Shown here: in pieces, positions 1 through 64,000 of the stretch
How positions within the stretch are numbered: position 1 is the first letter of the stretch
Layout of the letters: each line of letters starts with the position of its first letter
Translations under genes and position numbers: made by a program
NCBI GenBank assembly: GCA_019057815.1
Contig: JAHLWR010000003.1
Location: forward strand, 32,001-96,000
From: Candidatus Heimdallarchaeota archaeon
GTDB lineage: Archaea; Asgardarchaeota; Heimdallarchaeia; Heimdallarchaeales; Heimdallarchaeaceae
Reading direction: 5' to 3'
DNA length: 64,000 nucleotides
The notes under the pieces: model-generated
Told to the model about the DNA's origin: nothing
Databases searched by the model: none
The model's input: only the letters and a program-made list of their open reading frames with translations

Positions 1-13
1 CTTCCATTTTCAT
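1..13 (-). CDS. probable start (MKME...) of indolepyruvate:ferredoxin oxidoreductase beta subunit, running off the window edge
   Basis: ATG overlaps the iorA stop (TGATG) with GGAG upstream; iorB normally follows iorA; only 4 codons visible. Confidence 0.4.
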
Positions 14-1863
14 CACTCCACCTTTGAGATAGCTCCTGTTGGACATATCTGGGAACAAACAGAACATCCAGTACAAGTTGAAGAATCGATGACTGTATAT
101 TGTTTACCTTTCGAATTGGTATCAATACTCCATGATATTGCAGGACATTGATATCTCACAATACATGTTCCACAAGCAATACATATTTCAGGATCTGTGT
201 GGTAAACTTCGATTTTTTCTCCTTTTCTTCTAGTTCGTCTCCACCACTCATTTGCACAGATTTTTCGCATTATTATTACGGTTGGACCTTTATGTTTCAG
301 AGCTTCCTCAATAGTTTTCTTACCTTTCTCGAAATCATAGGGGTCAAATTCAACTATATATTCAACCCCTAAACCTTTAGCAACATTTTCAATTGGGATA
401 TCTTCTGTAGGGTTTGGTTGAAATCCTGTCATCGCTGTCATTCTATTATCAAGTATTAAAAGATTAAAGTTTGCTTTGTTATAAACTGCATTAGCTAAAG
501 CAGGAAGTCCTGTATGGAAAAAGGTTGAATCACCAATTATCGCGAAAATAGGTTTATCTTTTATTACTCGAGAGAATCCGCTTGCCATTCCAATAGATGC
601 TCCCATGCATACTATAGTATCTGATACCCATGGATCCAATGAATAACATCCAATATCTGAAGCGAAGATACCATCATTTTTCTTAACCACTTTTGAAAGT
701 TCATAGAATGCAGCTCGGTGTTGACATCCTGCACAAAACAAAGGTGGTCTAAAAGGAATATATTCTTCTGTTTTTGTAACAGCAACCTCAATATCTTTAA
801 AATCTGCAATTTTGCTACCAAACAAACTTTCTAACCCCTTTGCAACAAGGTACGCATTTAATTCATGATATCTTTTTGTAATTCCATTGCATTTTCCATG
901 AATTTTTGGAGTAATTCCATTTTGTACAAGTAATGCTGAAATTCTATCCTCAAGGTAAGGGTCAACTTCTTCTATGAAAATAATGTTCTCTTTAGATTTT
1001 GCAAATTTAAGTATTGATTTTTCATCTAGGGGTGAAACTATACCTAGTTTGAGTATTGGGATATCTGCATTTAACATTAGTAGAGCATCTTTAACATATG
1101 AGTAAGAAATTCCTGATGTAATAATACCAAATTGGTTATCCTCTGGTCCTTCAATTCTAGTTAACCCACTCTCAGGAATCCATTCTTTGATTGTCTCATT
1201 TTTCTCTAGTAATTTAGGATGATTAGCTCTTGCAATTCCAGGTAAACACTTAAATCGCGGTGATTTTTCCAGCTCTCCATCTCGATAGGTTGTCTCGAAT
1301 TTGTTGAATTGAACATCAGCTCTAGCATGAGATATCCTAGTAGTTGTTCTTAATAACATTGGTATCTCAAATTTTTCACTTATTTCAAAAGCCATCTTTG
1401 TAAATTCTTTAGCCTCTTGTGGTGATGAAGGTTCTAATATAGGAAAATTAGCTGAAACTCCTAACCATCTTGAATCTTGTTCATTCTGACTACTAAAGCA
1501 GTGTGGGTCATCACCTACTACTGTTACGAAGCCTCCTTTACAACCCATATATAGCGCAGAATAGAATACATCTGCAGCTACATTTAGCCCTACATGTTTA
1601 CACGCAATCATAGATCTTACACCACTGATTGATGCAGCATAAGCTACTTCCATGGAAACTTTCTCGTTTGTACTCCACTCAGCATAAAACCCTAGTTCAG
1701 GAGCAGCTGCAATTAAAGCCATACTTATTTCACTGCTAGGTGTTCCTGGATAAGCAGCAAAAACTTGTACTCCAGCTTCTATGGCTCCTCTAGCTATTGC
1801 TTCATTTCCAAGAACTAAAACTCGTTTTTCCTCATTTTCTATGAGCTCTTCTACCCTTACCAT
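13..1863 (-). CDS. iorA: indolepyruvate:ferredoxin oxidoreductase alpha subunit
   Basis: LGNEAIARGA..YPGTPSSE, NEKV, KHVGLNVAAD, SSQNEQD, RPP.C.GC.HR, DIGCY, GDSTFFH; C-terminal 2x[4Fe-4S] motifs. Confidence 0.95.
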   Translation of the reverse strand: MVRVEELIENEEKRVLVLGNEAIARGAIEAGVQVFAAYPGTPSSEISMALIAAAPELGFYAEWSTNEKVSMEVAYAASISGVRSMIACKHVGLNVAADVFYSALYMGCKGGFVTVVGDDPHCFSSQNEQDSRWLGVSANFPILEPSSPQEAKEFTKMAFEISEKFEIPMLLRTTTRISHARADVQFNKFETTYRDGELEKSPRFKCLPGIARANHPKLLEKNETIKEWIPESGLTRIEGPEDNQFGIITSGISYSYVKDALLMLNADIPILKLGIVSPLDEKSILKFAKSKENIIFIEEVDPYLEDRISALLVQNGITPKIHGKCNGITKRYHELNAYLVAKGLESLFGSKIADFKDIEVAVTKTEEYIPFRPPLFCAGCQHRAAFYELSKVVKKNDGIFASDIGCYSLDPWVSDTIVCMGASIGMASGFSRVIKDKPIFAIIGDSTFFHTGLPALANAVYNKANFNLLILDNRMTAMTGFQPNPTEDIPIENVAKGLGVEYIVEFDPYDFEKGKKTIEEALKHKGPTVIIMRKICANEWWRRTRRKGEKIEVYHTDPEICIACGTCIVRYQCPAISWSIDTNSKGKQYTVIDSSTCTGCSVCSQICPTGAISKVE

Positions 1864-1931
1864 ACAAATCTAATCCGGAATTATTTTTACTCAATAAAAA
1901 AATTGTGTAAGGGAGATTAACTCTTTTTTGA

Positions 1932-3740
1932 TTAATCAATAATGTTACCTGTAATCTGAGTTTGGTAAAGATTGAAATATTTACCTTTCTTCTGTAGTAA
2001 TTGATCGTGTGTGCCTTCTTCCACAATTTTTCCTTCGTCAATAACAATAATCTTTGATGCACTCTTAATTGTGCTTAATCTGTGTGCAATAATGATTGAT
2101 GTTCGATTTTTTAAAATGTAATCAATTCCTTTTTGTATTAAGGACTCAGTGATTGGATCAATACTTGAAGTGCATTCGTCTAAAATTAAAATTCTAGGGT
2201 CTGCTATTACAGCTCTAGCAAGAGAAATTAATTGTCGTTGACCTAAGCTCAAACGAGAACCACCTTCTCTTACATCAGTTTTGTAGCCTTCTGGCATTTT
2301 TGTAATGTAACTGTGCAAACCAAGAGTCTCACAAACGCTGTAGACCTTTTCATCTTTAGCTTTCTTATTACCAAATTTCAGATTCTCGATAATAGTTCCA
2401 GAGAATAGGAACACATCTTGTGGCACTATAGCAATATTTTTTCTCAAATTCGTTAGTTCTATCTCCTTGATATTATACCCATCAACTAGAAGTTCACCCT
2501 TTGAGACATCATAATACCTAGCGAGAAGTTTAGTGATAGTCGTCTTTCCAGCCCCTGTACGACCAACAAGAGCAATGCTTTGACCAGGTTCTATTACAAG
2601 TTGAATATTATTTAAGATTGGAACATCAATATTATAATTAAAATCTACTGACTTAAATTCAATGTGTCCCTTGATGTTTTCTAATATAATAGGATTCTCA
2701 CAATTTTTGATTTTGACGTCTTCGTCAAGAATCTCAAAAATCCTTTCTCCCGCCGCGAATCCCGATTGAATCAAAGTGTAGAAAGTGAAAAGATTCATTA
2801 TTGGATTGAAGAACATACTCGAGTACATGAGGAAAGCGAAGAGTTCTCCATAAGTAATATCACCAAATTTTAGAGCGTAACCCCCATAAATCAAAATGAT
2901 TGTAGTTCCAATTGCTGCAACAACCTGAATTATTGGCATAAATAATGAAGATATTCCTGCAGCTTCAACATTGGCTGAAAAGGTTTCTTTGTTTAGATCT
3001 CGAAATTTCTGAATATTCTCATCTTCTCTGGAAAGTGTTTTTGTAACTTTTGCACTTTGTATTGTTTCTTGAAGATTAGCTGTGACTTTCGCAATTGCCA
3101 CTCTAGTTCTCCTGTATGCTCCTCTAACTCTGTTTTTAAAAACTATAACGACAATAAAAAGGATTGGGACTACGGTGAAAGTGAATAGAGTCATTTTGGT
3201 GTCATAAGAGAACATTATTCCTATAATCCATCCAAGGCTGAATAAATCTGCAAAAATATCAATTATCCCACTGGTTAAAAGCTCCCCAAGAGCGTCAACA
3301 TCATTAGTTACCTTCGAAATTGTTCTACCAGATTCTGTTTCTGTAAAGTATTCCTGACTCTGAAACTGTAATTTGGAAAATACATCATTTCTAATACGAA
3401 AAATTATTCTTTGACCTAATTTTGCAAACATGATACTTCTGGTAAGAGTAAGTACAAAATTAAGTACTATAAAGAGCAAAAAAAGCCCAGCCATTATAGC
3501 TATTTCGGGTTTAAAACCTATATTGTTTGGTTTGATAAATAAATCGATAATTTTCTGAAGGAGCATTGGAACAAGGGTAGCGAAAATGGAAGTTGCGATT
3601 ACAATGAGTAATAAAGAAATTGCTTCTGGTAGATAGTATCTGAAAAGTCCTAAAACCAACTTGAACAAATCTAAATCAGAATACTTCCTATCTCTCTCTT
3701 CTTCTTCTCGTCTCATTGCGCGAAAAGCATGCCAAGCCAT
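1932..3740 (-). CDS. ABC exporter, fused permease/ATPase (heterodimer subunit)
   Basis: N-terminal TM domain; Walker A GRTGAGKT, signature LSLGQRQ, Walker B ILILDE. Confidence 0.93.
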   Translation of the reverse strand: MAWHAFRAMRREEEERDRKYSDLDLFKLVLGLFRYYLPEAISLLLIVIATSIFATLVPMLLQKIIDLFIKPNNIGFKPEIAIMAGLFLLFIVLNFVLTLTRSIMFAKLGQRIIFRIRNDVFSKLQFQSQEYFTETESGRTISKVTNDVDALGELLTSGIIDIFADLFSLGWIIGIMFSYDTKMTLFTFTVVPILFIVVIVFKNRVRGAYRRTRVAIAKVTANLQETIQSAKVTKTLSREDENIQKFRDLNKETFSANVEAAGISSLFMPIIQVVAAIGTTIILIYGGYALKFGDITYGELFAFLMYSSMFFNPIMNLFTFYTLIQSGFAAGERIFEILDEDVKIKNCENPIILENIKGHIEFKSVDFNYNIDVPILNNIQLVIEPGQSIALVGRTGAGKTTITKLLARYYDVSKGELLVDGYNIKEIELTNLRKNIAIVPQDVFLFSGTIIENLKFGNKKAKDEKVYSVCETLGLHSYITKMPEGYKTDVREGGSRLSLGQRQLISLARAVIADPRILILDECTSSIDPITESLIQKGIDYILKNRTSIIIAHRLSTIKSASKIIVIDEGKIVEEGTHDQLLQKKGKYFNLYQTQITGNIID

Positions 3741-5557
3741 TAATATTCCTCCTTATGAATATCTTCTTTTTCTATTAGTGTAACTTTCTGGTTATCGTAA
3801 GATTCTGCAAGCGTGGCGTAAATATCTTGATAAAGACCTTTTTGATTTATTAAATCATCATGATTTCCATCTTGTATTATTTCTCCTTCATCAAAAACAA
3901 GTATTCTATCAGCATATTTTACAGAAGAAATTCTTTGACTGATTATTATCGTTGTTCTCCCTTTACTCAAAATATCAAGTGATTCTTGTATCAGAGCTTC
4001 AGTTTCTGCGTCAACAGAAGCAGTACTATCATCAAAAATAAGAAGAGATGGGTCTGTTAGAAGTGTTCGAGCAATGCTAATTCGTTGTTTTTGTCCACCA
4101 GAAAGCGTTATCCCTCTGTCTCCTACTCGAGAATCATAGCCTTCAGGTAATGAAATAATGAAATCATGAATGTTAGCTGTTCTTGCAGCTTTTTCTATTT
4201 CTTCATCTGATGCGTTAGGTTTTCCAAATGCAATATTTTCTTTCATAGAATCATTGAATAAGAAGGTATCTTGTAATACTAAGCCAATTTGTTTTCTTAG
4301 AGGTTTTAATTGGTAGTTTTTAATATTAATTCCATCAATTTTAATTTCACCTTGAATAGGATCATAAAATCGTTGCAATAGACTTACAAACGAACTTTTT
4401 CCACTTCCTGTACCTCCCATGAGAACAATTTTCTGTCCTGATGGTATAACAATACATATATTTCTCAATATTGGATTATTTTTCTCATATTCAAACCAAA
4501 CATTCTCATAGTTAATTTTACCTTGTAATTTAGGTGGAATAATAGCATCGGGGTCTTCTTGGATTTCTCTTTTAGCAGAAAGAAGTTCCATTAAACGATC
4601 TCCTGAAGCTAGAGCTCTTTGGACAACTCCAATTACCATAGTGAGTTGTCTAGTTGGCATAGGTAAAATCATTAAATAAAAAATAAAAGAAAGAAAAACA
4701 CCAAGTTTCATTGTGTTCTCTGCGACTGCAAAACCACCTAGAAACAACACTAGTGATGTTCCTAAACCGATAAGGAGAGTCATCGTTCCAAAATAAATAG
4801 ATCGATAAACTTGAGCCTTTATTCTTAAATTCATGTATTTTTCGTTTTCTGATGTAAATTTCTCAATTTCATTTTCTTCTTGAGCAAATCCTCTAACAAC
4901 ATGTATTCCTGTAACATTTTCCTGCAAAACAGACGTAACAACCCCAAACTGCGTCCTAGACTGATAAAATATTGGTCTTACTTTGTTGGAAAACCAAAAG
5001 ACTAACCAAATAAAAACTGGAAAGAATCCTACCATTATTAACCCTAATTTCCAGCTCATCACAATCATTGCTGTATAACTACCAACAAATAGGATAACAC
5101 CATTGAGAAGAAGGCGAAGAGTAAATGATATGAAACTAGAAATAGCGTTCAGATCAGTTGTTACTCTAGTCATGATTTGCCCAGTACTTTCCTCATCATA
5201 ATATTCCATTGTCAACTGTTGAAGAAGTTCATAGATATCGTCTCGAAGTTCTAAAGTGATTTTTTGGGCTAATAACGCGGCATAATAACGACTAATAAAT
5301 TGCAACAAACCCGCTATAATTGCAACAAGTAGGACACTTAACCCAAGAATCCATAATAAAAACAGATTTCCTTTAGGGATTGCATCGTCGACTATATATC
5401 TGATTAATTGCGGAGTAACAAGACCTATAAGTGCTGCTACAAATGAAACAACTGATACAAATAGTAAAAATAGTGGTCGTTTGAGTAGATACGGTTTAAG
5501 TATTCTAAAGATTTCTTTAGCTGAATGAATCCGTTCACGATTATCAAGCCAAGACAT
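3740..5557 (-). CDS. ABC exporter, fused permease/ATPase (heterodimer subunit with non-canonical Walker B)
   Basis: GGTGSGKS, LSGGQKQR, Walker B DD instead of DE and SQR instead of AHR, as in TM287/288-type heterodimers; stop overlaps partner start. Confidence 0.92.
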   Translation of the reverse strand: MSWLDNRERIHSAKEIFRILKPYLLKRPLFLLFVSVVSFVAALIGLVTPQLIRYIVDDAIPKGNLFLLWILGLSVLLVAIIAGLLQFISRYYAALLAQKITLELRDDIYELLQQLTMEYYDEESTGQIMTRVTTDLNAISSFISFTLRLLLNGVILFVGSYTAMIVMSWKLGLIMVGFFPVFIWLVFWFSNKVRPIFYQSRTQFGVVTSVLQENVTGIHVVRGFAQEENEIEKFTSENEKYMNLRIKAQVYRSIYFGTMTLLIGLGTSLVLFLGGFAVAENTMKLGVFLSFIFYLMILPMPTRQLTMVIGVVQRALASGDRLMELLSAKREIQEDPDAIIPPKLQGKINYENVWFEYEKNNPILRNICIVIPSGQKIVLMGGTGSGKSSFVSLLQRFYDPIQGEIKIDGINIKNYQLKPLRKQIGLVLQDTFLFNDSMKENIAFGKPNASDEEIEKAARTANIHDFIISLPEGYDSRVGDRGITLSGGQKQRISIARTLLTDPSLLIFDDSTASVDAETEALIQESLDILSKGRTTIIISQRISSVKYADRILVFDEGEIIQDGNHDDLINQKGLYQDIYATLAESYDNQKVTLIEKEDIHKEEY

Positions 5558-5682
5558 CTTGGTTCAAGTATTTTTATTAACGATATAAAATTGTTGATAA
5601 ATAAGAAATAACAATGTGAGTGATTCTAAAGATAGTGGGTATATGTTTGACTTAGATAGATTATCGTCAATGTTCAATAATC

Positions 5683-5690
5683 TTTATAAA
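5683..5690 (+). promoter_or_regulatory. candidate TATA box for the surface-protein pair
   Basis: TTTATAAA about 47 bp upstream of ATG 5737; GAGG SD-like sequence before the start. Confidence 0.4.
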
Positions 5691-5736
5691 TGTCAAGATA
5701 GAGGAAGTTTTAAGATACAGATATTGAGGAAACAGC

Positions 5737-6549
5737 ATGAAACATTTCAGAGTACTTGAATTAATTTTAATTTTGATGCTTTTAATGGGAACTTTAGGAT
5801 TTAATACAACATTCGCAGACACAGATGAAGAAGAAATTGATTGGGGGTATACTGGATTAATTAAAACTCAATCAGACAGATTAAAATTAGAAAGTAGTTA
5901 CGATCCATATTGTATACAACTACATCTTTTCTTATTGAATGATACTGAAGAAGAAGAACCAACAATACGTCTAGTAGCAATATATGGCATTCGACCAATT
6001 TGGAATGCTCCTCTCTACTCTGAAAATTTTGATATTACAAGTGCAGGTGCGATATATAAATTCAAACTTCATGCTGATAAAGGAGTTACTTGGACTAATA
6101 TCACAACTTTTGATGTAAATAACACTGAATACAATCCTGATATTGCTCTTTTTATAGAGATAATTCGAATTAGATTATATAAGCATCCTGAATTTTTTGG
6201 TGGGTCAGAAGAAACTATGACTGCAAATTTAACACAAACAATTCATTTAGCAAATCTTACCACAAATGTAGGCGAAGTTGGATTGTGGGAGCAAGTTAGA
6301 AAAGATGGAACAATTATACGAGGAACATTCCATACTTACGGCTATGAAGAACCATTATATGAGGATGAGGAAATCGGTTATAAATGGCCTGATTATAATA
6401 TAACAATTGCCACTGATTTATATCGTTCGTCACTTCCACGTATTCATTCATTTAGAGTAGCATTTCCTTTCCTTTCCTTTTCTTTCGCACTAGGAACAGC
6501 AGCAATATTAATTACACTATTTTCTAACATCAGGAGAAGAAAAAGATGA
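5737..6549 (+). CDS. secreted/membrane-anchored hypothetical protein (paralogue 1)
   Basis: signal peptide, acidic N-terminus, several NxT sequons, C-terminal TM helix plus RRRKR tail. Confidence 0.8.
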   Translation: MKHFRVLELILILMLLMGTLGFNTTFADTDEEEIDWGYTGLIKTQSDRLKLESSYDPYCIQLHLFLLNDTEEEEPTIRLVAIYGIRPIWNAPLYSENFDITSAGAIYKFKLHADKGVTWTNITTFDVNNTEYNPDIALFIEIIRIRLYKHPEFFGGSEETMTANLTQTIHLANLTTNVGEVGLWEQVRKDGTIIRGTFHTYGYEEPLYEDEEIGYKWPDYNITIATDLYRSSLPRIHSFRVAFPFLSFSFALGTAAILITLFSNIRRRKR

Positions 6550-7313
6550 AAAAGCAATACCTATACCTTATTACACTTCTTTCTGTAATTTTAGTTGTTT
6601 CCACATCATTTTGCAGTATTTTACCTGTAAATGCAGCTGAAGAAGAAGAAGAAGAATGGGACTTTACTGGAGAAATCAGTATTGATAGTGACATTTTTTA
6701 TAGAGCAATGTATAATCCAATAGAGGACGGAGGTCTAAACGAAACAATTAATGGATATGAAAGACCTGTTATTTTCGTTAAAATCATAGGTTTAGATACT
6801 GATGCTAACGCAAAAATGGATATGTATATTGGGTTATATGGTATAATTACTTACGATGTTGATCATCTGGGATATGAAGAAAATACAGATTTGTTCATTA
6901 TAATAATGGGTACAACATGGAAATTAAGAATCCCTGAAGAATCACCACTTCACTGGGAAGTTCTTTACTACCCAAATCCAGTGTATATGGAAATAAATCC
7001 TAAAAGAAAAATTCCAATCATGTTCATTAATTTGACTAAAAACGTAGGTGTTAATCTAGAATACCAAATAGAGACTGGGAAAACTGCAGAAATTGGCAAT
7101 TTTACAACATTTGGATCAGGAAACCCACTACATCCCGATGTCCCCGCTTTTCCAGAATACAATACCACTGTTGCTCTATATACTGACACAATTCTTATCG
7201 GTGAATATACAAATACAGGATTCTTTGATAGTACATTGAGTTTTATAACTATCATATCTCTATCCTTCGTGACTCTCTATATCTGGAGAAAGAAAAGAAA
7301 AGCAGCAAAATAA
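6546..7313 (+). CDS. secreted/membrane-anchored hypothetical protein (paralogue 2)
   Basis: signal peptide, EEEEEEWDFTG, C-terminal TM plus RKKRK; shares EEE.W..TG, NLT.NVG, G.F.T.G...PL and P.YN.T.A with the upstream gene; ATGA overlap. Confidence 0.8.
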   Translation: MKKQYLYLITLLSVILVVSTSFCSILPVNAAEEEEEEWDFTGEISIDSDIFYRAMYNPIEDGGLNETINGYERPVIFVKIIGLDTDANAKMDMYIGLYGIITYDVDHLGYEENTDLFIIIMGTTWKLRIPEESPLHWEVLYYPNPVYMEINPKRKIPIMFINLTKNVGVNLEYQIETGKTAEIGNFTTFGSGNPLHPDVPAFPEYNTTVALYTDTILIGEYTNTGFFDSTLSFITIISLSFVTLYIWRKKRKAAK

Positions 7314-7364
7314 CTTTTCTACCCAAAAAAACTTAATATATTGCAAAGAGCAAGCTACTAATGA

Positions 7365-8105
7365 GTGCTGATGTCAATAATTAACGTTGATATTTATTTA
7401 GCTAGTATATTGCTCACAATAATCAGTTCTCTTATAATACTCACACTCATAATCCCTAATTTCCTTAAGCTTACAAGAAAAACTAAAATATTGATACAAT
7501 CGTTTCTTCTTCTTCTATTTCTTGTAGGTTTAATTTTATTTTCACAAGGAATTAAGGATATGTACTTTTTCCTTGGAGCAGCTTGTGGAATAGGTTTCAT
7601 GTTAAATGGTTTAATACAGAAAAATAATCACAAATATATTTCATTTATCATGTTTTTTATTTCATTTTCATTCGTATTTCTCTCCTTAGGACAGACACTC
7701 CTCTTTTTAATGACGTTAATCTTTTCATATGCTTTATTTATTTCTTTAACTGCTTTTAAATTATTTAAAGAAAGACCTTTAGATATACTAGAGTCAAGCG
7801 AAACGAATTCTATAAAAATCATAAAGTTGGTTTTACTAATTGTTTTTGGGACAATATTCGGATACATTATTAGTATTAATTTCACTGATTTCATTGAAAT
7901 CTTAACGTTAGAGGTCACTGATTTCATTGAAATCTTAACATTAGAGGGACCAATAATCAAACATGTTATCATATATTCCACTTTTTATACTACTGATTTG
8001 TTTATTATTCTAAGCGCATTCTTTCTATTTATATGTGCAACAATTTTTATTGACATTTCTTTAAAAACACGAATGAAAAGGAAGGAAGAGCAATGGTACT
8101 ACTAA
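7365..8105 (+). CDS. divergent NuoJ-like membrane subunit with extra N-terminal TM helices
   Basis: SFVFLSLGQTLLFLMTLIFSYALFISL resembles NuoJ SGVFFSLGAYFAGALEIIVYAGAIMVL; position directly before K-L-M-N-like genes. Confidence 0.6.
   Translation: MLMSIINVDIYLASILLTIISSLIILTLIIPNFLKLTRKTKILIQSFLLLLFLVGLILFSQGIKDMYFFLGAACGIGFMLNGLIQKNNHKYISFIMFFISFSFVFLSLGQTLLFLMTLIFSYALFISLTAFKLFKERPLDILESSETNSIKIIKLVLLIVFGTIFGYIISINFTDFIEILTLEVTDFIEILTLEGPIIKHVIIYSTFYTTDLFIILSAFFLFICATIFIDISLKTRMKRKEEQWYY
7882..7947 (+). repeat. 33-bp tandem duplication (2 copies, 1 mismatch), in frame
   Basis: tcactgatttcattgaaatcttaac[g/a]ttagagg x2, encoding TDFIEILTLE twice. Confidence 0.97.
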
Positions 8106-8371
8106 TTCACCTAATTGCACTAGCTTGCATCAGCTTCATAGTAGGTTTATTTACATTATTATATTCTTCAAACACACTAAAAACCTCTTTTGGTTTTTTA
8201 CTTCTTTACACTTCTGGGATACTTTTTGTATCTAGCTTTTCTATCACTCCACAAATTCTAACGTTCTTCGGTCTTGGATTCTTTACTATATTAATGATAT
8301 TTTACTTCAATTTTCATGATTACTTGATCTTTAGTAATATAAAAAAGGAAAAGGGTGAAACAGATGTTTAA
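8093..8371 (+). CDS. divergent NuoK-like (ND4L) subunit
   Basis: 92 aa, 3 TM; HLIALACISFIVGLFTLLYSSN aligns with NuoK [22 protein letters not shown]; both TM glutamates absent. Confidence 0.7.
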   Translation: MVLLIHLIALACISFIVGLFTLLYSSNTLKTSFGFLLLYTSGILFVSSFSITPQILTFFGLGFFTILMIFYFNFHDYLIFSNIKKEKGETDV

Positions 8372-10337
8372 CTTAGCTTCGCTTCTTGGAATCCAAATAC
8401 TCATTCTTTTTCTTATCCCTTCGTTAAAATGGTTATTATCAAAAATTAGCATTTTAAAGAATGAAAAACCTAAGTTTACTCTTGGAGCTTTTCTTTCAGC
8501 AAACATTGTCTTTACAATTAGTTATTTTATAATCTTTTTAATCAGCTATTTCAAGGGTAACGATCTTATCCTATCGAAATTTGAATGGTTTAAAATAGGT
8601 AACCTTTCCTTTGAAATAGGATTTAATGTTTCATTGTTGCAGATATTGTTTTATTTTGTAATTATGGTATCTGTAAGCATATTCGTAATATATTATGAAC
8701 ATAGATTCCAGTTATGGCAAAGATATTTAGAAGTTAGATTGCCCTATCTTCTGGTAGCTCTAATATTCTTCATTTTCTCTCCAAACATCTTTCAACTTCT
8801 CTTATCTCTGCTAGTGATTGAATCTTTATTAATTGAGGTAACTCGTTCTCGAGATTTGAATAATGAATCTGATACAAATCATAGTATTAGACATACATTA
8901 TTCACATTGATTCTTAGTAATATATTCATTTTTACATCGTCAATACTGTTGCTTTCAAAAATTTTTACATCGTCAATACCGTTGCTTTCAAAAACAATGT
9001 CATTTGATTTTCAGATTATTCAAGCATATTTATCAGCGGAAGAATCCAATCTATATACATCTAATTATTATTCCGTTATTGCCATTCTTTTTTTCATAGG
9101 TATTATCGCTAAAACTTCTCTTTTTCCATTCCATTCATGGAAAAATAAGGTGTGTGCGAGTGAATCTCATGCAAATTTCATATTTTTGATAATTTATTTC
9201 CCTTTAACATTATTTGCTGTATTAAGCACTCCTCTAATTTTTATAATTAAGGTCATTCCCTCGTTTATTACTTGGTATACTATAGTAATTAGTTTAATCC
9301 CAGCACTATTTATTCAGTTTATTCAGGAGGAAAAAGAATTACTCAGATTCGAATCATCTGTTTACATAGGTCTAACTTTTTTCGCTGCGGGAATTGGTAG
9401 CCTAAACTCAGCTTTTCACATGTTACTTGTTTATCCAATTGTTTTTGGCATTATGATTATTTTTTCTTCTCTTAATAATGAAAAACCTTCACAAGTAGAA
9501 AGAACAACAAGAATTAAGTTTTTAGAGACTTTACGGATATCAAACTGGTTTATTGCTTTTATAGTTATTATTGGTGTAGCACCTTTTAATAGTATAATAT
9601 TAGCTGTTTCCCAATCATTGGAAACAACAAAAGTAGCATTTCCTCCTGGCTTATTTGCAATAGGTCTACTACTTTTATCACTATTATTTTCTTCAAATGT
9701 CCATAAGACAAGATCTAAGTTGAAATCACTGAAGCGGATAGATGGCCATCTAGATGTTGTTGTAGTGAGTATTCTATCAACATTACTAATTCTTCTTGCA
9801 TTAATTTTTCCAATATTCAATCTACTTCCACTTTACTCTATTGAGGTAGAAGTTGTACCACATATACTTGCGACAGTTATCTCCCTTGTTATACTTTTTT
9901 TGATTATATTAGTAATGCATGTTATAATACCGAAAAAATTCACTCAACTTACTTCAAGAATGACAAAGTTATCGTTGTCCGTTATAAATTTTATAAGAAA
10001 AGTATACTATTTCGATTTTATGTTTAGATTTTTCAAGTGGTTTTACGAAAAGTCAGTAATTCCATTCTTCTTGTGGGTGAACACAAATATTGTTGAAGGT
10101 TTTATCATAGGTTTTCTCTACATGTACATTTCTGTGTTTTTATCTAATCTAGTAACGACAATAGAAATTTTTCTGATTAAAAGCCTATTCCCCGTGGTAA
10201 AACGATTCTTCATAAAATTTTCAGTGTTTTTACGAAGATTCGAAAAAACTACCATAAAAAACCAGATTCTAGTAATTTTCTCGTTTTTAGCATTAATGAT
10301 TTGTATATTTCTTATTATATTATATGTAGGTGAATAA
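8355..10337 (+). CDS. divergent NuoL/MrpA-like antiporter subunit
   Basis: 660 aa; FEWFKIGNLSFEIGF beta-hairpin, AKTSLFPFHSW (cf. GKSAQxPLHxW), C-terminal amphipathic helix with YYFD. Confidence 0.8.
   Translation: MKQMFNLASLLGIQILILFLIPSLKWLLSKISILKNEKPKFTLGAFLSANIVFTISYFIIFLISYFKGNDLILSKFEWFKIGNLSFEIGFNVSLLQILFYFVIMVSVSIFVIYYEHRFQLWQRYLEVRLPYLLVALIFFIFSPNIFQLLLSLLVIESLLIEVTRSRDLNNESDTNHSIRHTLFTLILSNIFIFTSSILLLSKIFTSSIPLLSKTMSFDFQIIQAYLSAEESNLYTSNYYSVIAILFFIGIIAKTSLFPFHSWKNKVCASESHANFIFLIIYFPLTLFAVLSTPLIFIIKVIPSFITWYTIVISLIPALFIQFIQEEKELLRFESSVYIGLTFFAAGIGSLNSAFHMLLVYPIVFGIMIIFSSLNNEKPSQVERTTRIKFLETLRISNWFIAFIVIIGVAPFNSIILAVSQSLETTKVAFPPGLFAIGLLLLSLLFSSNVHKTRSKLKSLKRIDGHLDVVVVSILSTLLILLALIFPIFNLLPLYSIEVEVVPHILATVISLVILFLIILVMHVIIPKKFTQLTSRMTKLSLSVINFIRKVYYFDFMFRFFKWFYEKSVIPFFLWVNTNIVEGFIIGFLYMYISVFLSNLVTTIEIFLIKSLFPVVKRFFIKFSVFLRRFEKTTIKNQILVIFSFLALMICIFLIILYVGE
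8928..8993 (+). repeat. 33-bp tandem duplication (2 copies, 1 mismatch), in frame
   Basis: atttttacatcgtcaatac[t/c]gttgctttcaaaa x2, encoding IFTSSI[L/P]LLSK twice. Confidence 0.97.
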
Positions 10338-11817
10338 TGTGATCGCAGCAACTATAGCAATTCTAATCTTCCTGTTACTTCCCTATCTAAAGGCTTTTTT
10401 CTTCATATTTTATAGAAGAAAAAACATCAGTTTTATCACACTTTTCTTCATTTGTATAGCACAAATTGCTACTTTAACATTTTTATGGTCTTTGTTCATT
10501 ATTTATTTCAATTCAGAATTGATTTCATATGTAATTCCTACCTCTACAAATACAAATTCAGGTTTTGTAATATCTATCAACGCAATGAATTTAATCTTAA
10601 TATCCTCAATTCAAATCGTTATTATTGCTTTCATTTTACAATATAATCCAAAAAGAACCAAGAGCTTTTATGTAAGTTTATTTTTAGCTGAAGCTGGACT
10701 GACTGGTGCTTTAATATCTGCCAATATACTCTTTTTCCTATTTTCGTTGGAAATTCTGCTTATATCTGTCTATTTCTTAATAACTTATAAAAAGAAGGAA
10801 ATGAATATAATATCAACTGGGTATTTTATTTTCTCTCAAGGGGCACTACTTATACTATTTATTACATATATCTATTATTGGTCATTAGCAAGAAATATAA
10901 GTCCTTCAGTTAATTTCTCCAAAGAAAACATCAAACTAGTCTTAAATTATGTAGACGAAATAAAAATTCGACCATCTCTCTATATGTTGGTAACAGGTTG
11001 GTTAATTCTCTTACCCACTTTTCCATTTTATGCTCTGGTTAAAGATAGCGCATCTAAAGGTAACAATATGGGGACATTCATGTTAGTAGGGTGCTTATAT
11101 CCTTCTTTTTACTATTTCTTTTATTATTGGGGTTTTGATTTTCTTCCACTTCTGAAAGAGCATGAACAAGTTAAACTGTACATTTTCATAGTTCAATTTG
11201 TTTCACTATTTCTGTTCCTTTTACTTTCTCTAAAGGAAAGGAGTTTGAAGAAAATTTTCATATATCTGACTTTTATACAAAGTCCTGTCATTTTTTTGGG
11301 CTTTTTTACAGGTACACCAACCGCAATAATTGCAACTTTGTATTATATTCTCTTCTTGCCAATATCGAGAGGTTTAGGTTTTCTTTTCGTTGATGTATTG
11401 GAAACATCGTTTGGAACCACTGATAATGAGAATTTAAAAGGATTATTCAAATATTATCCTGAACTAAGAACTCCAGCTATCATTTCCATTGTTAGTTTCG
11501 TTTTAGTTCCTCTAGTTCCGTTTTTTATCCAGTTACCTATTTTCATTGAATCTATCGTAATAACTGGTCACAATCTTTTTTATCTTCTTTTTGCAATACT
11601 AATATTAATTGCTAATATAGTAAATATTGCTCTGGTTTTCACAAGTATTCAAGATTACTTATCTCACAACATTTCAGATGTAATCATTCAATCCGAGAAA
11701 CTCAGACTAAACAATAAACTTGTTTCTCTCAAAGTAATTGCACTGATTTATATTATTTTGAATATATTTCCATTTATCCTTATAGAGTTGTTAAATAAGT
11801 ATGGAGGTCTTTCATGA
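10330..11817 (+). CDS. divergent NuoM/MrpD-like antiporter subunit
   Basis: 495 aa; NILFFLFSLEILLISVYFLI (TM5 Glu), LPTFPFY, SLKKIFIY, GTTDNENLKGL..YYP. Confidence 0.8.
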   Translation: MNNVIAATIAILIFLLLPYLKAFFFIFYRRKNISFITLFFICIAQIATLTFLWSLFIIYFNSELISYVIPTSTNTNSGFVISINAMNLILISSIQIVIIAFILQYNPKRTKSFYVSLFLAEAGLTGALISANILFFLFSLEILLISVYFLITYKKKEMNIISTGYFIFSQGALLILFITYIYYWSLARNISPSVNFSKENIKLVLNYVDEIKIRPSLYMLVTGWLILLPTFPFYALVKDSASKGNNMGTFMLVGCLYPSFYYFFYYWGFDFLPLLKEHEQVKLYIFIVQFVSLFLFLLLSLKERSLKKIFIYLTFIQSPVIFLGFFTGTPTAIIATLYYILFLPISRGLGFLFVDVLETSFGTTDNENLKGLFKYYPELRTPAIISIVSFVLVPLVPFFIQLPIFIESIVITGHNLFYLLFAILILIANIVNIALVFTSIQDYLSHNISDVIIQSEKLRLNNKLVSLKVIALIYIILNIFPFILIELLNKYGGLS

Positions 11818-13313
11818 GTCACTTTCAAGAAATAATTCTTTACCTTCTGCCTGTTGAGATACTTGTTTTAGGCATTATTATTGTATTGCTCTTTGGATTA
11901 TTTCAAAAAGCATTTTTAACTGTTTTTCCAGTTTATAAGAGTCGAATGAGAATTCTTTATGGATATATTGCTGTTATATTCAATTTAATCTCATTTATTG
12001 CAATGTTCTATATATTGAACCCATTTAATAATCCCAATTTGATATTCTATGAGTTTGATATTTCACCATTTTTCTGCGCTATCTATTCGGTATTTTATGC
12101 TGCAACAACTGTTTTAATATTTCTTTTAATTGTAGAAACAAAGTATAATTCAGAGGAAAGTTACATTGCATTTATTGGAATTTTACTAGTTCAGATCTCA
12201 GGATATTTCATACTAGCTTCCACTTCGTGGATTTTGATTTATTTTGGTTTTTTAGTCCTTTTCATAGGAGTTAATCTTCTTTTGAGATATGTATTCTCTT
12301 TTAAAGAATTAAAAGAAAAGAAATCTCACATTAACTATACATTAATCGGTGGTTTAGCTCTATGTCTCATGTTTTTGGGAATTGCGTTTCAGTATATCGG
12401 TAATGAATCCTTTGAATTGTACATTGCATATGGAAGTCAAGAGATCTGGAATTTTCTTAGTATAGCTTTTATATTCTCATCCCTCTTGATTTTAATTGGT
12501 TGTCCTCCATTTCATTTTTGGTTTTTCAGTATAACGGATAATGAATTTACATCTCTTTCTAACTTACTTCTAATTGTACAAAGAATTCTTCCTATCTCTA
12601 TTCTCTTAAAGTATTCACTTGCAATAAGAAGTGAAGCTTCCGCTTTTTTTATTTTGTTTTTTATAATAATAGGTGGTATCTCTTGTCTATGGGGAGCAAT
12701 TGCATCAATGACCGTTGATAGTATTAGAAAATTGATTCATTATATTAGCTATATCCATTTAGGAATAATGTTTTTGAGTTTCTCAGAGATTTTTTCTGCG
12801 AAAGAAGACCTAGAATTACAGGAAATTCTACAATCTATATCATTTAATATTATTTGGTACGTTATCCTCTTTTCATTAGCATATTCTTCAATTAATGTTA
12901 TTTTTAATCAATACAAAACTGATAAGATTTCTTTATTGAAGGGTCTGGGAAGAAAAGGAGTCTTAAGATTTTCTCTTGTTTTACTCAGTCTATTCTTTCT
13001 TTTTGTCTTTCCACTAACTGAAGTGCTTTTTGCTAGATTTCTTTACTTTCAAATATCATTAACTTTTCAATGGTTTGTTATTATATTTGTCTTGATAATT
13101 ACAATAATACTTTCAAGTGTTTATATTGTACGATATATGAGATTAGCATTTTTAGAACCTCCTGTAACAAGTAAGAAAGCTAAAAATATTGAGATGGGAG
13201 TGAATATGGGATTCTTATTAGCACTTTTCCTTGCTATAGTAACCACGATATTTGCTTTAACAATCTTCGATCTTTGTAAGATAATGGCAGAATCTCTTAC
13301 TCTAAATCTTTAG
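11814..13313 (+). CDS. divergent NuoN-like antiporter subunit
   Basis: 499 aa; LLPVEIL N-terminus, IGCPPFHFW, SCLWGAIASM..SIRKLIHYISYIHLG, LKGLGRK, YIVRYMRLAF. Confidence 0.8.
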   Translation: MSHFQEIILYLLPVEILVLGIIIVLLFGLFQKAFLTVFPVYKSRMRILYGYIAVIFNLISFIAMFYILNPFNNPNLIFYEFDISPFFCAIYSVFYAATTVLIFLLIVETKYNSEESYIAFIGILLVQISGYFILASTSWILIYFGFLVLFIGVNLLLRYVFSFKELKEKKSHINYTLIGGLALCLMFLGIAFQYIGNESFELYIAYGSQEIWNFLSIAFIFSSLLILIGCPPFHFWFFSITDNEFTSLSNLLLIVQRILPISILLKYSLAIRSEASAFFILFFIIIGGISCLWGAIASMTVDSIRKLIHYISYIHLGIMFLSFSEIFSAKEDLELQEILQSISFNIIWYVILFSLAYSSINVIFNQYKTDKISLLKGLGRKGVLRFSLVLLSLFFLFVFPLTEVLFARFLYFQISLTFQWFVIIFVLIITIILSSVYIVRYMRLAFLEPPVTSKKAKNIEMGVNMGFLLALFLAIVTTIFALTIFDLCKIMAESLTLNL

Positions 13314-13351
13314 AAAACAATAACTTTTTTTATCAATATGTTTGAAATTAT

Positions 13352-14332
13352 TTGGTATTAGTGACAGAAACGAAATTTGATTTCTCGAGTGATGTAAAAG
13401 AAATTAATGCATATTTGACTAACTTAAGAAATCATGCTCCTTATGATGATGAAGTTAATAATCTTATATATGCTATACTTTATAAAGGTGGTAAAAGAAT
13501 TCGCCCTTTAATCTGTTTGTTATCATATGAAATGATATCTTCAAAACCCCGAGAAGAGCAACATTTCGCTGCAGCCTGCTCTATAGAAATTTTACATAAC
13601 GCTTCTCTTTTAATTGATGACCTTTTTGATAAAGACATTTATAGAAGAAAAGAAAAATCCTTTTATTTGAAACATTCAACATTTGCTGCTTTATCAGTTT
13701 CCTATGCTATGAGCAGTTTAGCCTTGAGTTTAGCAACTCAGACTCAAATTATGCAAATAGTTGAAGAACTTGTGAATGCAATAAAGAAGCTTTCATCATC
13801 ACTGTTCTTAGAGCAAAAGCTCAGGATTGAAGGAAGGGTGATAACAAAGAAAGAAGCTCTACAGCTTATTGATATGAAAACTTCATGTTTATTTGAAGCT
13901 ACTTCTGTGATTGGTGTTATTCTTGGAACAGCTTCTAAAAAAGACCAAGCAAACATGAAAAAATTTGGAAAGATGTTTGGTAGAGCATTTCAGTTGAGGG
14001 ATGACCTTCTATCTTTCACATCAACAACTGAAGAACAAGGAAAATCTGGTGTAGAGACGGATTTAAGTAATAAAATTCAAACTTATATTGTTCTAGAAGC
14101 AATGGAGAACGTCAACGAAGAGGATAAGGTGATTTTAGAGGATTATTATGTTAATAAAAGGAAATATCATGTAACTCGAATTAAAGAAATAATCACAAAT
14201 TCACCAGCTTTAAGGATAGTACAAAAAAAGATGGAAAATTGTATTCAGGAAGCTATAGCAATATTGCAGGAATTTCCTAGCTCAACATCTAAAGATAAAC
14301 TAATAGCAATAACAAATCTTCTTCAAGTTTAA
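13352..14332 (+). CDS. trans-polyprenyl diphosphate synthase
   Basis: GGKRIRP, first Asp-rich motif DDLFD..RR, KT, FQLRDDLL. Confidence 0.9.
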   Translation: MVLVTETKFDFSSDVKEINAYLTNLRNHAPYDDEVNNLIYAILYKGGKRIRPLICLLSYEMISSKPREEQHFAAACSIEILHNASLLIDDLFDKDIYRRKEKSFYLKHSTFAALSVSYAMSSLALSLATQTQIMQIVEELVNAIKKLSSSLFLEQKLRIEGRVITKKEALQLIDMKTSCLFEATSVIGVILGTASKKDQANMKKFGKMFGRAFQLRDDLLSFTSTTEEQGKSGVETDLSNKIQTYIVLEAMENVNEEDKVILEDYYVNKRKYHVTRIKEIITNSPALRIVQKKMENCIQEAIAILQEFPSSTSKDKLIAITNLLQV

Positions 14333-14348
14333 AAGAAGAAAAGTGAAA

Positions 14349-15419
14349 TCATTCTGGTCTTACGCCTTCAATATATTCATTAAACCATTGATTAGCAGTA
14401 TATCTATTGGTTGATATGGGAGGAGCTTTAAATCCATAAGAACTGATTGAAGTCATAGGTCCTCCATGAGCCCTATTTATTGCTAATTTAGTTGCTCTTA
14501 TAACATCTATTAGAGTAGCAGCTCCATTGGGACCATCTAATGTTTCCAATCTCATATCAATTTTCACAGGCATCCCCATAAATCCTTCACCTAATATCCA
14601 AAAGTGACCTATTCTCCTGTTTCCAAGAAACTCTAAATAATCTGAGGTTCCGCTAGCAATGTTTATTTTATTTTGGGTAGCATCTTGAATTGTTCTTTCT
14701 TTTACTTTTCTTTTGTATTGCTTTCGATCATCGTCAAGAGTGTTAAGAGTTTCAAGACCACCAGCAACATCAAGCTGATACGTATCTTTGATAGTTACAC
14801 CTTGTTCTTTAAGTACTTCTAAAAACCCTTTGTGTAGCACTGTACCTCCAGCTAAAGATTGTAAATCGTCTCCAATGAGACACAAATTAGCTTTTTTGAA
14901 TTTCTGAGCCCATTGAGGATTACTAGCTATCAAAGTTGGAGTACAGTTTATAAAAGCTACTTCTGCATCAAGAGCTGCTTGAGCATATGCTTTAACTGCA
15001 AGTTCTGCGCCTGAGGGTAAAGCACAGATTAGAATTTCTGCTTCTGCTTCTTTTAATTTCTTAGCCAAATCCACATGATCTCCCTCTGCTATTTGAATTA
15101 CTTCTCTAAGCGTGTCAGATAAACCATCTAGAACTGGACCTTTACAAACAGAAACGCCATAATTGTCTATTTCTACAAACTTTGGAGTACTATTAATGGG
15201 AGCAAAAATTGCTTCAGTGATATCTTTACCTATTTTAGAAGTATCGACATCAAAAGCAGCAACGATTACAATATCCTTTACTTCATATCCCAAGATAGTA
15301 GGATGAAGTAAAAAATCTTTTTTATTTTCATAAGCTTTTATGTATTCTATGCCTTGTAAAACACCTGAAGCTATGTTTCCTATTCCAGCCAAAGCGATTC
15401 TTATTTCTCTTTCAATCAT
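14349..15419 (-). CDS. myo-inositol-1-phosphate synthase-like paralogue with altered active-site motifs
   Basis: Rossmann GIGNIASG, collinear with the adjacent Ino1 but GDDLQS, LDVAGGLET, DGPNGA. Confidence 0.85.
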   Translation of the reverse strand: MIEREIRIALAGIGNIASGVLQGIEYIKAYENKKDFLLHPTILGYEVKDIVIVAAFDVDTSKIGKDITEAIFAPINSTPKFVEIDNYGVSVCKGPVLDGLSDTLREVIQIAEGDHVDLAKKLKEAEAEILICALPSGAELAVKAYAQAALDAEVAFINCTPTLIASNPQWAQKFKKANLCLIGDDLQSLAGGTVLHKGFLEVLKEQGVTIKDTYQLDVAGGLETLNTLDDDRKQYKRKVKERTIQDATQNKINIASGTSDYLEFLGNRRIGHFWILGEGFMGMPVKIDMRLETLDGPNGAATLIDVIRATKLAINRAHGGPMTSISSYGFKAPPISTNRYTANQWFNEYIEGVRPE

Positions 15420-15429
15420 TTTCTCATCC

Positions 15430-16512
15430 TCAGTTTGTGATATCTCCTCTAATGAATTTCTCTACCAGTTGGAATGCCTCTGAATCTGGTATTTGTTTAG
15501 GAGGATGTTTGAAGAAATAACTGGAAACACCGACTAAAGGTCCTCCTATACCTCTGTCTTTTGCAATCTTCAAAGACCTTATAACATCTATCATAACTCC
15601 CGCGCTATTTGGTGAGTCTTGAACTGATAATTTCAGTTGTATTTTTAGAGGTTGTTCTCCGAAATTTTTACCCTTCAACCATATATAACAGATTTTTTCA
15701 TCGTTTAGAAATGGAACATAGTCACTTGGACCTATTCTTGTAGGAACTTCATAAGGAATCATGCTTGTTACAGCTTCTGTTTTTGATATCCTTTTAGTAG
15801 TTAATCGGTATTCCTTCTTCATATTCTCAAAATCAGTGTTCCCTCCAATGTTTAACTGAAATGTTTCATCCATTTTAATTCCTCGATCATGAGCTAGACT
15901 AACTAGCATTCGATGTAAAATGGTCGCTCCTAATTGTGATTTAATATCATCACCAGCTAATGGTATTTTCTTATCAGTAAATTTCTGTGCCCACTCTGTG
16001 TTAGAAGCGATAAATGCTGGAATACCATTTGCGAAAGCTACATTTGAATCCAAAGCTGCTTGAGCGTACTTTTGGGTAGCTATTTCACTACCAACAGGTA
16101 AAAAATTGATTAATACGTCAGCTTGTGATTCCTTTAACGCGTCTGCGATATTTACCGAGGTTATTTCCTTAGGATCATAACAGTGGAAAGACTCTTTCAT
16201 ATGGGGTGCAACCCCATCATCAATATGTCCTGGTTGAACAGTGACATCCTTATTGGGGACATCTGAAAATTTCGCACAGCAATTGGGTTTAGCCCATATT
16301 GCTTCTGAGATGTCTTTACCTATCTTTTTAGTACTAACCTCAAAAGCTGCAACAACTTCAATATCTGAAATATGATACTCACCGAATTTTACATGCATGA
16401 TACCAGGAACATAGTCACGTGCATCTGCATTTTTATAGTATTCTAAGCCTTGAACTAAAGCTGAAGCACAGTTACCTAACCCAGCTATAGCTATTCGTAC
16501 TTTTTTAGTCAC
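15430..16512 (-). CDS. ino1: myo-inositol-1-phosphate synthase
   Basis: GLGNCASALVQG, GDDIKSQLGAT, QLNIGGNTDF, KRISKT, DSPNSAG, FFKHPP. Confidence 0.95.
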   Translation of the reverse strand: MTKKVRIAIAGLGNCASALVQGLEYYKNADARDYVPGIMHVKFGEYHISDIEVVAAFEVSTKKIGKDISEAIWAKPNCCAKFSDVPNKDVTVQPGHIDDGVAPHMKESFHCYDPKEITSVNIADALKESQADVLINFLPVGSEIATQKYAQAALDSNVAFANGIPAFIASNTEWAQKFTDKKIPLAGDDIKSQLGATILHRMLVSLAHDRGIKMDETFQLNIGGNTDFENMKKEYRLTTKRISKTEAVTSMIPYEVPTRIGPSDYVPFLNDEKICYIWLKGKNFGEQPLKIQLKLSVQDSPNSAGVMIDVIRSLKIAKDRGIGGPLVGVSSYFFKHPPKQIPDSEAFQLVEKFIRGDITN

Positions 16513-16611
16513 ATTGAGCTCTCCATTGCTATTGTTAAAGAATGATTTATTGAATAAACTTCAATCTACCGGAACAGTAGGCTTTTAAAAAGTTTTACCA
16601 TTTTGATATTT

Positions 16612-17532
16612 ATGGAAGAGAAGCTAGGAACAATACTTCTTACTGGAGGATTAGGACAACTAGGTTATTTCACATATCTTAAGTTGAAACATCAGTACAA
16701 TATATGTATAGTCGATGATTTATCCAATGCTAAAGTTGAGCCACCAGAAGATGTACAATTCATTAAGAAAAGATTACCAGATGAAGAAATTTTTGAGAAA
16801 TTACCTAAAATCGATTTCATAATTCATCTTGCAGCTCAAATCAGTATAAAAAAATCAATCGAAAAACCAATTTATGATGCTTATTCTAACATATGCGGAA
16901 CGTTAAATTTGCTTGAGTATGCTAGGAAAAAAAACGTTAAAAAATTCATTTACATAAGTTCCGCAGGCACTTTCGGTAACCCTCAATATTTGCCAGTAGA
17001 TGAAAACCATCCCAGAAACCCTATCTCACCCTATGGATTAAGTAAACTTGTTGGAGAAAATTATGTAAAAATGTATAATGATCTTTATGGTTTAAACACC
17101 GTTAGTTTGATTCCATTTAATTTTTACAGTCCATTGCAAAACGAAAGCGACCCTTATGTAGGGGTAATATTCAAATTTCTTACAGCTGTAAAACGTGATA
17201 GTAATCTAACTATATTTGGTGATGGAGAACAAACTAGAGATTTCATCCATATTAAAGATGTAGCTGAAGCACTAGAATTGGCTCTTATTAAGAAAACCTC
17301 AAGTAAGACCTTCAATATCGGATCAGGGAAAGCTACTTCAATTGTTGATCTTGCTAATATGATTCTCCAAATCAGTAACAAAGATTTAGATATCACATTC
17401 CAACCAGCAATTAAAGGAGAGATTAAGGAAAGTTATTGTACAATTGAAAAAGCTGAAAAAGAATTGGATTTTTCTCCAAAAATATCGCTACACGACGGAT
17501 TAAAGGATATGTATGAAAAAATTATTCTCTAA
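16612..17532 (+). CDS. NAD-dependent nucleotide-sugar epimerase/dehydratase (GalE-like)
   Basis: TGGLGQLG, HLAA, SPYGLSK (YxxxK), GDGEQTRDFIH; ATG at 16612 preferred over TTG 16603. Confidence 0.92.
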   Translation: MEEKLGTILLTGGLGQLGYFTYLKLKHQYNICIVDDLSNAKVEPPEDVQFIKKRLPDEEIFEKLPKIDFIIHLAAQISIKKSIEKPIYDAYSNICGTLNLLEYARKKNVKKFIYISSAGTFGNPQYLPVDENHPRNPISPYGLSKLVGENYVKMYNDLYGLNTVSLIPFNFYSPLQNESDPYVGVIFKFLTAVKRDSNLTIFGDGEQTRDFIHIKDVAEALELALIKKTSSKTFNIGSGKATSIVDLANMILQISNKDLDITFQPAIKGEIKESYCTIEKAEKELDFSPKISLHDGLKDMYEKIIL

Positions 17533-17596
17533 CTCTCTTTCAAAGAAAGAAAAAGTTACCAAAACATATTAAATCCTCACCCTATTTTTAGAAATA

Positions 17597-19396
17597 ATGG
17601 GAAATTACGTTGTGGATACAAACTTATTTATCACAGGTTTTCAATCTCGCCCTGATACTTTTAAAAAATTTGCTCAAGCCCTTAAGCAATTGAATATTCA
17701 GATATTAATAACAAATGATGTTAAAAACGAGATGCGATATTACTTGCAAAGAGAAATAAAACCCCATGTGAAAATTAGACACATACAAAATGATGATTTT
17801 CAACTGTTTCTCACGAAAATCCATAGGATTACGACAAATCTTCCTCAAAAACCTGATTTAACAGTTATAAGTCTAGCTGATAAGATTCAAGCTACGGTAG
17901 TTTCGAGCGACCTTAAATTGTTGGAAACAGCTGAACTTATAGGTTTGAAGACTTTAACTAACAGCGCATTTGCTAAATTAGTTGCAAAAACAAATCAGGA
18001 TTCTTCTTTAAATTCTTTCTTACATGAGTTAGAATCAAAATTGTTTGCTGAAGAGATACGTTACTCTGTTGCTAGCACTAACAGATATGATCCTGTCAAA
18101 AGAATAAGAAAAATAATGGATTCAGCTATTAGTGTTATTCGTGCAGAATATGAGCAAAAGATGTCTCAAACAATTGTAAGCGACTTGAAACAAAAGGACA
18201 TATTTTCACTTGAAGCATTACAATTACAGGAGCTTTTAGTTGAAATAAGAAGCGATTTCACAACTTTAGAACAAGATTTTCAAGAAGAGAAATACGCAGA
18301 TTTAGAAGAAGAAATTCTAAGCAGAGTACGAGAAATAACTGACTTCATTGTAGATTGGAAGTTAGCTGTTAATATAATAGAAGATCATCCGATTTATAAT
18401 GATGCATTAGTTCTTCTGGGGAGACTACAGTATCTTGCTTGCATATGCTTAATAGAGAACCAAAAAGTGGAACTTGCTCGTGTATATATGGACAAGTTGA
18501 TGATGATACTTTTCCAGAATACCAAAGCTGTAAAAGAATATGGAATAGATGTTCACTTCTTAAGAATGATAATTTTATTGTTGTCAAACCAAATTAACCG
18601 CTTAACTTCTTATTTTACTGTAGCTTTTGAGGAAGAATGTCAGCTATATCAACGATGTGATGTTTCGAATATTATCAGAGCATTGATTTTACTTTCTGTA
18701 GTATTAGGTAAAGAAGGAGTAGAAGATACTTCAGATGTAGGGGATTTTGATAGTATTGAGTTCATTAACCAACTGGGTTTTAAATTCATGCAATTAAAGC
18801 AGCTGAAGAAAGCAAATCTAATGTTTGAACAAACTTTCTATCTATCATTAAATAGTGATAACAAAGGGTTGTGTATAGCTAGTATAGAATATCTAAGTTG
18901 GTTATATTTTTCAGGATTAGAAAGCGTGAAACTCACCATAGAAGAACTCTATGCAAAGTTGACAAAGAGGTACCCAAATATTAAAGCAAGCTATCGATAC
19001 AACCTAGTTATAACCAGTAAAGAAAGTGATCTTCAAAAATATGAAACCACAGATTTTGTGAGCATAGATAAAATCCCTAAAGCAATCAAAGCATCTAATT
19101 ATTGTATTGGTGTCAGGAAAGCTAAAATTAAGAGTAAAACAGTACCTTTAATCAGAGTTATGAATTGGGATATGATGGCTCGTATAGGAATTATAGACGA
19201 ATCTAATGTTTTAGAAGATAAAGCTTCTTTAGGTACGATTATCTATCTCGTAGAAGGTAAATTCAAGATAACAAAAGCTACCAAATATTTCAGAAACAAA
19301 TATGGTATAGAGTTTATTCTGACTATAAACCGTGAATCCTCTCCCCTAGTGATTGTCAGATCAACAAGTGGGTGGGATGCTTCAATATTGGAGTAA
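17597..19396 (+). CDS. PIN-domain protein with central helical region and C-terminal beta-rich (OB-like) domain
   Basis: VVDTN, V..E, D..VI.LA, VSSD..L give all four PIN acidic residues; remainder assigned by pattern only. Confidence 0.75.
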   Translation: MGNYVVDTNLFITGFQSRPDTFKKFAQALKQLNIQILITNDVKNEMRYYLQREIKPHVKIRHIQNDDFQLFLTKIHRITTNLPQKPDLTVISLADKIQATVVSSDLKLLETAELIGLKTLTNSAFAKLVAKTNQDSSLNSFLHELESKLFAEEIRYSVASTNRYDPVKRIRKIMDSAISVIRAEYEQKMSQTIVSDLKQKDIFSLEALQLQELLVEIRSDFTTLEQDFQEEKYADLEEEILSRVREITDFIVDWKLAVNIIEDHPIYNDALVLLGRLQYLACICLIENQKVELARVYMDKLMMILFQNTKAVKEYGIDVHFLRMIILLLSNQINRLTSYFTVAFEEECQLYQRCDVSNIIRALILLSVVLGKEGVEDTSDVGDFDSIEFINQLGFKFMQLKQLKKANLMFEQTFYLSLNSDNKGLCIASIEYLSWLYFSGLESVKLTIEELYAKLTKRYPNIKASYRYNLVITSKESDLQKYETTDFVSIDKIPKAIKASNYCIGVRKAKIKSKTVPLIRVMNWDMMARIGIIDESNVLEDKASLGTIIYLVEGKFKITKATKYFRNKYGIEFILTINRESSPLVIVRSTSGWDASILE

Positions 19397-19445
19397 TATA
19401 CGTTATCTCCGAAATTCTTTTTATTGGTATTGCTAATAACCAATT

Positions 19446-20165
19446 ATGGAACTTGTAGAAACGGGAATACTAGGATTGGATCGAATATTAGGAGGAGGTT
19501 TCCCCAAAGGGAGAACAATATTGGTCGCTGGACCTGCAGGAGCTGGGAAATCTACATTTGGAATTCAATTCTTATATCATGGAATTCTAACTGGAGGAGA
19601 AAGTGGAATCTTTGTCTCTTTTGATGAGCTCCCAGCTCATGTTAGGGAGGAATGTCTAAACTATGGATGGAATCTAAAAGAATTAGAAGATGATAATCTG
19701 TTAGTTATTGTTGATGGATTTAGCCCTAGGGCAGGTGTTAGCTCAGGAGAAAAATATCAAACTCTAGTAGATGTTGATGAGGTTATAACACAACTGGTGG
19801 AAGTAATTGATAAAACAGCTGCTGAAAGAGTGGTAATAGATTCGATAACAGCATTAGCATTATCAATGGCAAATGAACAACAAATAAGAAGGCAAATTCT
19901 CAAGTTAAGTGCAGTCATGTCTTCACTAGAATGTACAACCATATTAACAAGTGAAATGTCAAGAGGAGAAGTTTCAAGATTCGGTGTAGAAGAATTCATG
20001 AGTCAAGGTGTTATTGTTTTGAATTATGAATTTAGAAACTCAGTGGGAATAAGAAGTTTAAATATAAGAAAAATGAGAGGAATAAAGCACGAAATGATAG
20101 AACGACCATTTTCTATCACATCAAGCGGAATCGAGGTACATTCAGATGAACAGTTTTACTACTAA
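19446..20165 (+). CDS. single-domain KaiC-like/RAD55 RecA-superfamily ATPase
   Basis: TGILGLD.ILGGG.P, GPAGAGKS, VVIDS, KMRG..H. Confidence 0.93.
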   Translation: MELVETGILGLDRILGGGFPKGRTILVAGPAGAGKSTFGIQFLYHGILTGGESGIFVSFDELPAHVREECLNYGWNLKELEDDNLLVIVDGFSPRAGVSSGEKYQTLVDVDEVITQLVEVIDKTAAERVVIDSITALALSMANEQQIRRQILKLSAVMSSLECTTILTSEMSRGEVSRFGVEEFMSQGVIVLNYEFRNSVGIRSLNIRKMRGIKHEMIERPFSITSSGIEVHSDEQFYY

Positions 20166-20243
20166 TATCTACTCTTGTTTAGCAAAATTTCAATCGATTA
20201 ACATAAGATTTAAAATAACAAGCTAAAAAAGAGAATGATAACA

Positions 20244-20462
20244 ATGGGTAATATCCGAACGAGCCAAGTAAAACGTCTTTCAAAACAGATAGTAAGAGAC
20301 TTCCATGACCAATTAAATACTGATTTCCAGAATAATAAGATGGTTGTCGAAGAAGTTTGCTCTCCTATGACAAAAAAAGTTCGTAATCAGATTGCAGGAT
20401 ATGTTACTAATATTATGAGACAATTCAAAGATCAAAAGATTCAGGTCTTAGAAGAATTATGA
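20244..20462 (+). CDS. rps17e: 30S ribosomal protein S17e
   Basis: MGNIRTSQVKR...DFQNNK...KKVRNQIAGYVT. Confidence 0.96.
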   Translation: MGNIRTSQVKRLSKQIVRDFHDQLNTDFQNNKMVVEEVCSPMTKKVRNQIAGYVTNIMRQFKDQKIQVLEEL

Positions 20463-20550
20463 GATTTTTATATGTGGGAATGTTTTAACCATAACATTCT
20501 TCTAAATCTTAAACGAAAAACCTTTTTAATTTCTAGTATTAAGCGCTTAT

Positions 20551-21819
20551 ATGGATTTAAAGTCTAGAATTCCAGGTTTTTATGATAAAACTATAGAAGA
20601 AAGACAAATCATTATTAAAGACCTTCTTAACTTATCTGAAGATGATATTAAGACTCTGGAAGGAAAAAAGATTTCTGAAAAAACACTAAACATCATGATA
20701 GAAAATGTTATTGGGCAAATTCCTCTCCCAATAGGAATTGCAACAAATTTCACAGTAAATAAAAAAGATTATCTTATCCCGATGGTTACTGAGGAATCTT
20801 CAGTTATTGCTGCTGCTAGTAATGCAGCAAAAATCGCTCGTACAAAAGGGGGGTTCAGAGCAGAATATTCAGGATCAAATGTAATAGGCCAATTACAGAT
20901 TTTAAGCAATGAAGATTTTACTCTGATAAAAGAGAAGCTGTTAAATCATAAAGATGAACTGTTGGAAATAGCAAATTCAACTAATGAGATTTTGGTTAAA
21001 CTTGGAGGAGGTGCTAAAGATATAGAAGTTCGCTCTGTAAAAGGGAAGTTACAAAATTACCATCTTCTGCATTTGATAGTTGATACTCTAGATGCTATGG
21101 GTGCTAATGCTATTAACACTATGTTAGAGGCTATTAGCCCAAAAGTAAACGAAATTTCTAATGGAAATGTTTTATTAAAAATTATCTCCAATTATGCTAT
21201 TAAACGAAAAGTTAGCGTAGAAGCTGTTTTTGATAAAGAAGGATTGGGAGGAGAAAAAGTTGTAGACAATATCTTATTAGCTTATGATTTAGCTGATAAT
21301 GATATTTACCGAGCTGTAACCCATAACAAAGGGATAATGAATGGTATAACGTCAGTAATGCTTGCTACAGGAAATGATACAAGAGCTATAGAAGCTGGAG
21401 CACACGCATATGCAGTAAGAGATGGTAGTTACCGCTCTTTAACAAGATACGAGAAAACACAAGAAGGAAATCTAAGAGGAGTTTTAGAAATTCCTATGTC
21501 TGTTGGCATTCTTGGAGGGGCTATTAATGTTCATCCATCATATAAACTATCTCTTAAGATTCTAAATGTTTCTACAGCTGAAGAATTAGCTAAAGTAGCT
21601 GGAGCAGTAGGATTGGCTCAAAATGTTGCAGCATTACGAGCTCTTGTCTCAGAGGGTATTCAAGAAGGACATATGTTGTTACACGCGAGAAATGTAGCTG
21701 TGAGCGCTGGAGCTACTGGTGAAGAAATAGAAAAAATAGCTGAAATAATGATAAGTGAAAAAACTATCAATTACGACTCTGCAAAAAAAGCTCTAAATTC
21801 TGAACTAAAAAAAAAATAA
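20551..21819 (+). CDS. mvaA: hydroxymethylglutaryl-CoA reductase, class II
   Basis: ENVIG, EESSVIAA, DAMGAN, HNKGIMNG, GNDTRAIEAGAH, EGIQEGHM. Confidence 0.95.
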   Translation: MDLKSRIPGFYDKTIEERQIIIKDLLNLSEDDIKTLEGKKISEKTLNIMIENVIGQIPLPIGIATNFTVNKKDYLIPMVTEESSVIAAASNAAKIARTKGGFRAEYSGSNVIGQLQILSNEDFTLIKEKLLNHKDELLEIANSTNEILVKLGGGAKDIEVRSVKGKLQNYHLLHLIVDTLDAMGANAINTMLEAISPKVNEISNGNVLLKIISNYAIKRKVSVEAVFDKEGLGGEKVVDNILLAYDLADNDIYRAVTHNKGIMNGITSVMLATGNDTRAIEAGAHAYAVRDGSYRSLTRYEKTQEGNLRGVLEIPMSVGILGGAINVHPSYKLSLKILNVSTAEELAKVAGAVGLAQNVAALRALVSEGIQEGHMLLHARNVAVSAGATGEEIEKIAEIMISEKTINYDSAKKALNSELKKK

Positions 21820-21841
21820 AAAATGAGAAAAAGCGGAATGG

Positions 21842-22948
21842 TCATTCTAGATTATTTTGAATACTCTCGGAATTTTGACCTTGAGTGAGTTTAGGATTTT
21901 TCTTTTCTTTTTCTAAAGCATTAATGTAAGACATAGCCACAATTGGTACAAACAAAACTATTGCACCAACCCATTCTAGTGTTTCTAGTCCGAATCCAAG
22001 GAAATAATAATTAACAAATATTGCCAATAACGGAAATGCTAGTTCAGCTAAACCTGCAATGGAGGCTTTAGTTCTTTTTAAACCAAAATAGTACAAAGAT
22101 AGTGGGAGAACCCCTCCTGTAAATAATGCGAAAAAGAGAATGCAAATAACAACTGGCCATTGCCAGTTCCAAGGTCCAAAAACATTAACTTTAGATCCAA
22201 GCATACTGAAGTACTCTTTATCATAAGTTAAGAGTGCTGCATTAAGGAAAATTAAAAATAAAAATCCTCCAATATATCTGATAAGAGTTAAATCCCAAAA
22301 ATCAACCTTTTTAGTTAATATTCTTCCAAAAACTGTTGATCCTCCCCACAACGTTGCTGCAACTAGTGAGCAAAAAATAGCTATCAACCCTTCATATCTT
22401 TCAGTACCTGAACCTTCAATACTCGTAATTATCGTTGGAGTGGTCATTAAACCAATTCCAACAAGCGCTATAGCTAATGCAAAATAGAAAAATTTGGAAG
22501 GACGTTCCTTTAGAATAAAAAAAGCAAAGATGAGTGTAATTAATGGTTGTGATTTCTGGAGAAGAATAGCTATAGTTGGATTTCCTAAAGAAAACGAAAT
22601 AAGAAAGAAAAATAAACCTAACGCTGATCCTCCAAAAGAAACGAAAATAACAGCAAACCAATCTCTTCTATCGAAACTCTTCATTGATTGCTTTAACTTG
22701 CCAAAACCTCTAGTGAAGCCTAATAGTGGTAATAAAATCAAGATTCCAAAGAGATGTTCTACTAATGCTACAAATGAAGACATTCGTGGAAAAGCCATTG
22801 TTTTTGCTATTCCCTCACTCGCTAAATCAGGTGCCACAAAGAGAACTGGATATCTTGCAGGAGCATCAAAGGCTCGAGCTGCATTAGCTAGAGAAACAAA
22901 GACTGGACCAAAAGGTGAAGTATCTGTAGTCTCTAGTGTATGTGTCAT
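21842..22948 (-). CDS. DMT/EamA family transporter
   Basis: two EamA-like repeats, LQKSQP..LKER, LWGGSTV.GR, GLKRTKAS.A.LAEL.FP. Confidence 0.88.
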   Translation of the reverse strand: MTHTLETTDTSPFGPVFVSLANAARAFDAPARYPVLFVAPDLASEGIAKTMAFPRMSSFVALVEHLFGILILLPLLGFTRGFGKLKQSMKSFDRRDWFAVIFVSFGGSALGLFFFLISFSLGNPTIAILLQKSQPLITLIFAFFILKERPSKFFYFALAIALVGIGLMTTPTIITSIEGSGTERYEGLIAIFCSLVAATLWGGSTVFGRILTKKVDFWDLTLIRYIGGFLFLIFLNAALLTYDKEYFSMLGSKVNVFGPWNWQWPVVICILFFALFTGGVLPLSLYYFGLKRTKASIAGLAELAFPLLAIFVNYYFLGFGLETLEWVGAIVLFVPIVAMSYINALEKEKKNPKLTQGQNSESIQNNLE

Positions 22949-23059
22949 GAGAGCTTTTTCTAAAGAATCTTTATATTTTTATGGGTTATGTTACCAAGTT
23001 TTTGGTAATAAAAATCTCTTTGTGAGATATTTTTTTAATTGTATACAGAATTTTAGATT

Positions 23060-23899
23060 ATGGATGAGGATAAAAAAAAGATAGTAGCTGATAAACCAGT
23101 TTTAGAGAAGGGAAAACAATATCACATAAATGCAAAACCTGGAGACATTCTAGGCACAGTTTTATTACCTGGAGATCCAGAAAGATCAAAAAAAATTGCG
23201 GAAACTTGGGATGAATATAAAGAAGTGGCAAAACACCGTCAATATCATTCTTACACGGGGAAATTTGAGGGTATTCCTATCAGTGTTACTTCTACTGGAG
23301 TTGGAACTCCTGCATGTGAAATAGCTTTAACTGAATTAGCTAATATCGGTTGTAATACATTTATCAGGGTGGGTTCAACTGGAGCTATTCAGCCAGGGAT
23401 TGAATTGGGAGATTTAATAATTAGCACTGGGGCAGTGAAACTGGAAGGTTCTAGCATTCATTATGTTCCTAATAGTTTTCCAGCTATAGCTCACCATGAA
23501 ATAATACTTGCACTCATTGAAGCTTGTGAAATCCATGGGTACAGATATCATGTAGGTTTAACAGCTTCAACTTCTAGTTTCTATCTTGGTCAAGGACGAC
23601 CAGGTTACAGTGATTATAAAACTTCTAGAACTGACAATATACTTCCAGATTTGCAGAAAGCTAGAGTTTTGAATTTTGAGATGGAAGCTTCCCACATATT
23701 CACTTTAGGACAAATTTTCGGTCTTAGAACTGGAGCCATTTGTGCAGTTTATGCTAATAGAGTTACAAACGAGTTTGGAACTGTAGGAGAGAAAAAAGCC
23801 ATTATGGCAGCAAATTATGCTGCTAAGATACTATCTGAAATGGATGAGGATAAAGAGAAAGCCGATAAGGAATTCTGGCATAGGAAAATCGCTCTCTGA
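23060..23899 (+). CDS. udp: uridine phosphorylase
   Basis: QYHI, LPGDPER, STGVG, IRVGSTG, SFYLGQGR, NFEME. Confidence 0.92.
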   Translation: MDEDKKKIVADKPVLEKGKQYHINAKPGDILGTVLLPGDPERSKKIAETWDEYKEVAKHRQYHSYTGKFEGIPISVTSTGVGTPACEIALTELANIGCNTFIRVGSTGAIQPGIELGDLIISTGAVKLEGSSIHYVPNSFPAIAHHEIILALIEACEIHGYRYHVGLTASTSSFYLGQGRPGYSDYKTSRTDNILPDLQKARVLNFEMEASHIFTLGQIFGLRTGAICAVYANRVTNEFGTVGEKKAIMAANYAAKILSEMDEDKEKADKEFWHRKIAL

Positions 23900-23958
23900 T
23901 TTGAGAGGGAGGGAGGCCCATCTTGCTACGAAAATCATGAAGATATGCAAGATGGGCG
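23900..23958 (-). ncRNA. candidate small hairpin RNA (unassigned)
   Basis: perfect 11-bp stem GCCCATCTTGC/GCAAGATGGGC (23916-23926/23947-23957) around 20 nt; BRE-TATA 23 nt upstream on the minus strand; CU-rich tail; 3' end uncertain. Confidence 0.45.
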
Positions 23959-23979
23959 TATTAATTTAAAATTTTAAGG

Positions 23980-23994
23980 TTTATAAATTCTTCG
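23980..23994 (-). promoter_or_regulatory. candidate BRE + TATA box (GAAGAA-TTTATAAA)
   Basis: purine-rich element immediately 5' of TTTATAAA on the minus strand; archaeal TSS spacing lands on the first G of the hairpin; no ORF to serve between convergent genes. Confidence 0.5.
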
Positions 23995-24117
23995 ACAGTT
24001 TTTGATATAAAAGCCTTAAAAGTTCTCTTCACAAATAACAATGTTATCTTTTTGTTTATTGAATGACTTTAATAATTGTCAAATTAAGCCTTTAAACAAA
24101 AGAGGGAAGAGTCAGTT

Positions 24118-24894
24118 TTATTCTTGAATCTTGAATATTCCTGGGAAATAATATACACTTGTTTCGTCATCAAGTACCGCTAAACCCATCTCAGACATCA
24201 TTGTTAATGTGGACTGTGACCTTTCAAAAGGCCAACCTAAATGTGATGACACTTGCTCCGCTTTCAAACCTGGAAGACCTGTCGCAAGTTGTAAAATCTC
24301 TTCCAAGTCATTAGAAAGTTCAATTGGTTTGAATCTTATTAACACTTCATCTTCGCCTAAATCCACTTTTGGAGGTATTAATTTCTCTTTTTCTAATTCT
24401 TTAATTGTTTGTAGAATCTCACCTGTTTTAATCTTCCAATTTGGTCTGGTTCTTTTAAAATATTCAACAAAATTAGCAACTGTAATTGCATAACCCATCG
24501 CTTTTAATTCTTCAGTCCCTATAGTTAAAATCTCTCTAGCAAGTTTTTGTCTGTATTCATCTTTTCCGAAAATTACAGGAGCCTTGATTTTTCCTGCTGT
24601 TCCAATGGTTGAAGACATTTCAGCTTTTTGTCTTATCTCTAATAGCTTTCTAACAAGGTTTTTGGAAGATAGAAGTTCTACTTTCGATTTTTTCTCAATT
24701 TCCTCTATCCCTTTCTGAAGAATATCTTTTTTCTTTTCTTTATCTTTCTTTTGAGTTTCAACAATATCTTGTTCAAAAGAGGAGTAAGCTTGTGATAAAG
24801 CTGAACGTGTTAGTGTTTCTTCGCTTTTGTCTTTTTTTTCCTTTTTCTTTTTGTCTTGAACCATTATAACCATAGAGAAATGCATTGATTTCAT
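24118..24894 (-). CDS. ESCRT-II Vps22/Vps36-like (EAP30) tandem winged-helix protein
   Basis: YRQKLAREIL and LSNDLEEILQLA...VSSHLGWPFERSQSTL..M...GLAVLDD...YYFPGIF match the Vps22/Snf8 C-terminal WH pattern (L.W..ERA..L..L...GLAWLD...YW.P.LF). Confidence 0.85.
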   Translation of the reverse strand: MKSMHFSMVIMVQDKKKKEKKDKSEETLTRSALSQAYSSFEQDIVETQKKDKEKKKDILQKGIEEIEKKSKVELLSSKNLVRKLLEIRQKAEMSSTIGTAGKIKAPVIFGKDEYRQKLAREILTIGTEELKAMGYAITVANFVEYFKRTRPNWKIKTGEILQTIKELEKEKLIPPKVDLGEDEVLIRFKPIELSNDLEEILQLATGLPGLKAEQVSSHLGWPFERSQSTLTMMSEMGLAVLDDETSVYYFPGIFKIQE

Positions 24895-25067
24895 ATAAAA
24901 GAGTATTCAAATGATTTAGACTTAATGTTAATCTTGTTTACTCAAATTCAAAGTTATAAGTTGTGAAACAAAAATATCTTAAAGACTAAAAATAAAAAAA
25001 ATAAAAATAAGAAGTAGAATGACAAATTAAGTATTGTATTTTATTTTATTAGGAAAGTGTATAAAAA

Positions 25068-26426
25068 TTGAACAATTTACATATTACAGCATACGGGGCA
25101 ACAGATTTTGTAGGACGAAGTTCCTTTGTTATAGGTGATAAAGACCACAATGTAATGTTAGACTGTGGGATTCAACTGATTCCCAATCAACTCTCTGAAG
25201 CTCCAAAAGGTTTGGAAGAAATAGCTCAAAATTTAGATGCTGTTATTCTTAGTCATGCTCATATAGATCATACTGGGTATGCGCCAAAAATGGTTGATTT
25301 TGGTTTTGAGGGTAATTATTTAATGACTCAACCAACCAAGGATATAGTTTACAGATTATGGATAGATCATCTCAAAATCGAAGGAGAAAGACACTGGAGA
25401 GAAGATGATCTGCATCAAACTTATACGAAAATAAAAACTTTTGAATATAAAAAGAAAATTAAGATAGCTGATGGAATTACAGCAGAGTTCCTGAATGCAG
25501 GTCATGTTTTGGGAGCCACGCAAGTTTTACTAGATTGGGAGGGGACCCTTATTCTATATACTGGAGATATAAACGATAGAGTAACTCCAATGTTTGATGG
25601 ATATGATCTACCTGAAGAAGATATTGACATATTAATAATAGAATCAACTAATGGTGACAGATATGTTCCAGAGAGATACAAAATCGATGTCGGTTTTAGA
25701 ATGATAGCAAAACAAACAGTCGAAGAAGGACATAAACTGCTTTTACCATCATTCGCAGTGGGTAGATCTCAAGAAACACTTATCACCCTTGCTCTTGATC
25801 CAGACTTAGATAATGTTCCTGTATATATTGATGGAATGATTAACGCTATGAACATGATCACAGAGGCTTATTTATCGGAAAAGTGGGTTTCAAAACGCTT
25901 TCTAGATAATTTAAAAGAACGAGGGTTAGTTTCACCCTTTAAGAAAGAAAATTTCATTCCTGTTTCTTCAATATCAGATAGGAGAAATAGAGCAAGAAAG
26001 TACATTGCCACTAGCAAAGAAGGGTTAATAATAGTTACAACTAGTGGAATGGTGATGGGTGGTCCTATTCACTCATATCTAGACTATTGTGGATGGAAAA
26101 AAGAGAACATCATAGGATTTACAGGTTATCAAGTAAAAGGAACAACAGGAAGAGAAATTGTTGATGGTGAAAAGAAAATCAAAATCTTTAGCGATCGTTA
26201 TCATCCGAAAACAATCGATTTAAAAGCACAAATCATGAAATTCCCTTATTCTGGACATAGCTCTGTTGATGGATTAAAACGATATATGCAAGAATCTAAA
26301 GCAGAGAATATTTTCTTAGTGCATGGAGAAAAACAAAATCAAGACTATATAATTAATTTCGTTAAAGATATTGCATCACCAAAAACACTAAATGAACATG
26401 AAAAAACACCTCTAATGGATAACTGA
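25068..26426 (+). CDS. beta-CASP metallo-beta-lactamase ribonuclease (aCPSF-like, no KH domains)
   Basis: SHAHIDH, AGHVLG, YTGD, ESTNG, GRSQE, SGH, VHGE. Confidence 0.92.
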   Translation: MNNLHITAYGATDFVGRSSFVIGDKDHNVMLDCGIQLIPNQLSEAPKGLEEIAQNLDAVILSHAHIDHTGYAPKMVDFGFEGNYLMTQPTKDIVYRLWIDHLKIEGERHWREDDLHQTYTKIKTFEYKKKIKIADGITAEFLNAGHVLGATQVLLDWEGTLILYTGDINDRVTPMFDGYDLPEEDIDILIIESTNGDRYVPERYKIDVGFRMIAKQTVEEGHKLLLPSFAVGRSQETLITLALDPDLDNVPVYIDGMINAMNMITEAYLSEKWVSKRFLDNLKERGLVSPFKKENFIPVSSISDRRNRARKYIATSKEGLIIVTTSGMVMGGPIHSYLDYCGWKKENIIGFTGYQVKGTTGREIVDGEKKIKIFSDRYHPKTIDLKAQIMKFPYSGHSSVDGLKRYMQESKAENIFLVHGEKQNQDYIINFVKDIASPKTLNEHEKTPLMDN

Positions 26427-26427
26427 A

Positions 26428-27081
26428 ATGAAGCTCTTAAAACCTCCATACTTACAAATAGCACTAGATTTGGTCTCATATGATAGTTTCATAGAAATTA
26501 TCAATAATATTCCATTTTCAGAAAAGATTCTTATAGAAGCAGGAACTCCTCTAATCAAAAAATTTGGAGCAAAAATTATCAAAGAAATAAAAAAGCCCCA
26601 TAACAAATGCTATGTAATTGCCGACATGAAAACTTTAGATGTTGGTTGGTTGGAGGTTCAAATTGGAGCAGAAGCAGGGGCGAATGCAATAGCCATTAGT
26701 GGGTTAGCTCCAATTGAAACGATTACAAGTTCCCTCCAAGAAGCAGAAAAAAGAGACGTTGATATAGTTTTAGACCTAATGAATGTATCTGAACCTTTGA
26801 CATTGTTAAAATCGTTAGAGGAAATCCCACAAATCATACTGTTCCATAGAGGAATAGATCAAGAAGGGAATAAAGAACATCCTTGGGAGTTAATAACAGA
26901 AGTGAAGAAATCATATCCTGAAGCATTGATAGCAATTGCTGGAGGGTTATCGTTAGAAACAAGTAAAAAAGCTCTAAATAAAGGTGCAGACATAATTGTA
27001 ATTGGTAGAGCAATTACTCAAAAGAAAGATATTTCAAATGAGGTTACTAAGTTTCTAGAAATACTAGATAAAAGAAATTGA
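26428..27081 (+). CDS. 3-hexulose-6-phosphate synthase (OMPDC-fold)
   Basis: LQIALD, IEAGTPLIK, ADMKTLDVG, HRGID, AGG, GRAIT. Confidence 0.88.
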   Translation: MKLLKPPYLQIALDLVSYDSFIEIINNIPFSEKILIEAGTPLIKKFGAKIIKEIKKPHNKCYVIADMKTLDVGWLEVQIGAEAGANAIAISGLAPIETITSSLQEAEKRDVDIVLDLMNVSEPLTLLKSLEEIPQIILFHRGIDQEGNKEHPWELITEVKKSYPEALIAIAGGLSLETSKKALNKGADIIVIGRAITQKKDISNEVTKFLEILDKRN

Positions 27082-27093
27082 TATGATTCCTGC

Positions 27094-27984
27094 CTAATAT
27101 TCATGTACCGTACCCTTGAGCTGAATTCTTCTGTAAATCTTTTTATGGGTCCAATTGAATAAAAAGTACAAAAAAACAGCTGAAACTATTAAAATAATTA
27201 TTGAAATCCAGACTATTGAATCAGTAATATTTCCTCCTCCAAAGAGGCAGAATCTAATAGCTCTCACAGCATGGGTAAATGGAGAAGTATACGCTACAAT
27301 CTTGAGCCATTGAGGGAACAAGTAAAGAGGAAATATACTTCCACTCAACAACTGCAAAATACCTATAATCACCATTGCAACCTCTTTACCTCTCTTAATT
27401 AATATTGTAAAGTTTGCAGCTAGAAGAGAAAGAGAAAAAAATAGTAATAGTAGAGCAAAAACTAGCAATAGAAGTGTAAGAATTGAGAAGATATTAATTG
27501 TAACATCGTAAAACACATTGAAAATGAAAAATATGGGTATGTTATATACAATAAATAAAACTATAGCGTAAACCATTTCAAAGAATATTTCAGACAAGCA
27601 ATATTTTTTCAGACCAAAAGGTAACGTTGTTAAAGTTTCAAATGTTCCTTGTTTTTGTTCGCTTACAAAACTATTCAGTGATTTCATCAAAATTTTTGTT
27701 GTTAAATCCATAACAAGTGCTCCTGCTATAATGAACGAGAAGCTAGATACTATATACCCATCTGCAGCTATTTCTTCTCCTGGGACAAGTTTTGCAATAA
27801 AAACAGCTAATGAAATATAGATAAAAGTGTTAAAGAATCCAATCAGGAGTATGATTTTGTATTGCATAATTATTTTAATATTTCTTTTAAATGTAGCACC
27901 AACCCCTTTTAGGAAGTTAAGATTGGTTGTTTCTCTATTTACAAAAGATTGAGTGACATCATCCAAACCCGGATTGTTTACCAT
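27094..27984 (-). CDS. ABC-2 type permease
   Basis: E..QGTFE, LSGSIFP...P.WL...PFT; ATG at 27984 overlaps the upstream stop. Confidence 0.88.
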   Translation of the reverse strand: MVNNPGLDDVTQSFVNRETTNLNFLKGVGATFKRNIKIIMQYKIILLIGFFNTFIYISLAVFIAKLVPGEEIAADGYIVSSFSFIIAGALVMDLTTKILMKSLNSFVSEQKQGTFETLTTLPFGLKKYCLSEIFFEMVYAIVLFIVYNIPIFFIFNVFYDVTINIFSILTLLLLVFALLLLFFSLSLLAANFTILIKRGKEVAMVIIGILQLLSGSIFPLYLFPQWLKIVAYTSPFTHAVRAIRFCLFGGGNITDSIVWISIIILIVSAVFLYFLFNWTHKKIYRRIQLKGTVHEY

Positions 27985-28856
27985 TAATACCACCCTACAC
28001 TCCCTGTTATTTTGGAACGTTTAATACTCTTTGAGACTAAGAAACAGCTTAAACCACCGATGATAATTATGAAACCTAAAAGTATTAGAAAATTGTACAA
28101 AATGAGGTTGAAATTAGCGTCAGAAGCATATAATATCTCATGAATTGATTGTAAACCGTATGTTAAAGGTAGAGTCCTTGATAAAATACCTGTAAAACCT
28201 GTTAACAAGACTATAGGAAAAACTATCCCAGAAAATGTCTTACTCAATCTATAAATCAGAGCAACTAAACCGCTATTTTTCTTGTACCAAATACAGTATG
28301 CACTAAATAACATAGATATAACAATATGTGATAACAGAATAAGAATTAACAATAGAATAATCAAGATTAGTTCTCTAAAAACGAAATGGAATTCTAATCC
28401 TAAAAATAGGGTTCCGATGGATAAAGCTACAAAAATAGAAATTGAAGAAAGAGCGACACCTGCAAGAGAGGTGCCTAATGCGTACTCAACAATATTAAAA
28501 TGAATAAGAATAGATGGCCATGTTCCAGATAAAATTTCGTTGTAAATATTTCCATTAACAGTACTTAGACTAGTTCCTACGACCATTTGAAGAGCTAAAC
28601 CTACAAAAGCAAATTCAAAATATGTAGCGGACATTCCAAAAATTGTCATATCAGGATTCAACCGACTGAAAAAGAAGTACATCAATATAGTCACAAGATT
28701 CAAAGCTATAACCATAAATAAGCTACTTTTGTAACTTAGTGCACTTTTGATTTTCATTGAAAATATCACCGCAATTCTAGTAAAAGAATTACTGTGTGAG
28801 GTCCTATTTTGAAAGGATTCAAAGATTTTTGAAGTCGAATTAGTTATTATAGTCAT
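27984..28856 (-). CDS. ABC-2 type permease
   Basis: EILSGTW, FSGIVFP, LPLTYG; ATG 28856 with GGAG SD preferred. Confidence 0.85.
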   Translation of the reverse strand: MTIITNSTSKIFESFQNRTSHSNSFTRIAVIFSMKIKSALSYKSSLFMVIALNLVTILMYFFFSRLNPDMTIFGMSATYFEFAFVGLALQMVVGTSLSTVNGNIYNEILSGTWPSILIHFNIVEYALGTSLAGVALSSISIFVALSIGTLFLGLEFHFVFRELILIILLLILILLSHIVISMLFSAYCIWYKKNSGLVALIYRLSKTFSGIVFPIVLLTGFTGILSRTLPLTYGLQSIHEILYASDANFNLILYNFLILLGFIIIIGGLSCFLVSKSIKRSKITGSVGWY

Positions 28857-29880
28857 CTCCAAGATATGGTGTAGGAAAGACTTCTTCGACCTGTTTTCGT
28901 TCATTTTCCATAGATAGAAAAGCAAGAAAAGATTCCTTCAAACTAGGAGAATGAGGAGCTATAGAATAGATCTGTCCCTTCATTTGTACTATTAAAATCG
29001 TTAATCTGGCTATTGATTCATTTAGTGAGAACTCTTTTGGCTCAATTCTAGCTTCAAAAGCTCCACGTAAATTATCTCTTTTTTCTATTAAAGATAATTC
29101 CGCCCCAACTGACTCTCTAATAGCATACTTGAAACTGGGCAAATGAAAATCTGACACAGAGAAACTAACAAAAATATGTTTTTTAGCAGTAATTTGTTTA
29201 AATCTTTCAGGAGAACAATCTTTAACTAAACATCCTTTATCGATTAGTAACAACCGATTCGCTAGCTCTTCATGTTCCGTGAAATTGTGACTTGTTAACA
29301 ATATAGTAGTCCCAAATTCATTATTAAGTTCTATTAACAGCTCGTGGGCTTTTACAGAACTTACAGCATCCAACCCAGAAGAAAACTCATCTAGTAAGAG
29401 TATTTTTGGATTAGGTAGTAATGATCTTATCAAAGCTACTTTAGTCTTCATTCCTGCTGAAAGTTTCATGACAAGAGTATCTTTTTTAGAATATAAGTCA
29501 AAATATTTTAGTAATGAAGTAATCCTAGCTTTAGTTTCTTTTTTTGAAACACCTGCTAAAGTAGCATAAAATTTTAGATTGTCATTAACAGATAAGCGAT
29601 AATACAGACTTCTCCCGCTGCTCTCTCCAAAAACAGTTCCTATGATTTTCCTTATTTTTCGATCATTTTTAAGTGGAATATTATCTAAATAGACTTCTCC
29701 AGATGTTGGTAATAAAATTGTAGAAAGTATTTTAGTTAAAGTGGTTTTTCCTGCTCCATTAGGACCTAATATACCTACAAGTTCTCCCTTATCGATATCT
29801 AAAGTTATGTCATTTAAAGCTGTAATTCCTTGTCCTCTTTTATTAAAGATTTTAGTTACATTACGTAGCTCTATTGACAC
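28840..29880 (-). CDS. ABC transporter ATP-binding subunit
   Basis: GPNGAGKT, LSAGM, LLLDE, TSH. Confidence 0.93.
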   Translation of the reverse strand: MSIELRNVTKIFNKRGQGITALNDITLDIDKGELVGILGPNGAGKTTLTKILSTILLPTSGEVYLDNIPLKNDRKIRKIIGTVFGESSGRSLYYRLSVNDNLKFYATLAGVSKKETKARITSLLKYFDLYSKKDTLVMKLSAGMKTKVALIRSLLPNPKILLLDEFSSGLDAVSSVKAHELLIELNNEFGTTILLTSHNFTEHEELANRLLLIDKGCLVKDCSPERFKQITAKKHIFVSFSVSDFHLPSFKYAIRESVGAELSLIEKRDNLRGAFEARIEPKEFSLNESIARLTILIVQMKGQIYSIAPHSPSLKESFLAFLSMENERKQVEEVFPTPYLGDDYNN

Positions 29881-29920
29881 ACTAAAATTAATTCTAAGAT
29901 TCTATATAAACTCCGCAAAA
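29868..29920. repeat. degenerate direct repeat, copy 1 (ABC ATPase start and upstream region)
   Basis: gctctattgacacact...ttctaagattctat...taaac...gcaaaa; recurs at 32004-32054. Confidence 0.8.
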
Positions 29921-30130
29921 GGAACAAGTAAGTTCGCAACGATGTTAATCAAAGATAGGTTCAGTAGAGTAACATTCAAGACAATGGAAAGTAGCAAAAG
30001 GATACTTGTTGACGAATTGAACACTTTCAGACTAATTTAACACTATCTTCAAACAATAATGATTAAAATGAAATATAAAGGATGTAAAAAAGGTTGCAGT
30101 TAGATTGCTGAAAAAGAGAAAAAAAAGCCT

Positions 30131-31922
30131 TTAAGCTTTCTTTCTTTTTCTGAAAATCATAGCGCTAGATACTCCAATAAATGAAAAAATGAAGATTGCT
30201 ATGTTCAACGTTCCAAATTCTGCAACAACTGGTTCTTCACCAACTGTGAAGTTAAATACATCTGAAAATCTTCCTAATGTTGAATGGCCGATGTAAAAAG
30301 CTACTCTCCAATAATATGTAATATCTTCATCCAAAGGAGTGCTTATAGTGTAATTAGTTTCGTGGAAGAAAAGAGATTCATTAAGAATTAGGGTAGTAAA
30401 CGAGGGGGATATGTCCAATTGTAGCAAATATCCATATACCCCAGGCATGTCTTCCCAATCAAAATTAGGTGTATTTTCTTCAATATATGAGTCATGTGTT
30501 GGATATAGAAGTTCCATCTCAACATCGATTGTTACATAATCAAAAGCTAAATTGTATACAACTGGTGTAGTTCCTTCGTCTATTGTGCTTAATTCTGCTC
30601 GCCATCTAAGATACATTCCACTATTTGTAAAAATATGTTCAACTCCAGGTATTATGGATTCCCAGCTATTCCCACCATCAGCGGAAACAAAATAGTTTAT
30701 TGATGTGTCTAGTTCATAATAATCTGAAACAGATAGTGTGACTTTTTCAATTATTTCCCCAGTAGTGGCATAATATATGGTTGAAGATTGTGCGACAGCG
30801 TAGAAATCATATAATTCTCCATAATGAAGACCTGAATCAGCAATTTTCAAGGAATAAAGACCGACTGTTGTTGCAGCAACAAAGGCATAATCGCCTGAAA
30901 CAAAAACATCGTATCCAGAATTTGCCAGATTATAGAAACCTGAGGCTATTGGATTTTCTGGATCGCTTATATCATAAATTCTCATAATTTTAGTGTCAAA
31001 ACTATAACCTGTAACATAAACATAACTTCCCTCTACGTCAACACCACGATATCTTATATTACCATCAAGATGTGCTACTCTTGTCATGTTAGTCGGATCG
31101 GAGACATCTACAATTTGTAAACCACCTAAATCGCATACTACATAAGCATAGTTTCCAGAAACTTCAACTTTGTTAGCATATCCATCTAAATCTACATTAC
31201 TAATGAATTCGGGACTAGCTGGAGTACTAATATCATAAACATCCAAACCAGCATGAGAAACAGCAATATACAGATAATTTCCAGAGATAGCAACACCATA
31301 AGCATCACTTGTAGTTGGGATATATCCACCCTCATCATAGGGGTTAGAAGCATCAGAGACATTTATTACTCTTAATCCTCCCGAATAAACAGGAATGAAT
31401 GCGTGATTATTATGTACTTTTATGTCGCTTGAAACACTGGGAAGATCGTATTCTGAATGTTTAATTGGATTAGCTTTGTCTGTTATATCCAACACTAAGA
31501 GCCCATAATTACCATTTGCTATATAAGCAAGATTTCCCTCTATATAACTTCCATAAATCCAATCTACTTCGACAGCATCCGTATAATTTCCTGTTTGACT
31601 CAAAGAATCAGGTACAGATATATCGATAATAAAGTATCCATTTGAAGAACCAACGTAAGCGTAAGAACCATCAACAAAGACATTATTTGCAATCCCAGTA
31701 GCAATAATATCTTGATAGATAGGATTTTGTCTAGGTAATTCAATTTGACCTTCACCCCAACCAGTAACATTAGTGTTAGAGGTGTCCCTGTAAGTTGTTG
31801 TTGAAAAAATCTTCAAGAACATCACCTGAAGTAGCAGATTGTACATCAGTTGAGGAAATATTTGTCACTAAAAATGACAAAAGCAAAAATATAGTTAAAT
31901 AATGAATATTTTTTCTTTTCAT
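30131..31922 (-). pseudogene. LVIVD-repeat beta-propeller surface protein split by a +1 frameshift (or sequencing error)
   Basis: signal peptide MKRKNIHYL... in one frame, mature protein in another; deleting one base of the A6 run at 31804-31809 gives EDF-STTTYRD; many (SG)NYAYV...GL.IVDVSDP repeats; C-terminal TM plus RKRKK. Confidence 0.85.
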
Positions 31923-32003
31923 AAGTAATCCTCTCATTTCTAACAAAAATACTTCAATATCTATTAAAAATATTCCTAGCAATACATATGAGAGCTTAAA
32001 ATC

Positions 32004-32054
32004 GCTCAATTGACACACTCTTGTAGTTCTAAGATTCTATTAAACAAAGCAAAA
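32004..32054. repeat. degenerate direct repeat, copy 2
   Basis: gctcaattgacacact...ttctaagattctat.taaac...gcaaaa; minus strand reads GTG TCA ATT GAG like the ABC ATPase start, then stops. Confidence 0.8.
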
Positions 32055-32168
32055 ACATTTGTAGCAATGAAAAATGTAAATAAAAATATCTACATTAACA
32101 ATTCCTATTTCTTTAGGTAAAGCCTTAGATTTTTCTTGTTTTACCCCTTCCAAAAAAAAATGATTTTT

Positions 32169-33248
32169 CTACCACAATAAGAATGTAGTAGAACTATCTC
32201 CATCATATTCTTCAGGAGCGTCATTTCCTCTGTTGCGAGGATAAGCCGCGAAAGCATAATCAAAGGCTTCTTCCATGATAGTGTAGGGATCAGAGTCGAA
32301 ATGTTGAATTAGCGTATAATCTTCAAAATACCAAGTCCACATACCGTTGTTATGAGTAGGATCATCGTAACCATATCCTTTGAGTCCACATGTTGTAGTT
32401 AAATAAACATGAACTTTGTTTGGCATGCCCATCAAGTCATTACCAAAACCACCTGCTGAACAATGGTCTAAAAAGACAAAAATCCTATCAGCAACAGCAT
32501 CGTCAAGTATATCTGCAAGTTCTGTATCTTTAAGGTCATTATCCCAAACATACAGGTCGCTATCCCACATACAAAGATAAGCATTATTACTTCTGTCTTT
32601 TCCACCGTGTCCAGATGAAACAAAAGCTATAACATCGTTAGAATCTGCCGAATTGACCATATTAGTTAGAGAGTTAATGACACTCGCTTTACTTGCTTGG
32701 TTATCAATTAGAGTAGTTATGTGTTCGTAACCTAATCCTTGGAAATAATCTCTCCAATCTCTTGCATCGTCATCACAATATTGAAGGTCGCTAATATCTT
32801 TATAGTCGCTAATTCCAACTATGACAACATAGTGGTCAACATCAGGGGGTGGAGGAGGAGGACTACCGTTATCTATCGTTACGATATTATTGTCTGAATC
32901 TGTTTTGCCACCACTATCGGTGACTTCTGCGTAAATTATGTGACTACCATCTGTGTATTCTGTTGTATCCCAATCATAACTATTAGAATGTACAATGAAA
33001 ACACTATCTATGTAAATATCAACGATTAATGGGCCATCTTCTTTATCTGTAGCTTCTACTGTAATAGTGATTATTCCTGAAACAGTTGCACCATTGGCTG
33101 GGTTTGTAATTGTAACCCTAGGTGCTTTGTTTTTTCCTGGGGGAGCTGGGGGTTTTACTTTTATACTTGCTGTAGTTAAGGGTGTAATAGTTATACAAAA
33201 TGACGAGATAAGTATTATCACAATAAGAGTTGCTCTTAATTTCTTCAT
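32169..33248 (-). CDS. secreted caspase-family (clan CD, C14-like) peptidase with Ig-like domain
   Basis: signal peptide; P.VTITNP.NGATVSG Ig-like domain; poly-Pro linker; VGISDY, L.YCDDDA, SGHG and LDHC His/Cys dyad. Confidence 0.88.
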   Translation of the reverse strand: MKKLRATLIVIILISSFCITITPLTTASIKVKPPAPPGKNKAPRVTITNPANGATVSGIITITVEATDKEDGPLIVDIYIDSVFIVHSNSYDWDTTEYTDGSHIIYAEVTDSGGKTDSDNNIVTIDNGSPPPPPPDVDHYVVIVGISDYKDISDLQYCDDDARDWRDYFQGLGYEHITTLIDNQASKASVINSLTNMVNSADSNDVIAFVSSGHGGKDRSNNAYLCMWDSDLYVWDNDLKDTELADILDDAVADRIFVFLDHCSAGGFGNDLMGMPNKVHVYLTTTCGLKGYGYDDPTHNNGMWTWYFEDYTLIQHFDSDPYTIMEEAFDYAFAAYPRNRGNDAPEEYDGDSSTTFLLW

Positions 33249-33402
33249 TTTTCATCACTTGTGTAGTAATATTTTACCACAAATGAAAGAGTAGAGAAAT
33301 TCTCTAATAAATTTTGCCTAGCAATTGAGAACATTAAGTAGTAAATTCTTCTATTTTATTTTTAGAGTAAGACCAAATGAAATAAAAGAAATGAGGAAAA
33401 TC

Positions 33403-34695
33403 TCATTGTTCTGTCGATTTTCTTCTGCCGATTATTTTGTAAATAACAAAAACCAATATCGTTGAGCATAAAACAACTGATGCAATAACTGCTGCTAGCC
33501 ATGGTAACTTGTAAGATATATTATATAGATATCCTGAAAGATATGAAGTTGCTGAAATTCCTAGAAAGAATCCAGTTGTTATGATGGAGTATAATATAGA
33601 AAAGTGTGCTTTTGGTAATTCATAAGTAAGGATTGTGAATACTACAGGGAAAAATAGCGCATGACCTATGTTCTTAATGAAAAGCATCATTCCATAAACA
33701 AGGACGCTGTCTGGAAATAAGTAGAGTGTAAGGTAATTTCCAACCATTATTAAAGAAGAAGTCAACAATAAATAGTTGATTATATTGGGTTTCTTGGAGA
33801 TTAACCATCCAATTATTGGTGATACTACTATAAAGCTAAGTTGAGAAAGACCAAGTAATGTTCCAATAAAACTATCTGATTGGTTTAAAACATTTTTACC
33901 ATAAAGTGCAATAATAGGGTCTGTTACACCTGAAATGATTCCAAAGATAATGAAAGCTATAATAAAAAAGGTTACACTTCCTGATTTGAAAATTTGAAAA
34001 TCAAATTTTGTTTTTCTCCCTTCCTTTACATCGATTCGTCTGAGAAAATGAATTGTTTCAGCTTTACCTTTGACAAATAAGAGTCTGAAACTTATAAGAC
34101 CTAAAATTGACAGAGCAAACACACAAATTATCATTGCATAAGCAGGTAGAAAGTCTAGAACATATCCTAACCCTACTGTACCTATGAGTACTCCTAATCT
34201 CCCTGAACTTGAAATCACTGAATTAAACACGCCTTTATATCTAGTTTTCAAATCAGAAAGTAAGGATCGACTGGCTAAACCAAAAACATTATTCGTTAAT
34301 CTTAGTAGAGAGAATAGAACAGCTAGAAGTGCAGTATTGTTTGTAAATGCGAGACCACCAACAGAAAGTGTCATTATAACAAATGCAACAAAAAGGATTA
34401 TTTTTCTACCATATTTTTCAATTATCCACCCACTTGGTACTCTAGCAAATAACCCCGTAAAAGTATAAACTGTTGTTATTATGGCCCATTTAATAACTAC
34501 TTGTTCTTCGGATAATCCAAATCTTTCTTGAAGATAAAGTGGGAAAAGTTGTCGGATACTCATGTAGACTAAAAAACTAAGAAATTGCGCTGTTAAGAAA
34601 GCAAGAACTTCCCTTGTTTCCTGAGCCTTAAAGATATCAGAAAATTTTTCTTTTTTATCTTGTAATGAAGGTGAAATAGTTTCAAGCTCAGGCAT
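33403..34695 (-). CDS. MFS transporter
   Basis: about 12 TM; motif A variant GWIIEKYGRK. Confidence 0.88.
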   Translation of the reverse strand: MPELETISPSLQDKKEKFSDIFKAQETREVLAFLTAQFLSFLVYMSIRQLFPLYLQERFGLSEEQVVIKWAIITTVYTFTGLFARVPSGWIIEKYGRKIILFVAFVIMTLSVGGLAFTNNTALLAVLFSLLRLTNNVFGLASRSLLSDLKTRYKGVFNSVISSSGRLGVLIGTVGLGYVLDFLPAYAMIICVFALSILGLISFRLLFVKGKAETIHFLRRIDVKEGRKTKFDFQIFKSGSVTFFIIAFIIFGIISGVTDPIIALYGKNVLNQSDSFIGTLLGLSQLSFIVVSPIIGWLISKKPNIINYLLLTSSLIMVGNYLTLYLFPDSVLVYGMMLFIKNIGHALFFPVVFTILTYELPKAHFSILYSIITTGFFLGISATSYLSGYLYNISYKLPWLAAVIASVVLCSTILVFVIYKIIGRRKSTEQ

Positions 34696-34801
34696 GATTA
34701 ATTGGCAATTTATTGTTCATTTAAATAAATATTGAAACCACTGAACTCTCTATTTTGTTCTTTACAAAATCATTTAAAAGTATTATAAATTCTTGTTAGA
34801 T

Positions 34802-35836
34802 ATGGTCGTCGAGAAAGGGGAGGCGTTTAACCTAATAAAACGTAACACTCAAGAAATAGTTTCGGAAAAAGAGTTATTAGATCTTTTAGCAACTAAAGAG
34901 AATCCTGTTGCATATTGGGGAACAGCCACAACTGGTAGAGTACATATTGGTTATTTTATTCCTTTGACGAAAATAGCTGATTTTCTTAACGCTGGTGTAA
35001 CTTTCAAAATTCTTCTTGCTGATTTCCATGCACACTTAGATGATAGTAAAAGTCCTTGGGACTTGCTCGACGCTAGAACTGAATATTACAAACAAATTAT
35101 TATTGCAATGCTTGAAAGTATTGGGGCAGATATTAGTAAACTAATTTTCATTAGGGGAAGTGATATAGAACTTGAAAAACAATACTCCTCTGATCTCTTG
35201 AGACTCTCCACCATTGTAACAATAAAGAGAGCAGTAAGAGCAGGAGCAGAAGTTGTTCGTCAAGCTAGTGATCCAAAAATAGGTGGTTTGATATATCCTC
35301 TGATGCAAACAGTAGATGTTTCTGCATTGAAAGCTGACATAGCTTATTCAGGTATAGATCAAAGAGGAATCTACATGTTAAGCCGAGAAGTACTTCCTGA
35401 GTTAGGGTATAAGAAACCTATTTGCGTTTTCACGCCAATGTTACCTGGATTAAAAGGAGCAAAAATGAGTGCAAGTGATTCAGCATCTAAAATTGATTGC
35501 TTGGATGCAGAAGCTTCAATTACGAAAAAAGTCTTAAAATCCTTTTGCCCAGAAAAACAAATAGAAGAAAATGGTGTCATACTTTTTGTTAAGACAGTTC
35601 TCTTTCCTTTGTTAGAGAAAAGAAACGAGAAATATTGTGTCGAAAGAACGGAAAAATTTGGTGGAAACATTGAGTTTGCAACATATGAAGAAATTGAGAA
35701 AAACTTTGTTGAAGGTAGCTTACACCCTCAAGATTTTAAGAAATCTGTAGCTAAGTACATAAATATCTTGCTAGAACATGTTAGAGAAAAATTCAAGGAT
35801 AAACAAGATTTACTTAATTCTGCATATCCAGAATAA
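34802..35836 (+). CDS. tyrS: tyrosyl-tRNA synthetase
   Basis: YWGTATTG..HIGY, YPLMQ..D, GIDQR, KMSAS. Confidence 0.96.
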   Translation: MVVEKGEAFNLIKRNTQEIVSEKELLDLLATKENPVAYWGTATTGRVHIGYFIPLTKIADFLNAGVTFKILLADFHAHLDDSKSPWDLLDARTEYYKQIIIAMLESIGADISKLIFIRGSDIELEKQYSSDLLRLSTIVTIKRAVRAGAEVVRQASDPKIGGLIYPLMQTVDVSALKADIAYSGIDQRGIYMLSREVLPELGYKKPICVFTPMLPGLKGAKMSASDSASKIDCLDAEASITKKVLKSFCPEKQIEENGVILFVKTVLFPLLEKRNEKYCVERTEKFGGNIEFATYEEIEKNFVEGSLHPQDFKKSVAKYINILLEHVREKFKDKQDLLNSAYPE

Positions 35837-35854
35837 CTACTATATTCCTCTTAT

Positions 35855-36751
35855 TCATTTTTCGAGTTCTATTTTTACTTTTTCAGCTACTTCTTCTGAT
35901 TCTTCAGAATTATATAACAATTCAATTTCTGTAGGAGAACTGACCCCTAGTTCCAATTCTACTGCTCTCGCAATCTGTTCTTGATCGAAAATAGAACCTT
36001 CAGATACTTCAAGTGTTGTTCCAAACATCCTCAAGATTGCAACTGAAACAGCGTCAACTGCAATACGGTCTGTACCAGCGATTATTACATTAGCTTCTTT
36101 TCTAGTTCCTTTATCAGGCCCTCCGTCTACAAAAATAGACACACCATCCATGACTATTAAATCCGGAGAGAAAGCTGTATTAATTTCAGCTATCATTTTT
36201 CTCTGATTAGGAGAACCGTGGAGTTCACCCATGTATGATTTGCCATCGAGATTTCTTCGAGGAACTAAACCTGTAGCATTTTTTAAGGAAAGTGTAAAAT
36301 GCCCCCCATATTGATGCGTTTTAATACATCCTGTTTCAACGATACATTCAGCTTCATGATATATTTTCGCAAAAAGAAACCCCTCTTCCCAGTGACTATT
36401 TTCGAGTTTAAAATGGATATATTCTCCAACAGGGACTTTAGCAAGATTTACAATTTCAAATCCTAGTTCTTCTGAAAGTTTGTTAAGTCCTTTCTTCTCG
36501 AAAACTTCAGCGGTATCTGCGGGACCACTTCTCTCTGCTACTGTTATAGAATCTGCACCCATTTCTTTTAGTTTGACTATCAATGATTTTAAGAGGTTGA
36601 TATCTGTTGATGCAGGAGGTGGATCTGCTGTATTGAAGTTGGGTTTCAAAATTACATTTTTACCTTTTACTGGGTTTATACCTAATAGTTCGATTGCTTC
36701 AGTAACTCCCTTTTCTCTATTATTAGTAGATATTAAGGCTATTTTTGTCAT
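35855..36751 (-). CDS. DUF362 family protein
   Basis: LKPN, KTH...FTLSLKN..G, DLIVMDG..GP, D.IAVD. Confidence 0.85.
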   Translation of the reverse strand: MTKIALISTNNREKGVTEAIELLGINPVKGKNVILKPNFNTADPPPASTDINLLKSLIVKLKEMGADSITVAERSGPADTAEVFEKKGLNKLSEELGFEIVNLAKVPVGEYIHFKLENSHWEEGFLFAKIYHEAECIVETGCIKTHQYGGHFTLSLKNATGLVPRRNLDGKSYMGELHGSPNQRKMIAEINTAFSPDLIVMDGVSIFVDGGPDKGTRKEANVIIAGTDRIAVDAVSVAILRMFGTTLEVSEGSIFDQEQIARAVELELGVSSPTEIELLYNSEESEEVAEKVKIELEK

Positions 36752-36845
36752 ACATACACAGTTTATAGAAGACGAAGAAGCTATATATTTTTTTTGTAAA
36801 GTAAAATTCCCTCAAAATTATATATATGTAAATTTTCTTTCTTAT

Positions 36846-38408
36846 ATGGAACAGAGATTATATGCTGATTTAGTAATAATCAATGGAAATGTTTGGACAA
36901 TGGATGATGCGCAACCAAGAGTTGAGTGTTTAGCTATTTTTTCAGATACAATTCTCAAAATCGGGAATACAAAGGATATAGAACCTTTAATAGGATCCTC
37001 AACTGAAATAATCGATGTTAAGAATAATACTGTCATACCTGGTTTCATTGATTCTCATACTCATATTGCTTGGACAGGGTTGAATAAAATGCGTCTTGAT
37101 TTAGGCAATACTAAAAGCCTCAGTGAAGTTTTAGAATTAGTTGAAAAAGAAACAGCTAAGAAAAATGCAGGCGAATGGATAATAGGACGTAATTGGGATC
37201 AAAGTAAATGGAAGGAACAGAGATACATAACAGCAGCTGATTTAGACCCTATTAGCACACAGAATCCTGTTATTCTTAAGCATGTTTCAGGACATTTTGA
37301 CACTATTAATACCTATGGTTTCGAAAAACTAGGTTTATCTAAAGACTTGAAAGGTGTAGATCTAGATGAACACGGAGAGATAACAGGAACTTTGAGAGAT
37401 GTTGAATTATCAAAATACAAAGAGATTCAACCTAGTCCTGTAGAGTTTATTCAAGGAATTAAACTAGGAATGAAAGAAGCTGTTAGATTGGGTATAACTT
37501 CTGTTCATGATAATATTACTTTTGAGTTATTACCTGCTTATAAGGAATTGATAAAGAATAATGAACTGCTCATTAGAGTTTATGGGATCATCTACCAAGA
37601 TATGCTAGAAGAAGCTATTAAACTAGGTATTGATAGGAACTTTGGTGATAAATGGTTCAAAATAGGGGCTGTTAAGCTGATGACTGATGGTGCTTTATCA
37701 TCTCGAACAGCATTAATGTTTGAAGATTATGACGATAAACCGGGAGAAAAAGGATTTGCTCTATATGATGAAACCATGCTCAGCGAGATGGTTACTAAAG
37801 TCCATAAAGCGAATTTACAACTCGCTGTTCATGCAATAGGTGATAAAGCAATTGCTAATGTGGTTAAAGCTATAGAAGACAACCTTGATCCTGAAGAGTG
37901 TAAATTAATTATGCATCGTATAGAACATGCTGAGATTTTGAGGAAAGAGGAAGTAAAACGATCCAAACCTTATGGGATAGTCTTTTCAATGCAACCTAAC
38001 TTCGTTTACAGATGGGGATTAGTTGGAGTAAATGGAATGTATGAGAAGAGAATAGGACATGATAGAACTTTGCTTAATAACCCATTTAAATGGATTTTAG
38101 ATGAGAATCTTCTCGTAATATTCGGTAGTGATGGGATGCCATTAGGACCTCTTTACGGTATTAAAGGAGCTTTATTTCATTCAAATCCAGATTTGAGACT
38201 GTCTCTAGAAGAAGCAATTCGATGTTTTACTGTATATCCTGCCATAGTATCAAAAGATGAAAAAGATAAAGGTACGTTAGAAAAAGGAAAACTTGCGGAT
38301 ATAACTATTTTAGACAGCAATTTGGATGAAATTGAACTTGAAAAATTCTATGATGTCGATATAGCTTATACAATCATTGGAGGAAGAATTATCTACAAGA
38401 AAGAGTAA
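36846..38408 (+). CDS. amidohydrolase (YtcJ/Amidohydro_3-like)
   Basis: PGFIDSHTH, K..TDGALSSRTA, HAIGD, RIEH, GSD, GKLAD; real start at ATG 36846. Confidence 0.92.
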   Translation: MEQRLYADLVIINGNVWTMDDAQPRVECLAIFSDTILKIGNTKDIEPLIGSSTEIIDVKNNTVIPGFIDSHTHIAWTGLNKMRLDLGNTKSLSEVLELVEKETAKKNAGEWIIGRNWDQSKWKEQRYITAADLDPISTQNPVILKHVSGHFDTINTYGFEKLGLSKDLKGVDLDEHGEITGTLRDVELSKYKEIQPSPVEFIQGIKLGMKEAVRLGITSVHDNITFELLPAYKELIKNNELLIRVYGIIYQDMLEEAIKLGIDRNFGDKWFKIGAVKLMTDGALSSRTALMFEDYDDKPGEKGFALYDETMLSEMVTKVHKANLQLAVHAIGDKAIANVVKAIEDNLDPEECKLIMHRIEHAEILRKEEVKRSKPYGIVFSMQPNFVYRWGLVGVNGMYEKRIGHDRTLLNNPFKWILDENLLVIFGSDGMPLGPLYGIKGALFHSNPDLRLSLEEAIRCFTVYPAIVSKDEKDKGTLEKGKLADITILDSNLDEIELEKFYDVDIAYTIIGGRIIYKKE

Positions 38409-38418
38409 TTTCTTTTTC

Positions 38419-39543
38419 TTAGAATTTTTTAATAATTATAGTTATAACATCCCCTTCTCTAACTATATGATCTAATCCTACTCTTTGGTTGGGATGCTTT
38501 GCACTCCTACCGGATATAACTGCGTATCTAAACTCTTTTTCAAATTTCCGATGTATTTTACCACATACATCTTTTATAGTCGAATCTCTAGCTATTATAA
38601 GCGGTTCCTCATAATCAGTCTTTTCACCTTGTTTTTTAAGGTAGATTTGCATTAATTCTAGTTTATCAACAATAATATCCTTTAGGTTTGAAAGGTTTTT
38701 TCCGCTTAATGCACTAATAAAAACCGCATCTTGAAAGATTTTCTTTAAATTTTTCAATTCTTTTCTAGATAGTAAATCTGTTTTATTTATAACAACTAAT
38801 AGTTTAGGGTATGTTCGATTACCTTCCAAAATGTCAATTAATTCATCAATGGTCGGATCGCTTCTTACAGTAACTTGTGCATTACTAATCTTATATTCTC
38901 TCATAATGCTTGCAAAAGTTTTTTCACTCATATGAGAAAGAGATTTAAGGGTGGAAATTGATACACCACCACGTTCTGTCTTGGTTATTTTAATAAATGG
39001 TTTCTTTTTACCTGGTTTAATAGCAACTTTACCTAGTTCGTTAATTATGATGTTGTAGGTATCGATTATTTTGAGAACCAAAGGTTTAGATTCGAGAAGA
39101 ACTAGAATCATATCTGCCACTCTAGCAACAGCAAGAATCTCCTTTCCTCTTCCTTTACCAATATGGGCTCCTTCAATTATACCAGGTAGGTCAATAATCT
39201 GGATTTGCGTTCCTTTATGAGCTAAAATACCCGGAATAGCTGCAGTTGTAGTAAAGTAATAAGCTCCAACTTTAGATTCTTTGCTAGTAATTTTAGAAAT
39301 AAGTGTAGACTTCCCTGTTGATGGAAAACCTAGAAGAACAACAGTGCCATCGCCAGTTCGCTTTACGTCAAAACCATAACCTGTAGATCCTTTAGAAGAA
39401 AGCTGAAAATCTATCTGTTTTCTACGTAATTTAGCCATTTTAGCTTTAAGAAATCCTATATGCCGCTCTGTAGACTTGTTTTTCGGCGTTTCTCGGATTT
39501 CATCTTCTAAATCCCTGATCTTTTCCTCTATGGTAGTGCTCAT
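38419..39543 (-). CDS. DRG/Rbg1 family GTPase with TGS domain
   Basis: NKSTE.H...LKAK, GFPSTGKS, DLPGIIEGA, NKTD, C-terminal TGS. Confidence 0.95.
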   Translation of the reverse strand: MSTTIEEKIRDLEDEIRETPKNKSTERHIGFLKAKMAKLRRKQIDFQLSSKGSTGYGFDVKRTGDGTVVLLGFPSTGKSTLISKITSKESKVGAYYFTTTAAIPGILAHKGTQIQIIDLPGIIEGAHIGKGRGKEILAVARVADMILVLLESKPLVLKIIDTYNIIINELGKVAIKPGKKKPFIKITKTERGGVSISTLKSLSHMSEKTFASIMREYKISNAQVTVRSDPTIDELIDILEGNRTYPKLLVVINKTDLLSRKELKNLKKIFQDAVFISALSGKNLSNLKDIIVDKLELMQIYLKKQGEKTDYEEPLIIARDSTIKDVCGKIHRKFEKEFRYAVISGRSAKHPNQRVGLDHIVREGDVITIIIKKF

Positions 39544-39808
39544 ACTATTCCCTGAAGTATGTTATTTTATAGATTGAGTAACTTAATTTCGATAAATATT
39601 TAGATTTAACGATTGTAATGAAAAACCAAAAAAAACAGCATGTTAGTAAAACTGAAAGCACACGCACTAATATTGTACTTTCAATAAAAATCGATAATAT
39701 ATAGACTTTTTGTTAATATAACAACATAAGCGCTTTAAAATAAACAGAATATTTAAATATCTATATAAAAGGAAAATAGTAGTAAGTTATTGATTGGGTG
39801 TTTATTTA

Positions 39809-40087
39809 ATGACAGAAATATTAGAATTAAATGATGAACAAGGTATTATTAGCTTAGCAAAAGCTCTTTCATCCCCCACACGATATAAAATCGTGAAGCT
39901 GCTTGTTAACAAAGAAATGGATATTTCCAATATTGCTAAGAAGATGAATCAAACAGAAGCTAATACCTCAGCTCAGATTAAATTCCTTGAAAAAGCCGGT
40001 GTTCTTGAATCAAGATACGAACCTGGTGTTCATGGAGTTAGAAAGGTCTGTAAAACTAAAATAAGGAAAGTTATTATAAATATTTAA
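39809..40087 (+). CDS. ArsR-type HTH transcriptional regulator
   Basis: KALSSPTRYKIV.LL...ISNIA...LEKAG...G.RK.C. Confidence 0.88.
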   Translation: MTEILELNDEQGIISLAKALSSPTRYKIVKLLVNKEMDISNIAKKMNQTEANTSAQIKFLEKAGVLESRYEPGVHGVRKVCKTKIRKVIINI

Positions 40088-40638
40088 TATAATTTACTTC
40101 CCTTTTTTTTTCCTATTAAACAGTAGTCTTCAATTTTTAATTTCCATATTTTTTCTACTTCTATATCTACATCTTTAGCCAATTTAGAAAGATCATCCAA
40201 GTTGAATATATTTGTAAGAACTGATAATATAATTTTTCCGTTCTCTTTCAAAAAAAGAATTCCCTCATTTAGAGTTATAGCAGGTTTTGGGCTATTCTGT
40301 AGAATTGAAAAAAATGTTAAAATATCACAAGAGTTTTTTTTAAAGGGCAACAAATCTGCGTCAGCACATATAAAACAACTATTTGGATGCTTTTTTTTCC
40401 CTTCTAAAAGCATTTTGTAAGAAAAATCGCAACATATGATATTAATATCATACTGCTGAAGAAAATCTAGAAACAGGGCAGTCCCACATCCAATATCAAT
40501 TAAGATATCTTCTGATCTCAATTTTATAAATGATAAAATTTCTCTATATTTTGTGAACTGAATTTGTTTGTATCTACTGTCGTATTTATCAGCTGTTGCA
40601 TCATACTTTCTACGAACTTCTTGTTTCTTATTTTTCAT
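40084..40638 (-). CDS. class I SAM-dependent methyltransferase
   Basis: IDIGCGT, DFSYKML, ADA..LPF. Confidence 0.9.
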   Translation of the reverse strand: MKNKKQEVRRKYDATADKYDSRYKQIQFTKYREILSFIKLRSEDILIDIGCGTALFLDFLQQYDINIICCDFSYKMLLEGKKKHPNSCFICADADLLPFKKNSCDILTFFSILQNSPKPAITLNEGILFLKENGKIILSVLTNIFNLDDLSKLAKDVDIEVEKIWKLKIEDYCLIGKKKGSKLY

Positions 40639-40748
40639 TCTATTAGATTATAAATGGAAAACAATTTTAAGTTATTCTCCTATATACAATTAATGAAAAC
40701 AAACCAAATAAAGGACTAACAAGCGAAGGAGAATAAGGAGGTAAAGGT

Positions 40749-41639
40749 GTGACACTCTCTCTTAAAGGAGCAAAAATACTCAAAGATTTATCTATTAAAG
40801 ATATACGTGTTTTACAAATGGTGGAAACCTTACTTAAAAGAGGAGAATATGCTCCATTTGAGAAGATAGCTCTTTATTCTGGATTTAGAGAAAAGGATGT
40901 AGATATAATGATATCTAGACTCCACAAGTTTAAATTATTACAAAGGTGGAAAGGACATTACGTAGGTTACACTCTAACTTTTGCAGGTCATGATGCTCTT
41001 GCTTTGAATGCACTCTATAACAAAAAAGCTGTCTACGGTGTAGGTAGAGAGAGAGCAAAAGGAAAAGAGAGCGATATTTACTACGCTATAGACTTCGAAG
41101 AAAATGAGGTTATAATCAAAATTAATAGAACAGGAAGACCTAGTTTTCAACATATAAGAAAGAAAAGAGATTTCTTGGATGGAAAATTCCACTATTCGAT
41201 ATTCTTTTTAGCTGCTATCTCTGCTCAGAGAGAGTATAGTGTTCTTTCTAAGTTACAGAAATCAAAGCTTTCTATTCCTAAAATCATAGATTACAACAGA
41301 CACATTATCGTAATGGAATCAATTCCTGGAACAGAACTTGTTAACGTCCGATATCTGAAAAACCCTTTGAAAGTTCTAAAGGAAACCATCGAATTTGCAA
41401 AGAAACTTTACAAAGACTATCATCTTGTCCATGGTGATTTAACCGAATATAATATCCTTTATGATGAAAAAAGAGAAAAAATTACAATAATAGATTTTCC
41501 ACAAACTATTCCTTCTGATCATCCAGAAGCAATGAATTTTCTTTCTCGAGATTTTGATCACTTATTTGACTTCTTTGGAAAGAAATGGTCTATAAGTATG
41601 GAATTAGAATCAGTAATTGACTACATCACAAAAAAATAG
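40749..41639 (+). CDS. rio2: RIO2-type serine kinase
   Basis: N-terminal winged helix with GYTLT..G.D.LAL, GKESDIY, HGDLTEYN, IDFPQ. Confidence 0.93.
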   Translation: MTLSLKGAKILKDLSIKDIRVLQMVETLLKRGEYAPFEKIALYSGFREKDVDIMISRLHKFKLLQRWKGHYVGYTLTFAGHDALALNALYNKKAVYGVGRERAKGKESDIYYAIDFEENEVIIKINRTGRPSFQHIRKKRDFLDGKFHYSIFFLAAISAQREYSVLSKLQKSKLSIPKIIDYNRHIIVMESIPGTELVNVRYLKNPLKVLKETIEFAKKLYKDYHLVHGDLTEYNILYDEKREKITIIDFPQTIPSDHPEAMNFLSRDFDHLFDFFGKKWSISMELESVIDYITKK

Positions 41640-41642
41640 CTG

Positions 41643-43769
41643 GTGATAATAATCGTAAAAGAAGAATCGATAATTATTGGAGTAGACATTCTTCCACAGA
41701 CATCGCCTTTAAGAAAAAATTACTTTGCTGTTTGTGTTTATGATGTCAAACAAGAAAAAGTGCTGATGGAGTTTGAGAGAGTTAATATTCACAAACTCCT
41801 AGGGATAACAACAAGCGCCAAAGCGCACTTGTTAGCAACTGACAATATATATGAGCTTGTATTTTCTCCCTCACAAATTCCTTTTCTTTGTACCAGACTT
41901 TTACCAGTAACAAAATTAGTTCAGGTTACAGGTTCACCTATCCACGGTTTTACTCCTCTATCACAATTAATGAGAAATCACGGAATGAAAATATCTGGAA
42001 AACTAACTCCACTAAACGCAGCAAAGGCTTGTGCTTTTTTGGCTAGTAAAAAATTAGGGTATATTATAGAACCTTTTGAAGACGAAACAAAAATAATCGT
42101 TTCTAGAACTAGATCAAAAGGAGCTGGAGGTTGGTCTCAAGCTAGATATAGTAGACTGATGGATACATCAGTAAATCAAGAAGCTAAAAAAGTTGAATTA
42201 ATTCTAAAAGAGCAGAGCTTTGATTATGATAAAAACACAGCTAAGAGCAAATATGGAGCTCAAAAAGTTATTTTTAACATATATGCTCCTTTTAATGAAG
42301 TTACAAAAGTTATCAAGAAACAAAAAGGTGAGATATGTAAAATTAATGTTGTACCTATAAACAAAGAAAGAGTAGAATTTATCCCTCTTTCTCAAGAAGT
42401 TACAGAAAAATCCAAACTTAAACGATTAATAGTAGGTATTGATCCTGGATTAACAGTTGGACTATCTATTCTAGATTTAAGAGGTAGGGTCGTAAAAATA
42501 GCCAGTTTTAGAGAGGTGAGTAGAGGTCAAATAATACGAGAAATAACCCGTTATGGGAAACCTACAATTATTTGTTGTGATGTTTATCCTTATCCCAGCT
42601 ACGTTGAAAAGATTGCAGCAACTCTAAGTGCTAGAATTTACGCACCAAAGAGTGTTATGACTGTCGCTGAAAAAAACGAAATGTCTAGAACACTTGCATT
42701 GCAACAAGGTATATCTGTTAAAAATGCACATCAACGAGATTCTTTGGCAGCTGCTTATAGTGGTTATAAAAAATATAGAGGCGAATTTGACAAAATTGAT
42801 AAAAAATTCTTTAATGATTTTAACCAAACTTTACGGGATGAAATCAAGAATATGATCGTAAAAGGCAGTTCGATTTCTGATGCTGAACAATTTATAAAAA
42901 AAGAATTAGTGGAGGAACGATTACCAATAAAAGCTCCAGCTGACATTAAAATTATCGAGAAGGAACCCACTGAAGAACAAGCTGATTCATTGATTCAAAG
43001 AATAAATTTACTCGAAGAACTCTTAGATTTTGAAAGAAGAAAAAACACTGAATTCTATTCTGAGAATAAGGAACTAGAAATAAAAATCGAATACCTTCAA
43101 GAGAAGCTTGAAGAAGGGAAAACAGATTATTTTAAACAAATATATCGAGAGAAAATAATAAGACAGAAAGATAATTTAATCTCTTCTTATAGTGAAAAAA
43201 TGAGATTATTAGAAAGAGAAATGGAGTTTTTTGCAGATAGAATAGAGGAGCTTAAACGAGTAGCTTGGTTGAGAGGAAATGAAGGCTGGACTCCACTGAA
43301 AGTAATTCGAAAGTTTTCTCAAGATGAAATTATGAAAACTGAAAAAACTTATGGTCTAGGTCCTGGGGATTCGGTCTACATCTTGGACACAACAGGTGGA
43401 GGAGGGCAAACAGTTGAACTTTTACTTTCCTACAAAATTAAAGCTGTAATAGGTAATATCGATCAATTTTCATATTATGCAAAGGAAAAATTAGTTGAAT
43501 TAAATGTCCCCATGGCTGATTCTAGTAGTGTAGAAATTGTAAGAATAGATGAGATTGCCATTATTAAGGAAGAGGATCTCAATAATATTGTAACAAAAGC
43601 TGAGAAAGATTTAGAAAAAATTCAAACAAAGAAAAAAAAGGGTTTTCTTATTAGCTTGCTTGAGGAGTACAGAGAGGAGAGACAGAAAGAATTTGAAGAA
43701 TATGACGAGTTAAAGAAGCAGAAAGAACATAGAAGGGATAAAATCGATTATACTCGTGAAAATGAATAA
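41643..43769 (+). CDS. DUF460 family protein (RNase H-like domain plus coiled coil)
   Basis: ATDNIYEL, LVQVTG, GGWSQARY, IVGIDPG, HQRDSLAAA. Confidence 0.9.
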   Translation: MIIIVKEESIIIGVDILPQTSPLRKNYFAVCVYDVKQEKVLMEFERVNIHKLLGITTSAKAHLLATDNIYELVFSPSQIPFLCTRLLPVTKLVQVTGSPIHGFTPLSQLMRNHGMKISGKLTPLNAAKACAFLASKKLGYIIEPFEDETKIIVSRTRSKGAGGWSQARYSRLMDTSVNQEAKKVELILKEQSFDYDKNTAKSKYGAQKVIFNIYAPFNEVTKVIKKQKGEICKINVVPINKERVEFIPLSQEVTEKSKLKRLIVGIDPGLTVGLSILDLRGRVVKIASFREVSRGQIIREITRYGKPTIICCDVYPYPSYVEKIAATLSARIYAPKSVMTVAEKNEMSRTLALQQGISVKNAHQRDSLAAAYSGYKKYRGEFDKIDKKFFNDFNQTLRDEIKNMIVKGSSISDAEQFIKKELVEERLPIKAPADIKIIEKEPTEEQADSLIQRINLLEELLDFERRKNTEFYSENKELEIKIEYLQEKLEEGKTDYFKQIYREKIIRQKDNLISSYSEKMRLLEREMEFFADRIEELKRVAWLRGNEGWTPLKVIRKFSQDEIMKTEKTYGLGPGDSVYILDTTGGGGQTVELLLSYKIKAVIGNIDQFSYYAKEKLVELNVPMADSSSVEIVRIDEIAIIKEEDLNNIVTKAEKDLEKIQTKKKKGFLISLLEEYREERQKEFEEYDELKKQKEHRRDKIDYTRENE

Positions 43770-43792
43770 AGAAAAATGTAGAATAGGGAAGA

Positions 43793-44023
43793 TTATTCCT
43801 TAATTGAAAGTTGAACTAACAAGATGTTGTTTCCTCTAACAAATATGCTCCCATAACGAGAAACTTCTTCATCGTCTATAATCTCAACAGCTTCAGAAAG
43901 ATGGCAGTTCATATATTGGTCAAAACTCTCAAGTTTTCCTTTATACTTGACATTATCTTTTAATCTTATTATGATAAATTTTCCTAATGCTTTTTTTAAT
44001 GTACCTATCGGAAAGCTGCTCAT
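43793..44023 (-). CDS. Sm-like archaeal protein (Lsm/SmAP)
   Basis: GKLESFDQYMN.HL..A.E and VRGNNI. Confidence 0.95.
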   Translation of the reverse strand: MSSFPIGTLKKALGKFIIIRLKDNVKYKGKLESFDQYMNCHLSEAVEIIDDEEVSRYGSIFVRGNNILLVQLSIKE

Positions 44024-44109
44024 ATGTTACACCTTGTTCAACTAACTGAAGATATTGCCAAGTGGGATGTTTAAAAACATTTTGATGGCAAATTAGTGTT
44101 TTTGAGTTT

Positions 44110-45603
44110 TCAGTCTATATCATAAGCTTTTGCGGATTCTTCTAAATCCATTGTCTGAAGAGCACTTGTTTTTCTCTTTCTGATACTAACGAAAATAGGG
44201 TGGTTTACAGCATTACCAACAATAATAGCTTCCCCTATTCCTAAAGTTGTTATTGAATCCATTGTTTCTCTATCAATACCTTCTGAAGATCTACCAATAA
44301 AATCAAGATCATAGGGATTCACAATTCTCATTATTACGTGGGTGTTGCATTGGCTCAGTGCTGTTGTGGATAGTTTCACCGGTCTTTGACTTATCAGAAC
44401 TAGGGAAATGAAGAACTTCCTTCCTTCTCTCGCAATTGTTTCGATTATTGGTCGGGATAGTCCCATATTAATGCTTGCTTCAGGAGCGAATTGATGTGCC
44501 TCCTCTACAATTATTGTTGTTGGCGGAATCTTGCCTTTCTTTCGTAAATCAAAAAGTTGAGTGAGAAAATAGCTCATTATTAACTGTTTTTTCCTTAAAC
44601 TAGTGAAATCACTTAAATCTACTATTAATAGCTTTCCTGCTTTTATATCATCTTCTAAAGAAGGTTTCTCAACCTGACCAAAAAGTTGTGTAGATTCAAG
44701 AGTATAAAACCACCCAATTAGTGCTTCTTTACTTCTTTGATTGATATTATCATCGTTTTCTATTTTTTCAATAATATCTTTAATCAGATAACTTTTGCCC
44801 TGTTTTGTATTTGTTACGTATAATTTTCCTAAAATTCTATATAACTCTCGAACTTGGACAGCTGACATTTGAGGTTGAAATGATGCAAACTGTCCTGCTG
44901 TTAATTTATGCGTAGCAAATTGAATAAACGCGCCTGGAAAGAATTCAATTTTATCTTTGAATTCCGAGGAATCATCACTTAATCCTTTATATTCACCATG
45001 AACATCGAACAAAATTACAGCTACTCTTCCTTGCTCTTGACTCCTTGATAATAGTTCTTCCAAGATTATTGAAACTGTGTAAGATTTTCCAGCTCCTGAT
45101 ATAGCCAGTAAAGCTGTATGTTTTTGTAAAAATCTTGTTAGGTTAACTTTTACTTCTAAATTATGATGAGCAATTTTACCTAAAAACAAACCGTTTTCTG
45201 GGTCAAGCCCGAGAAATTTTGATAGAGTACCAGTATCGGGAACATATACTGTATCTCCCGGTGAAACAGGATAAAGTAAGCGTTTTATACCTATTTCTGA
45301 AAATATCCCCAAGGGTTTTGCTTGTGCAATAATATATTCCCATGAATCGACAGGAAAAATCGACGCTAATGTTTTACCGCTAGTTTCGTATGCTTTTACA
45401 GCTGAAGGGGATGAAAAATATCTGTTTGTCTTGAAAACATTTAGAACTGAAGCAATAATTTCTCCTTCTTCTGATTGAATAGTTACATACATTCCTTTCT
45501 GTAAACGGAAATCTTCTTCTGACTTTGTTAAAACAAAACTAAATTCGGATGGGTTTGGAGTTTCTTCGGCAACAATTACTGTTCCTATACTTTTTCCTTT
45601 CAT
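44110..45603 (-). CDS. herA: HerA helicase/ATPase
   Basis: HTALLAISGAGKS, DVHGEY, EEAH, IAREGRKF, SQRP; adjacent to nurA. Confidence 0.92.
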   Translation of the reverse strand: MKGKSIGTVIVAEETPNPSEFSFVLTKSEEDFRLQKGMYVTIQSEEGEIIASVLNVFKTNRYFSSPSAVKAYETSGKTLASIFPVDSWEYIIAQAKPLGIFSEIGIKRLLYPVSPGDTVYVPDTGTLSKFLGLDPENGLFLGKIAHHNLEVKVNLTRFLQKHTALLAISGAGKSYTVSIILEELLSRSQEQGRVAVILFDVHGEYKGLSDDSSEFKDKIEFFPGAFIQFATHKLTAGQFASFQPQMSAVQVRELYRILGKLYVTNTKQGKSYLIKDIIEKIENDDNINQRSKEALIGWFYTLESTQLFGQVEKPSLEDDIKAGKLLIVDLSDFTSLRKKQLIMSYFLTQLFDLRKKGKIPPTTIIVEEAHQFAPEASINMGLSRPIIETIAREGRKFFISLVLISQRPVKLSTTALSQCNTHVIMRIVNPYDLDFIGRSSEGIDRETMDSITTLGIGEAIIVGNAVNHPIFVSIRKRKTSALQTMDLEESAKAYDID

Positions 45604-45607
45604 TTTT

Positions 45608-46765
45608 TCACCTTGTAAATGGAGATCTTGCTCTTCTTTTTTGGAGAGAGAAACTAGAATATCCTATTTTTGAAGCTATTTCATCTATTAAAATATCAGC
45701 ATCAACCTCTTGTAATCTGGCCCGTGCATCTGCTTCAATTATTACGCTTGGTAACCCGTACTCTGGGTTATGTTTGGATACTGAAATAACTAATGCTGAA
45801 ATTGATTGAGACAAATCTTGGGGGTTTGAAAAAAGAATGGGGAATTCTACTCTCAAAGGAGTATCATATTCAGCTGTTTTAAGATAAAAGCAGTGAATAT
45901 CGAAATCAGGCAAGTTTTTATCGAATTTCTCATTGAAGTTTGATAAGTAAAACTCAAATGTTCGCTCATTCTGGTCTAAAACTTGGAATAATAGATCTGT
46001 ATCCCGTAATTGCCTTATTATAGGACGGTAGTCTATTTCTAGAAGCTTTTCAAATTCTTTAAGTTTGCTTAAATGCGGTAATAAGTGCGACATTTTTTCA
46101 GTCAAAATAGCTGATCTTGAATCTTTCACAATCCCACATAAAGAAGTATGATGTTTTTGGCAGAGAGAATATAGTTGTCTGTATAATGTTTTAAGGTTCA
46201 GGTACTGATGAACAAGAAATTCACTGTGATTAATCACCTTATAATCAATATATGGCAAAACAGAACCATCAATAATAATAATATCTGGAAGATCCTCTTT
46301 AACCAAGGAAATTGCACATTTAATCTCTTTTTGCATTCTCCAAATCGATATTAAACTTTCAATCTCATTCTGATTTAATGGTTCAATACTGGTTACAATA
46401 TCAGGGAAAGGATTCTCTTCAGGAAAATATCTAACTACTGGGTTACTGTTAGGTAAATAATAAAAAAGAACACCAACAGCACGTATTAATGCAATATCAA
46501 AGAAATTCAACGATCGATGGATAATACCTCCATCTACACCTGCGATTTTAAGTCCTTCAATATTTGTCTCAGGACAGTTCACTACAAACGATTTATCTGT
46601 TGTTTTAAAACCAAAAGAGTCTGGAAACTCAGTTGGGTTAAGAGAATTTTTCACACTTCGAAATAAATTTTGAAACAACCTTCTATGCTCGTTGTATCTA
46701 AGTATTTGTTGAGAAATTTTGTCAATAGCACTATTTATTTTGTCCTTAAGATGCATACTCTCCAC
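45608..46765 (-). CDS. nurA: NurA nuclease
   Basis: AGVDGG, IIDGS, GIVKDS, RVEFP, YGLP..I.EAD.RA. Confidence 0.88.
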   Translation of the reverse strand: MESMHLKDKINSAIDKISQQILRYNEHRRLFQNLFRSVKNSLNPTEFPDSFGFKTTDKSFVVNCPETNIEGLKIAGVDGGIIHRSLNFFDIALIRAVGVLFYYLPNSNPVVRYFPEENPFPDIVTSIEPLNQNEIESLISIWRMQKEIKCAISLVKEDLPDIIIIDGSVLPYIDYKVINHSEFLVHQYLNLKTLYRQLYSLCQKHHTSLCGIVKDSRSAILTEKMSHLLPHLSKLKEFEKLLEIDYRPIIRQLRDTDLLFQVLDQNERTFEFYLSNFNEKFDKNLPDFDIHCFYLKTAEYDTPLRVEFPILFSNPQDLSQSISALVISVSKHNPEYGLPSVIIEADARARLQEVDADILIDEIASKIGYSSFSLQKRRARSPFTR

Positions 46766-46821
46766 AATCTTCGTATACAGTGTTCTAATAATAAAGACAT
46801 TTTTTTGGTATAAAAACCAGT

Positions 46822-48429
46822 TTATTTTTTCCTTGAAAGAGCTGATTTGATAAATTCAAAATATGGAGGTGAGGGATTGTTGGGTCTAGATTGAAATTCA
46901 GGGTGGTACTGTGTTGCTATGAAATAGGGATTTTCATCAATTTCTAAAGTCTCCATTCTTCTTCCATCTTCAGATTTTCCTGAGAATACAAGACCATTTT
47001 TCTCTAATAACTCAATATATTCAGGATTAACCTCGTATCTGTGTCTATGTCTTTCGAAAATTGAAGTCGATTTGTATATAGCTTCAAATCTGGATCCTGG
47101 ATTGATCAAAACCTTGTGTTTTCCTAATCTCATGGTTCCTCCTTTTCTCGTAATTGTTTTTTGTTCAGGTAGTATATCAATAACAGGATAAGGCGTATTA
47201 GGGTCAATTTCTGCAGTGTTAGCCCCTGCTAAATTGCATACATTTCTCGAATATTCTATCACAGATAATTGAAATCCATAACAAATGCCTAAAAATGGGA
47301 TTTTATTTTCTCTTGCATATTTTATTACATTTATTTTTCCTTCAATTCCTCTAGAACCAAATCCACCTGGAACTAGTATGCCATCATACTTGTTTAGTTC
47401 CTTTATTCTGTCTACATTGTCTTCAAAATCTTCAGTATCAATAAATTCAATATTAACTTGAGCATTATTATGGGCTGCACCATGTTTAAGGGCTTCTTTA
47501 ACACTAATATAAGAATCAGCTAGACGAGTATACTTCCCAGTTATTGCTATATTTATAGTATTATCTGCATGAAGGAATTTTTCGATTATTCTCTCATCTG
47601 CAGACCAATCTGCTGAAACATCTTCATATCTAAGCTTTAGGTTCAGTGTTGATCCTAAACCTTGTTTATCCAAGTAAATAGGGGATTCCAGAATGTGTTC
47701 AAGATCTGGAAGGGAAAATACTGCATTAGCGGGAACATCACAATACATGATAATTTTTTCTTTTGCTTTCTGTGTAAGATCTTTTTCTCCTCGAGCAATA
47801 ATTATATCTGGGTTCAACCCCATAGATTGAAGTTCTCTGACAGCATGTTGAGTTGGCTTTGTTTTCTGTTCATTTAAATTGGGAGGTATCATAATATATG
47901 TTAAAAGAACTAAAAGCGAATCATTACTAGACATTTCTCTTCTAAGCTGCCTAAGAGCCTCCAAAAAGGGTTGACTTTCAATGTCACCAATGGTACCCCC
48001 TATTTCAATAATAAGAACATCAAGATCTGGGTCTCTATCAGCTACTTTCTTGACACGACGTTTTATTTCATCAGTAATATGAGGAATTACCTGAACTGTC
48101 TTGCCAAGAAAATCTCCTCTTCTCTCAGCTTCAATGACATTAAGGTATACTTGACCAGTTGTGATATTTTGATCTTTTCTCATTTCTAAATTAAGCATTC
48201 TTTCATAATGGCCAAAATCAATATCAATTTCTGAACCATCAGATGTAACATAAGTTTCACCATGTTCAAAAGGGTTCATAGTGCCTGCGTCGATATTTAG
48301 GTAAGGGTCAACCTTAATTACATCAACTTTCTTACCACGAATTTGGAAATTTCTTCCTATAGCTGAGCTAACTACTCCCTTACCTAACCCTGATATTAAA
48401 GCTCCACAGACAAAGATATATTTAGGCAT
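46822..48429 (-). CDS. pyrG: CTP synthase
   Basis: SGLGKG, DPYLNID.GTMNP.EHGE, KTKPTQH, GICYG, RHRHRYE, HPE. Confidence 0.98.
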   Translation of the reverse strand: MPKYIFVCGALISGLGKGVVSSAIGRNFQIRGKKVDVIKVDPYLNIDAGTMNPFEHGETYVTSDGSEIDIDFGHYERMLNLEMRKDQNITTGQVYLNVIEAERRGDFLGKTVQVIPHITDEIKRRVKKVADRDPDLDVLIIEIGGTIGDIESQPFLEALRQLRREMSSNDSLLVLLTYIMIPPNLNEQKTKPTQHAVRELQSMGLNPDIIIARGEKDLTQKAKEKIIMYCDVPANAVFSLPDLEHILESPIYLDKQGLGSTLNLKLRYEDVSADWSADERIIEKFLHADNTINIAITGKYTRLADSYISVKEALKHGAAHNNAQVNIEFIDTEDFEDNVDRIKELNKYDGILVPGGFGSRGIEGKINVIKYARENKIPFLGICYGFQLSVIEYSRNVCNLAGANTAEIDPNTPYPVIDILPEQKTITRKGGTMRLGKHKVLINPGSRFEAIYKSTSIFERHRHRYEVNPEYIELLEKNGLVFSGKSEDGRRMETLEIDENPYFIATQYHPEFQSRPNNPSPPYFEFIKSALSRKK

Positions 48430-48467
48430 ATTATTCGTTTTTCAAAGTTGAATATAAAGTTATCAGT

Positions 48468-49034
48468 TCAAATCTCATTATGTAGAATTTTAGGTTTTTT
48501 CACTAATTCTTTCCATTTTTCTACTGCATCTACCACTATTTCATACAACCATTTTTCTTCAGGAGTAAAGTTCCTAGTCTTACTAGTGATGTTTTTTCCT
48601 TTCTCTGCCATTTTTATTATTTTGGAAAGCCTTACCGTCATAAATTCTCTAATTTTCGTTTCTATTGATTGTTGTTGTCTAAACGATATCACTTTCTCTT
48701 TCTTCTGTAATTCATCAAATGTTTTGCGTGCTAAAATGTAGAAGAATTGGTCAATCTTTTGAAGGCTTATATTCTCTCTCTCTTTCCGTGTGACTTCATG
48801 TAATTCTGGAAAATCAAAATCAGATAAATCTTCAATTGTTACATAATCTTCTTTCGCTAGTACTATAGCTAGCCAATATGGCAATTTAATTTTTACTCCT
48901 TCTGTAAGCTTGATTTTTCTTTCTCCCAAATTAAATTCTTCAAGATTTTGCTTACATATAACTGTGATTTCAAGGGTCTCAAAATCGAGTTGAATTCTTT
49001 CAAGCTCATCTGATAATAGATTTTCATCTAACAT
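48468..49034 (-). CDS. GINS subunit, Gins23 (Psf2/3-like)
   Basis: N-terminal B domain (KLPYWLA), LQKIDQFFY, R..KII, FTPEEK.LY; near mcm. Confidence 0.88.
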   Translation of the reverse strand: MLDENLLSDELERIQLDFETLEITVICKQNLEEFNLGERKIKLTEGVKIKLPYWLAIVLAKEDYVTIEDLSDFDFPELHEVTRKERENISLQKIDQFFYILARKTFDELQKKEKVISFRQQQSIETKIREFMTVRLSKIIKMAEKGKNITSKTRNFTPEEKWLYEIVVDAVEKWKELVKKPKILHNEI

Positions 49035-49076
49035 GTTATCAAAAATAAGACTCTGAAAATAGTTTTAAAACATTGC

Positions 49077-51335
49077 TTATTTTGTGAAAAAATCTTCTAA
49101 ACTCTTCTGAGATTGAGAATATTCGCCTGAATTCTCTTCAGATTCTTCACTAGGTAATTCTTGTAACATTTCAAGAGACTTTTTTTCACCAAATAAATGG
49201 TTGTAAATTGATTTAACTATCTCTGTACCAATACCTGGTATTTTCTGCATTTCTGTTGGATTTGTCTGTTTTATTATTTCTTGAGAAGAATAACCTTTAT
49301 TGAACAGCAATCTAGCTCTTACTCTTCCGATTCCAGGGATGGAAACAAGGTCTAGAAGTTCTTCTTTTATACCATTTATTACTCTATTATGAAGAATTTT
49401 AGTTTTTGCTGCAACTTCAGAATACCCAAGTAACTTAGCTATCTCATTTGTAGCATAAAGAAGCCATTCAGCATTTGAAACAACTGAAAATACGTCACCA
49501 CTACCTACATTATATCGGTCCAAAATGCTGTCCTCTGAAGTTTCCGTTATCCAATCTTGAATAATGAAAGCTGTTTTTAACTGACTCATAAATAGTTCAA
49601 GTTCAAAAGGCGATGAAGGAAGTTCGGTTAGAAACTCTTCGTCGTGCTTCGACATAATGTTTAAGATAGGAATTTCATCCGATTTTTTTATGCTAATAAA
49701 ACGTACATCAGGAGTTGAGCACACTAAGTGAAGTAGACTTAAATCAGTTAGAAATTCTTTTGCCATAATTTTGGAACGATTTAACCCATCTCTTATGATT
49801 ACAGCGCTTAATGGATCAATGTACAGCTGACTAGCTCGCTTCCCAAAACTTGTAGCATCTAAATAGTCAGGATCTTTAATAATCAACCCCTCTTCTTTGA
49901 GGTAGTCTATAACTTTTATTAGGATTGAAGCTAAATTATAAGTGTCCTGTTGGTAACCGTAAAATGTTTGACTAAAGAAATCATTCAGTTCTTCCAAAGA
50001 CTGAACATTTTCAGTAGCAATTTGACCTAAAACTATTCTTCTTAATGCAGGTTCAGCAGCTATGCGCGATTCTATTTCTTCAGTCTCACCAATTAAATAT
50101 CTTTGAAATAGTTTCTGTGCTTCAATTTCACTTTTTGCTATAAGAATAGCATCTCCTTCTTTATCAAACTGTGGTCTACCAGCTCTCCCAGATTGTTGTT
50201 TAAACTCTAAAACAGGGATAGGATAGCTTCCTAATGTAACATCGTATCGATAGATACTTTTTATAACAACATATCTAGCTGGTAAATTTACTCCTGAGGC
50301 AAGAGTTGGAGTACTGGTTATTATTTTGATATACCCTCTTTTGAAACTCTCCTCAATAAACCTTCTCTGTCCTAAGTTTAATCCTGCGTGATGAAAGACT
50401 GTTCCTTGTCGAATTAAACTTGCAACTTCCTTTGACTGTTTTGTTTGTTCCCCTTTTTTGATGAGTTCATTAGCTATTTCATTTAATTTTAGTCTTTCCC
50501 CCTCTTTTAAGGTACTTGAAACTCTTCGAGCTATTTTCTTAGCTATTGATTCAGTCATATTTCTTGTTGTTCCAAAAACTATTGCTTGGTGATTATTTGT
50601 GAGAATATAATTCAATAAATTGTCAAAGCTGTCTTTGTATCTCATTGGAATTGTTTTTTCGCTTCCATCAGCATAGATAATATTATTACCATAGACAACA
50701 CCTTCATTTAATTTTACAGAACGCCAATCACTAGAAACTAATTCTGCTTCGAGCCATCTTGCTATTTGATCAGCGTTTTTTATAGTTGCACTCAATGCTA
50801 TTATTTGAGTCTCTGTTATCTGACGTAGTTGAGCAATAACAACCTCTAAAGTAGGTCCTCTATTCCTATTGTTAATCAAATGAACTTCATCTACTATTAT
50901 AATACCTAATTGTCTAACCCATTTTGCTCCATGCCTGAGCTCAGAATCTATTTTTTCATTTGTTGCAATGATTACATCTGCATATTTTGCTTTTTGATCT
51001 TCTTTATCATAGTCTCCGGTTAATATAACGGTTTTTTTACCCAAAGAGTCAAAAATACGTTTGAACTCCACATATTTCTCATAAGCTAGTGCTCTTAATG
51101 GAGCTAAATAAAGTGCTTTCATACCTTTCTTTTCAATATTGTGAACACAAGCTAGAAGTGCTAAAAGCGTCTTACCTGAAGCTGTAGGAATTGCTATAAC
51201 TAAGTTATTATCTTCAAAAAGACCTTTTTTTACAGCTTCTACTTGAGGAGGATAAAGCTTTTTTATGCCCTCTTCTTTAATTAAGTCAGCAACTTTCTGA
51301 GGTATAGGTAAGTCATCAATATCCATAAATCTCAC
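49077..51335 (-). CDS. hel308: Hel308/Hjm Ski2-like helicase
   Basis: LYPPQ, PTASGKT, DEVH, SAT, FHHAGL, GVNLPA, GRAGRP, GIGRVRAR. Confidence 0.94.
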   Translation of the reverse strand: MRFMDIDDLPIPQKVADLIKEEGIKKLYPPQVEAVKKGLFEDNNLVIAIPTASGKTLLALLACVHNIEKKGMKALYLAPLRALAYEKYVEFKRIFDSLGKKTVILTGDYDKEDQKAKYADVIIATNEKIDSELRHGAKWVRQLGIIIVDEVHLINNRNRGPTLEVVIAQLRQITETQIIALSATIKNADQIARWLEAELVSSDWRSVKLNEGVVYGNNIIYADGSEKTIPMRYKDSFDNLLNYILTNNHQAIVFGTTRNMTESIAKKIARRVSSTLKEGERLKLNEIANELIKKGEQTKQSKEVASLIRQGTVFHHAGLNLGQRRFIEESFKRGYIKIITSTPTLASGVNLPARYVVIKSIYRYDVTLGSYPIPVLEFKQQSGRAGRPQFDKEGDAILIAKSEIEAQKLFQRYLIGETEEIESRIAAEPALRRIVLGQIATENVQSLEELNDFFSQTFYGYQQDTYNLASILIKVIDYLKEEGLIIKDPDYLDATSFGKRASQLYIDPLSAVIIRDGLNRSKIMAKEFLTDLSLLHLVCSTPDVRFISIKKSDEIPILNIMSKHDEEFLTELPSSPFELELFMSQLKTAFIIQDWITETSEDSILDRYNVGSGDVFSVVSNAEWLLYATNEIAKLLGYSEVAAKTKILHNRVINGIKEELLDLVSIPGIGRVRARLLFNKGYSSQEIIKQTNPTEMQKIPGIGTEIVKSIYNHLFGEKKSLEMLQELPSEESEENSGEYSQSQKSLEDFFTK

Positions 51336-51375
51336 TGTTTTTTTGAAACTACTAATGTAAGGATTTCAGAATGTT

Positions 51376-54300
51376 CTATGTATAACTAATCCTTCCTTCT
51401 TTAGGAGTGAATATTTGTCCACTCTTTTGAAGTTGTTCGATAACTTTGATAACGAAATCTTCTTCAATATCTCTCTCTTTTGCTATTTCTTTTAATTTCT
51501 GCATCGTAATATAGTTATATTTGCTTTTAGTAATTTCATCTTTGATAATATCAAGAATCTTATCCATCTTTGAACGTGAAACTGAAGTCATTCCTGATAC
51601 CATATAATCAACAGTAACTTTTCCACTGATAGGATCTTTACCAGCTTGTTCTAAAGAGGTTTTAAGTAATCTGATAGCTGCTTCAACATGGTCTATTGTA
51701 ACATCATTTTTTAGAGCCATTCTAGCTTGAGATTCTGATAATCTGACTAAGGCTTCTAAATATCTAGGAGTAATAGCAATTTCTAATCCATCTGATTCCT
51801 TTCTTAATTCTAGATAATACTTTTCTATTCTTTCCATTGCTTCATCTGTAAGAACTGGATGTACATGTTGTTTTGAATAACTTATGTATTTGCGCAAAAG
51901 TTCCATAGAAATTGGGGGTTCAGCTTCTTCTAACAAATGACCTCGCCTTAATTCTAAGATATGACGAGCCATTTTAGTATCAAATTCAACCTCTGGTTCA
52001 TCTTTAATTATGAATATTAGATCAAACCTAGAAAGGATAGTAGATGAAAGGTTAATATTTTCTCCAGGAGAGCGTGAAGGCTCATAGCGTCCAAAACGCG
52101 GGTTAGCAGCTGCAATAATAGCTGTTCGAGCGTTTAATTGGGCAATAATTCCAGCTTTAGCTATACTAATACTTTGTTGCTCCATAGCTTCATGTATTGA
52201 TGAACGGTCAACTTTATTCATTTTGTCAAATTCATCTATTGCAACTACCCCTCTATCTCCTAATACTAATGCTCCTGCTTCTAATGTGAATTCTCCCGTA
52301 TCTTGATCTCTAATTACAGCCGCGGTGTTATGTGTAACAAATCCATTTACAATAAAATTATGAGTTTCTGGTATTGACAAATCATAAACATATTCTTCTG
52401 TATTTTCAAACTCTTCAATTTGTGCAATCTCATCCCATAAAACATCTGAATTTGCTAATGTCTTTAATAACTCATATCTCTTCTGTAAATATTTGTGTTT
52501 TTCTTTTATCTTTTCAATTACGTTATCTATGTACTTTGTTATTTCCAGTGGTAAAACAATATTTTCAAGTTTTTTTAGCTTGATAATTATTTTTATTTGA
52601 ATTGAGATATCCCTATTTTTTCTCATGAAAAAATCATAAATATTATCATAATTGAGTCCAGTTTCTTTTTCTATCTCTTTTCTTTCTAATTTCTTATTTA
52701 TTTCTGAAAATAATGTGCTTCGGACAGAGAAAGGTAATTTAATTCTGTGTCTTAACCAATTTGTATCAATTTTTTCTAGTATCTCTTTCAGACGTTTTTG
52801 AGATATTGCTTTATCGAAATTATCTTTGGAAAAAGCTCCATGATAACCTGTCAAATCTCTACTACTATAATTGTAGAATATCTTTAGTTCATTTACCATT
52901 GAAAAGATTTGGGGTATGTTATCCAAATTTCGATGTTTCTGTCTGGTTTTTTCACATATTTCGTCTAGTTTCTCCATTTTACTAGAGTGCCTAAAACCAA
53001 CAAATTCTCTAAATACTTTGAAATCTTCATTATTGCTAAATGCTATTTCATATTTCTCTAGTTTGCCTGTTATTTTAGTCCCATCTTTCTTAATTGATGT
53101 TTTTGGTTTTCTCACCCTTCTAAATGAAGCGATGTTAAGAGTTGATAGTGCATCTTGAATAAAATTTGCAAGCTTTTTGCTTGTTGTAGATATTCCGATG
53201 TGAGAAGAACTATTTTTTCTTACAGTTATCCATCCATCTGAATCATATAATCCCTGAAGAAGATTCTTTAGATAAATTTCTGGATAAAATAGAATGTCCC
53301 AGATAGGTGCTATTGTGCTTGATTTAGGAGCTAATGTCAGGCCAAAATAATTGAAAATATGATAAAGCAATTTGGACCAAATTCTATATTCTGCTGGCCT
53401 AGATTGTGTTTCTTTTGTTTTGCTAATTGTGAAACCTAGTTTTTTAAAGAATTGTTCAAAAGTATCCAATATCTCTTGCTGTGTATTAGACAATCCAATA
53501 GTAACACCACCATAACCCTCTGTTCTTTTATCAATTGATACCCGACCATCACCCATTAATAGACCTAACATGTAGAACCATTCTTCATCTAAAGTTTTAG
53601 GAAGGAAAATAGTTTGACCTTTTTTGATCTGGAGTTCTAATATATCTGGGAGTTCATTCAGCAGATCTTTGTTTGCTAATTTACATAAGTTACCAAATTG
53701 TCTAAAACTTATTGAACCTCGTTTGCTTTTATCTTGCCAGTTTGATATTGTACTCTCTGTAACCTTTAATATTTTCTCTATGTCTTTTATTGTATAAGAA
53801 GTGCTATGTTTCAATTCTTCAATAATTGTTGCAACTTTGTCTTCAACAGAAGATAATGTAATAGTTCCTTTATAGATTTCAATAATTTCATATGATATTG
53901 GTACTTCTTTTCTTGTTATAATTGGTAATTTTCTCGTTGTAGCTACCCTATCTCCTTCTGTAAGGATGCTTGCATGTTTCCAAACTACTCCTTCATCCTT
54001 TGTTATTGAAAGAAGGCTAGTTTGAGGAGTGATTACAAGTTGTTTTCCTGTTCGTGAGGTTATTCTAATTAGACTCTTTGGAGGTTTAATTTTCCAAAAT
54101 CTTGATATCGGTTGTTTATCTAAATGTAAATTCTTTGAATGGACAGCTAAATTTTCATTGCTAGAATTCTCAACATATTCCATTTGTTCATTATAATATA
54201 AGATATCGCCAGATTCAAATTCTTGTTCAACTATTTCAGAAATAGGTTTAATTTGATTATGAAGAAGAATTCGGCTATCACCAGAAACACAAAGACCAGC

Positions 54301-55401
54301 AGCTGTTGAGGCTTTTCCAGATGTCATTAGTCCTCTTGGTGCAAGTTTACATGCAAATTGTAAAATTTGACTCTTAGCAACTCCTGGATCGCCTATTATT
54401 AATAAATTAGATTCACCTCTTTGTTTCATCCCATCGGACGCTACTCTACTTTCTCCACCAAAGAGAATGGTTGCTATGGCTTCTTTGATTGTCTCCATTC
54501 CGTATATCGAAGGTGCAACAGATCTTATTATCCTTCTATGAATACTTAAATCGCGGGATAATTCTATGATTTCTTTTTCTGTTTCTGGGTCTATATCGAT
54601 TTCTTCATACTCTTTCTGTTGGGAAGAAATATAATTGACATCCAACCAAAGGTCAAAAATAGCTAGTTTTCCTTTCTTCTTTGGAGTTGGAGCTTTCATT
54701 CTCAAAATACCACTAACAACAGCTCGATCTCCTGCTCTGACAGCATCGACTAAATCTCCCACTAATCTTGCAGAAAGGTTTCTAGGAATTTGACCTGCTG
54801 GGAGTGTTTCAGGTCGTTCCTGAACTGTTATTGTCTGTAGATCTTTGTATGTAGATTCCTCTGAATTGAGTTTAAAGAAACCTTTCTTTCCACAGCTTGG
54901 ATTAACACAGATATGTGGTTCCATATACATACCTCCTATTTGAGGGACATAATTAATTTCACCGCAGCTCAAACACTGAAAAGAACCTTCAATAAGTAAA
55001 GGTTTGACAACACTCTGTCTAAGAACAATGCCTTCTACAGATATTAGTTTCCCTAAATGCACATTTCTAACCCTTCTCAAATCAACTTGATCAGGAATAT
55101 TTGAAAAACGAACAACAAATGTTTCTTCACCTGTTGCATAAATTGGGTCTTCTATGGTTAATACTTCCTTTAATGCTCCATTAGCTTCTTTGAGAATCTC
55201 TTCAGGATTCTCTCTTAATTGTCTAGCTGATTCTGGGTCGTATCGAAGAAGATCATCATAACTTACAAAAAGTGACGTTAAACCTTCTAAAACCATTTTT
55301 TGAATTTGTTCTGTATATACTCTTCTTCCTTTATCATCCATATATCCTTGAAAAAAATCAGTAAACCTATCTATAGGCGTAGATTGCATGTCGATGTGCA
55401 T
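51376..55401 (-). CDS. mcm: MCM replicative helicase containing one intein
   Basis: zinc finger C..C...C....C, GDPGVAKS, IDEFDKM, SRFD, C-terminal WH; start at ATG 55401 or 55389 (ORF track uses TTG 55461). Confidence 0.96.
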   Translation of the reverse strand: MHIDMQSTPIDRFTDFFQGYMDDKGRRVYTEQIQKMVLEGLTSLFVSYDDLLRYDPESARQLRENPEEILKEANGALKEVLTIEDPIYATGEETFVVRFSNIPDQVDLRRVRNVHLGKLISVEGIVLRQSVVKPLLIEGSFQCLSCGEINYVPQIGGMYMEPHICVNPSCGKKGFFKLNSEESTYKDLQTITVQERPETLPAGQIPRNLSARLVGDLVDAVRAGDRAVVSGILRMKAPTPKKKGKLAIFDLWLDVNYISSQQKEYEEIDIDPETEKEIIELSRDLSIHRRIIRSVAPSIYGMETIKEAIATILFGGESRVASDGMKQRGESNLLIIGDPGVAKSQILQFACKLAPRGLMTSGKASTAAGLCVSGDSRILLHNQIKPISEIVEQEFESGDILYYNEQMEYVENSSNENLAVHSKNLHLDKQPISRFWKIKPPKSLIRITSRTGKQLVITPQTSLLSITKDEGVVWKHASILTEGDRVATTRKLPIITRKEVPISYEIIEIYKGTITLSSVEDKVATIIEELKHSTSYTIKDIEKILKVTESTISNWQDKSKRGSISFRQFGNLCKLANKDLLNELPDILELQIKKGQTIFLPKTLDEEWFYMLGLLMGDGRVSIDKRTEGYGGVTIGLSNTQQEILDTFEQFFKKLGFTISKTKETQSRPAEYRIWSKLLYHIFNYFGLTLAPKSSTIAPIWDILFYPEIYLKNLLQGLYDSDGWITVRKNSSSHIGISTTSKKLANFIQDALSTLNIASFRRVRKPKTSIKKDGTKITGKLEKYEIAFSNNEDFKVFREFVGFRHSSKMEKLDEICEKTRQKHRNLDNIPQIFSMVNELKIFYNYSSRDLTGYHGAFSKDNFDKAISQKRLKEILEKIDTNWLRHRIKLPFSVRSTLFSEINKKLERKEIEKETGLNYDNIYDFFMRKNRDISIQIKIIIKLKKLENIVLPLEITKYIDNVIEKIKEKHKYLQKRYELLKTLANSDVLWDEIAQIEEFENTEEYVYDLSIPETHNFIVNGFVTHNTAAVIRDQDTGEFTLEAGALVLGDRGVVAIDEFDKMNKVDRSSIHEAMEQQSISIAKAGIIAQLNARTAIIAAANPRFGRYEPSRSPGENINLSSTILSRFDLIFIIKDEPEVEFDTKMARHILELRRGHLLEEAEPPISMELLRKYISYSKQHVHPVLTDEAMERIEKYYLELRKESDGLEIAITPRYLEALVRLSESQARMALKNDVTIDHVEAAIRLLKTSLEQAGKDPISGKVTVDYMVSGMTSVSRSKMDKILDIIKDEITKSKYNYITMQKLKEIAKERDIEEDFVIKVIEQLQKSGQIFTPKEGRISYT
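52327..54291 (-). mobile_element. intein with LAGLIDADG homing endonuclease (655 aa)
   Basis: AAGL|CVSGDS ... VYDLSI..THNFIVNGFVTHN|TAAV; LGLLMGDG and LQGLYDSDG motifs. Confidence 0.96.
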
Positions 55402-55542
55402 TTTTTCCAACCTTAATTCTACAACTTTCCTTAGTTTATTAGTTTTACTTTGTACTGACAAAGCTTTATGTTTAATAAAATATACTGAAAATTAGTATAA
55501 AAACTACTCATCAGAACAAAAAGAACATAAATTAAGAGATGG

Positions 55543-56898
55543 ATGTTGACTAAAATGACTTACACTAATACTCACTTAGCCTTACAAGGAATACTGATGT
55601 GGATTCTTTTATCAAAAAAATCTAAAGAATATTACAAAGAGCATAGATGGGAGTTTCTTTTAGTTAATTTATTTGCAATTTTACCTGATATAGATCTTCT
55701 GTTCGGTCTTCACCGTTCATATACTCATTCACTAATTCTGCCACTAGCTATTCTCTTATGTTGTTTAACGGTAGGGAAGATAGGCGGAGGATTCTCGAAA
55801 ATAAGTGAGAAGGGGTTAAGGATTATCCGATTTATTAAGTTAGCTTGCTATATGTATTTGCTTCATATTGTTCTTGATATTGGTTGGGGACCTGTAATGT
55901 TTTTCTGGCCATTAGATACTAATTATTATGATTTATCGGTGTTTTTAAGGCTTGAAAACGTTAAGTGGTTATTTCTACCGATGACTTTTATCGGTTTAAT
56001 ACCATCGTGGAAAGTTTATACTTATTCAGAGGGACATAGTCAGTTTTTCATCAATTTAAGTCAAGAAGAAAGACAGTCGATTTATGGTCAGTATTTGGAT
56101 TTTAAAATAGAGTATTTTATTTTTCATGTAGTCATTTTAATAGCTTGGATTATAGTCATTTTGCTCCCTGTATTTAAAAGGAAACGGCAAAAAGAAAAAT
56201 CAAATTTTACTACAAATTTAGTTAAGGGCTTCAAACAGATTACAAGAGAGACAACTCTTGTTGGAGTATTAATACTAGCATTAGGTCTAATTATAGGTCC
56301 TTCGATAGGCAGAAGTTATAGTGTATCACATATAGTGAATATAGATTACGTTTCAAGTAATACTCTTTTTGATCCAACATTGGGAGTCATTGTAGATAGG
56401 GGAGTATATGAAAACACAACATTAAGCTATAAATGTAAAACAGGATTAGTAGACTACAATGCATCTGTTATGTTTGTAGAAAAAGAAACGTTCTATAATT
56501 TCTTCAATTCGTTTTCTAATATAAGCTCTGAATATCAAGCTGGAAATATATCCTATACAGAGTTAATTGTCTCATATTCAGTTCTAGTAGATGGTGTAAA
56601 AAACGCAAGTAACGAAGTTTATCAATTAATTGGGGAACAGAACCAAATTGGCTTAAATTTTACTTATGATTCTTCTTCAGAAGAAAGTACACTCTATTTC
56701 TTAGCTCTTATCGATGAATGGAATTGGACAGAATCGTATGTATATAGATGTACGTTAACTATATCACACACATTAGACAGGAGTATAGCTCAGATTGAAG
56801 GTGCTGTCCTAGTTTCTTTGGCGTGTGTAATAATCTTATTAGACCAATCCTTTAGTGTTATAAGAATACGTAAAAAAATAGATGAAAAAATAAGTTAA
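55543..56898 (+). CDS. membrane metal-dependent hydrolase (YdjM-like) with C-terminal extracellular domain
   Basis: H near N-terminus, LPDID, HRSYTHS, H..LD, FWP. Confidence 0.8.
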   Translation: MLTKMTYTNTHLALQGILMWILLSKKSKEYYKEHRWEFLLVNLFAILPDIDLLFGLHRSYTHSLILPLAILLCCLTVGKIGGGFSKISEKGLRIIRFIKLACYMYLLHIVLDIGWGPVMFFWPLDTNYYDLSVFLRLENVKWLFLPMTFIGLIPSWKVYTYSEGHSQFFINLSQEERQSIYGQYLDFKIEYFIFHVVILIAWIIVILLPVFKRKRQKEKSNFTTNLVKGFKQITRETTLVGVLILALGLIIGPSIGRSYSVSHIVNIDYVSSNTLFDPTLGVIVDRGVYENTTLSYKCKTGLVDYNASVMFVEKETFYNFFNSFSNISSEYQAGNISYTELIVSYSVLVDGVKNASNEVYQLIGEQNQIGLNFTYDSSSEESTLYFLALIDEWNWTESYVYRCTLTISHTLDRSIAQIEGAVLVSLACVIILLDQSFSVIRIRKKIDEKIS

Positions 56899-57902
56899 GA
56901 GGCCATTTCTGTTGTCAATTCTACTAGGTCTGTATTTTCATTTAATTCTCTCAAAATTACGTTTGATAATATAGCTATTTCATCTACAAAAGGCATCCTT
57001 CTATAGGTTCTAAAATAAATTACTCGGAAATCTTTTGCTTTTTTGATAAAGGGAAGAGGGTTCTTACCTGCTGTTCTTTCTAAATCGCTGATAAGATAAA
57101 TTATACGTTCAGGAGCTGATACCTGTTCTAACTCATCAAGTGCCAGTTCAAGAGCTTCAGAAATGTTAGTTTTTCCTCTACTTTCTAAATCAAGGATTTT
57201 TCTAACTATCTCATTAGGATGAGTTGCTTCAGCCATTTTCTTGAGTAATTGAGCTTCTGAATCAAACCCTATGATTGCCAAATTGTCTCTTTTAACTGTC
57301 AAAGAGAGTACTGAAGCAGTTAAAACTATTTGATGTATATGTTGTAAAACACTAAGACTTTTGTCTATACATATAACAATGCTACGTTTTCTTTTTTCAG
57401 GTTCTCGAACAACTATATTATCATAAGTGGGCAGAATGTTACCACTACTTAACAACCGTTGCATAGTCATTTCGAGATCCCATTGATCTCCAGGTTCATA
57501 ATTCTTAAAACGAGCTACAGATGAAGCTATTCCTTTAAGGTAGATGAGCTTAGCTTTTTCCGTTATAAATGGTATAAGTTTATCAAGAATTTCCTTGCGA
57601 ATTTTAAAACTCAAATGTTTTTTTGTGAGAGAATAAAGTTGTATCAGATCCTCTTCAGATATTTTTTCAAGGATTACATTATCAATATCCATTTCATTTA
57701 ATGTCTTAGCGACAAAATTGGGATAATTAGTTGCAATTAATCTCAACCCTTCCAAATTTCTAGTTTCTGCTGCTTTTTGAGTCAGTTCAGCTATACGTGC
57801 CATATCTTCTTTGTAATGCCCTAGTTCTAATGAGATATCATTAACTAACATACGAGCTTCTATATTTGAAGGAAAGTGTAACAACGGTTCATTCTCTATC
57901 AT
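56895..57902 (-). CDS. VWA-domain protein (CoxE-like MoxR partner)
   Basis: MIDAS DKSLS, G.TNI..AL, ISD; downstream of MoxR. Confidence 0.88.
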   Translation of the reverse strand: MIENEPLLHFPSNIEARMLVNDISLELGHYKEDMARIAELTQKAAETRNLEGLRLIATNYPNFVAKTLNEMDIDNVILEKISEEDLIQLYSLTKKHLSFKIRKEILDKLIPFITEKAKLIYLKGIASSVARFKNYEPGDQWDLEMTMQRLLSSGNILPTYDNIVVREPEKRKRSIVICIDKSLSVLQHIHQIVLTASVLSLTVKRDNLAIIGFDSEAQLLKKMAEATHPNEIVRKILDLESRGKTNISEALELALDELEQVSAPERIIYLISDLERTAGKNPLPFIKKAKDFRVIYFRTYRRMPFVDEIAILSNVILRELNENTDLVELTTEMAS

Positions 57903-57922
57903 TTGGTTGATAGAGTCACCTT

Positions 57923-58810
57923 TTATCCTTTTTTTCTTATTATACGCTCATCTTCATATGTAGAAAGAATTTTAGAAACAATTTCTTCGAGAACTGTTTG
58001 TTCAGATTTTTGACTCGTTGTAGTACATCTGACTTTACGTGAGTGTACAGCAATAACATGCGAAATCAATATATTTTCATCTATATCTTGATTTTGAGGA
58101 TGTAATTCAACTAATTGAATAGCTCCTCTTACAGTAGAAGAGATATCAAGTTCAGGGTGGTTAATTGTGGTTTGAACTATATCGCACGAGATTTGAATAA
58201 GAAGATCATCACTTGAACTAGTTCGAAGTTTAACAATTTCTATCATCTCTTCTCTAGATTGGTGATTTACGTTTATCCATATGCAACGATCATAAAACGC
58301 TCTAGGGAGAGGATTCGTGGCTACTGTGTCCTTTGGATTAAAAGTGAATATGGGTATGAAACCTACTTCAGCTTTGATTGTACCCAGTCTGGGAATTGTG
58401 ATTAATCTTTCATCCAAAGCTGATAATGCAGCGTTTATGGTCTCAGAAGGAGCTCGATTGGTTTCATTGAAGAAGAAAATACCCCCTTTTTCCATTGCTT
58501 CAGTTAAAGGACCAGGAATAAAACTTTCTTTAGAAAAACCTTTCTCGAGAACTAATGGTGGATCATACCAGCCTTTTAATTTTATGGCTGTAAGATTATC
58601 ATCTCCATCAACACGAATGAAAGGACGTTCTAAACAATCAGAGACAGCTTTTGCCATTTCAGTTTTACCAGTTCCTATGGGACCTTCAATAATTATTGGG
58701 AGATTTTTCTCAATAGCTCTAAACATTAAACGAAGCTCTTCGCGACGACCAATTATAAGAGTAAAAACTTTTTCCAATGAGTCGTCTAAAGACATACTAG
58801 AATTGGTCAT
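57923..58810 (-). CDS. MoxR-family AAA+ ATPase
   Basis: EGPIGTGKT, F.PGPL..AM, NETNR, NP, DR; start uncertain (ATG 58810 or nearby). Confidence 0.9.
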   Translation of the reverse strand: MTNSSMSLDDSLEKVFTLIIGRREELRLMFRAIEKNLPIIIEGPIGTGKTEMAKAVSDCLERPFIRVDGDDNLTAIKLKGWYDPPLVLEKGFSKESFIPGPLTEAMEKGGIFFFNETNRAPSETINAALSALDERLITIPRLGTIKAEVGFIPIFTFNPKDTVATNPLPRAFYDRCIWINVNHQSREEMIEIVKLRTSSSDDLLIQISCDIVQTTINHPELDISSTVRGAIQLVELHPQNQDIDENILISHVIAVHSRKVRCTTTSQKSEQTVLEEIVSKILSTYEDERIIRKKG

Positions 58811-58829
58811 TACTAGAGGAACATAGAAC

Positions 58830-58862
58830 AAAAATAAAACTCTTGTCGTTTAAGCTGAAAAA
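58830..58862. repeat. 33-bp direct repeat R, copy 1
   Basis: aaaaataaaactcttgtcgtttaagctgaaaaa identical at 60271-60303. Confidence 0.95.
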
Positions 58863-58889
58863 GAAAGAAGAAAGAAAAAGAAAGGAAGG

Positions 58890-58922
58890 TTAGTAATTTT
58901 TAGCGGATTTTTCAGGATTGAC
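58890..58922 (-). pseudogene. orphan copy of the last 10 codons plus stop of the MFS gene (VNPEKSAKNY*)
   Basis: 31/33 identical to 61549-61581; the purine-rich flank beyond the stop also matches. Confidence 0.9.
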
Positions 58923-59116
58923 AGATAGAGAGAATAATAAGAAGTGAGACGATAATAAACATAACAATATCAACAGTAGATGAAAAAGAGGAGTTAATAG
59001 AAAGGGTAAAGCTAGCAGAAGAATATCAAGAGGAAGGAGGAAAAGTGGCTTTGAGGGTAGTAACATTTGCGTTCAAAGAAAGAGAAGAAATAATCAAACT
59101 AAGCCATAAAAACTAG
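58922..59116 (+). pseudogene. 5'-truncated gene remnant (64 codons, no start at its 5' end)
   Basis: open frame QIERIIRSETIINITISTVDEKEELIERVKLAEEYQEEGGKVALRVVTFAFKEREEIIKLSHKN* begins exactly at the junction with the MFS-tail copy. Confidence 0.55.
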
Positions 59117-59129
59117 ATTCTTCATATAA

Positions 59130-60008
59130 CTATTTCATTTTTTTACCACAATTCGAACAGAATTTAACTGAATCTCTATGTTTAGAACCACAGTTTATAC
59201 AAAATTTAGAATTAGTATCCTCCTTAAAAGTGTCTTGGTGAGGATGGAGTGTTTGAGAAAAAGAATTTTGTTTTCCTGTTTTTATTTCATTAAAATCGTT
59301 AGATGTTCGATAGATACCAAGTAAGAATAAACCATAGTATATAAAACTAGTAACATATGTGAGTATATAATAAGTAAACTGAGAAGTATTAAAGCTCCAG
59401 TTACTAAATATTGTGTTACTAAGACTATTTTGGAGGATATTAATGAAAAGAATATAGATTTGAGAATAGAGGAGAAACCTATCAGCTCGGTTGTCGATAA
59501 TTTGCTTTTCTTCCATCTCCGCAAATAAATCCTTCATGAACCAAAAAGCAAATATAAAAGGCACAGGAGTAATACAGATTAAAATGTCATAAACAAGACC
59601 CATTCTAAGGATGCTAAAAAGCATTGTTATGAACTCAAAAGTAGCAGCAAAAATCAAGGAAATAGTTATCTTATTTGATTTAAACTCTAGCTCTGGGAAT
59701 GCTTCTTCAAGTTTGTTAAAATCAGAAGCTAATAAATAGAAAAGAATGAACAGTGTAGCATTGATGAAATATACAGCGTAGAATATATAGAAATAAATGT
59801 TGTTAATTGAAGTAAATTCAGGAGAAGTAGGTTGAACAAAAGATTTAGTGCTAACAATCTGATAAAGACGAATGATAAACTGAATGAGAGTTCTGGAAAA
59901 GGTTATAATAAGTATGATCCCAATTGTGTTAAGATGTCTTTTGAAGTTTCTTTTAGCTATTGACAAGAGATCAAGAGGTACATGTGTAGGGTGATACATA
60001 CTAATCAA
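59130..60008 (-). CDS. multi-pass membrane protein with C-terminal double zinc ribbon
   Basis: about 6 TM; KFCINCG...KFCSNCG. Confidence 0.82.
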   Translation of the reverse strand: MISMYHPTHVPLDLLSIAKRNFKRHLNTIGIILIITFSRTLIQFIIRLYQIVSTKSFVQPTSPEFTSINNIYFYIFYAVYFINATLFILFYLLASDFNKLEEAFPELEFKSNKITISLIFAATFEFITMLFSILRMGLVYDILICITPVPFIFAFWFMKDLFAEMEEKQIIDNRADRFLLYSQIYILFINILQNSLSNTIFSNWSFNTSQFTYYILTYVTSFIYYGLFLLGIYRTSNDFNEIKTGKQNSFSQTLHPHQDTFKEDTNSKFCINCGSKHRDSVKFCSNCGKKMK

Positions 60009-60197
60009 CTTACAATTAGAAAAAGTGAACTATTTAAGCTTATTTAACGATTTTTTGAGTTTTCTTAATGTGCAATAGGTAGTTAACAGTAATACTCATC
60101 AAAGTATCCTTCCACTTCAATATTAATAAATTCTTACTGATTCGAAATTTTCTTTGAACAACAACTTTGTTGTCTTTTTATGTCCCTTTTACTATAT

Positions 60198-60274
60198 TGA
60201 AGTATGAAAAAGCAACAGCTGAAACAGTGGATATTACTATGAATATCATCCCAAAGGATTCTAACATAAGAAAA
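60198..60274 (-). pseudogene. orphan internal fragment of the MFS gene
   Basis: 71/77 nt identical to 61995-62071; joined directly to repeat R copy 2. Confidence 0.92.
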
Positions 60275-60303
60275 ATAAAACTCTTGTCGTTTAAGCTGAA
60301 AAA
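60271..60303. repeat. 33-bp direct repeat R, copy 2
   Basis: identical to 58830-58862. Confidence 0.95.
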
Positions 60304-60413
60304 AGATAACAAGAAAGAAAAAAGAGAGAGTATACTACATACAATCTTAATTATTACCTGTTTATTGAGAAACTATTAAAAGAAATAGAAACTAGAGAAT
60401 AACATCGAAGTAA

Positions 60414-60674
60414 TTATCTTACTTCTCCTGGAGGGATTGGTTTATTATGGCTACCTACTCTTTGTAAATATTTTCCAGAGTTTGTACAATGATGGTGTTT
60501 ACTAAATCTAGGAACAAGAACACAAAGTATACCTAAATAAGTTGATGTAATTATTGTGTGAAATTCAGGTGTAAATGGAAGTAAAATTCTGTCTCTAGCA
60601 AGATTAACAATTTGATTTTAAATTTTATCTCTTTGCTTATAATCCAAAGGATATACTTCTTTGTTGTGGTCCAT
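60414..60674 (-). pseudogene. AlbA_2/Schlafen-like domain remnant with in-frame stop
   Basis: MDHNKEVYPLDYKQRDKI*NQIVNLARDRILLP...ILCVLVP...GKYLQRVGSHNKPIPPGEVR*; G.Y..R.G....E resembles the AlbA_2 C-terminus; TAA at 60618-60620. Confidence 0.5.
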
Positions 60675-60722
60675 ACTTGAGTATCGAGTGTTTTTTATAC
60701 AAACTGAAGTCTACTTTGTATT

Positions 60723-61463
60723 ATGGATGAAGAGATTACCCAAGTATCTAAGTTTCTTTTAGAATTCAATACATATTTGAATATATCATCAATCATATCA
60801 ATAATGGAATTTGAAGGTATTAAACTTGAAATTGAAAAAATTGAGACTTATCCAACTACTTTAACTGTACAGAATGAAGAACTCCAACGAGCTTTCGATA
60901 CCTATAATAAAACTTTGACCATAGAAGGCTATATAAAATATAAGAATAGGTTTGAATTGATTCATCTAAATACATTATTAGAAGCATATCTCTTTAATTG
61001 TTGCAAATATCATATAGAACAGCATAAAGATATTCTAGATTGTACTAAAATATTATTTAAAGATCTTAGAACAAAAGATACTGAAACAATAATTGATGAA
61101 AAAATTGAGAAATATCTTAATGATGCAATAATGTATGGAGATTACACAGATATCTTTGAAAAGATAAAAAGAAAACTGAAATTGAATCAAATTGAAAGAA
61201 TTCTTTCTGATGAGGTGGTTAGAGAATTAAATGAATTGAGTGCCAAACGAAATTTAGTTTTGCACAGAAATGGAAGAATCGATAGAAAATATATACAAAA
61301 GATACACGATGATAATTCAGAAATTGGAGATAAACTACAAGTAGACAGCGAGTATATAAAACATATCAGATTAATAGTTATGACTTTTGCTATTGATTTT
61401 GACAATATTATTTGTGAATTGTACCCTAATCTAAAAACAAGTTTAACATATTATTATACTTGA
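60723..61463 (+). CDS. putative HEPN-domain protein
   Basis: helical protein with upstream L.T.LEAYL Glu and RNLVLH (RxxxxH) followed by NG.ID..Y. Confidence 0.7.
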   Translation: MDEEITQVSKFLLEFNTYLNISSIISIMEFEGIKLEIEKIETYPTTLTVQNEELQRAFDTYNKTLTIEGYIKYKNRFELIHLNTLLEAYLFNCCKYHIEQHKDILDCTKILFKDLRTKDTETIIDEKIEKYLNDAIMYGDYTDIFEKIKRKLKLNQIERILSDEVVRELNELSAKRNLVLHRNGRIDRKYIQKIHDDNSEIGDKLQVDSEYIKHIRLIVMTFAIDFDNIICELYPNLKTSLTYYYT

Positions 61464-61504
61464 TGAATTTCAATAAGCTTTTCTATTAAGCCTAGAAAAG
61501 ATAC

Positions 61505-61548
61505 AATAAAACTCTTAGAATCTAAAAGAAAAGAAAAAGAAAGGAGTT
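61505..61548. repeat. degenerate repeat R, copy 3 (native 3' flank of the MFS gene)
   Basis: aataaaactctt core plus agaaaaagaaagga shared with copy 1. Confidence 0.75.
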
Positions 61549-62275
61549 TTAGTAATTTTTAGCAGATTTTTCAGGCTTGACCATAATTATTACCCCGAGT
61601 CCTATGACCATCATTATTCCGATAATCAACATAGCCCAACCATATGTTTTGTAGTTCCATTTATCATAAAAGACAATGAAAGCAAGACTCCATATTATTG
61701 GGCCTACAGCTGCAGAAACTTTACCGGATAACTTGGAAAAACCAAAATATTCGCCAAATTTTTCCTTAGGAGCTAATGCAGCAACCATAGCTCTCTGAGC
61801 AACCCATGTACCACCTAAAGCAGGTCCAGCGAGTACACCCATGAGAATTATCATGATAAAAGGGAAATTGAAACCAGTGTCTATAGGAGCCCAAATGAAA
61901 ATACCTAAGATTCCAAGAGCTAGTGCTACAAACCAAAGGATTCCAACTAAAATGAAAGCATTCTTAGCTCCTTTTTTATCAGCAAAGACACCGATGAAAT
62001 ATGAAAAAGCAACAGCTGAAACGGTGGATATTACTATGAATATCATACCAAAGGTTTCAGACATAAGAAAACCGTCGCGAATTAAAGGGAACATATAAAT
62101 CACTATCACATTCGCAACATCAACAAAGAGGAAATATCCGATAATAAAGATAAACATCTCTCTATGACGAGTAATCTCTTTAAAAGTACGTCCAAGACTC
62201 TTGAAAGTATCCTTTATTAGAACACCAGCAGAAGGTCTGTCTCCTTTTTTCTGTCTTTCTTTGACAAAGATGAAT
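61549..62275 (-). pseudogene. C-terminal half of a UMF1/Atg22-like MFS transporter (5' half missing)
   Basis: begins at mid-protein FIFVKER; GG....QRAM...LAP.EK.GEYFGF..L.GK.SA..GP; only about 6 TM; upstream ORF part is antisense of another gene. Confidence 0.8.
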
Positions 62276-62620
62276 TCTACCCAAAATGTTGACTTTGTAA
62301 CAATGGATTTGGAAAATTTCATCAAGTTCAATTCGACTTTTAATGAATCTTCATCGGAGGAATTCAATTATATTAGCAATTTTTCTGAATTGAATACAAC
62401 ATCGATTTCATTTGATTTATTATTTGAAGAAGAAACTAGACTCTTTTTCATTATCGAAAATGCTGAATTAATCTTAGGTGGAATAAATGGTACCGATAAT
62501 TGTGATATATCTCTTGTTTTGACATCTGAAGAGGAAAGTGATTATGTTTTTGGCATAATTATTGGTGTTATAATTCTCTTATTCATAGGTTTAGCCGTCT
62601 ATTTAAGGAAGAGAAAATAA
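62270..62620 (+). pseudogene. 3' part of a membrane-anchored surface protein (no signal peptide; likely 5'-truncated)
   Basis: NxS/T-rich beta domain, C-terminal TM plus RKRK; fused back-to-back with the MFS half. Confidence 0.6.
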
Positions 62621-62657
62621 ATTTTTTTCAACATTCTTTTTTGATTTTTTCAAGATT

Positions 62658-63710
62658 TTAAAGAATCCAATAATCTTTTTGAGCTTTTTTTACTAAATTA
62701 ATCATATCTATAGTGTGTTCAGTTATATTTTCTATTTTTACATCGTCACACAAAGAAGATTTTTCACCTAAAATCCCTTTTAGGTATTTCTCGCTGACCG
62801 TTGCTAGCTTTTTCAAATAGTAACCTCCTTCTAGAACGTTTACTATTTTTCCACCAGTTAATTTTTTTGCTGTTTCTTGAATCATGTAACCTGCAGCTTG
62901 GAATGCTTCTGCTGTGATGTTTAAAATCCCTGCAGGGTCACCCTTCAATGCATCAAATCCAATTGAAACAAGAACAATTTCGGGCTTATATTGTTCCACT
63001 ATTTGTAAAGCTGTTTTCAAAGCGTAAAGCCAATCAACATTTTCAGTATTTGGTAGAAGAGGTATATTTACTGTGAATCCTTTTCCTTCTTTTATTCCCA
63101 CTTCTGAAGGGTATCCTGATCCTGGATATGAGTATTTAGGATGAGCATGTAATGACAAATAAAGAACATCCTTTCTGTGATAGAATATGTGAGCAGTACC
63201 ATTACCAAAATGATGATCAATATCTAATATAGCTATTTTCTTGATATTTCTTTCACTAATTAGCCATTCAGCAGCAATAGCGATGTTATTAAAAAAGCAG
63301 AAACCTCCACAAGAATTTACTTCAGCGTGATGTCCCGGTGGTCGAACTAATGCAAAACTTGTTTTTGATATACCATCAACTACCACTCTAGTTGCTTTTA
63401 TTGTTCCTCCAACAGCTAACTTAGCTGTAGTGAACGAATGCTCATTCATGGAAGTATCAAGAGATACCATACCTCCTCCTAGTTCTGAAACTCTTTTAAT
63501 ACGATAAACAAGATCCGGAACATGAACTCTGAGTATCTCATCCTCTTCAACTAATTCAGGGTCATCGATTTTAATTGTTAGTGAACTTTCAGATTTCAGT
63601 TTCTCTACTCCCTCAAGTATAGGATTTAGCCTTTCTGGACACTCTGGGTGTAAAGTATCCATTTTATGATCCTTGTAACGTTCTGAGTAAATGACTATAA
63701 GATCATACAT
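62658..63710 (-). CDS. histone deacetylase family protein
   Basis: HPECPERL, RPPGHHA, GFCFFNN, DIDHHFGNGT, GFDA..GDP, LEGGY. Confidence 0.95.
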   Translation of the reverse strand: MYDLIVIYSERYKDHKMDTLHPECPERLNPILEGVEKLKSESSLTIKIDDPELVEEDEILRVHVPDLVYRIKRVSELGGGMVSLDTSMNEHSFTTAKLAVGGTIKATRVVVDGISKTSFALVRPPGHHAEVNSCGGFCFFNNIAIAAEWLISERNIKKIAILDIDHHFGNGTAHIFYHRKDVLYLSLHAHPKYSYPGSGYPSEVGIKEGKGFTVNIPLLPNTENVDWLYALKTALQIVEQYKPEIVLVSIGFDALKGDPAGILNITAEAFQAAGYMIQETAKKLTGGKIVNVLEGGYYLKKLATVSEKYLKGILGEKSSLCDDVKIENITEHTIDMINLVKKAQKDYWIL

Positions 63711-63863
63711 TTAGTTTAACTAGGTCATAGAACAATTAATCTTTTCGTATTAATCTATCAGCAGAACATTTTGTTTGTTAATTGAGAATAAAAATAGAAA
63801 CTACAAACTTATATATGGTTTTTTTGAAATCAGAATTATTGTAATATCGATGGAGTTAGAAAA

Positions 63864-64000
63864 ATGAGTTTCTTGGTTGATGTTGGACTAGCGCTACTCT
63901 TTGCTGGACCTATCTTCTTTTCCAATGCAATTCCTTCAGTGCTTGGAGGAGGTTATCCTATAGACTCTTATAAGAATTTCTTCGATGGAAAGAGAATTCT
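63864..64000 (+). CDS. carS: CDP-archaeol synthase (partial, runs off the window)
   Basis: P..FSNAIP.VLGGGYPID....FDGKRI matches the CarS/DUF46 N-terminus. Confidence 0.85.
   Translation, partial: MSFLVDVGLALLFAGPIFFSNAIPSVLGGGYPIDSYKNFFDGKRI

Follow-up and report, generated by a model that had tools for sequence, protein, structure and literature searches.

The membrane gene cluster and its neighbours

Within the window (the whole 64,000-nucleotide stretch of Candidatus Heimdallarchaeota DNA analysed here), five intact, co-directional membrane genes occupy positions 7365–13313, their starts and stops overlapping by 4–17 nt and their reading frames free of frameshifts in the list of open reading frames (ORFs; Table 1). 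Their order and sizes are those of NuoJ, K, L, M and N of the complex I membrane arm, exactly as an earlier note on this DNA had described them. The same note had reported no redox-module genes beside them, and we likewise find no nuoA, B, C, D, H or I and no hydrogenase genes in the cluster or its flanks, which carry ABC exporter and lipid-related genes; the arm stands separate from any redox module.

Table 1. Features in and around the membrane-arm cluster (positions in the window).
Feature	Positions	Strand	Description
TATA-like element	5684..5692		TTTATAAAT; upstream of up1
up1	5737..6549	+	ORF; signal peptide, beta-rich ectodomain, C-terminal TM anchor
up2	6546..7313	+	up1 paralogue; overlap of 4 nt (ATGA)
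TATA-like element	7333..7342		TTAATATATT; between up2 and J-like
J-like	7365..8105	+	NuoJ assignment by size, order and weaker evidence
Tandem duplication	7882..7947		33 bp, in frame, in J-like
K-like	8093..8371	+	92 aa, three helices; NuoK size and topology
L-like	8355..10337	+	full-length NuoL homologue
Tandem duplication	8928..8994		33 bp, in frame, in L-like; missing from sister strains
M-like	10330..11817	+	third antiporter-like subunit, PF00361
N-like	11814..13313	+	NuoN homologue, PF00361
Polyprenyl diphosphate synthase	13352..14332	+	PF00348; downstream of N-like, after an oligo-T tract

The two genes upstream of the arm match no Pfam or NCBIfam family. The up1 product has the layout of a type-I membrane protein, with an ectodomain of ~200 amino acids bearing N-x-S/T sequons and a basic tail after the anchor, and up2, whose sequence likewise has a signal peptide and a C-terminal anchor, is a putative secreted, anchored, glycoprotein-like protein, whose AF2 model (pLDDT 76) has no clear match in the PDB or Atlas. 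The up1/up2 family is found only in three genera of the Heimdallarchaeaceae, its two members always side by side and immediately upstream of the arm (28 of 30 family genomes); searches of the other two of the five genera did not find it. On this account, and because a TATA-like element separates up2 from the J-like gene, up1 and up2 need not be subunits of the arm. The polyprenyl diphosphate synthase, a syntenic downstream neighbour in most relatives with a second copy on another contig (C43), is probably a separate gene outside the complex.

Homology of the five proteins

L, M and N are true, though extremely divergent, relatives of NuoL, NuoM and NuoN. All three exceed the Pfam cut-off for PF00361 (21.5 bits), M-like at 36.3 bits, N-like at 50 bits and L-like, in a six-frame search, at 25.9 bits. 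The best NCBIfam models for M-like and N-like are NDH_I_M and NDH_I_N, with scores (63.6 and 70.6 bits) that fall below the respective cut-offs of 263.8 and 332.6 bits; L-like has no NCBIfam match. Profiles built from orthologues reach NdhF/NuoL at 1.7e-21 for L and Nad2/NuoN at 1.3e-20 for N. The L family aligns with NuoL from end to end (13–655 against 2–612; hhalign 98.7%, E 1.8e-16), and in this sequence-level profile alignment its C-terminal segment runs along the NuoL lateral helix and last transmembrane (TM) helix to the final NuoL residues. In the tree the N clade joins Nuo-type NuoN (SH-aLRT 99), separate from the hydrogenase-arm subunit, and adjoins the NuoN of intact nuoJKLMN operons in sister families (support 86); it is nested within Nuo-type NuoN.

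The two small proteins are harder to place, neither having a single Pfam, NCBIfam or PDB-profile match. J-like is polytopic, with ~7 hydrophobic segments and a likely true start at the in-frame ATG at 7371; its residues 64–246 align weakly with NuoJ 1–183 (hhalign probability 24%), preceded by two additional N-terminal helices. Among the best 50 Foldseek rows NuoJ/ND6 chains recur, making up 14 of the first 20, at E ~1 and from a query model of pLDDT 61, and VIA-align returns generic helical bundles only. By language-model comparison J-like scores 0.80 against a cluster with PF00499 in 40% of its members, and its own family comprises 15 clusters among 1.84 billion representatives. J-like is thus NuoJ-like only weakly. 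The gene is nevertheless intact in two sister strains, where gene callers had missed it. Such genes escape public gene calling and family models; in two assemblies the J-like gene goes uncalled.

For K-like, likeness to the PF00420 family comes from language-model features: its nearest clusters (scores 0.93, 0.92 and 0.90) carry PF00420 in 18–44% of members, and 25 of 30 matches fall in this set. Structure prediction for the complex, which the earlier note had proposed, was run for K, N and J, and packs K-like against N-like 138–200 (TM5/TM6, as assigned by alignment) and J-like 98–124 with an ipSAE of 0.70 against 0.04 for the best control, a mark that 58 of 80 solved complexes attain, as do 2 of 110 mismatched pairs. 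Contact agreement between runs is at least 69% and partner pLDDT at least 67; in the predicted complex, residues of K-like TM3 contact N-like L147, the former Glu position. The prediction is built on shallow, self-made alignments and may pass through likeness to solved complex I. With this reservation, K-like is predicted in silico to sit between J-like and N-like as NuoK does, and on the language-model features and this modelled packing together we class it as NuoK-like.

Loss of the charged relay

In canonical antiporter-like subunits the charged axis consists of a TM5 Glu, a TM7 Lys, a TM8 Lys or His and a TM12 Lys or Glu, and E. coli NuoK adds two membrane-embedded glutamates, E36 and E72. 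We mapped these positions with MAFFT and hhalign against E. coli NuoL, M and N and against the canonical copies of the same genome. The TM5/TM7/TM8/TM12 columns read L153/K253/P283/V418 in L-like, E141/L227/P258/L402 in M-like and L147/L227/I258/R408 in N-like. The Glu/Lys relay is therefore absent at most positions, and every orthologue shows the same pattern; the canonical arm of the same genome keeps most relay residues, except for the TM7 Lys of its distal subunit, which is Thr. K-like has no Asp or Glu in its membrane helices, its orthologues confine Glu to the TM2–TM3 loop, and the canonical NuoK of the same genome has E36 and E66, neither of which is present in K-like.

These alignments reproduce the by-eye losses of the earlier note, including the missing acidic residues of K-like, the TM5 Glu kept in M-like (E141, its only retained axis residue) and the TM7 Lys kept in L-like (K253), with two corrections. 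L-like, which lacks the TM8, TM11 and TM12 relay residues, retains an acid three positions beyond the TM5 Glu column (E156), together with R179 in TM6 and H260; and the arginine that had been read in place of the TM8 Lys of N-like is indeed a conserved Arg/Lys (R257) but lies one column off, adjoining the TM8 Lys column. What remains is itself conserved. In the L family K253, the TM5+3 acid (Asp or Glu) and the TM6 base (Lys or Arg) occur in all seven orthologues compared, despite ~16–29% identity, and in the N family the TM8 base and the TM7 His (H234, in an invariant PPFH motif) occur in all orthologues.

Other complex I genes in the genome

The earlier note had suggested looking elsewhere in the genome for a second canonical set and for orphan redox genes, and both exist. 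A canonical nuoH-A-J-K-L-N set with only two antiporter-like subunits lies on contig C43 beside hypD/E/F, and contig C27 carries an orphan nuoB-C-D-I cluster that has no adjacent membrane genes and whose NuoD lacks the NiFe cysteines. A six-frame search of the whole genome finds PF00146 (NuoH) on C43 only, inside the canonical operon, and PF00346 (NuoD) on C43 and C27 only. The C27-type NuoD is 80–88% identical across genera and occurs in ~12 of 31 family genomes.

Distribution, rate and selection

With the N-like protein as query, the arm was syntenic in 23 of the 24 family genomes first sampled, and it is present in all five sampled genera of one family, identified through named closed genomes as Heimdallarchaeaceae; the arm genes are all intact across these genera, in over 30 genomes, as they are in three strains of the source lineage. 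Depending on the genus, the arm has one to three antiporter-like subunits. M-like is confined to the source lineage: 40 relatives contain no orthologue with more than 25% identity, and two metagenome contigs of identical gene order carry copies that are 90% and 95% identical. In Heimdallarchaeum the antiporter domain of L has been lost; what is left of L there is a 152-aa ORF that hhalign matches to the C-terminal part of L (79%, E 1.6e-5), and the survival of this putative lateral-helix stub would be explained by a structure-dependent function.

Between genera the arm proteins are only 25–36% identical, against 52–62% for canonical J and 74–81% for canonical K in the same genome pairs. In relatives dN/dS is 0.21–0.33 for J, 0.08–0.18 for K, 0.18–0.29 for L and 0.13–0.20 for N, and among the three strains of the source lineage 0.22–0.29 for L, 0.13–0.24 for M and 0.14–0.18 for N. 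For these three proteins the values match that of the neighbouring polyprenyl synthase or lie below it; J-like in the source lineage is high, at 0.56–0.84. The arm is under purifying selection while evolving far faster than its canonical paralogues. The earlier note had held that the arm was repurposed rather than decaying at random, and neither of the two outcomes that it named as refuting this was found. The alignments place few Glu or Lys at the axis positions, and the orthologues share these losses instead of being canonical, with dN/dS well below 1; these results support an arm that is kept and repurposed. Its synteny and the purifying selection on it show that the pattern goes beyond chance.

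Comparison with known systems

Complex I itself (ND6, ND4L, ND5, ND4 and ND2 being the counterparts of J to N) offers the closest likeness, in the J-K-L-M-N order with overlapping genes, the PF00361 domains, an L collinear with NuoL including its C-terminus, an N clade within NuoN, the best-scoring models for M and N and the predicted packing of K. The arm differs from it in lacking NuoA, H, B, C, D and I and most of the relay, in scores far below the NCBIfam cut-offs, in a J-like protein with two additional helices at its N-terminus and for which no sequence match is detected, in its one to three antiporter-like subunits and in its faster evolution.

Complex-I-like group 4 [NiFe]-hydrogenases with shortened arms have been described in Heimdallarchaeia (Appler et al. 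2024, bioRxiv 10.1101/2024.07.04.601786), and the C43 set is an example in the source genome. They occur in the same organisms and also have fewer antiporter-like subunits than complex I, but their arms keep NuoH, NuoA, most relay residues and the hydrogenase module, which the arm described here does not; it has neither adjacent hydrogenase subunits nor the H-A-J-K-L-N order, and its N clade stands apart from their distal subunit. The searched text of Appler et al. does not mention an orphan degenerate arm, nor did our literature search find a published description of a degenerate stand-alone one.

Two further systems use antiporter-like subunits outside complex I. Mrp (Mnh/Pha) antiporters stand alone and have no redox module; MrpA resembles NuoL and has a lateral helix, MrpD resembles NuoM/N and MrpC NuoK, and the complex keeps its conserved Lys and Glu and contains MrpB, E, F and G. 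The arm resembles Mrp in being a membrane complex that stands alone, belongs to this superfamily and has no redox module. It has, however, lost the conserved Lys/Glu of MrpA and MrpD, its strongest matches, NuoL/NdhF and NuoN/Nad2, outrank MrpD, and no MrpB/E/F/G-type family is found by Pfam or NCBIfam in the seven proteins from up1 to N. In DabAB and CupA/NdhD3/NdhF3, antiporter-like subunits are reused with an accessory protein for CO2 uptake; there the partner is cytoplasmic and carbonic-anhydrase-like and the proton-path residues are kept, whereas the neighbours of the arm are extracellular and match no family (no DabA PF10070, no CupA), and the path residues are lost.

A proposed non-pumping derivative of the complex I arm

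We propose that the cluster is a stand-alone, redox-free derivative of the nuoJKLMN arm, with a non-pumping, rigid membrane platform as the best guess for its role, a reading to which we give a probability of roughly 0.55. Since there is no redox partner and the proton-carrying residues are nearly all lost, this "pump" has probably been put to another use, and the arm of the Heimdallarchaeaceae is most likely a redox-free, non-pumping complex. The subunits would line up as J-K-N-(M)-L, with the lateral helix of L as a strap, and form a membrane complex that could run neither the canonical redox-driven nor the lateral proton relay. The remaining charges would lie at subunit contacts (R408 of N facing E141 of M; E156, K253 and R179 of L) and from that location look like structural ion pairs and not a through-path. 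As our best guess, the arm would now serve as a rigid platform, or pseudo-pump, likely partnering the adjacent anchored glycoproteins up1 and up2 in three of the five genera. More tentatively, the whole arm may be a "pseudo-enzyme" platform, clamped by the lateral helix, with a structural or surface role such as holding up1 and up2 at the cell surface.

Loss of the canonical residues does not prove loss of transport: the acid, Lys and base of L and the TM8 base and His of N could form a partial or novel path. The arm might thus still be an ion transporter, either an Mrp-like stand-alone secondary antiporter or a channel for the passive flow of cations or protons, working in place of the canonical relay through the L cluster (E/D156, K253, K/R179 and H260), the TM8 Arg/Lys of N and lineage-specific polar residues, and we regard this as possible although doubtful. 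It would account for the conservation of just these L and N residues and for the purifying selection on L, M and N, and Mrp works without a redox module. Yet L has no TM12 Lys/Glu, TM11 His/Lys or TM8 Lys, N no TM5 Glu or TM7 Lys, and K no membrane Glu, so there is no continuous charged path; Heimdallarchaeum does without the entire antiporter domain of L, the count of antiporter-like subunits varies and MrpE/F/G-type families were not detected.

It is distinctly unlikely that the arm is an alternative distal arm docking on the C27 nuoB-C-D-I module or on the C43 hydrogenase, although an orphan module without membrane genes and a canonical arm of just two antiporter-like subunits would fit it. 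The sole NuoH found in the genome sits inside the C43 operon, the arm has a J and K of its own, and a strongly conserved NuoD in under half of the genomes, set against a fast-diverging arm in nearly all of them, indicates that the two are neither co-distributed nor co-evolving. A decaying, functionless relic of a lost complex I, open by chance, is very improbable, since the rapid divergence, the subunits lost in some genera, the high J-like dN/dS and the in-frame duplications in J and L that would fit it stand against genes intact across five genera and three strains, low dN/dS in L, M and N (0.13–0.29) and motifs that do not vary, such as PPFH and K253.

In complex I, the antiporter-like subunits normally rank among the most conserved of membrane proteins, and the Glu/Lys relay is core to all current pumping models. 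The arm described here is a natural one that has lost relay, redox module and whole subunits and is still under selection, usable as a ready-made control for the non-pumping roles of the fold in assembly, in clamping by the lateral helix and in binding to the membrane or to partners. It also exemplifies how Asgard archaea reuse respiratory machinery in modules, and if the pseudo-enzyme platform proved true, it would be a use of this machinery without described precedent, in close relatives of the ancestor of eukaryotes.

Organization of the gene cluster

The seven genes at window positions 5737–13313 of the source genome, that of a Heimdall-group Asgard archaeon (3.7 Mb in 48 contigs), all run in one direction. 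Adjacent genes from J-like to N-like share overlaps of 4–17 nt, and these overlaps and the ORF coordinates bear out the intact, overlapping nuoJKLMN-like genes that the earlier note had read from the DNA. The gap of 51 nt between up2 and the J-like gene holds a TATA-like element, and an oligo-T tract follows the N-like gene; a sigma-70 promoter scan, a model not applicable to archaea, gave fewer matches than shuffled sequence. Beyond the oligo-T tract come a polyprenyl synthase gene (ips), two inositol-1-phosphate synthase paralogues (ino1), unequally conserved across the family at about 84% and about 72% identity, and a sugar epimerase gene. The inositol-phosphate synthase is 80–81% identical to that of Ca. 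Heimdallarchaeum endolithica and Ca. H. aukensis. Synteny between the upstream ABC exporter pair and the arm is seen in the window, in the sister-strain contig L078 and in the two genera (G002, G005) where up1/up2 were not found.

Coordinates of the features discussed
Feature	Location	Positions	Strand	Remark
ABC exporter half-transporter pair (ABC_membrane + ABC_tran)	window	1932-5557	minus	upstream, divergent from cluster
up1	window	5737-6549	+	
up2	window	6546-7313	+	4-nt overlap with up1
J-like	window	7365-8105	+	
33-bp tandem duplication	window	7882-7947		in J-like
K-like	window	8093-8371	+	
L-like	window	8355-10337	+	
33-bp tandem duplication	window	8928-8994		in L-like
M-like	window	10330-11817	+	
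N-like	window	11814-13313	+	
inositol-1-phosphate synthase paralogues	window	14349-15419, 15430-16512	minus	tandem
canonical nuoH-A-J-K-L-N with NuoB/C/D/I-like genes	contig C43, L018	4444-16056	minus	beside hypD/hypE/hypF
orphan nuoB-nuoC-nuoD-nuoI	contig C27, L083	7371-9853		no membrane subunit alongside; TldD/PmbA and M32 peptidase genes in the flanks
152-aa ORF	L022, Ca. H. aukensis	10538-10996		between K-like and N-like
up2 of Heimdallarchaeum	L022	8202-9551		
up2 of Heimdallarchaeum	L023	8246-9595		
J-like, sister strain	L077	2176-2838	+	
J-like, sister strain	L078	7092-7682	+	

Both 33-bp duplications are in frame (11 codons each) and near-perfect, and neither occurs in the sister-strain contigs L077 and L078, where public gene calls skip the J-like gene in favor of short antisense ORFs while the plus frame is intact. 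The contigs of a same-genus genome, G001, end at or just inside the cluster (C116 at its start and C18 at its end; loci L062 and L063), with matches stopping at window position 6554, after up1, and restarting at 13335; the breaks could stem from heterogeneity among strains or from local sequence that is difficult to assemble.

Relationship to complex I subunits

The M-like and N-like proteins pass the Pfam PF00361 threshold; in NCBIfam the top model is NuoM for the former and NuoN for the latter, each with one-quarter of the curated cut-off score. The L-like gene scores 25.9 bits against PF00361 in a six-frame search and has no Pfam match as a protein. A relatives search with the N-like protein found none, and the sole match in a word-indexed protein search with this protein alone was a near-identical copy. 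When profiles of orthologues were searched against solved structures, L matched NdhF/NuoL at 1.7e-21 and N matched Nad2/NuoN at 1.3e-20. The L family further aligns with the NuoL family profile (residues 13–655 against 2–612, 98.7%, E 1.8e-16) over a span taking in the C-terminal segment that makes up the lateral helix and final TM helix of NuoL. Judged from sequence profiles, the L and N comparisons remove doubt about Nuo membership.

For the K-like and J-like proteins, searches of Pfam, NCBIfam and PDB profiles gave nothing useful. An hhalign comparison of K with NuoK reached a probability of 1%, and 25 of the 30 nearest language-model clusters fall in the PF00420-carrying set (scores 0.90–0.93). 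In a three-chain prediction of the kind that the earlier note had proposed, K-like would pack with N-like residues 138–200 (TM5/TM6 by alignment) and J-like residues 98–124, with an ipSAE of 0.70 versus 0.04 for the best control (a mark attained by 58/80 solved complexes and 2/110 mismatched pairs), contact agreement between runs of at least 69% and partner pLDDT of at least 67. NuoK occupies this position in published complex I structures, and resemblance to structures already solved may account for part of the result. J-like can be assigned to NuoJ only weakly: hhalign gives 24% (residues 64–246 against NuoJ 1–183), the language-model score is 0.80, and Foldseek with an AF2 model of pLDDT 61 returns NuoJ/ND6 chains repeatedly among the top 50 rows (14 of the first 20) at E around 1. 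VIA-align on this model found only generic helical bundles, the best (Z 9.5) being non-membrane proteins. The whole J family comprises 15 clusters among 1.84 billion representatives.

Loss of most of the charged relay

Relay residues were mapped by alignment with E. coli NuoL/M/N (NC_000913.3) and with the canonical copies of the same genome.

Residues of the window proteins at charged-relay sites
Site	L-like	M-like	N-like
TM5 Glu	L153 (E156 at +3)	E141	L147
TM6 base	R179	G164	N174
TM7 Lys	K253	L227	L227
TM7 His	H260	Y234	H234
TM8 Lys	P283	P258	I258 (R257 adjacent)
TM11	F364	R347	Y349
TM12	V418	L402	R408

The residue losses that had been noticed by eye were reproduced, with two nuances, the shifted E156 of L and the R257 of N beside the TM8 Lys site. 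The K-like helices indeed lack acidic residues, versus E36 and E66 in the canonical K of the same genome; a crude hydropathy-based census of membrane charges was used for K only, because of its excessive noise in the other three proteins (L, M and N). In the predicted complex, TM3 of K contacts L147 of N, the site of the former Glu. The residue pattern is common to all orthologues: every L keeps K253 and the shifted acid, and every N keeps the TM8 Arg/Lys and a PPFH motif. The arm may keep a residual or novel ion path.

Conservation and origin

With N as query, the cluster was found in 23 of 24 same-family genomes, the gene order in relatives being up1-up2-J-K-L-N-ips-ino1-ino1. Two extra strains of the window lineage, metagenome contigs from one ENA and one Logan assembly, share the seven-gene order, and their M copies match that of the window at 90% and 95% identity.

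dN/dS of the arm genes and ips
Gene	Close species	Three strains of window lineage
J	0.21-0.33	0.56-0.84
K	0.08-0.18	0.15-0.42
L	0.18-0.29	0.22-0.29
M	absent	0.13-0.24
N	0.13-0.20	0.14-0.18
ips	about 0.10	0.27-0.41

This distribution, together with dN/dS of 0.13–0.29 for L, M and N among strains, upholds the view of the earlier note that the arm is not in random decay. Values for J and the up1 ectodomain span 0.34–0.84, and these two may be under diversifying selection, for example from viruses acting at the cell surface. Divergence of the arm is rapid: between genera the arm proteins are 25–36% identical, the figures for canonical J and K in the same genomes being 52–62% and 74–81%.

Intact Nuo-type J-K-L-M-N sets, 31–38% identical to E. 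coli, occur in sister families and in Ca. H. aukensis. The N-like proteins form a clade (SH-aLRT 100, stem length 2.35) that joins Nuo-type NuoN (99) next to the NuoN of these sets (86) and is separate from the hydrogenase arm's distal subunit. The tree gives no placement for L and M because of long branches (3.6 for the M end branch). Antiporter-like subunits number L, M and N in the window lineage and L and N in the largest genus. Heimdallarchaeum has J, K, N and a 152-aa ORF whose match to L (hhalign 79%, E 1.6e-5) is confined to its final 120 residues, the putative lateral-helix and last-TM part, the antiporter domain being absent. An acidic EVEDIK repeat (x3) precedes this ORF in L022.

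Candidate partners

A genome search of the kind proposed in the earlier note located both a second, canonical set, on contig C43, and orphan nuoB-C-D-I genes, on contig C27. The C43 set corresponds to the complex-I-like hydrogenase type of Appler et al. (bioRxiv 10.1101/2024.07.04.601786). It holds the sole NuoH found in the genome as well as NuoA, whereas the arm has neither in its cluster or in the flanks from the ABC exporter pair to the sugar epimerase. C43's distal antiporter-like subunit has Thr at the TM7 Lys site. The C27 NuoD lacks the NiFe cysteines, NFGPAHPGSG replacing the N-terminal motif; we rejected the C27 genes as arm partner on distribution and evolutionary rate, since their orthologues are 80–88% identical yet turned up in no more than about 12 of the 31 family genomes, which makes such a partnership unlikely.

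The sole hint that up1/up2 partner the arm is their adjacency to it. The two were found only within the Heimdallarchaeaceae, each time as an adjacent pair, and were not found in two genera (G002, G005). For the up2 ectodomain, Foldseek gave no match at E ≤ 0.001, the best VIA-align match was OB-fold-like (Z 4.8, rmsd 3.5–3.7 over 99 residues), below a meaningful level, and TM-scores by query against the Atlas were at most 0.33. The up2 of Heimdallarchaeum carries an insertion of ~190 residues with weak PKD/Ig-like matches, absent from the up2 of other genera.

Possible role of the arm

No account of an arm of this kind came up in literature searches. The best-supported reading is a stand-alone, redox-free arm incapable of the canonical relay. 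Its remaining charges would lie at subunit junctions, and a lateral-helix stub appears to be retained even where the pump domain of L has been lost; together these point to a role for the arm in the Heimdallarchaeaceae that would depend on structure rather than on pumping.
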